DNA from: a virus
Lineage: Duplodnaviria; Heunggongvirae; Uroviricota; Caudoviricetes
Reading direction: 5' to 3' (one strand)
IMG/VR virus record: IMGVR_UViG_2937414065_000001
Length of the DNA: 29,608 nt
How positions within the stretch are numbered: the stretch's first letter is position 1; the number at the start of each line of letters is the position of its first letter. Positions 1 to 29,608 of this stretch are shown in pieces. The notes beneath the pieces are model-generated. The model did no database searches, was not told the origin of the DNA, and saw only the letters and a list, made by a program, of their open reading frames with translations. A program made the translations under genes and the position numbers.

Positions 1-1122
1 ATCCGCGCGGCAGCCAAAGAGAAGAAGCAACGTGTCTGGTACGTCGCACCGACGTACCAGATGGCTCGCCAGATCTTGTGGGATGACCTGCAGGAAGTTC
101 TGCCGCGTAAATGGGTTCGTAAGAAAAACGACACCACGATGACCATCGTGCTGAAGAACGGCTCTGAAATCGCGCTGAAAGGTGCGGATAAGCCCGATAC
201 GCTTCGTGGTGTGGCACTGCACTTTGTGGTGCTCGATGAATTTCAGGATATGAAGCCGGACACCTGGTACAAGGTACTGCGTCCGACACTGTCCTCTACC
301 CGTGGCGGTGCGCTGATCATCGGTACGCCAAAAGGCTTCTCCGAGTTCCACAAGCTGTGGACTATCGGTCAGAACAAAGATTTGCAACGCAAGGGGCAGT
401 GGAAGAGCTGGCAGTTCGTTACGGCTGATTCTCCGTTCGTACCGAGCGCGGAAATCGAAGCAGCGAAGAACGATATGGACCCTAAATCGTTCGCACAGGA
501 ATACCTGGCCAGCTTCGAAAACATGTCCGGACGCGTTTACTACCCGTTCGACCGCAATGTGCATGTGAAGCCACTCCAGTTCAATCCGAAACTGCCGATC
601 TGGGTTGGTCAGGACTTCAACATCGACCCTATGTCATCGGTCATCCTGCAGCCGCAGCCAAATGGCGAGTTGTGGGCCGTGGACGAGGTTGTGCTGTTCT
701 CTTCCAACACGGCTGAAGTGTGTGATGAGCTGGAGCGCCGTTTCTGGCGCTGGAAGTCTCAGGTCACTATCTTCCCTGACCCGGCTGGTGCGTATCGCCA
801 GCACGCACGCGGAGAATCGGACGTCGATATCTTCAAGGAAAAAGGTTTCCTTCGAGTCGATTATCCGAAGAAGCACCCGCCGATCGCAGACCGTGTTAAC
901 GCAGTGAACCGCATGTTGATGAGTGCCTCGGGCGAAACCCGGTTGTACATCGATCCGAAGTGCAAACACCTCATCGACTCGCTGGAGAAGGTGATCTACA
1001 AGCCAGGCTCACGCGATATGGATAAGACTGGCGGCATCGAACACAGTGCGGATGCGTTGGGTTATCCGGTTCATCGTAGGTATCCGGTGAAAAATCGTGT
1101 TATTCTTGGTGGATCTAGATAG
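1..1122 (+). CDS. terL: Terminase large subunit (5'-truncated; frame open from base 1, IRAAAKEKKQRVWYVAPTYQM...)
   Basis: WYVAPTY motif, Walker B FVVLDEFQD, coupling motif IIGTP, RNase H-like nuclease GQDFN and HSADALGY. Stop TAG at 1120-1122. Confidence 0.95.
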   Translation: MRAAAKEKKQRVWYVAPTYQMARQILWDDLQEVLPRKWVRKKNDTTMTIVLKNGSEIALKGADKPDTLRGVALHFVVLDEFQDMKPDTWYKVLRPTLSSTRGGALIIGTPKGFSEFHKLWTIGQNKDLQRKGQWKSWQFVTADSPFVPSAEIEAAKNDMDPKSFAQEYLASFENMSGRVYYPFDRNVHVKPLQFNPKLPIWVGQDFNIDPMSSVILQPQPNGELWAVDEVVLFSSNTAEVCDELERRFWRWKSQVTIFPDPAGAYRQHARGESDVDIFKEKGFLRVDYPKKHPPIADRVNAVNRMLMSASGETRLYIDPKCKHLIDSLEKVIYKPGSRDMDKTGGIEHSADALGYPVHRRYPVKNRVILGGSR

Positions 1123-1137
1123 GTAAGTACTTGCCTA
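1120..1137. promoter_or_regulatory. Palindromic operator-like site, copy 1 (TAGGTAAGTACTTGCCTA)
   Basis: 1 mismatch to consensus TARGTAAGTACTTACYTA. Overlaps the terminase stop and lies just upstream of the portal RBS. Confidence 0.7.
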
Positions 1138-1155
1138 AGTGGAAAGGAAAATCAA

Positions 1156-2730
1156 ATGGAATTGACTGACAAGCAAATCAAAGACCTTGTGGCACGACGC
1201 CACCCTGAATATGAGAAGAAAAAAGAACATTGGGACTTCCTCGCCAGCACCTACGCTGGCGGGCGTGCCTGGTTCAACGACAATATCTTCCGTTACTTCA
1301 AAGAGGGCGATCAGGAGTTCAAAGAGCGCCTGGAACGCGCTTATCGCTTCAACCATACGCGCGAAGTGGTAAACCTCATCAACAAATACCTCTTCAAAGA
1401 GGTCATTCACCGCAACACTGATGAAGCACCGGAGCAGATCCGCAATTTCTGGAAGCGAGCCACGCGCCAGAACGCCTCCATCGATGCGTTTATGGCGGCT
1501 ATCGATCTGCAATCATCCATTTATGGCCGTATCTGGGTTGTCGTGGATAGCACGATGAACGTCGATGTTGAGTCTGTTGCAGACGAGAAGAAAAATGATG
1601 CGCGTGCCTACGCTTACTGGATTTCGCCGCAGCAGCTGCTTGATGTTGCCTGGGATGAAGACGGCAATATGTTGTGGGCGCTGATTGTTGAAATCGCGCG
1701 CGACGACGAAGATCCGTTCACGTCAACCGGGCAGGAATACCAGCGTTACCGTCTGTGGACGCAAAACGAGTGGTATCTGTTCCGTGAAGAAGTGAAGAAA
1801 GGTTCCGGAAATAGCGGTCGCCGTCAGGCCAAAGTCGTTCTGGAGGATAGCGGCCAGCATAATTTGGGCGTGGTGCCGGTGTTCCCGGTGGATTGCATTG
1901 GTGAAAGCGAGTCTCCGTATTTCAGCCCGTCGTTGATTGACGATATTGCCTATCTTGATCGCGCCGTGGCCAACTACCTGTCGAACCTTGACGCTATTAT
2001 TCAGGATCAGACATTCAGCCAGCTGGCGATCCCGGTTCAGTCATTGCTGCCGGGCGATGAAAACCACACCAAAGTGCTTGAAATGGGGACAAAGCGCGTC
2101 TTCACCTTCGACTCTGAGAGCGGTAATCAGCCATTCTACCTGTCTCCGGACCCGAAACAGGCCCAGATGATTATCACCACGATTAAGACGGTGATTAACG
2201 AGATCTACCATTCCGTTGGCGTGGCAGGTGAGCGAACCAAGCAGGATAACGCACAGGGCATCGATAACTCTTCGGGCGCAGCGAAGATGTACGACTTCCA
2301 GCGTGTTAACAGTCTGCTGGTGACGAAAGCAGAACGTCTCGAAAGGGCAGAGCGCCAGATGATGCAGCTGGCAGCGAAGTGGATGGGTGTCGAACTGGAT
2401 GAAGACCACTCTCTGATCGCGTACCCGGAAAGTTTCGACATCCGCGGTCTGACTGATGAGTTTGCAGTTGCTGAAAAGCTCTCGCTGCTTCAGGCACCTG
2501 ATTCCGTTCGTCGTCACCAGATGGAAATGCTCATCGAGAAAGTGTTCCCGAACATTTCTGAGGCGATGAAAAAGGAATTTGATAAAGATCTCTTGAAATT
2601 TCCTCCAAAAAATGATCTAAACACCCTTGAAAATAAGTCAGTACTTACTTATGATCGAGATACGGCCCAAGAAAGCGGGCAAGATCAACCCCGAGGGAAT
2701 GGGGACTCATCTACTCAAGAGACCGAGTGA
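1156..2730 (+). CDS. Portal protein (SPP1 gp6-like), 524 aa
   Basis: Follows the terminase; size; N-terminal HPEY...W...Y.GG motif typical of this portal class; RBS AAGGA at 1144-1148. Confidence 0.9.
   Translation: MELTDKQIKDLVARRHPEYEKKKEHWDFLASTYAGGRAWFNDNIFRYFKEGDQEFKERLERAYRFNHTREVVNLINKYLFKEVIHRNTDEAPEQIRNFWKRATRQNASIDAFMAAIDLQSSIYGRIWVVVDSTMNVDVESVADEKKNDARAYAYWISPQQLLDVAWDEDGNMLWALIVEIARDDEDPFTSTGQEYQRYRLWTQNEWYLFREEVKKGSGNSGRRQAKVVLEDSGQHNLGVVPVFPVDCIGESESPYFSPSLIDDIAYLDRAVANYLSNLDAIIQDQTFSQLAIPVQSLLPGDENHTKVLEMGTKRVFTFDSESGNQPFYLSPDPKQAQMIITTIKTVINEIYHSVGVAGERTKQDNAQGIDNSSGAAKMYDFQRVNSLLVTKAERLERAERQMMQLAAKWMGVELDEDHSLIAYPESFDIRGLTDEFAVAEKLSLLQAPDSVRRHQMEMLIEKVFPNISEAMKKEFDKDLLKFPPKNDLNTLENKSVLTYDRDTAQESGQDQPRGNGDSSTQETE
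2634..2651. promoter_or_regulatory. Palindromic operator-like site, copy 2 (TAAGTCAGTACTTACTTA) inside the portal 3' end, followed by TATGAT (2650-2655)
   Basis: 1 mismatch to consensus, about 100 bp upstream of the scaffold ATG. The terminal TA begins a -10-like hexamer. Confidence 0.7.
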
Positions 2731-2752
2731 TAAGTAACGAAAAGGAATTTCT

Positions 2753-3646
2753 ATGAATCTGTGGCAAATGCTTTTGGCCCGTCGTGGCCTGATGGATGCA
2801 GCCGAAGCGCATGAGCGCGGCGGCGCTGGTGGCGGCGCTCCTGCTGGAGACAATGAGCAGAGTACGCAAGACCCAGGCAAACAGGGCGAGCAAAAAGAGC
2901 AACCGAAGGGTGACGACGAGTATGCCGGTATGACTCAGGAAGAGTTGCTGGCAGAACTACGAAAGTCCAAGAAGACCGGTGCAGACCTGCTGAAAGAGAA
3001 CATGAAGCGCAAGGAGAAAGAGCGCACATTGGCCGATCAGCTGGCTCAGTACGGCGATATTGACCCGGCGCGTGCTCGCCAGCTTCTCGAAGCTGAACAA
3101 GCCGCAGAAACCGCACGCCGTGAGGCAGAGCAGGCTGAACTGGAACGTCGCGGCGAATTCGACGCTGTGAAAAAGCAGATGATCGAAGCACACCAGACTG
3201 AACTGGCGCAGCGTGACGAGCGTTATTCCGCTCTGGAAAGCGAAAACGCCGCACTGAAGGCTCAACTGGTTGAAATGACCGTTGGCGCTTCGTTCAGTGG
3301 CTCTGCCTTCCTGCGTGACAAAGTTCTGATGACTCCGGCTAAGGCTCGCGTTATCTACGGCTCTCATTTCGAAGTGGGTGAAGACGGTAGTGTTGTGGGC
3401 TTTGATAAGCCAGCCGGTCAGAAAGAACGTGCAGTTCTGGTTGACGGTGAAGGCAAACCGTTACCGTTCGAATCCGCGATTGAACGCATTCTGCGTGCAG
3501 ATCCGGAAGCTGACGCACTGTTGCGCAGCGAAGCCAAGCAGGGTGCTGGTTCCAATAGCAAACCGACCCACAAAGTAAACCAGCCGAAGAGCAAGTCGAC
3601 TATGGATAAGTTGACCTCCGGTCTGGGGAAAATCGGACTCAAGTAA
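2753..3646 (+). CDS. Capsid scaffolding protein, 297 aa
   Basis: Lies between portal and capsid. Gly-rich acidic N-terminus, long charged coiled coil and GAGS-type C-terminal tail; no protease motifs; RBS AAGGA. Confidence 0.8.
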   Translation: MNLWQMLLARRGLMDAAEAHERGGAGGGAPAGDNEQSTQDPGKQGEQKEQPKGDDEYAGMTQEELLAELRKSKKTGADLLKENMKRKEKERTLADQLAQYGDIDPARARQLLEAEQAAETARREAEQAELERRGEFDAVKKQMIEAHQTELAQRDERYSALESENAALKAQLVEMTVGASFSGSAFLRDKVLMTPAKARVIYGSHFEVGEDGSVVGFDKPAGQKERAVLVDGEGKPLPFESAIERILRADPEADALLRSEAKQGAGSNSKPTHKVNQPKSKSTMDKLTSGLGKIGLK

Positions 3647-3672
3647 CATCTTAAATCATAGGGAAATGAAAG

Positions 3673-4554
3673 ATGCCATTACTGCGTGATGAAGCTGAAA
3701 AGCTGTCTAACAACGAACTTGAGCAGGGCGTGATCGAAACCATCATCGATCGCGATGACCTGTTCGCAATCCTGCCGTTCATGAAGATCGACTCCAAAGC
3801 GTATCTTTACAACCGTGAAGCTACCCTGAGCGAAGCGACCTTTATTGATGTGAACGACACCATCACCGAAGGCGCTGCAACCTTCACCGAACACGTTGCG
3901 AAACTGCGTATCCTGGCAGGCGACGTAGACGTCGACAAATTCCTGGCGACCACTATGTCTGACACCAACAGCCAGCTGGCAATCCAGGTTCGTCAGAAGG
4001 TGAAAGGTCTGGCGCGTGCATTCCGTCGCAACCTGATTCTGGGTAACTCCACCGAGAACACCAAAGCATTCGACGGTATTCCGAAGCTGATGCACAACGA
4101 TCAGAAGATCGACATCGCTAAGGCTTCCATGACGTTCTCCATGTTCGACGAGCTGGTGGACGCGGTGAAAGACCTGGGCGCTGACTGCATCATGATGCGT
4201 TCCGAACACCTGCGTGCGTACCGCGCTCTGCTGCGTACCGTCAACGTAGGCCCGTCCGAAATCATGATGGAGAACTTCGGTCGTCCGATGCTGTGCCATA
4301 ACGGTGTTCCGTTCATCATCAACGACTTCATTCCGAAGAGCGAAGACAACACCGCTGCGGACATCTACTGTCTGCACCTGTCCGAAGAGAACGGCGTGAC
4401 CGGTCTGTACGGTGGCGAAAACGCCGGTATCGTTGTTGAGAACATCGGTACTGTACAGAACAAAGACGCAGTACGTACCCGCGTTAAGTGGTACTGCTCT
4501 CTGGCGAACAAGCACGACAAGGCTATCGCCGCACTGACCAACGTAAAAATTTGA
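3673..4554 (+). CDS. Major capsid protein (HK97 fold), 293 aa
   Basis: Position after the scaffold, size, strongly biased codon usage, downstream terminator. Confidence 0.9.
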   Translation: MPLLRDEAEKLSNNELEQGVIETIIDRDDLFAILPFMKIDSKAYLYNREATLSEATFIDVNDTITEGAATFTEHVAKLRILAGDVDVDKFLATTMSDTNSQLAIQVRQKVKGLARAFRRNLILGNSTENTKAFDGIPKLMHNDQKIDIAKASMTFSMFDELVDAVKDLGADCIMMRSEHLRAYRALLRTVNVGPSEIMMENFGRPMLCHNGVPFIINDFIPKSEDNTAADIYCLHLSEENGVTGLYGGENAGIVVENIGTVQNKDAVRTRVKWYCSLANKHDKAIAALTNVKI

Positions 4555-4563
4555 TTAGTATAG

Positions 4564-4581
4564 TAGGTAAGTAATTATCTA
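4564..4581. promoter_or_regulatory. Palindromic operator-like site, copy 3 (TAGGTAAGTAATTATCTA)
   Basis: 2 mismatches to consensus; intergenic between the capsid gene and the Ig-protein gene. Confidence 0.65.
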
Positions 4582-4587
4582 CCGCTT

Positions 4588-4615
4588 AAGGGTGGGCTAT
4601 ACGCCCACCCTTTTT
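4588..4615 (+). terminator. Rho-independent terminator after the major capsid gene
   Basis: AAGGGTGGGC-TATAC-GCCCACCCTT followed by further T residues. Confidence 0.85.
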
Positions 4616-4628
4616 GTAGGAGCGAGAA

Positions 4629-5552
4629 ATGCCAGAACAAAAGATGAAGATCACGGAAGAGGCGTTTGCGGATTTCACTGGGCATATGTGCCGTGCCGGG
4701 TTCACCAATTCCATCTCCAACGAGCCTCTGAGCGAGCGCCAGCAGAACCATCTTGCGGCTTGCTTCCGGGCAATTCCGTTCACTCAGTCTGTCACCATTA
4801 CACCGGCTGCGCCGTCCGTATTGGTGGGCAAAACCGTTCAACTTAGTGCAGGTATCACCATGAGCAAAAGTGCAGATTCATTCACCTGGGCGTCGGCCAA
4901 TGACCAAATCGCCACTGTCAGCGGTACGGGGCTGGTTACTGGCGAGGCTCCGGGCAAAGTGAAGATCACCGCCACCGATAAGCAGACTCAGCTTTCTGCG
5001 TCAGTCGAAGTGACCGTTGAGCCTGTCAGCGTGGAGTCCGTTACCGTAACGCCAGACTCTACCTCCGTTGAGAAGGGGAAATCGGTCAAGTTGCGTGTTG
5101 ATGTACAGCCGTCAAACGCAACCAATAAAAAAGTCACCTGGACTTCCAAAAATAGCGACAAAGCTACCGTTGACCAGAACGGTAACGTAGCTGGCGTAGC
5201 CGTTGGTACGGCAACCATTGAAGTGGTTTCGCAGGATGGCAGCCATAAAGCTACTGCTACGGTTGAAGTCACTGAGCCTGTCGTTGCTGTTACTGGCGTC
5301 TCTGTCGATCCGAGCACCACCAGCGTTGAAGCCAACAAAACGGTACAGCTGACCGCGAACATCGAACCGGCTGGCGCAACCAATAAGCGCGTAACCTGGG
5401 CGTCAAAAAATGCCGAGTTCGCGACGGTTGATAGCGCAACTGGACTTGTGACCGGTGTGGCTGCAGGTACTGCCACTATCGAAGTCACCACGGAAGACGG
5501 TAGCCACAAAGCCACTGCGACCGTTGAAGTGACCGCAGCACCGGCTGCGTAA
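4629..5552 (+). CDS. Putative capsid decoration protein: 48-aa N-terminal domain plus three Big_2 Ig-like domains, 307 aa
   Basis: Three repeats with SVT(I/V)TP...V.L...(T/K)W.S.....ATV...G.V.GV..G...I signatures; adjacent to the capsid gene. Confidence 0.8.
   Translation: MPEQKMKITEEAFADFTGHMCRAGFTNSISNEPLSERQQNHLAACFRAIPFTQSVTITPAAPSVLVGKTVQLSAGITMSKSADSFTWASANDQIATVSGTGLVTGEAPGKVKITATDKQTQLSASVEVTVEPVSVESVTVTPDSTSVEKGKSVKLRVDVQPSNATNKKVTWTSKNSDKATVDQNGNVAGVAVGTATIEVVSQDGSHKATATVEVTEPVVAVTGVSVDPSTTSVEANKTVQLTANIEPAGATNKRVTWASKNAEFATVDSATGLVTGVAAGTATIEVTTEDGSHKATATVEVTAAPAA
5019..5534 (+). repeat. Tandem duplication of Ig domains 2 and 3 (starts 5019 and 5274, 255 bp apart)
   Basis: Both begin EPV and end DGSHKATATVEVT, with visible DNA-level similarity. 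Confidence 0.8.
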
Positions 5553-5559
5553 CCAACAC

Positions 5560-5580
5560 ATGGGCGGCGATGCCGCCCAT
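5560..5580. other. Perfect intergenic hairpin ATGGGCGGC-GAT-GCCGCCCAT (mRNA stabiliser or weak terminator)
   Basis: 9-bp stem with no U-tract, so function is uncertain. Confidence 0.5.
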
Positions 5581-5595
5581 TAAGTGAGAAGAAGA

Positions 5596-6030
5596 ATGAA
5601 ACCAGCAAAAATTCGTTTATTGGAGCCTCAATTTTTGGGGTACACGGGCATTCTCTGCGGTATCCAGTTTGTCGACGGCATCTCGGTTGCCGAACTGCCA
5701 TTCATCGATCAGCAGCGGATTTGTGCCTCCATGCGTGCCACTACCGTTGAAGGCAAAAATGTATCTCCTTCTGCCGCGTACAGCAGCCGCAATGATTTAA
5801 CTGCGGACGACATTGTCGAGACGGCGGCCCCGGATATTGTGCCAATGAAACGTGGTACGGCTGAAGTGGAAGCCAAACCGGTACAGCGCTTTACTCGTGA
5901 AGAGCTGGAGTCGATTGCGGACTGTGAAGGTATTGCGGGTCTGCGTCAGATCGGCAACCAGATTGGCGTGAAAGCCAAAGGTATCGTTGAAATGATCGAA
6001 GGCATCCTGAAAGCACAGGGCGGTGAGTAA
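5596..6030 (+). CDS. Virion-associated protein, 144 aa; N-terminal domain paralogous to that of 4629..5552, small helical C-terminal domain
   Basis: ATG at 5596 preferred over GTG 5584; gapless 15/48 identity with the N-terminus of the previous gene; TAATG coupling to the next gene. Confidence 0.75.
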   Translation: MKPAKIRLLEPQFLGYTGILCGIQFVDGISVAELPFIDQQRICASMRATTVEGKNVSPSAAYSSRNDLTADDIVETAAPDIVPMKRGTAEVEAKPVQRFTREELESIADCEGIAGLRQIGNQIGVKAKGIVEMIEGILKAQGGE

Positions 6031-6863
6031 TGGCGCAGATCGACACGTACCGTAGCGGGGAAGCAGTTTCCCTGTCGTTTGCATTTAACGTTCTGGATAT
6101 TGAGTCGGCCACGTATACCGTCAGAGATGGCGCTGGTGCGATCATCGTCGATAACGAACCTCTCGATATTACTGAGGGGCAGATGTCCATTCCGGTTGTC
6201 GTGTCGGCCGAACACAACCTGCTTTCAGATAAAGAGCGCGAGCTGCGACACGTCATTGTCAAAGCGGTGGCATCCGGGCTGACGCATGAAGAGCGCAAGA
6301 TGTACGTTCTGCTAAATAGCTTCGAGCTGTCAATTCCAGGCCAGTCATTCGCAACGGTCGCAGACGCCCAGATGCAAGCTATCGATATGCTGAACGGCGA
6401 CACCCTGTTAGCTGATGGCGAAGGGCTGATGCGCAAACGTCTCATTGAGGCCACCAGACGCGTCAAAACGCTGCCGTTCTCAATCCGCAAAGTCCTGCGT
6501 ATCGACTTCGACCGTTACGACCGCCCGCAAAACATGCTGAACGTCTATGACATTCCGTGGGGCGCTGACGGGGCATATCGTCACGATCTGATTGATTGGG
6601 AGCAGATGACGCCGGAGAAATTCGACGAGTTCCCGGACTACTTCAAACAGGCATTAATGCTGGCCGTGGTTAATGAAGCCTGCGAAATCGCTAACGGTAA
6701 TGACGTAGCGGCAGCCCGCGAGGACGGCATTCTGTCTGAGTCCATTGGTGAAACGACCAATATGTACCGCACCGGCAAAGCGGCAAATGTGCATGTGGCT
6801 CGCAGTACCTGGCGACTGCTGGTCAGTTACATCAATAACCGCATGATTGTTCGCCGTGCGTAA
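6030..6863 (+). CDS. Head-tail adaptor/connector with an extra N-terminal beta-rich domain, 277 aa
   Basis: C-terminal half has the adaptor-like pattern SFATVADA...LIEATRR...ALMLAVVNEA...SESIGETTNMY; position after the capsid genes. Confidence 0.65.
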   Translation: MAQIDTYRSGEAVSLSFAFNVLDIESATYTVRDGAGAIIVDNEPLDITEGQMSIPVVVSAEHNLLSDKERELRHVIVKAVASGLTHEERKMYVLLNSFELSIPGQSFATVADAQMQAIDMLNGDTLLADGEGLMRKRLIEATRRVKTLPFSIRKVLRIDFDRYDRPQNMLNVYDIPWGADGAYRHDLIDWEQMTPEKFDEFPDYFKQALMLAVVNEACEIANGNDVAAAREDGILSESIGETTNMYRTGKAANVHVARSTWRLLVSYINNRMIVRRA

Positions 6864-6960
6864 CGCCAGTCGCATTATTTACTTCTGGTCGAAAGGCTCA
6901 AGACGAGCATTCGCGCCTTCGCCTGGTAATGAGTGCGGCTGCCAACCACAGGGAGAGTGC

Positions 6961-7305
6961 ATGAACATTTCATGGCAAGCAGAGATAGCGATTTACCGTC
7001 TGGGTTCGAAGAACGTCTACGGTGAAGCGCAATTGCAGTTCGTCAGGAAGACGAACGTCGGCGTCGTTAAGTTTGAGCAAAGTAACGAGAAGTCATCGGT
7101 ACGTGCGGACAGCTCCGGCAGTCGCGGTAAAGCGAATCTGGAATTGTTCGATGCTGTTCTGGTGATCCCACTTGAGGCCGCAGTACAGCTTGATGACGTT
7201 CTCATTCTGGAGGGGCAAAAGCTGAAGGTATCCAGCGTGCATCGTCGCTGGGGACTGCGTGGGCGCCCTGGGCATCTGGAAGTAGGGGCAAACATATGGG
7301 TCTGA
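6961..7305 (+). CDS. Head closure (stopper) protein, 114 aa
   Basis: ATG 6961 with GGGAG RBS; YG motif and beta-rich pattern; neck position. Confidence 0.65.
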   Translation: MNISWQAEIAIYRLGSKNVYGEAQLQFVRKTNVGVVKFEQSNEKSSVRADSSGSRGKANLELFDAVLVIPLEAAVQLDDVLILEGQKLKVSSVHRRWGLRGRPGHLEVGANIWV

Positions 7306-7769
7306 AGTACGACGCACATCAGTTTAAGCGTGCTGGTGACAGGCTCAACAACAGCCAGAAAGCCTTTAAGCGTTATCTCATCCGTGACATGGAGAAGCTG
7401 GCGCGTCTGGTTGAGCGTCTGGCGCGGGCAATGGCTCCGCTGGAGACTGGCTCACTCGAAAGCGCGATCTTCGCGAGAGTGGTCAAAGAGGGTTATACCG
7501 GGCTGCGTATTGAGTTATCGGTATCCGGGGCCAAGCCACGCGAGGGGCATCCGGGCGTTGAGGTTGGCGATTATGCGGAGTACATGGAGTTGGGTAAGTA
7601 TCGTCTCGGCTATCTCTCTCGCATGAAGAGCGTCACCAACCCGCCAGTCGCTGGTGTGAAGCCACGAGTTGGGCCTTTGTTCCTTGAGAGAGCCGTACAG
7701 ATCAGTGAGAAACAGTTCACTCAGACGATAGCTGAAGCGGCAAGGAAAGCAGGTTTTACGAGAGGTTGA
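7296..7769 (+). CDS. HK97 gp10-like tail-completion protein, 157 aa
   Basis: APLETGSLESAI and YAEYMELG match the APvdTG.L..SI / YA.yve.G family motifs. Confidence 0.8.
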   Translation: MGLKYDAHQFKRAGDRLNNSQKAFKRYLIRDMEKLARLVERLARAMAPLETGSLESAIFARVVKEGYTGLRIELSVSGAKPREGHPGVEVGDYAEYMELGKYRLGYLSRMKSVTNPPVAGVKPRVGPLFLERAVQISEKQFTQTIAEAARKAGFTRG

Positions 7770-7770
7770 T

Positions 7771-8154
7771 GTGTTTATTGAAGCATTTGCGAGCCTGATG
7801 CAGAAGGCGAAGATCGGTACACTCGGCACTGACATCTTTTGTCACTACATGCCAGCCAATGTGAAGTCCGGTGTTCTGTTGGTTAATCCCAATACGGGGA
7901 TCGCTATTGACCATGAGTTGAAAGGCTTTTATCACGACTCTTTTACCGTCATCGTGCGTAATGCGACGATCACAAAGGCGGTGGCGAAAGCCAATAAGAT
8001 CATGGACATGTTCCCGGTCGAAGAAACCGTGTCAGAGGGCGTTTACTTCCGGTTGGTTCGACCAATGTCGATGCCGATCACTTATCCAAAAAACGAAGGC
8101 TCATTAATTGAAGCGGGCATCCCGATTGAATTTGCGGGCTATTTGTTGAATTAA
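7771..8154 (+). CDS. Tail terminator-like protein, 127 aa
   Basis: GTG start with GAGG RBS; directly upstream of the tail tube; typical size. Confidence 0.65.
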   Translation: MFIEAFASLMQKAKIGTLGTDIFCHYMPANVKSGVLLVNPNTGIAIDHELKGFYHDSFTVIVRNATITKAVAKANKIMDMFPVEETVSEGVYFRLVRPMSMPITYPKNEGSLIEAGIPIEFAGYLLN

Positions 8155-8159
8155 TAAAA

Positions 8160-8177
8160 TAAGTAAGTATATACTTA
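8160..8177. promoter_or_regulatory. Palindromic operator-like site, copy 4 (TAAGTAAGTATATACTTA), followed by TACCAT (8176-8181)
   Basis: 2 mismatches to consensus; intergenic upstream of the tail tube gene. Confidence 0.65.
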
Positions 8178-8228
8178 CCATTAGCGCCATGAAGGTGCTG
8201 ATTTAACGGAAAAAGGAGTTTTCCAACA

Positions 8229-8975
8229 ATGTCCAATACCCATGTAAAAAACATCAAACTTGGCGCCTGCAAAGTGTCGTTTGGTGGCGTTGATCTGGGT
8301 TACACCAAAGGCGGTGTTCAGGTTGAAGTTGCGACCGAAACTCTGAAAGTCACCGTAGACCAGCTGGGGCAGACCACCATCTCCGAGCTGGTGCAGGGTC
8401 GTAATATCACGATTACCGCGCCGCTGGCCGAGTCCGTGCTGAAGAACATGGTTGATTTGATGCCTGGCTCTACCCTGAGCGAAGACTCAAACACCGTGAC
8501 CATCACTTCCGCGCAGGGCGTAAACCTGATCGACGTGGCCAAAGAGCTGATCCTGACGCCGCAGGATACCACCGACTACGTTCTGACCATCCCCAAAGCA
8601 GCGACCGCGGGCAACTTCACCATGACCTACCAGTCTGATGATGTTCGCGTTTTCTCCGTTCAGTTCACTGCTTATCCGGATGACAACGGCACGCTGGGGA
8701 GAATGAGCGGCCCAAAGCCGGTTGAGTCCGTCAAGATCACGCCGGAATCTCCGGAAGTGAAGGCGGGCGAAAACGTTCAGCTGACGGCTGAAATCACTCC
8801 AGCAGATGCAAGCGATAAATCCGGTGTCTGGGAATCGGATGCCCAGGGCACAGCAACCGTCGACCAGACTGGTCTGGTTCATGGTGTAGCTGAAGGTACG
8901 GCAAACATTACCTTCACCAGCACCAGTGGTAGCAAAAAAGCGACCAAATCCGTGACGGTTAATGCAGCCGAATAA
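8229..8975 (+). CDS. Major tail tube protein with C-terminal Big_2 Ig domain, 248 aa
   Basis: LGYTKGGV tube motif; Ig domain from about 8718; position before the chaperone and tape measure genes. Confidence 0.9.
   Translation: MSNTHVKNIKLGACKVSFGGVDLGYTKGGVQVEVATETLKVTVDQLGQTTISELVQGRNITITAPLAESVLKNMVDLMPGSTLSEDSNTVTITSAQGVNLIDVAKELILTPQDTTDYVLTIPKAATAGNFTMTYQSDDVRVFSVQFTAYPDDNGTLGRMSGPKPVESVKITPESPEVKAGENVQLTAEITPADASDKSGVWESDAQGTATVDQTGLVHGVAEGTANITFTSTSGSKKATKSVTVNAAE
8696..8725 (+). other. Candidate -1 programmed frameshift signal (GGGGAG, 9 nt, C-CCA-AAG, -1 frame TGA at 8723-8725)
   Basis: Perfect X-XXY-YYZ heptamer at 8711-8717, in register with the reading frame, at the tube/Ig boundary. 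Confidence 0.55.
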
Positions 8976-8993
8976 TCGTAGCGTTAAGTAAGC

Positions 8994-9019
8994 AGAGGCT
9001 CAGGCAGAGCCTCTTTTTT
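8994..9019 (+). terminator. Rho-independent terminator after the tail tube gene
   Basis: AGAGGCTC-AGGCA-GAGCCTCT followed by TTTTT. Preceded by the operator half-site TAAGTAAGCA (8985-8994). Confidence 0.85.
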
Positions 9020-9035
9020 AAAAGGACTTTAACCA

Positions 9036-9353
9036 ATGACCAAATTACTCGATCTCGACTCCATTCTGCCTCCGAAGAAAAGCATCAAGTTCGGCGGTCA
9101 GGAATACCCCATCGTTGAAATGACTGTTGGCCTGTTTGTCTCCATCAAGCAGATGGAAGGCAAAGACCTCCAGAACATGTCGCCTGTTGAGCAGGTAACT
9201 GCTTACGCCGACTTGGTTCGCAAGGTCATCCCATCCGTGCCGGACGCTGTACTGGAAAAACTGACTGTTCCGCAGCTCCAGCAGATCTTCACCTTCGCTA
9301 TGGAAGTGATTGATGAAGAGAACGAAAAAGCGGCTGGTGAAGGGGCAAAGTAA
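9036..9353 (+). CDS. Tail assembly chaperone (lambda gpG-like), 105 aa
   Basis: Lies between the tube and tape measure genes; ends GCA-AAG-TAA with an open -1 frame beyond. Confidence 0.85.
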   Translation: MTKLLDLDSILPPKKSIKFGGQEYPIVEMTVGLFVSIKQMEGKDLQNMSPVEQVTAYADLVRKVIPSVPDAVLEKLTVPQLQQIFTFAMEVIDEENEKAAGEGAK

Positions 9354-9703
9354 TTTCCCGCGATGAATCCGGGGTAAAGACCGTATCGATAGATCTCGGA
9401 TTCTATTTCAGTCGTGTAGTTGCTCACTACGCCGTGTCGCCATTAGAGCTGCTGGGCGTCCCTCTAACGATGTTCTGGATGCTCAGTCGCAACATCGACC
9501 GTCTGCGCGCGGAAGAGGATGTCCGCAACCTGCAAGTCGCTCGCGCTGCCCAGGCAGATGGCGAGGGCGTGAAGGCGTTCATGGAGGGTTTGCAACTCAG
9601 GATTGGAAGACCAGTCGTAACCGATAAAGTCTACGATCCACGCAAGGATAAGGCAGACCCTGACGCCAAAGAGCAACTGATGCAAATTTTTGGCAGAGGA
9701 TGA
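9347..9703 (+). CDS. gpT-like segment of the G-T fusion reached by -1 frameshift (fusion 9036..9703, 222 aa)
   Basis: The -1 frame is open from 9341 to 9703 (KVISRDESGVKTVSIDLGFYFSRVVAHYAVSPLELL...); no good independent start or RBS. Confidence 0.75.
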   Translation, partial: KVISRDESGVKTVSIDLGFYFSRVVAHYAVSPLELLGVPLTMFWMLSRNIDRLRAEEDVRNLQVARAAQADGEGVKAFMEGLQLRIGRPVVTDKVYDPRKDKADPDAKEQLMQIFGRG

Positions 9704-9710
9704 CAAGGGA

Positions 9711-12700
9711 ATGTCACAAAACGTAGAGTTTATCCTGTCGCTGGAAGACAAGCAGTTTACAGCGTCAATCGACCGGGCGGGTAAGCTACTTACCAGATTC
9801 GGGGAGCAGGCCACAAAGCCCGCTCAGAAAATTAACAATCTGGAACGCTCGTTGGGTTCGGTATCCCGCATCATCGGCGTTCTGGAGTCCAAGCTCGATG
9901 CCACGGCAGACAAACTACAGGATGTAGCTGCCGGCTTCGAGCTTGTGTCTGATGTTTCGCGCAAGACGCGAGGCAACATTACCAGCCTCAACTCAGGTCT
10001 CAAAACTCTGATTGAGCGCGTCGACACAACCACCTCATCCGTTAATAAACTCACCACATCGCTGCGCAAGGTTCAGTCTGAACTCAACGAGTTTTCCGAT
10101 TGGGCAACGTTCGCTGGTAAGAGCGCCAGCCGCTTCGGTACGGAGGTAAAAGAAGCCTCTGCATCCGTGAGTGGCATGAATACGCGCCTTAACACCACGA
10201 CGAAGCGTCTCAGCAATTGGGGCGTCACAACGAGCCAGGCTGCCGAGGGGCTGAAGAAAGTCCGCGATCAGATGGATGCGGTGATTGGCCGCCAGCAGCT
10301 GATCAGCAAGCCGGTGCGTGTGCGCACCAGCGGCTACGGTGAGGGCGGTGGTAATGGCGGTGGCGGTCGACACAGCGGTTCCTATAGCCACGGCGGGCGC
10401 GGTGCTGAAAATGGCGTGTTCTCTGGTCTGCGCGGCAATATTTTCCTGCTGGGCGAGATTGGTGATGCGGCAAGAACGGTAACTGACATCCTGTTCGGCT
10501 GGCAGAAGCCAATCGTTGAAGCTGCCTCCGAAATGGAGCGTATGCGCGTCATGTTGCGCGGGCTGAACAAGGACAAGGCCAACCCTGGCAAAGCAGCCGC
10601 AGATGACATGCAGTACATCGTGGGTATGGCTCAAAACGCGCCATTCGCGATGGAGGCATTAACAGATGCTTTCGTGAAATTCCGTTCCGCTGGTCTCGAT
10701 CCGACTGATGGCTCTATGAAGTCATTGGTGGACTCTGTCGCCCGCTTCGGTGGTGACAGTGTGCTGCTTAAGCGCGCGGCAGTGGCTGTACAACAGATGT
10801 CTGGTAAGGGCGTCGTGTCGATGGAAGAGCTGCGCCAGCAATTAGGTGAAGCTGTGCCAAACGCGATGCAAGCAATGGCGGATGCTGCCGGTATCACGAT
10901 GGGCGAGCTGACCAAAGCGGTTGCGAGCGGTACGGTCGAGGCGAAACAGGCGCTTTCGTTGATGTTCGTTGGTCTGCGTGCTGAAAACCAGAATGCAGCC
11001 AAAGACATGATGCAAACCTATACCGGTGCGCTGGCACAGCTGCAAACCTCCTTCACGCTCTTTGCTGATCGCGTCGGTCAGGCGGGCTATCTCGATTCTC
11101 TCTCCAAAGGGATGAAAGAGCTGGCGTCCATCATGAACAGCGCAGAGGGCATTTCGTTCGCTAACTCTCTTGGCTCCGGTCTCAACTCAGCAATTGACTC
11201 GCTACGTGATCTGGCGCAGTGGCTGGCAAGAAATCAGGAGTTAGTCATCAGCCTGGGCGAAGCGGTCGCAGCAATGGTGGCGTTTAAAATAATGCGCGCT
11301 GGCATCATGGGTGTGGTTGGCACTGCGGGCGAGATGGTCAATGCGTTTGCGAAGATGTCCACCGCGATACAGGCGCCGTTCAACATGGGTGCGACCGCAG
11401 TGACGCGTTTTAATCGCGCTGCGCGGATGGGGCTGGGGCCGATACCATCGCTGATCTTCTCTATTCGAGGCGCGATAGCGGGGCTTCAGGGGGCGTTTGC
11501 TGGTCTGACTGCGTTCATGGCAGCAAACCCGATTGGCGCAGCGTTTACCGTGGCCACTGTCGCCATCGCTGGGCTGATAACGTACATGACCATGCTCCGC
11601 AGCGAGACGTCCAAAGTCGTTGACGAGATCCGCAAAATCCCGGAAGCGATGACGGCCGCCAAGCGCGCGCAGATGGTTGAGTACAAAGAGCGCCTCGATC
11701 GTCAGATTTCCCAGAAGCAGCAGGAACTCAACTCTGGCGAAAAGGTGATTTATGGCCCCGGTATGGCTGGCACCACCGTCAAAGTAGATCGGCAGAAGGT
11801 GGAGTCCGAGCTTAAAGACCTGCTCGCCGAACGCGAGCGTCTGGGCGGAGCCATCTCGATGGGGGATGCGGCGGTCGCCAAGCGGCTGGCTAAAGAAGCT
11901 GCCGAAACGCAGATTGAGAAAATCCGCGCCGACAACCAGGTTTTCTCAGCTTCGTTTGTGAAAGCGCGTCAGGAAGCACTGGAGAAGATCCAGAAAATCA
12001 CTGACGACAAATCGCTGTCCGATGACGAGAAAAACAAACTGCTCGCGCCGCTCCGTGAGACGGTAAACAACTCCTACCTGAAGCCAGCGCAAAATCTGGT
12101 GGAGGCGCTTTCTAAGCGTAAGACGGCGACAGAAAAGGAGATTGCCCATTACAGCGATCTGCTTGAGAAAGCGAAGAAGGAGGGGAATACCGAGCAAATC
12201 CAGAAGCTGGAAGGCAGCATTCGTGGCTATCAGGAGCATCTGGAAGCTGTTGCTCAGGAGCTGACGCAGGCCGAGTTTGAGCGCGACAGCGCGTCGAAAA
12301 CCGGTAAAGGCGTCATGTCCAACCAGGGCACCGTTTTGGGTCTGGGAACAAACGATAAGGCGTCGCAGAAAGCGCTGGCGCAGTTCATGCGAAACCAGAT
12401 GGACTCCGCGACCTACCAGCGCACACTGCCAGACGGTACGGCGATGCTGGACTTCGAAGGCAAGCCGATCATCGGGCCGAAACAGCTCAAAACCCAGTTG
12501 AACCTGCAGAAAGCCTCCAGCGCCAGCTCTCTGGAGAAAATGAGCGACGAGGAACGTGCTGCCGCGATCGCCGCACTGACCAAAGCGCGTGAGCAGGATG
12601 CCGCAGCAGCAGAAAAAGCCGGGCAGCGTACTGCCAATGCTTCTCAGCGTGCCGCGAGGAAGGAAGAAAATGCGCAGCGTAAGCTGGCGGCCGGCTACCA

Positions 12701-14288
12701 GAAAGCCCTAGATAAAGCCGATCAGCTTATGGGGCAGATGGGTGAAAGCTCAAAAGCGACCGTGTCGTTTGATCAGTCACTCCGCGACACCACCAAATCG
12801 CTGACCGACCTGGCCAACGCCGTACCGAATGAGTTCATCACTCAGGAGATGATCGACAAAGCCAAGTCACGCCTTGCTGATCTGGCTAACGCGAGCGACG
12901 ACTACCGCGAGATGTTCAACCGCCGCAACGTCGAGCAGATGATCTCCACCTGGGCGCCGGAATCCGATTCCATCATTAGCGCGGGTTACAAGCCGTCTCG
13001 TGAAGAGAAGGTGGCCGATTTCAACGACACCTACAACCGTAACCTGAAAGCGTTGATGGATCTGCGTGACCAGGCATCTGATCCGAAAATTGTGGCGCTG
13101 TACACCAAGCAGATCAATCAGCTTGTTGCCGCTGGCAATACCGCGCTCATCAAAGAGACCGGCACGGCCACCCAGAAGCTGGCGCTTGAGTATGAAAATC
13201 TGGCCGAGCAACTGGAAAATAGCTGGAGCAATCTGTTCAGCAGTCTTACCGATACGCTCACCGACTTCGTCATGAAGGGGAAAATGGACTTCTCCAGCCT
13301 GGCAGAATCCATTCTCCGCGACATCACCAACATGGTTGTGAAGACGCAGATCACCCTGCCTCTCATGAACATGCTGGGGATGGGAACGACGGCAGCTGGC
13401 AGCTCTCAGAGCGGCAATCTGCTTTCTGGTGTCGCGTCAGCGGTTGCCAATCAGGGCGTCCGTATGAATGCGGTCAACGGTGACAAGTCAGTAGGTGAAG
13501 CGACGAAAGAGACCTCCAGTTCTGTGTCCGGATTGGGTCAGACGACTCAGCAAACGACCAGCGCTATCGGTACGGCAACCAACGCGATTGGGAGTTGGGT
13601 GTCGGGGCTGTTCAGTAGCACCGAGGCCAAAGACGCTGAAACTAAAGCAGTGAAGACCTCCATCTTCTCAATGCAGAATCTCAGCTCTGTTACTGGCGCA
13701 CTCTCCGCTGCGTTCGCCATGTTGGGGGCAAATGCTTCCGGATCAGGCAACAAGTGGTTGAGTTTCGGTTCGACAGTGGTTTCCGGATTGGTATCAGCCT
13801 GGGCTGGTGGCGGGTTTGATAGCCTGATGTCGGGTTCCTCTGGCAGCTCAGGGTTTAACAATCTGACTGGTTCCGCGGCAGATGGTACGAATGGCATTCC
13901 TTCAATTCCGAAGTTCGCTAAAGGCGGCATTTTCGGGAAAGACGGAGTGGTTCCGCTGCGGGCGTACCAGAAAGGTGGCATCGCGGACTCCCCACAGCTG
14001 GCGTTGTTTGGCGAAGGAGACATGAACGAAGCCTACGTTCCGCTTCCGGATGGTCGTTCCATCCCGGTCACGCTCAATGCAGAGAGTGTTAAAGGCGGTG
14101 GCGGCGGCGTGTTCTCCCCCGTCAGCATTGAGATCAACGTCAACAGCGACGGCAGTGTCACGGAGAACAGCAATTCCGAAGGCGCATGGAGTCAGGCCGC
14201 ACAGCGCATGAAGGCGATCGCGCTTGAAACCATCGCTCAGGAGAAGCGACCAGGAGGTTCGCTCAACCCTAACTCTCAACGTAACTAA
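9711..14288 (+). CDS. Tape measure protein, 1525 aa
   Basis: ATG 9711 with AAGGGA RBS; tape-measure N-terminal domain (AQNAPF...QQMSGKGVVSMEELRQQLGE) and lambda H-like C-terminus (FAKGG...GE...EAYVPL). Confidence 0.95.
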   Translation: MSQNVEFILSLEDKQFTASIDRAGKLLTRFGEQATKPAQKINNLERSLGSVSRIIGVLESKLDATADKLQDVAAGFELVSDVSRKTRGNITSLNSGLKTLIERVDTTTSSVNKLTTSLRKVQSELNEFSDWATFAGKSASRFGTEVKEASASVSGMNTRLNTTTKRLSNWGVTTSQAAEGLKKVRDQMDAVIGRQQLISKPVRVRTSGYGEGGGNGGGGRHSGSYSHGGRGAENGVFSGLRGNIFLLGEIGDAARTVTDILFGWQKPIVEAASEMERMRVMLRGLNKDKANPGKAAADDMQYIVGMAQNAPFAMEALTDAFVKFRSAGLDPTDGSMKSLVDSVARFGGDSVLLKRAAVAVQQMSGKGVVSMEELRQQLGEAVPNAMQAMADAAGITMGELTKAVASGTVEAKQALSLMFVGLRAENQNAAKDMMQTYTGALAQLQTSFTLFADRVGQAGYLDSLSKGMKELASIMNSAEGISFANSLGSGLNSAIDSLRDLAQWLARNQELVISLGEAVAAMVAFKIMRAGIMGVVGTAGEMVNAFAKMSTAIQAPFNMGATAVTRFNRAARMGLGPIPSLIFSIRGAIAGLQGAFAGLTAFMAANPIGAAFTVATVAIAGLITYMTMLRSETSKVVDEIRKIPEAMTAAKRAQMVEYKERLDRQISQKQQELNSGEKVIYGPGMAGTTVKVDRQKVESELKDLLAERERLGGAISMGDAAVAKRLAKEAAETQIEKIRADNQVFSASFVKARQEALEKIQKITDDKSLSDDEKNKLLAPLRETVNNSYLKPAQNLVEALSKRKTATEKEIAHYSDLLEKAKKEGNTEQIQKLEGSIRGYQEHLEAVAQELTQAEFERDSASKTGKGVMSNQGTVLGLGTNDKASQKALAQFMRNQMDSATYQRTLPDGTAMLDFEGKPIIGPKQLKTQLNLQKASSASSLEKMSDEERAAAIAALTKAREQDAAAAEKAGQRTANASQRAARKEENAQRKLAAGYQKALDKADQLMGQMGESSKATVSFDQSLRDTTKSLTDLANAVPNEFITQEMIDKAKSRLADLANASDDYREMFNRRNVEQMISTWAPESDSIISAGYKPSREEKVADFNDTYNRNLKALMDLRDQASDPKIVALYTKQINQLVAAGNTALIKETGTATQKLALEYENLAEQLENSWSNLFSSLTDTLTDFVMKGKMDFSSLAESILRDITNMVVKTQITLPLMNMLGMGTTAAGSSQSGNLLSGVASAVANQGVRMNAVNGDKSVGEATKETSSSVSGLGQTTQQTTSAIGTATNAIGSWVSGLFSSTEAKDAETKAVKTSIFSMQNLSSVTGALSAAFAMLGANASGSGNKWLSFGSTVVSGLVSAWAGGGFDSLMSGSSGSSGFNNLTGSAADGTNGIPSIPKFAKGGIFGKDGVVPLRAYQKGGIADSPQLALFGEGDMNEAYVPLPDGRSIPVTLNAESVKGGGGGVFSPVSIEINVNSDGSVTENSNSEGAWSQAAQRMKAIALETIAQEKRPGGSLNPNSQRN

Positions 14289-14294
14289 CCACGG

Positions 14295-14330
14295 CTGCCC
14301 CGGAAGGGGCAGTCTCACAAGGAAGTGAGA
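14295..14330 (+). other. Two adjacent hairpins before the gpM-like gene: CTGCCCC-GGAA-GGGGCAG and TCTCAC-AAGGAA-GTGAGA (RBS in loop)
   Basis: Direct base pairing; the second stem ends on the A of the ATG at 14330. Confidence 0.55.
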
Positions 14331-14665
14331 TGGAAAGACTGACTTTTAACTGGTATCCCGACTACGAGTCGGAAAAGACCGTGAAGCCTAACGTGGCGGT
14401 TCTGAATTTCGGTGACGATTACGAACAGCGCCAGGCCAAAGGTCTCAATCGCATCAAAGAAGAGTGGAGCCTGACATTTACGCGCTCTTACGACGTCATC
14501 AATGCCGTCGATGACTTTCTGACGGCACGCGCGGCCGTTGAGTCGTTCTACTGGACGAACCCTCGTGGCAAAAAGATTGTTGTGGTGTGCGACAGCCATA
14601 CGGTCAAACGTTACCAGGGCTATCAGGTTCTCACTGCGACCTTCAGACAAATTTATGAAGGATAA
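14330..14665 (+). CDS. Distal tail protein (lambda gpM-like), 111 aa
   Basis: FNW.P...V....FGDDYEQR...GLN...W.LTF and SFYWT motifs. Confidence 0.92.
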   Translation: MERLTFNWYPDYESEKTVKPNVAVLNFGDDYEQRQAKGLNRIKEEWSLTFTRSYDVINAVDDFLTARAAVESFYWTNPRGKKIVVVCDSHTVKRYQGYQVLTATFRQIYEG

Positions 14666-14679
14666 TTTAACCTACTAGA

Positions 14680-14697
14680 TAAGTAAGCACTTATTTA
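14680..14697. promoter_or_regulatory. Palindromic operator-like site, copy 5 (TAAGTAAGCACTTATTTA), followed by TACTAT (14696-14701)
   Basis: 2 mismatches to consensus; intergenic upstream of the gpL-like gene. Confidence 0.65.
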
Positions 14698-14754
14698 CTA
14701 TTATTTATAGGCGCTGACAGGATGTTGGCGCCTCTTTATTTCAAGGAAGAAACG

Positions 14755-15453
14755 ATGGGTATTAAAGCTGATATTCAGAGCTTGTCGCCCTCCGCGCTCA
14801 TTGAGTTGTTCGAACTTGATATGTCGAACACCACCTCTGGGGGCAAGCTGTTTTTCCACGCCGGCACAAACGAACTGATGGAGCCAGTCGTTTGGCAGGG
14901 TGTGTCCTACGAACCGTGGCCAATCAAAGCGTCAGGCTTTGATAAGACTGGTCAGGGTACTTTGCCGCGTCCAAAAATCCAGGTCTCCAACTTTGCCGGA
15001 ACTGTCTCCGCTGAAGTTCAGGCAAACGACGATCTGGTGGGTTGCCGCATCATCCGCAAGATGACGCTGGCGCGTTTTCTCGATGCGGCCAACTTCAAAG
15101 ACGGGAATCCAACCGCAGATCCAAATCAGCACTTCCCGGATGAGATGTGGTTCATCGAACAGAAGACTCTCGAAACCCATGAGGTCGTCGAGTTTGAGCT
15201 GTCGAGTGTGTTCGATCTGATGGGCGTGCAGCTGCCGTACCGCCAGATCATCAAAAACACCTGCCCGTGGAAATACCGCGGCCCAGAGTGCGGCTACACC
15301 GGCCCATATTTCGACAAAAACAACCAGCAAACCACCATGTCAGGCGCGGATTACTGCACGAAACGCTACGACTCATGCAACGCTCGCCGTAACTACTTTG
15401 CCAATGGCGTAATCCACTTTGGCGGGTTCATCGGAGCAACACGTTATGGGTAA
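14755..15453 (+). CDS. Tail tip protein L (lambda gpL-like, Fe-S binding), 232 aa
   Basis: IELFELD, YEPWPI and C-terminal four-Cys cluster (CPW..YRGPECGY...C......C); ATG 14755 with AAGGA RBS. Confidence 0.93.
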   Translation: MGIKADIQSLSPSALIELFELDMSNTTSGGKLFFHAGTNELMEPVVWQGVSYEPWPIKASGFDKTGQGTLPRPKIQVSNFAGTVSAEVQANDDLVGCRIIRKMTLARFLDAANFKDGNPTADPNQHFPDEMWFIEQKTLETHEVVEFELSSVFDLMGVQLPYRQIIKNTCPWKYRGPECGYTGPYFDKNNQQTTMSGADYCTKRYDSCNARRNYFANGVIHFGGFIGATRYG

Positions 15454-16243
15454 TAAAGTGCTCCCTGAGCTTGGCTCGGACGTTATGCAACAAATCTATC
15501 TGACAGCCATCAAACGCTACCCGAACGAAGCGTGTGGCTTTCTGGTGCGCACCACTGGCGAGAAATATCGCTTCATTGAAGCCCGGAACGTGTCGGAGTA
15601 CCCGGAAAACACGTTTGTTATGCACGCTGACGACATTATCGCTGCGGAAGATGCGGGGGACGTGGTTGCCATCTGGCACTCCCACACTGACGAATCAGCT
15701 GATGCGTCAGACGCCGACCGAGCCGGATGTGAGGCAACGGAAGTTCCGTGGTTGATTCTGGCTGTTCGGAAGAATGTCGAGGGCGATGCGCCATTTCACT
15801 TCAGTGAGATGAATGTGATCACCCCAGACGGCTTTGAGATGCCTTATCTGGGGAGACCCTATGTGTTCGGTGTCTTCGACTGCTGGATGCTTTGCCGCGA
15901 CTATCTCAAGCGCGAGTTTGGTGTTGAGCTGAATCCGAATGCGCACCTGCATATCCCGTCATGGTACACGGGCGACAACGACATTCTCGACCAGAACTAT
16001 CGAAATGAAGGGCTGGTGCGTCTTGCGCCAGGGACGGAACCGCAGCGCGGCGATGTCTTCTTCATCCAGTACGGAAAAATGCCTGACCACTGCGCGGTGT
16101 ATATCGGAGACGGCATGATCCTGCATCACCAGATCGACCGCCTGAGTTGTCGCGCTTATTACGGTGGCATGTACCAGAAACACACGACGCACCACCTGCG
16201 TCACAGAGACTTACTCAAGGGAGATGAGACGTGTCTGAGTTAG
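15446..16243 (+). CDS. Tail tip protein K (JAB/MPN plus NlpC/P60), 265 aa
   Basis: NEACG, intact HSH-x7-S-x2-D JAMM motif, DCW and HCAVY...ILHH NlpC/P60 residues; ATG 15446 with GGAG RBS. Confidence 0.93.
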   Translation: MGNKVLPELGSDVMQQIYLTAIKRYPNEACGFLVRTTGEKYRFIEARNVSEYPENTFVMHADDIIAAEDAGDVVAIWHSHTDESADASDADRAGCEATEVPWLILAVRKNVEGDAPFHFSEMNVITPDGFEMPYLGRPYVFGVFDCWMLCRDYLKREFGVELNPNAHLHIPSWYTGDNDILDQNYRNEGLVRLAPGTEPQRGDVFFIQYGKMPDHCAVYIGDGMILHHQIDRLSCRAYYGGMYQKHTTHHLRHRDLLKGDETCLS

Positions 16244-16821
16244 TTCATGTGCAACTTGGCGGCCCTATGGCCAAACACTTCGGTCGTCACTGGCATTTGA
16301 AGGTTCGCAACACCAAGCAGGCTCTGGATTTGATTGAGGCTAATCGCCCCGGATTCAAAGCCTGGATGAAGCGAAACCTCAAAACCTACGACAAATACCA
16401 CATCCAGATCACCAACAAGCAGGGCCACAAATGGTCGGTCGACGAAGGTGAGTACCAGATGATGGGGCAGTCCGACAACATCGCGAAGATCCGAATTACG
16501 CCAGTTCCTCGCGGTAGTGGCGGCTCTGCGTTTGGTTGGTTTCAGACGGTGGTGGGTGCTGTTTTGATGGTCGCCTCCATCTGGGTTCCAGCCCTGGCTC
16601 CGCTCGGTTTGTCATTAATGATGGGCGGCGTCGCGCAACTCATTTCGCCACAGGCGACGAACGACAGTGTGAGACAGGCGGATAACTCCGACTCGTTCTA
16701 TTTCGATGGGCCGCAGAACACCACTAACCAGGGAAACCCGGTGCAGCTCATCTATGGAGAGGAAATTTTGGTTGGCTCGCAGGTTGTGAGTTCTTCTATC
16801 ACCATCGACCAGCTTATGTAA
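16231..16821 (+). CDS. Tail tip protein I (lambda gpI-like), 196 aa
   Basis: V.L.G.....FGR N-terminus, hydrophobic VGAVL...LGLSLMMGGVAQL segment, and SFYFDGPQNTTNQGNPVQLIYGE...VGS. Confidence 0.93.
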   Translation: MSELVHVQLGGPMAKHFGRHWHLKVRNTKQALDLIEANRPGFKAWMKRNLKTYDKYHIQITNKQGHKWSVDEGEYQMMGQSDNIAKIRITPVPRGSGGSAFGWFQTVVGAVLMVASIWVPALAPLGLSLMMGGVAQLISPQATNDSVRQADNSDSFYFDGPQNTTNQGNPVQLIYGEEILVGSQVVSSSITIDQLM

Positions 16822-16838
16822 TAAGGGATTTTTTGAAC

Positions 16839-19800
16839 ATGGAACAGTTCAAGAAGAAAAGGTTGCCTCTCCTGATCGCAGGTGCAGGCGGCAAGAAAAG
16901 CAGCAGCTCCAGCCGCACGCCGGTTGAAGCCGATGATACCGTTAACTCGCGTGCTATGGCGTCTATCCTCGACTTGCTCGGGGAAGGCGTTATTGGTGGT
17001 CTGGTTGACGGTGCAAAATCGATTTTCATCGATGATCTGCCGATCCTCAATGAAGACGGCTCGGCCAACTATAGCGGCATTACATGGGATTTTCGCGACG
17101 GTTCGCAAGACCAGACGCCTATGGCTGGCTTTGATTTTGTTGAAACGCCTCGGTCGGTCAACATCCAGTTGAAGAAAACGCATGAGGTTACAGTCTCCAT
17201 CGACAATGATGAGGCTGATCGCGTTCGCGTCATTATGAAGTTCCCTTCTCTGCGTAGCGTGGATAAAAAGTCTGGCGACACCAACGGCACGACCGTTAAG
17301 TTCAAATTCCAGATCGCCAACGGCGACAGCACATTTGACGATGTGATTGCCGATGGGGAGAAGGGGGTCGATGTCGCGCTGACGGCAAAGAAAACCGGCG
17401 TTTATTATCGCAGTTACGAACTCAAACTGCCAAAGCCCGGCCGCGCATATAAAGTGCGTGTCATCCGTCTGACCGACGATAGTAAAACTCAGTATCTCTA
17501 TAACGATACCTGGGTGGATTCCATTGGCGAGATTGTTGATACGCCGATGAACTATCCGAACTCTGCGCTGGTGGGCCTCAAGGTCAACTCAGAGCAGTTC
17601 GGCAGCTCTATGCCTTCTCGTTCGTATCTGGTTCGTGGTTTGAAAATCCGCGTGCCGTCAAACTACAACGAGAACACCAATACCTATGAGGGGATCTGGG
17701 ATGGCACATTCAAACTGCTGTCATCCTCTAACCCAGCCTGGATTCTCTTTGACGTTCTGACCAACGCTCGCTATGGCCTGGGGCAATTTGTCTCGGAAAA
17801 CATGATAGACCTCGGCCAGCTGTATCAGATCGGCCGTTACTGCGACGAAGAAATTGACGACGGATTCGGCGGCAAAGAGAAGCGCTTCGCGATCAACACC
17901 CAGATCACAAGCCGTCAGGATGCTTATCGACTGATTCAGGATATCGCCGGGGCATTCCGTGGCATGGTTTTCTGGGCTGGTGGCATGGTGAACGTCATGC
18001 AAGACAGTCCATCCGACCCGGTCATGATGTTTACTAACGCAAACGTCAAAGATGGCCTGTTCAGCAGCAAAGGCTCTGCGCGTAAAGATCGCCCGTCTGT
18101 GGCTCTTGTTACCTACAACAACAAGGAAGACGGCTACAAGCAGAACATCGAGTATGTCGAAGACCAGGAGGCGATGCGTCGTTATGGCGAGCGCAAAACC
18201 GAAGTGGTGGCGTTCGGGTGTACCAGTCGTGGCCAGGCGCATCGTGTTGGTCTGTGGCTCCTGTATACCGCTCGCATGGAGTCCGATGTCATTACCTTTA
18301 CCGCGGGCCTCGATGCTTCGTTCTTGATTCCCGGCGAAACCGTGCTGATTCAGAACAAATACCGCGCAGGTAAGCGTAATTCCGGGCGAATCATGGCCTT
18401 CAACAAGAACAGCATCACTCTTGATGCGCCGGTGTCGTTAAAGAAAAGCGGTAGCTACATTCGTATCTTGAATCAGGAAGGGAAGATCGTTGAACGCGAC
18501 ATTCTGGAGACAGGGGATAGTGTCACCAAAGTGACGTTCTCAAAGGCGCTGGCATCAGGTGAAATGCCAGTCCTGAATGGCGTCTGGACTATCACTGAAC
18601 CGGATCTGGAACCGATGCGTGTGCGCGTTATCAACGTTGCACAGGGCGATGCGCCAGGGTCTTTCGATGTAACCGTAGTGCAGAATAACCCGTCGAAGTA
18701 CGAGGCGATCGACAACGGGGCGACGTTAATTCCGGAGAACAATACCGTTCTCGACCCGACTTACTCGAAGCCGACTAACCTGCAAGTCACCGAAGGGACG
18801 TATATCTCCAGTCCGGGCAACCTCTCAATCAAGCTCGTTGCCACCTGGGAGGGTAAATCTGCTGAGTACTGGATCAGCTGGCGTCGTTCAGACGAAAACA
18901 ATGTTTCTAACTGGCAGTCCGCGCGTGTCACCGAAGAGCAATATGAAATCACCAATATTGCCGAGAATGGCCAGTACGATATCCAGCTTTACGCTGTGTC
19001 GTTCAGCGGGAAAAAGACAGAGATTATCAGCACTGTCTACAAAGTTCAGGGGACGATGACGCCACCGGATGCACCGACTGCGCTGACGGCTGTGGGCGAC
19101 TACCGCAATGTGGTTCTGAATTGGGTTAACCCTGACTCAATCGACCTCGATCACATCAACGTGTATGCGTCCCAGACCAACAACCTGGACACTGCAAAAT
19201 TGATTGCAGAAGCAGCCAGCACCACCTTTACGCACGCAGGTCTTGGTGATAGCGAAACCTGGTTCTATTGGGTTCGTGCTGTAAACAAACGCGGTATGTT
19301 GAGCCAGCCCAACTCCAATTTGGGCACTGAGGCGATGACGAAAGACGTGTTGTCTTTCCTGACCGGGAAGATCACCTCTTCTGAATTGGGGCAGGAGCTG
19401 CTTGAGGAAATCGACACCAAAGCCTCGCAGGAAGCCGTTGACGCCATCAATAAGCAGATGGAGGAAAGCCTCAAAGAACTCGACCAATCTCTGTCAGAAC
19501 TGGGCGGCAAGCTGGAAGACACAAGTGACCGACTGGAACAGGCTCAGGAAGAGCTGAAAACAGAAGTCTCCGGCACGTTGGACAAGGTCAATGATGCGTT
19601 GCAGCAGGTTGAGGACTCGAATGCCGCGCTGGTTGAGTTGCGGGAAACCGTTTCAGAACAGGGCAAGGCTGTAGCGAGTGCGGTTGAAGCCGCCCAAGCC
19701 GCTTTGGACAATTCGTCTGCCTTAATTGCTGAAGAGCGAGAGGCCAGAGTAGAGGGTGACAAGGCGAACGCCAAACAGATCGAGGCGATGAAGTCTTCTG

Positions 19801-21116
19801 TCGATGATAGCGTAGCCGCTGTCGAAGAAATGAAAAAGACCGTTGCCGAAGTCGAACGTGCCAGCGCGGAAGTGACGACAAATATCGAGGCATTAGCCAA
19901 AACCAACATCGACCTCGCGCTGCGACAGGACGAAGACCAGCATAAGCAGATGGTCAATAATGCGAAGATCGCCACCACTCAAAAAACCTTTGCTGACGAT
20001 ATGTCTGCGATGGCCTCTAAAGTGGAAGAGATCCGCGCAGAGATTGGTGAGGACATCCGGGCATCTATTACCGAAGAGACGACAGCTCGTGTTGAAGCTG
20101 ATAAGGCGATCGCAACACAAATCACCAAGCTGGAAGCCCAGATCAATGATGATATTTCTGCGGCCATTGTTTCTGAGCAGGAGGCCCGAGCGACTGCGGA
20201 TGAATCGCTTTCCAGGCAGATTACGTCACTGCAGGCGAAGGTAGAAGGTGACATTAGTGCGGCTCTTACGGAAGAGCAGATCGCACGGGCTTCAGGGGAT
20301 GAGGCATTATCCAAACAAATTACCAGCCTCAAGGCTCAGACGGGGGAGGATATTAAGGCGGCAGTTGCCAGTGAAACGAAAGCGCGTACTGACGTAGATA
20401 GCGCACTGGCAACCCAGATCAGCACGTTAAAGGCCCAGACTGCACAGGACATCAAAGCAGCGGTTGCTACTGAGACTAAAGCTCGTACTGATGCCGATTC
20501 GGCGCTGGCCGGGCAGATCACAAGCCTGAAAGCCCAGACTGGTAAGGACATTAATGCAGCGATTACGTCCGAGGCGAACGCCAGGGCTAATGCTGATGGG
20601 GCGTTGGGGTCACGTATCGACACGCTAAAAGCCTCTGTTGACGGTAACTCTGCAACGATTAGGCAACAGGCGACAGCTATTGCAGATACCAATAAAAAGG
20701 TCTCTACAGCCTGGACACTTAAGATGGAGACATCCACCAGCGGCGGGCAGAAGTATGTTGCCGGCATCGCGCTGGGGATCGACAGCACTGGTCTGTCGCA
20801 ATTCCTTGTTCAAGCCGACCGTTTTGGATTGGTGAACTCAGTGAACGGTAAAGTTACAACGCCGTTCGTGGTTGAAAACAGCATTGCTTACATGAATGGC
20901 GCCTATATCAAGGATGGCACGATTACCAATGCCAAAGTGGGCGATCTCCAGTCTACGAATTTTGTTTCCGGGCGCTCTGGGTGGCGGTTTGGCAAAAACG
21001 GAGTTCTGGAGATTAACGGCAACAGCGGTGGCAACGGTCGTTTGGTCATTAATGGTCAGCGCATTGATGTTTATGATGACAACAATGTTCTCCGGGTGCG
21101 CATTGGCTTGCTTTAA
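16839..21116 (+). CDS. Central tail fibre/hub protein J (lambda gpJ-like), 1425 aa
   Basis: DLLGEG.I.GLV, NPAWI..D.LTN.RYGLG, FN3 domains, coiled coil, DUF1983-like region and short phi80/N15/T1-type C-terminus (IDVYD.NNVLRVRIG). Confidence 0.95.
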   Translation: MEQFKKKRLPLLIAGAGGKKSSSSSRTPVEADDTVNSRAMASILDLLGEGVIGGLVDGAKSIFIDDLPILNEDGSANYSGITWDFRDGSQDQTPMAGFDFVETPRSVNIQLKKTHEVTVSIDNDEADRVRVIMKFPSLRSVDKKSGDTNGTTVKFKFQIANGDSTFDDVIADGEKGVDVALTAKKTGVYYRSYELKLPKPGRAYKVRVIRLTDDSKTQYLYNDTWVDSIGEIVDTPMNYPNSALVGLKVNSEQFGSSMPSRSYLVRGLKIRVPSNYNENTNTYEGIWDGTFKLLSSSNPAWILFDVLTNARYGLGQFVSENMIDLGQLYQIGRYCDEEIDDGFGGKEKRFAINTQITSRQDAYRLIQDIAGAFRGMVFWAGGMVNVMQDSPSDPVMMFTNANVKDGLFSSKGSARKDRPSVALVTYNNKEDGYKQNIEYVEDQEAMRRYGERKTEVVAFGCTSRGQAHRVGLWLLYTARMESDVITFTAGLDASFLIPGETVLIQNKYRAGKRNSGRIMAFNKNSITLDAPVSLKKSGSYIRILNQEGKIVERDILETGDSVTKVTFSKALASGEMPVLNGVWTITEPDLEPMRVRVINVAQGDAPGSFDVTVVQNNPSKYEAIDNGATLIPENNTVLDPTYSKPTNLQVTEGTYISSPGNLSIKLVATWEGKSAEYWISWRRSDENNVSNWQSARVTEEQYEITNIAENGQYDIQLYAVSFSGKKTEIISTVYKVQGTMTPPDAPTALTAVGDYRNVVLNWVNPDSIDLDHINVYASQTNNLDTAKLIAEAASTTFTHAGLGDSETWFYWVRAVNKRGMLSQPNSNLGTEAMTKDVLSFLTGKITSSELGQELLEEIDTKASQEAVDAINKQMEESLKELDQSLSELGGKLEDTSDRLEQAQEELKTEVSGTLDKVNDALQQVEDSNAALVELRETVSEQGKAVASAVEAAQAALDNSSALIAEEREARVEGDKANAKQIEAMKSSVDDSVAAVEEMKKTVAEVERASAEVTTNIEALAKTNIDLALRQDEDQHKQMVNNAKIATTQKTFADDMSAMASKVEEIRAEIGEDIRASITEETTARVEADKAIATQITKLEAQINDDISAAIVSEQEARATADESLSRQITSLQAKVEGDISAALTEEQIARASGDEALSKQITSLKAQTGEDIKAAVASETKARTDVDSALATQISTLKAQTAQDIKAAVATETKARTDADSALAGQITSLKAQTGKDINAAITSEANARANADGALGSRIDTLKASVDGNSATIRQQATAIADTNKKVSTAWTLKMETSTSGGQKYVAGIALGIDSTGLSQFLVQADRFGLVNSVNGKVTTPFVVENSIAYMNGAYIKDGTITNAKVGDLQSTNFVSGRSGWRFGKNGVLEINGNSGGNGRLVINGQRIDVYDDNNVLRVRIGLL
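20049..20642 (+). repeat. Six tandem 99-bp (33-aa) repeats in the gpJ coiled coil
   Basis: Units start at 20049, 20148, 20247, 20346, 20445 and 20544; consensus xDI.AA...E..AR...D.AL..QI..L.A. Confidence 0.9.
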
Positions 21117-21147
21117 TAGTAGAAATATTTCTTTATATCGGTAAAAA

Positions 21148-21165
21148 TAAGTAGGTACTTACTTA
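21148..21165. promoter_or_regulatory. Palindromic operator-like site, copy 6 (TAAGTAGGTACTTACTTA)
   Basis: 1 mismatch to consensus; intergenic upstream of the side fibre gene. Confidence 0.7.
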
Positions 21166-21203
21166 ATAACGGGCAAGGATGCCCGTCCTTTCAAGGAGCG
21201 AAT

Positions 21204-24200
21204 ATGTGGTACAGGGAAGGTACTATCACATTTACACAGGGAAGTGACACGCTTGAGGGCACTGGCACGTTTTGGAACGTCACTGCCAATGGCGTGTTGC
21301 CGGGCATGATTGTCATCGGCCCCGATAACAAGCTGTACGAAATTAAGCGTGTGCTAAATGACACCCGCCTGACACTTATGGAGCAGTACTCGGGTGAGAC
21401 CCAGAATGATGTCCCATGCCGCATCATCACTACCTATGAAGGCGATCTGACACAGTTCAGTGCTCGCTTCACGGCATTGATGACTCGAATGTCAGCCGAC
21501 TCGAAGACAATGCGAAGCTGGTTAACTGCCATTGATGAAGTGACACTCGAACGCGAGGACGGCACTGAGGTGACAGTCAAATCGCTCACCCAAATCGTCA
21601 ATGAGCACAATGCCAACCAGCAATGGTACAGGGACAATACGGATGCAATCGATGCCGCGGGTGACAAAGCTAAACAGGCAGCCGCCAGCGCAGCAGCAGC
21701 TGCCAATAGCGCAAGCACTGCCGGAACAAAGGCGACTGAGGCCAGTAAAAGTGCTGCCGCAGCTGCTGCATCCGAAAGCGTTGCCAGCGAAGCCGCTAAG
21801 GGTGCAAAGACCTCCGAAACGAATGCAGAAAGCTATAAAGAGACTGCTGTAGCTTCAGCTGCCACCGCAACGGAGAAAGCCGCCGAAGCAGGGGCATCTG
21901 CTTCGAGTGCCGCAGCGTCCAAAAATGCCGCGAAAGCCTCACAAACTAACGCTGCTGGCAGCGCTGTCTCTGCTGCGGATTCTGCGACCGCAGCATCTAA
22001 TTCCGCCGCGGCTGCTGAAGTTTCTGAGAGCAATGCCGCCGCATCGGAAAACGCAGCAGCGGGTAGTGCAGCTGCCGCACTTGCATCTCAGAACGCAGCC
22101 AAAACATCTGAAACAAACGCGGCGCAGAGCGCCGACGGGTCGGCCGCCAGCGCTGCCGCGGCTAAAGTGTCTGAAACCAACGCTGCCGCCTCGGAAGCAG
22201 CCGCCGCCGCGAGTAAAGTGGCTGCCGGTTTAAGCGCTGACGCGGCGGCGGGGAGCGCCACTACAGCTGGCGAATATGCTGATGCGGCAGAGGCCAGCAA
22301 AGATGCAGCCGCATCAAGTGCTGGCGAAGCGAAGAAGTCTGAGGCAAGCGCAGCCGCATCTGCGACCACCGCAACTGACGCGCTGGCAGGTATTGAAGCA
22401 AAGGCAACAGAAGCCGCTGAGTCGGCCACACTCGCGACAGCAAAAGCGTCCGAGGCCTCGACTTCGGCAGCTGAGGCCAAAGCATCCCAGACGAAAGCGA
22501 AAGCATCTGAGGACAAGGCATACGAATATGCGCAGAATGCGCAGTCCAGTATCGCCAGCGTGAAATGGAAAGGTACGTCCGCCGAACTGGACTTGACCTC
22601 TGATACGCCCAAGTGGGTAAAAGTCTCGCGTGCGCGTATGCCGCAAGCGACCAGCACTGTCTACATCGAAGTGATCGGTGGCGCTGGCTATGATGCCGAT
22701 AGCCCAGGCCAGGCTGCGATGGCTGACATTGTTCTTCGCACAGCGGGGGGCGATCCCAAAGGTCTCAATGCTGTTGCCTATTTAACGCAGGACTCCGCTG
22801 TAAATAGCGTGGCCACCGTTAATACCGACGAAGAAAATTACGACATCTACCTTCGCGTGGGCGCGGGCGCTCAAAAGTTAATTGTGAACCTGCAATTCTC
22901 CGGCGCCGCGGTTGAATCGCTGGAAGTGATCGAATCGGTTGACTCGTTGCCTGAAGGCGCCGTAGAGGGAATGGTTTATCATCGAGTACTTTCAGACATT
23001 CATGGTGCTATTACAGGCTCACTGGTAGGCAATGCAAGTACCGCGACGGTTTTAGAGACTGCACGTAAGATCGGCGGTGTGCTGTTCGATGGCAGTCAGG
23101 ATATTGAGCTGCCGGGCGTGAATGCGCAGGGTAATCAGAACACCACTGGTAATGCCGCAACCGCAACAAAGCTACAGACCGCACGCAGAATCGGTGGCGT
23201 TAGTTTTGATGGCTCTGCTGATATTGATTTACCTGGCGTTAATGCTGCCGGTAATCAAAACACCTCTGGCAACGCAGCTACGGCAACCAAATTGCAAACA
23301 GCGCGTAAGATTGGCGGAGTGTCGTTTGACGGTTCTGCCGACATCAACTTACCTGGTGTTAACGCGGCCGGCAATCAGAGCACTACAGGCAATGCCGGTA
23401 CTGCGACCAAACTTCAAACGCCGAGAACGATTAACAGCGTTTCCTTTGACGGTTCGGCAAACATCTCGATCCCGACGCTTGTTTCTCGTGGGCGAGTGGA
23501 GGCTTTGGCCACCAATACTCAAGGTGCGATGGCTGGCCTCCAGATGTATGAAGCCTACAACAACAGCTACCCGACGACCTATGGCAACGTCATTCACCTT
23601 AAAGGCGCATCAGCTTCTGGTGAGGGAGAGTTCCTGATTGGCTGGAGTGGAACAAGTGGCGCTCATGCGCCGGTATACGTGCGTTCACGACGCGATACTA
23701 CGGATGCTAACTGGTCTGGATGGGCGCAGGTCTACACTACCGCCCACAAACCAACGGCACGAGATGTGGGGGCGATGGCATCGACCACACTGTCGTTCAA
23801 TGGTGGTGCTGCTGGTTGGTTCAAAATTGCGACCGTAACCATGCCGCAGAGCACCAGTGTGGTTTTCATTCGTCTGCTGGGAGGGGCTGGTTACAACACG
23901 GGTAGTTGGGATCAGGCAACTATCAGTGACCTTGTTTTACGTGCAGGCAACAACTCTCCGAAAGGCATCACAGCTGTCGTGTGGCGTCGTTCTGGTCAGG
24001 GGATTAACGGCGCAGCGTGGATTAATACGTCGGGCGATTCCTATGATATCTACGTTAATTTGCCGAACTACGGAACCACGCTGAACGTCCAGTGGGACTA
24101 CACCAGCAACGCAGGTGTGACCATCCATAGTTCTCCGGCATTTTCGGCTGCCCAGCCTTCAGGAAGTACTGCTGGTACGGTTTATACGATATACAGCAAC

Positions 24201-25448
24201 CTGCTGAAACCAACCGCCGCAGATGTTGGAGCATTGCCGCTATCTGGCGGAACAATGACGGGAGTGTTGACGCTGCAAAATGTGAGTCAGCCTCTCAAGA
24301 CGCCAGGTGGCGGCATTCTGGCAAATGATGGAAATTTATACATCAATAAGTCGGGATTTGCAGGCTGGATTGATGCACTGTTTTTGAAGAACAGCGGCGG
24401 CACCCTGACTGGTAACCTGCGTTTGTCTGCTGACAATGCCTCCATTGTCTGTGGTAACAATGGGGATATTGGCTTCATCAAAAAACAGGGTTATCCAGGC
24501 GCGATCGTGACTGGTTCGACAACTAAGTTCATGATTATGCGTAGTAACGCGGCCACGAATATTTCGGCTGCAAATACGCTCACCGAAGTGATGGCCATCC
24601 AGCCAACCACAAATCGCGCTGACTTCGTAGGTGAGGTGGTTTCGCATTCGGCAAATGCGTTACGCGCGGCTTATGGGAACTACGGCTTCTTCATTCGCAA
24701 CGATGGTGGCACAACCTACTTCCTCTTAACGGCCTCCGGCGACAAGTACGGAAGCTGGAATGCTTTGCGTCCAATGTACATCAACAACGCTTCAGGCGAA
24801 GTTACGATGGGGAACGGGTTGTCGCTTGCCGGTGGCTTAAATGTCACGAGCGGAAATGTCAGAATCCCGACGTCGAGCACATCGTGGATCGACATGAGGA
24901 CTAACGCAGCGCTTTCAAACAGTTCTGCTGTAGCAACGTCCTCAGCATCAGCAATTGTTCGTCAAGAGCACGCCGATCGTTACTTTATGGTCGGTGGGTT
25001 GGGGAACTCGCAGTTCGGGTTCTACATGATTAACAAGTCGCGTACTGCTAACGGAACGGATGCACAGGCTTTTCTGCAGAGCGATGGCGTGTGGTATTGC
25101 GGGGGCAATGGTAGTTTTAACGACGTTTATATTCGCTCTGACCGACGCAGCAAACGCCAGATCCGCAAGATTGAGCGGGCGCTTGATAAAGTGGAGCAGA
25201 TTGAAGGCGTTCTTTATGAAATTCAGGTCTATGACCGTTACGAACAGTCTGGTGGGCTTATCGCGCAGGACGTTCAGAAGGTTCAGCCTGAGTTGGTGAC
25301 GGTCGATAAAAATGACCAGTCTGGCGAAGACCGTTTACGTCTGAACTACAACGGCATTATTGGCATGTTGGTCGAAGCGGTCAAAGAGCTGCGGCAGGAG
25401 GTGCGCGAGCTTCGCGAGGAAGTGGCTGTTTTAAAAGGGGGTAACTAA
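21204..25448 (+). CDS. Long side tail fibre with C-terminal Peptidase S74 intramolecular chaperone, 1414 aa
   Basis: WYREGTITFT..GT N-terminal anchor, Ala/Ser-rich Stf-like stalk, fibre repeats, FNDVYIRSD cleavage motif (Ser 25137-25139), G.IAQ.V..V.PELV and LNYNGII..LVEAVKEL. Confidence 0.93.
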   Translation: MWYREGTITFTQGSDTLEGTGTFWNVTANGVLPGMIVIGPDNKLYEIKRVLNDTRLTLMEQYSGETQNDVPCRIITTYEGDLTQFSARFTALMTRMSADSKTMRSWLTAIDEVTLEREDGTEVTVKSLTQIVNEHNANQQWYRDNTDAIDAAGDKAKQAAASAAAAANSASTAGTKATEASKSAAAAAASESVASEAAKGAKTSETNAESYKETAVASAATATEKAAEAGASASSAAASKNAAKASQTNAAGSAVSAADSATAASNSAAAAEVSESNAAASENAAAGSAAAALASQNAAKTSETNAAQSADGSAASAAAAKVSETNAAASEAAAAASKVAAGLSADAAAGSATTAGEYADAAEASKDAAASSAGEAKKSEASAAASATTATDALAGIEAKATEAAESATLATAKASEASTSAAEAKASQTKAKASEDKAYEYAQNAQSSIASVKWKGTSAELDLTSDTPKWVKVSRARMPQATSTVYIEVIGGAGYDADSPGQAAMADIVLRTAGGDPKGLNAVAYLTQDSAVNSVATVNTDEENYDIYLRVGAGAQKLIVNLQFSGAAVESLEVIESVDSLPEGAVEGMVYHRVLSDIHGAITGSLVGNASTATVLETARKIGGVLFDGSQDIELPGVNAQGNQNTTGNAATATKLQTARRIGGVSFDGSADIDLPGVNAAGNQNTSGNAATATKLQTARKIGGVSFDGSADINLPGVNAAGNQSTTGNAGTATKLQTPRTINSVSFDGSANISIPTLVSRGRVEALATNTQGAMAGLQMYEAYNNSYPTTYGNVIHLKGASASGEGEFLIGWSGTSGAHAPVYVRSRRDTTDANWSGWAQVYTTAHKPTARDVGAMASTTLSFNGGAAGWFKIATVTMPQSTSVVFIRLLGGAGYNTGSWDQATISDLVLRAGNNSPKGITAVVWRRSGQGINGAAWINTSGDSYDIYVNLPNYGTTLNVQWDYTSNAGVTIHSSPAFSAAQPSGSTAGTVYTIYSNLLKPTAADVGALPLSGGTMTGVLTLQNVSQPLKTPGGGILANDGNLYINKSGFAGWIDALFLKNSGGTLTGNLRLSADNASIVCGNNGDIGFIKKQGYPGAIVTGSTTKFMIMRSNAATNISAANTLTEVMAIQPTTNRADFVGEVVSHSANALRAAYGNYGFFIRNDGGTTYFLLTASGDKYGSWNALRPMYINNASGEVTMGNGLSLAGGLNVTSGNVRIPTSSTSWIDMRTNAALSNSSAVATSSASAIVRQEHADRYFMVGGLGNSQFGFYMINKSRTANGTDAQAFLQSDGVWYCGGNGSFNDVYIRSDRRSKRQIRKIERALDKVEQIEGVLYEIQVYDRYEQSGGLIAQDVQKVQPELVTVDKNDQSGEDRLRLNYNGIIGMLVEAVKELRQEVRELREEVAVLKGGN
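23028..23474 (+). repeat. About 3.7 tandem 120-bp (40-aa) fibre repeats GNA.TATKLQTARKIGGV.FDGSADI.LPGVNA.GNQ.T
   Basis: Units start at 23028, 23148, 23268 and 23388. Confidence 0.9.
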
Positions 25449-26002
25449 TGGCGATTGGCTCCGGATGGGTCGGGTCGTCAGCCGTATCAACGACGAGCCA
25501 GCGGTGGATGTCTGCCGCTGGCTCGGCGGTAAAGGTTGGCACACCGTTTTATATGAGTTCGTTAATCGGTAAAGCCATGCAGGACTTCACAATGGTTGTT
25601 GGCAACAGCACTTACGGCATCATGGTGCAGGCCACAAACACTCAGTGGGTAACGGGTACAGTTTATTATGGTGGGTACTCTAACAACTCCACAACGACGG
25701 GGGCTGCATTAGCGATCTCCGGAACGAGTGCGAGGATTCCGTCAATTAACGCGACGGGGTCTGTTAGTGGAACGCTTTTGGGGTGTACGATTACACACAT
25801 CTCTCAGGGCAAGGATACCGCTTATATCTACATCGGGTTAACGAACGGCCCAAACCAAAGTTTCACGCTGTCATTAGGAGGAACGAATTTCTCCTTTGCC
25901 GCGCATTCATTTGCGAACAACACCAGACATTACCGCGCTTCAGCAAGTTCAAACTGGCTTTATAACAAGAAGGGCCAAACTCTCGCAGGAGTAAAAGTCT
26001 AA
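25448..26002 (+). CDS. Putative fibre-tip adhesin with T2/S16 gp38-like N-terminal attachment domain, 184 aa
   Basis: N-terminus GWVGSSAV..T.QRWMS.A......PFYMS.L.GK resembles the gp38 N-domain as recalled; TAATG-coupled to the fibre gene. Confidence 0.7.
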   Translation: MAIGSGWVGSSAVSTTSQRWMSAAGSAVKVGTPFYMSSLIGKAMQDFTMVVGNSTYGIMVQATNTQWVTGTVYYGGYSNNSTTTGAALAISGTSARIPSINATGSVSGTLLGCTITHISQGKDTAYIYIGLTNGPNQSFTLSLGGTNFSFAAHSFANNTRHYRASASSNWLYNKKGQTLAGVKV

Positions 26003-26006
26003 ATAA

Positions 26007-26024
26007 AGGGCGCGGAAGCGCCCT
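26007..26024. terminator. GC hairpin AGGGCGC-GGAA-GCGCCCT; its T-tract lies on the minus strand (AAATAAA at 26001-26007)
   Basis: 7-bp stem; no T-run on the + side. Confidence 0.4.
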
Positions 26025-26044
26025 GTAAGATTCAAGGAGGAATC

Positions 26045-26299
26045 ATGAGTTACGGAGCCAAAATATGGTCGGCTTCAAAGCAAGAGATGGTTGACGCATT
26101 AGCGCCTATTTATTACCTGGATTATTTTTTGCCTTCTGGCAGCGGAAGCAGGAGTTACAACATTGAGTCAGGTATGTCTATTGATTATTACATGATGGAA
26201 ACAATCAATGGCTATTTGGGAAGTGTGTCGGTATCCGGTAACACAATTAACTGGACGGACGCTCGCGGTACAGTTTATTTATTGGTATTTCAGAAATAA
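26045..26299 (+). CDS. Small tail-tip accessory protein of the type found downstream of J in phi80/N15/T1, 84 aa
   Basis: MSYGAKI N-terminus, beta-rich, strong AAGGAGG RBS, first gene of the trio ending in cor. Confidence 0.6.
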   Translation: MSYGAKIWSASKQEMVDALAPIYYLDYFLPSGSGSRSYNIESGMSIDYYMMETINGYLGSVSVSGNTINWTDARGTVYLLVFQK

Positions 26300-26907
26300 T
26301 GTACGGAACTAAAATTGTTCGCTCTGATGGCAAGATTTGGATGTCTCCTAGTCTTACCCCTATGGTCTTTCAAAGTAAGCATGTGGTGTCACTTAAAGGG
26401 GGGAGTGAGTTCAATACGGGGCTTTCCCCAGATCGCTCTCCTATTGTCTTTGTGGCGTACTCGAAGGCAGTTTCGCTACTGGCAAGCCGATTAGTTCGCA
26501 ATAACCAGGTTATTTACAGCTTCGGCGGGGTAGGCAGCGACTCCAGTGTAACGGTGTATGTGTTCGCAACTGGCATTTCAAAAAAAGAGAAGTGGGGGAT
26601 GAGTTTCTTTAATTCATCGGGAGTGGAGATCTATAACACGGCAAATATTCCATTGTCATTTACGTTTCTTGATAATAAGAGCTGGAACAGCGGAGATAAA
26701 CACAACTTTGATTATCCAGTAGCTATTGTGCCTACATATGCTAACGCATTCGCCATACCGATGCCGGGTGGTGCGAAGACCCTAGTATACGGTTACACAT
26801 GTTATGGGAACACCGTGAGTTCAATTCTCGTTAATGAAATTAACGGTGGGGCTACATTAGCTATCAATAACCGAGTTCCAGTTTTGAACAGAAACCTCTA
26901 CGGATAA
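26299..26907 (+). CDS. Putative tail-tip receptor-binding protein, 202 aa
   Basis: MYGTKI...DG and internal WGMSFFNSSG motifs; position immediately before cor as in phi80/N15/T1-type modules; TAATG coupling. Confidence 0.55.
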   Translation: MYGTKIVRSDGKIWMSPSLTPMVFQSKHVVSLKGGSEFNTGLSPDRSPIVFVAYSKAVSLLASRLVRNNQVIYSFGGVGSDSSVTVYVFATGISKKEKWGMSFFNSSGVEIYNTANIPLSFTFLDNKSWNSGDKHNFDYPVAIVPTYANAFAIPMPGGAKTLVYGYTCYGNTVSSILVNEINGGATLAINNRVPVLNRNLYG

Positions 26908-26918
26908 CGGAGAATAGA

Positions 26919-27152
26919 ATGAAAAAGATGATATTAATTTTAGGTATGGCTTTAACTTTGACTGCGTGCCAGAAACTACCAGAGCCGGTTTGCTATGGGC
27001 GAGCAATGATAGGCGGCGTTGACACTGGTGTGCCAATCTATGCGATTAAGAAAGAAGGGCATTACACATTATACCGTGCAGGTAGTGTCTTTAACTGGCG
27101 TTGGGTCGGCTCTGGTGCTTTCACCTCACTAAGCTCATGCCCAAAAATTTAA
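26919..27152 (+). CDS. cor: Cor superinfection-exclusion lipoprotein, 77 aa
   Basis: Lipobox LTAC (Cys17, +2 Gln), PVC.G.A.IGG....V.IY and YRAG..FNWRWV...F.....C signature of phi80/N15 Cor. Confidence 0.85.
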   Translation: MKKMILILGMALTLTACQKLPEPVCYGRAMIGGVDTGVPIYAIKKEGHYTLYRAGSVFNWRWVGSGAFTSLSSCPKI

Positions 27153-27157
27153 AACTC

Positions 27158-27187
27158 ATTTTGTAGGTAAGTGCTTACCTACAAAAT
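27158..27187. promoter_or_regulatory. Palindromic operator-like site, copy 7 (core 27164-27181), extended to perfect 14-bp arms ATTTTGTAGGTAAG-TG-CTTACCTACAAAAT
   Basis: Core has 1 mismatch to consensus; upstream of the lysis cassette. Confidence 0.75.
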
Positions 27188-27244
27188 ACAGTTATATTGT
27201 GATATAAAACTGCCATCCCGATTTGACTTTTCATGGAGGAAATC

Positions 27245-27568
27245 ATGTCGAACGAGATGGCAGGCGTAACGCCTGAGCAGGTTGAACGCATTGCCGCAAT
27301 CGTTGCGCGTGAAGTCGTTGGCAAATTAGGTAAGGAGTTGCGTGAAGAAATTGGCCAGGAGGTCAATGACCAGCTCAAAACCTACTTTGGCGATATGACG
27401 CCTGCACAACACAGCATTCAGCACTCCAACCTGGACAAACTTCTTAACCGGCTCGACACCATCTCCAGCGGGTTCTTTGGCGGCATTATCTCAAAGATTA
27501 CGTCGTTCCTGATTACCGCGCTGCTGCTGGGGTTAGCCGCCTACGGCGTCAAGAATGGACTGCAATAA
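27245..27568 (+). CDS. Membrane protein with one C-terminal TM helix, putative holin/antiholin, 107 aa
   Basis: ATG 27245 with GGAGG RBS; hydrophobic IISKITSFLITALLLGLAAYGV; first gene of the lysis cassette. Confidence 0.55.
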   Translation: MSNEMAGVTPEQVERIAAIVAREVVGKLGKELREEIGQEVNDQLKTYFGDMTPAQHSIQHSNLDKLLNRLDTISSGFFGGIISKITSFLITALLLGLAAYGVKNGLQ

Positions 27569-27580
27569 AGGAGATCAAGG

Positions 27581-28273
27581 ATGAAAACTCCAAGAGGTAT
27601 TCGTAACAACAACCCAGGCAATCTCGATAAGGGGTCGCCGTGGCAGGGGCTTATTAGCAACCCTTCCGAACCACGTTTCTGCACGTTCAAAGATCCTGTA
27701 TGGGGGATTCGAGCGCTGGCGGTAACGCTCATCACTTACCACGACAAGCGCCGGGCGAAGGACGGCTCAAGCATCGATACCATTCGCGAGGTCATCGAGC
27801 GCTGGGCGCCGCCAAACGAAAACAACACCAGTGCCTACGTGAACGAGGTATCTAAAGCCGTTGGTGTCACCCCGGACATGATCATCGATCTACACGACTA
27901 CGACACTCTGCGTCCGCTGGTAGAGGCGATCATTCGGCACGAGAACGGCCGTGGCCCACTGAAAACGCCAAACACCTGGTATGCGGCAGAAGTTATTGAG
28001 GAAGGTCTGCGTCGCGCTGGCGTCGTTAAGCCGATCAAGACGGTTAAAGCGGTTCCTGTGACCAAAGAAACGGCTGGCGCAACTGTCACGGCAGGTATTG
28101 GGCTGGCGCAGCTGGCCGACGTAATGCCCCAAGTGTCTGTGGCGATGGATAAGGCACAAGGTCATATCACCAGCGGTGATACGGTTCGTATCATTTTTGG
28201 CGTAGCCACCATCATTGTGGCCGGCTTTATTGCCTGGTCTCAGGTACGCAAACACCAGAAAGGGATGGTTTAA
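27581..28273 (+). CDS. Endolysin-like lysozyme-fold protein (RGIRNNNPGN family) with hydrophobic C-terminal tail, 230 aa
   Basis: RGIRNNNPGNL, F.....GIRAL, I.RWAP..ENNT.AY, AIIRHENG motifs; located between a membrane protein and the spanins. Confidence 0.8.
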   Translation: MKTPRGIRNNNPGNLDKGSPWQGLISNPSEPRFCTFKDPVWGIRALAVTLITYHDKRRAKDGSSIDTIREVIERWAPPNENNTSAYVNEVSKAVGVTPDMIIDLHDYDTLRPLVEAIIRHENGRGPLKTPNTWYAAEVIEEGLRRAGVVKPIKTVKAVPVTKETAGATVTAGIGLAQLADVMPQVSVAMDKAQGHITSGDTVRIIFGVATIIVAGFIAWSQVRKHQKGMV

Positions 28274-28274
28274 A

Positions 28275-28526
28275 ATGTTCTGCAGCCTGGTTTCGAAGTT
28301 GAAAATTGCTCTGATTACCCTGGCTGCCGTTCTTTTCGTGCTTGTCGGTGCTTATGCGATGGGTGGTCGTGCGGCTCGGCAAGCGATCGAAGAGAAGGCA
28401 AGGCAGGAAGACAGGAAAAGGCTTCAAAGTACAGTGGACGTCAAAAATGAGACATTTAATGAAGTGCGGCGGAAAGGCGCTTCTGCTGTTCATCGTGAGC
28501 TGCATGGTAAGTGGGTGCGTGATTAA
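28275..28526 (+). CDS. i-spanin (Rz-like), 83 aa
   Basis: N-terminal TM (IALITLAAVLFVLVGAY) followed by a charged helical domain; 3' end overlaps a lipoprotein gene. Confidence 0.75.
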   Translation: MFCSLVSKLKIALITLAAVLFVLVGAYAMGGRAARQAIEEKARQEDRKRLQSTVDVKNETFNEVRRKGASAVHRELHGKWVRD

Positions 28527-28746
28527 GACACAGACTTCCGGCGTGCTCTTCTGCGATACAGCCAACCCTATCTATGTGAGTAATGAGGATTTAATGACCG
28601 AAGAGACAGAGCGGCAGATCTTGACTCACAATATGGTGGGCGAGCGTTTGTGCCAATGGAGCGGCAAAAAGCAGACGAAAGCGTGTAAGCGCCCGTGGTT
28701 AGCGGGTTTTTGGGGATTGGTCAGGTTGCAATTAGTTTGTGACTGA
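28459..28746 (+). CDS. o-spanin (Rz1-like lipoprotein), 95 aa as read
   Basis: Signal MKCGGKALLLFIVSCMVSG-C (Cys20 at 28516), FCD.A.PIY and HN..G.RLC motifs, +1 overlap with the i-spanin. ATG 28447 is an alternative start. Confidence 0.75.
   Translation: MKCGGKALLLFIVSCMVSGCVIKTQTSGVLFCDTANPIYVSNEDLMTEETERQILTHNMVGERLCQWSGKKQTKACKRPWLAGFWGLVRLQLVCD
28691..28711 (+). terminator. Probable terminator closing the lysis cassette (GCCCGT-GGTTA-GCGGGT, T-run to 28711)
   Basis: 6-bp stem with two G-U pairs and a 5-T tract; lies inside the 3' end of the o-spanin ORF. Confidence 0.45.
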
Positions 28747-28873
28747 TGTAGATTTAATCAACGAGTGTCAAGACATTCATACATTATTTCAAAGAAGCGC
28801 TGCATTCTCGTAGCCTCTAAACCCCGATGGGGTCGCCGCACGACATCAACGTCTTAACGGCTAAGGTGGAAAC

Positions 28874-29296
28874 ATGCTCAACTATCATGACAAAACACGT
28901 ACTATGCAAACGATCCGCACGAACACTGCGGTAGTCGATAGCTTCCCTATGCGTTTTCACAACAGTGAAGACTCAGTGGAAGTGCGCCGCATGTTATGTC
29001 GCGAAACAGCTGACCGCCAGCACTTCATTGTCACATTCAAAAGCGATGTTACTCGCGCAGAGAACATCTCCAACAGCACCTCAACTGTAACTCCGTTGGC
29101 AGAGGTCGTTGTGCGCAATAACAAATTGCGCTTTGTTCTCAAGCCGCAAGAACAGTACCCCGAAATTGTTGATGTTAAAGAATCCATTGTTCCAAAAATT
29201 GAGAAAGCCGTTGTACAATTCATGAAGAATAAGTTCAACGACCTCAAGGAAAGCGTTTTACCAGAACGCAAAAAAGAACAATGGCACCTTCTTTAA
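28874..29296 (+). CDS. Hypothetical protein, 140 aa
   Basis: ORF with AAGGTGG RBS; no recognised motif. Confidence 0.7.
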   Translation: MLNYHDKTRTMQTIRTNTAVVDSFPMRFHNSEDSVEVRRMLCRETADRQHFIVTFKSDVTRAENISNSTSTVTPLAEVVVRNNKLRFVLKPQEQYPEIVDVKESIVPKIEKAVVQFMKNKFNDLKESVLPERKKEQWHLL

Positions 29297-29608
29297 TTGA
29301 TGAACGCTACAACAAGCAGTTGAACAAAATGCCGCTCTCTATGGGCGGCTATACTATTTTAGAGACCTTTCATTTCGCGACACCAGAAGGCGATGTTGTT
29401 CGTCTGGTGGAGATGCGTGCCGACAAAGGCGAGTTCGACAACTTTCTCGTTGTGTATCTTTTGCCCTCCTATAACTCAGATTATCAATTTGAAGAAATCA
29501 CGCGGGTTATGGATGACGAGGGGATGAGTGCGTTTGAGGCTGCCGAACACATCATCAAAATTGAGATCGTGGATGCGACGCTCCCCCCAGAAGAGTTGAA
29601 GGTTGTGG
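29281..29608 (+). CDS. Hypothetical acidic protein, 3'-truncated by the window edge (MAPSLIDERYNKQLNKMPLSMGGY...)
   Basis: Hand translation gives 109 codons with no stop from ATG 29281; overlaps the previous gene by 16 nt; absent from the supplied ORF track. Confidence 0.7.
   Translation, partial: MAPSLIDERYNKQLNKMPLSMGGYTILETFHFATPEGDVVRLVEMRADKGEFDNFLVVYLLPSYNSDYQFEEITRVMDDEGMSAFEAAEHIIKIEIVDATLPPEELKVV

Follow-up and report, generated by a model that had tools for sequence, protein, structure and literature searches.

A slippery heptamer at the tube/Ig junction of an SSU5-like phage-plasmid is probably the relic of an Ig-adding −1 frameshift

Results

The tail tube gene of the window

The DNA analysed here, a stretch of 29,608 nucleotides referred to as the window, belongs to an SSU5-like (SSU5 group) phage-plasmid. 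The tube gene matched that of Salmonella phage SSU5 at 86.5%, and matches to it were present in 792 plasmid records from Klebsiella, Escherichia, Enterobacter, Yersinia, Salmonella and Cronobacter. Among named records, a Cronobacter sakazakii plasmid was the nearest (97.5%). The features of the locus are listed in Table 1.

Table 1. Features of the tail tube locus in the window, in order of position
Feature	Position	Strand	Basis and remarks
Tail terminator gene	7771-8154		PF12691
Predicted major tail tube gene with in-frame C-terminal Big_2 domain, 248 aa	8229-8975	+	ORF list, Pfam, phrog_1280 match, structure match
Tube domain, codons 1-163	8229-8717	+	Equals the entire 0-frame product of frameshift-type relatives (163 aa, ending ...PK at the homologous codon)
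SD-like GGGGAG (core GGAG)	8696-8701	+	Ends 9 nt 5' of the heptamer; window clade only
Slippery heptamer C_CCA_AAG, in frame; probable inherited −1 frameshift site	8711-8717	+	Sequence, census, homology
Big_2 Ig-like domain	8718-8954	+	In frame in the window; −1 frame in sister lineages
−1 frame stop TGA	8723-8725	+	Sequence; two codons past the slip
Candidate stimulatory hairpin, 16 bp in three stems	8726-8768	+	Starts 8 nt 3' of the heptamer; dG −19.7 kcal/mol
Tail assembly chaperone G-like gene, ending GCA AAG TAA	9036-9353	+	ORF, phrog_893; precedes the tape-measure gene
T-like −1 extension, entered at A_AAG (9347-9350) beside the stop	9347-9703	+	118 open codons, reaching the tape-measure gene; phrog_1131

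When a profile of the tube domain was searched against PDB sequences, no match was obtained, and a fold search was therefore required. The AlphaFold model of the 248-aa protein (pLDDT 82.8) contained two domains, a tube domain and an Ig domain, and its best PDB matches in Foldseek were the siphophage tube proteins T5 pb6, lambda gpV and that of mycobacteriophage Douge; Chi also matched. The gene lies between the tail terminator gene and the chaperone and tape-measure genes. The model, the structure matches and the gene position therefore identify 8229-8975 as the predicted major tail tube gene, with the heptamer at its domain junction. Fold, domain content and synteny were all those of a siphophage tube protein with a C-terminal Big_2 domain of the lambda gpV or T5 pb6 type. 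These two proteins, which were among the best structural matches, carry, as in the window, an in-frame Big_2 domain after the tube domain, although similarity of their tube-domain sequences to that of the window was undetectable. To our knowledge, no slippery site has been described at the junction in either of them. The Big_2 domain of lambda gpV covers residues 157-246 (PMC8718954).

In the window protein, Pfam placed the Big_2 domain at residues 164-242, and the tube proteins of natural relatives end after residue 163, which corresponds to the tube/Ig boundary. The placing of the heptamer at the tube/Ig junction by an earlier sequence-only reading of this DNA is thus borne out.

The slippery heptamer and its flanking elements

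The codons GGC (8709-11), CCA (8712-14) and AAG (8715-17) present C_CCA_AAG in the X_XXY_YYZ register. The −1 frame reads CCC AAA GCC GGT TGA, and the shifted product would comprise 163+2 = 165 residues with the C-terminus ...MSGPKAG. The sequence-only reading had described the in-frame heptamer at 8711-8717, a GGGGAG ending 9 nt upstream of it and a −1 stop at 8723-8725, with products of 248 aa and, after a slip, 165 aa. All of these coordinates were confirmed by direct reading, and the predicted lengths agree with the sequence. C_CCA_AAG was ranked among the highly shift-prone sequences in E. coli in a 2016 review of recoding (PMC5009743). In-frame X_XXY_YYZ heptamers numbered 22 in 27 ORFs of the window (9,386 codons), and in the same ORFs 8711-8717 was the sole member of the X_XXA_AAG class. 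The codon usage was 25% CCA among proline codons and 47% AAG among lysine codons.

The sequence-only reading had found no convincing hairpin 3' of the heptamer, but a candidate exists (Table 1). For the chosen 43 nt, whose boundaries were set post hoc, the z-score was −3.58 and one of 200 shuffles folded as well; for an unselected stretch of 73 nt, z was −1.84. Three substitutions within the window clade fell in loops or changed G.U to A-U, leaving the pairing intact. The full hairpin was not conserved outside this clade, and the most stable downstream folds were those of the window clade. The SD-like GGAG was present in 7 unique sequences only, which are the window clade, and there AGA replaces AAA at codon 158; the other lineages have GGG AAA or GGA ACN at this position. 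Both candidate stimulatory elements, GGAG 9 nt upstream and the hairpin 8 nt downstream, were thus confined to the window clade. Every short-linker fused lineage that bears the heptamer has the same GTT-RAR context, which creates TGA or TAA in the −1 frame.

The apical stem of the hairpin, CCGGA-AUC-UCCGG (8750-8762), arises from the peptide repeat PE-S-PE (CCG GAA TCT CCG GAA). The SSU5/pMT1 lineages share this stem, but the clade in which the heptamer was lost has CCA ACC, which breaks it.

Tube gene types among the relatives

The comparative set consisted of 166 usable loci, which were reduced to 78 unique tube genes. The short-linker fusion, to which the window belongs, accounted for 55 of them (245-248 aa, junction ...PK-P-V...), and a long-linker fusion for 7 (253 aa, with an in-frame linker, junction ...PK-PNAGGAS-...). 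Twelve unique genes were of a frameshift type, with a 163-aa ORF in which NNC CCA AAG is followed immediately by TAA, TAG or TGA. Two Ig-less outgroups, from Moellerella and Xenorhabdus, likewise encode 163 aa and end in A_AAA_AAG plus a stop. The remaining 2 unique genes were a 164-aa deletion variant and a distant 179-aa gene of a Stenotrophomonas phage.

Frameshift-type sister lineages

All 12 frameshift-type sequences contained an ORF of 86-89 aa encoding Big_2, which runs from the heptamer in the −1 frame with no stop inside. The loci concerned (L003, L092-L096 and L107-L114) represent at least four diverged lineages with the same layout. One frameshift type (L003, 1501-2252) was found in 20 complete Klebsiella plasmids (e.g. 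NZ_CP101792, region 12372-14088) from humans, animals, food and wastewater. The variable sites of the −1 Ig ORF were distributed over the three codon positions as 43/33/81 of 89, and this ORF had 0 stops compared with 5-10 in the 0 frame, at amino-acid identities down to 51%. Judged by this pattern, the −1 Ig ORF is under purifying selection. An independent start of the −1 Ig ORF was considered and rejected, as there was no ATG, GTG or TTG upstream in frame and no SD was visible.

The heptamer was invariant in the 12 frameshift-type sequences and in the 7 long-linker fused sequences. Among the 161 three-codon runs of the frameshift type, codons 161-163 formed the sole run without any third-position change, while 13.5% of the third positions of the tube domain were unchanged in these lineages. 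The codon before CCA AAG varied (GCC, AAC, AGC), but its final C was always kept; CCA AAG after a codon ending in C is expected at about 4% from codon usage. The site is homologous in position to that of the window, and in the frameshift-type lineages the comparison of sequences reveals it to be constrained. On these grounds, the frameshift-type lineages carry what is predicted to be a conserved, classical −1 programmed frameshift that adds the Ig domain.

Conserved 3' RNA structure was not found in the frameshift type: the RNAalifold consensus was weak (−13.7 kcal/mol) with an unfavourable covariation term, and the single folds differed. The adjacent stop codon was the sole conserved element flanking the heptamer in these lineages. 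In L003, positions 1996-2002 and 2072-2078 form a perfect 7-nt complement (UGACGGG...CCCGUCA) that spans the start of the −1 Ig ORF. This complement was present in 5 of 7 frameshift-type sequences and broken in 2, without covariation, and the pairing may result by chance from conserved VTG and PS codons. In the literature collection searched, there was no publication on frameshifting in tube genes of the SSU5 type.

The heptamer once the Ig domain is in frame

For the 55 unique short-linker fused sequences, parsimony gave 4, 2 and 2 third-position changes at codons 161, 162 and 163, respectively, against a gene mean of 3.68. C_CCA_AAG was intact in 35 of these sequences, weakened to C_CCA_AAA in 4 and destroyed in 16 (CCT AAA, CCT AAG or CAA AAG), most of the destroyed heptamers being within one well-supported clade. 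The sequence-only reading had named the conservation of the heptamer among relatives and the frame of their Ig domain as checks on its proposal. Conservation was found in part, as the heptamer is kept in these 35 sequences and in all long-linker and frameshift-type ones, but lost or weakened in the other 20 short-linker genes; the Ig domain lies in the −1 frame in the 12 frameshift-type genes and in frame in the 55 + 7 fused genes.

When one clade of 19 sequences was left out, a post hoc exclusion, the third-position changes at the three heptamer codons were 0, 0 and 0, and Val-165, which makes the −1 stop, was also unchanged. With the same clade left out, however, 11 of 246 three-codon runs were equally unchanged, and this apparent constraint was discarded as evidence. 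Heptamer loss goes together with absence of the near −1 stop and of the CCGGA/UCCGG stem, but this link was also set aside, because all of these losses fall in one clade and count as one event, which left the comparison without power. Conservation of the heptamer beyond the needs of the protein was absent in the in-frame lineages and present in the out-of-frame sisters only. Substitution counts and the census of variants thus indicate no detectable constraint on the heptamer in the fused lineages.

The tubes predicted for the relatives are mostly Ig-less in the frameshift type, all-Ig in fused lineages that lost the heptamer, and without Ig in the outgroups. The ratio of Ig-bearing to plain subunits therefore looks uncritical, and the range of arrangements in living relatives argues for this. 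SPP1 virions with the plain tube form alone are viable (PMC8718954).

In several in-frame lineages, indels cut the tube protein short at 162-187 aa, either within the Ig domain or immediately ahead of it. These included L084/L164 (IMG/VR 3300014614_000001, ~1984-2000) and P0004, P0005, P0011, P0012 and P0025, some of them in clusters with about 80 members. Such frequent mutational loss of the Ig domain fits either a dispensable Ig domain or decay of prophage-plasmids.

Origin of the in-frame fusion

A tree was built from codons 1-160, so that the slippery site was excluded. The frameshift type was paraphyletic in this tree. One frameshift lineage was the sister group of the fused type of the window, and the genes with the long-linker fusion formed a clade of their own. 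AU tests rejected a single frameshift-type clade (p 0.022) and a single clade of all fused genes (p 0.0185), with modest p-values from a short alignment, groups that were named after the tree was seen, a long branch (L093) and the assumption of no recombination.

In the junction alignment, the distance from CCCAAAG to the point at which homology resumes was 5 nt for frameshift-type genes, 3 nt for the short-linker fusion and 27 nt for the long-linker fusion. The corresponding net indels of −2 nt and +22 nt would each bring the Ig domain out of the −1 frame into the 0 frame and eliminate the stop. In the Ig-less outgroups, the stop stands at the homologous codon, behind the slippery run A_AAA_AAG. 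These data are explained most economically if the frameshift arrangement came first and the Ig domain was fused in frame on two occasions, by different indels. We infer from the tree and the junctions that evolution ran from the frameshift to the fused arrangement.

A run of nine A lies at the end of the outgroup tube genes (GGA/GCA AAA AAA AAG, followed by a stop; L004 1963-1977, on a Moellerella plasmid; L097 1978-1992, on a Xenorhabdus contig), and 160-175 nt separate this stop from the next gene. The −1 extensions of 33-34 aa at these sites were dropped as coding candidates, as the Moellerella and Xenorhabdus versions were mutually unrelated. The run may be a remnant of the slippery site after Ig loss, or a site of transcriptional slippage.

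The neighbouring chaperone gene pair

The sequence at the end of the chaperone G-like gene (9345-9353) forms a non-canonical site of the G/GT type and is the second frameshift site of the family. G[CT]A AAG TA[AG] was conserved in all lineages examined, including the Ig-less outgroups. In this family, the tube gene and its neighbour, the chaperone gene, therefore share a design in which AAG stands beside a stop.

Discussion

The heptamer at the tube/Ig junction of the window is probably a −1 programmed-frameshift site that was inherited and no longer has its original role. This interpretation is favoured because the third-position change at the heptamer is average in the fused lineages and because some of them have lost the heptamer. 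The sequence-only reading had mentioned a relic as an option, and this option now has the best support: sister lineages have the Ig domain in the −1 frame, and the window gene appears to be a derived fusion. In the ancestor, as in several living Klebsiella-type lineages, the tube ORF would have ended in ...NNC CCA AAG plus a stop with Big_2 in the −1 frame, and most ribosomes would have produced the 163-aa tube protein while those slipping on C_CCA_AAG produced tube-Ig. In the lineage leading to SSU5, pMT1, pHCM2 and the window, a net loss of 2 nt just 3' of the heptamer would have removed the stop and brought the Ig domain into frame. From then on, every full-length product would carry the Ig domain, and the heptamer would be kept by descent. 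Some residual slipping would persist, probably at a higher level in the window clade with its GGAG and hairpin, and the resulting 165-aa subunit would be equivalent to the main 163-aa product of the sister phages and hence tolerated. Real slippage to a tolerated tube-only subunit in the window gene is likely in view of these elements, and we infer that it occurs and is harmless.

Ig-like domains that are added by frameshifting are known from Lactobacillus phage A2 and Listeria phages A118, A500 and PSA (Fraser et al. 2006, reviewed in PMC5009743), and SPP1 makes its tube protein with and without a C-terminal Ig-fold domain by recoding (gp17.1/gp17.1*; PMC8718954). In these systems, a tail or capsid protein is recoded at the domain junction, the place of the heptamer in the window, but the shift adds the domain, whereas a shift in the window would delete it. 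An Ig ORF that lies out of frame and overlaps the end of the tube gene, as in the class of Fraser et al. (2006), was found in the sister lineages and not in the window. The Klebsiella-type SSU5-like tube genes (L003, L092, L094, L096 and L110-L114) share with the window C_CCA_AAG at the same codon and the same two possible products. Their 0 frame, however, stops immediately past the heptamer, so that the tube-only form is the default and the Ig domain needs a shift; the window has its Ig domain in frame, and a shift would remove it. According to reviews, Ig domains land in or out of frame by chance (PMC5009743, PMC8718954).

The lambda G/GT chaperone frameshift belongs to the same family of −1 slips on a lysine AAG, and the window has its own site of the G/GT type one gene downstream of the tube gene. 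Lambda uses G_GGA_AAG, whereas the chaperone site of the window is the tetranucleotide A_AAG beside a stop, in a different gene from the tube.

The tau/gamma signal of dnaX consists of an upstream SD-like element, a 3' stem-loop and an immediate −1 stop. E. coli dnaX resembles the predicted signal of the window in that the slip is at a lysine AAG A-site codon with an SD-like element about 10 nt upstream and a 3' stem-loop, and in that the immediate −1 stop yields a shorter protein lacking its C-terminal domain or domains. In the window, two codons are read between the slip and the −1 stop, and the 165-aa product would end where the tube domain meets the Ig domain. In dnaX, the signal is conserved and the two products are both needed, whereas the window signal, as predicted from sequence, combines an SD-like element and a hairpin that occur in one clade with a heptamer that was lost in relatives. 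Conservation of the signal among homologues, as in dnaX, was thus not seen in this family, which includes both all-Ig and no-Ig relatives. The slippery site of dnaX itself is A_AAA_AAG (PMC5009743).

Four features of the window clade speak against a simple relic: GGAG at a dnaX-like spacing, the heptamer, the hairpin and the immediate stop all occur together, and the combination could be a newly tuned signal instead of decay. The heptamer, GGAG, hairpin and stop might then act as a functional dnaX-like truncating frameshift with a selected Ig-free fraction, for example to give a thinner Ig coat along the tail. The spacings are workable for all four canonical elements (SD 9 nt, hairpin 8 nt, stop after two codons), the SD-like element and the most stable fold co-occur in the window clade only, substitutions within this clade spare the hairpin, C_CCA_AAG is highly shift-prone in E. 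coli (PMC5009743), and SPP1 provides a precedent for mixed tubes with a plain:extended ratio of 3:1 (PMC8718954). However, the SD-like element and the full hairpin are traits of a single lineage with almost no variation, and the significance of the hairpin hangs on its post hoc boundaries, as the unselected stretch shows. Adaptation and coincidence would therefore look alike in these data for both elements, each being confined to one lineage. Other in-frame lineages keep the heptamer without SD-like element or hairpin, or have lost it; synonymous change at the heptamer is average across the in-frame lineages; and relatives have mostly Ig-less, all-Ig or no-Ig tubes. Two further points count against a relic, namely that CCA and AAG are not predicted by codon usage alone and that heptamer and Val-165 are unchanged outside one 19-sequence clade, the latter to be weighed against the equally unchanged runs and the post hoc exclusion. 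On balance, a selected truncating frameshift is considered unlikely. The sequence-only reading had proposed such a reversed logic, with the frameshift rate setting the share of Ig-free subunits. It was right that a slip would yield an Ig-less tube, the opposite of the usual Ig-adding shifts, but a selected rate-setting device was not supported by the 4/2/2 changes against the mean of 3.68, by the 16 of 55 lost heptamers or by an SD-like element present in one clade. It is somewhat less likely still that the inherited heptamer was re-armed by GGAG and the hairpin in the Cronobacter-type clade, as a dnaX-like truncation that sets the Ig-free share; if true, sister phages would use one slippery site in opposite ways, to add the Ig domain in one lineage and to remove it in the other.

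If the out-of-frame Klebsiella-type genes were broken pseudogenes, as the NCBI annotation implies, the heptamer would everywhere reflect a conserved Pro-Lys, and the site in the window would have no history of frameshifting. For 19 of 20 Klebsiella records, the plasmid gene table, which excludes pseudogenes, indeed left the matched stretch without a protein-coding gene, a blank that presumably reflects flagging as frameshifted pseudogenes, and indel-truncated tube genes do occur in the in-frame lineages too. Yet the same layout recurs in at least four diverged lineages with differing stops (TAA, TAG, TGA), the −1 ORF is open for 86-89 codons with a substitution pattern of the coding type, and the third positions of the heptamer are uniquely invariant where codon usage predicts about 4%, all of which makes decay very improbable as an explanation. 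The Klebsiella-type tube genes are best read as intact recoded genes, hence as an annotation gap. That the heptamer arose by chance and is unrelated to frameshifting is harder still to credit: in-frame X_XXY_YYZ heptamers are not rare, with 22 in the window, but this one is the sole X_XXA_AAG, falls precisely on the domain boundary and is homologous in position to the site conserved in the sister lineages.

As the probable leftover of a frameshift-dependent gene, the heptamer would explain why a slippery site of textbook quality stands at the junction of a gene that does not need one. The comparison documents a switch between Ig addition by frameshift and in-frame fusion within one phage-plasmid family, which appears to have taken place at least twice and by different indels; reviews had proposed such a switch in general terms only. 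The family may also be regarded as a natural set of matched constructs, in which the stop codon, the SD-like element and the hairpin context vary around slippage on C_CCA_AAG.
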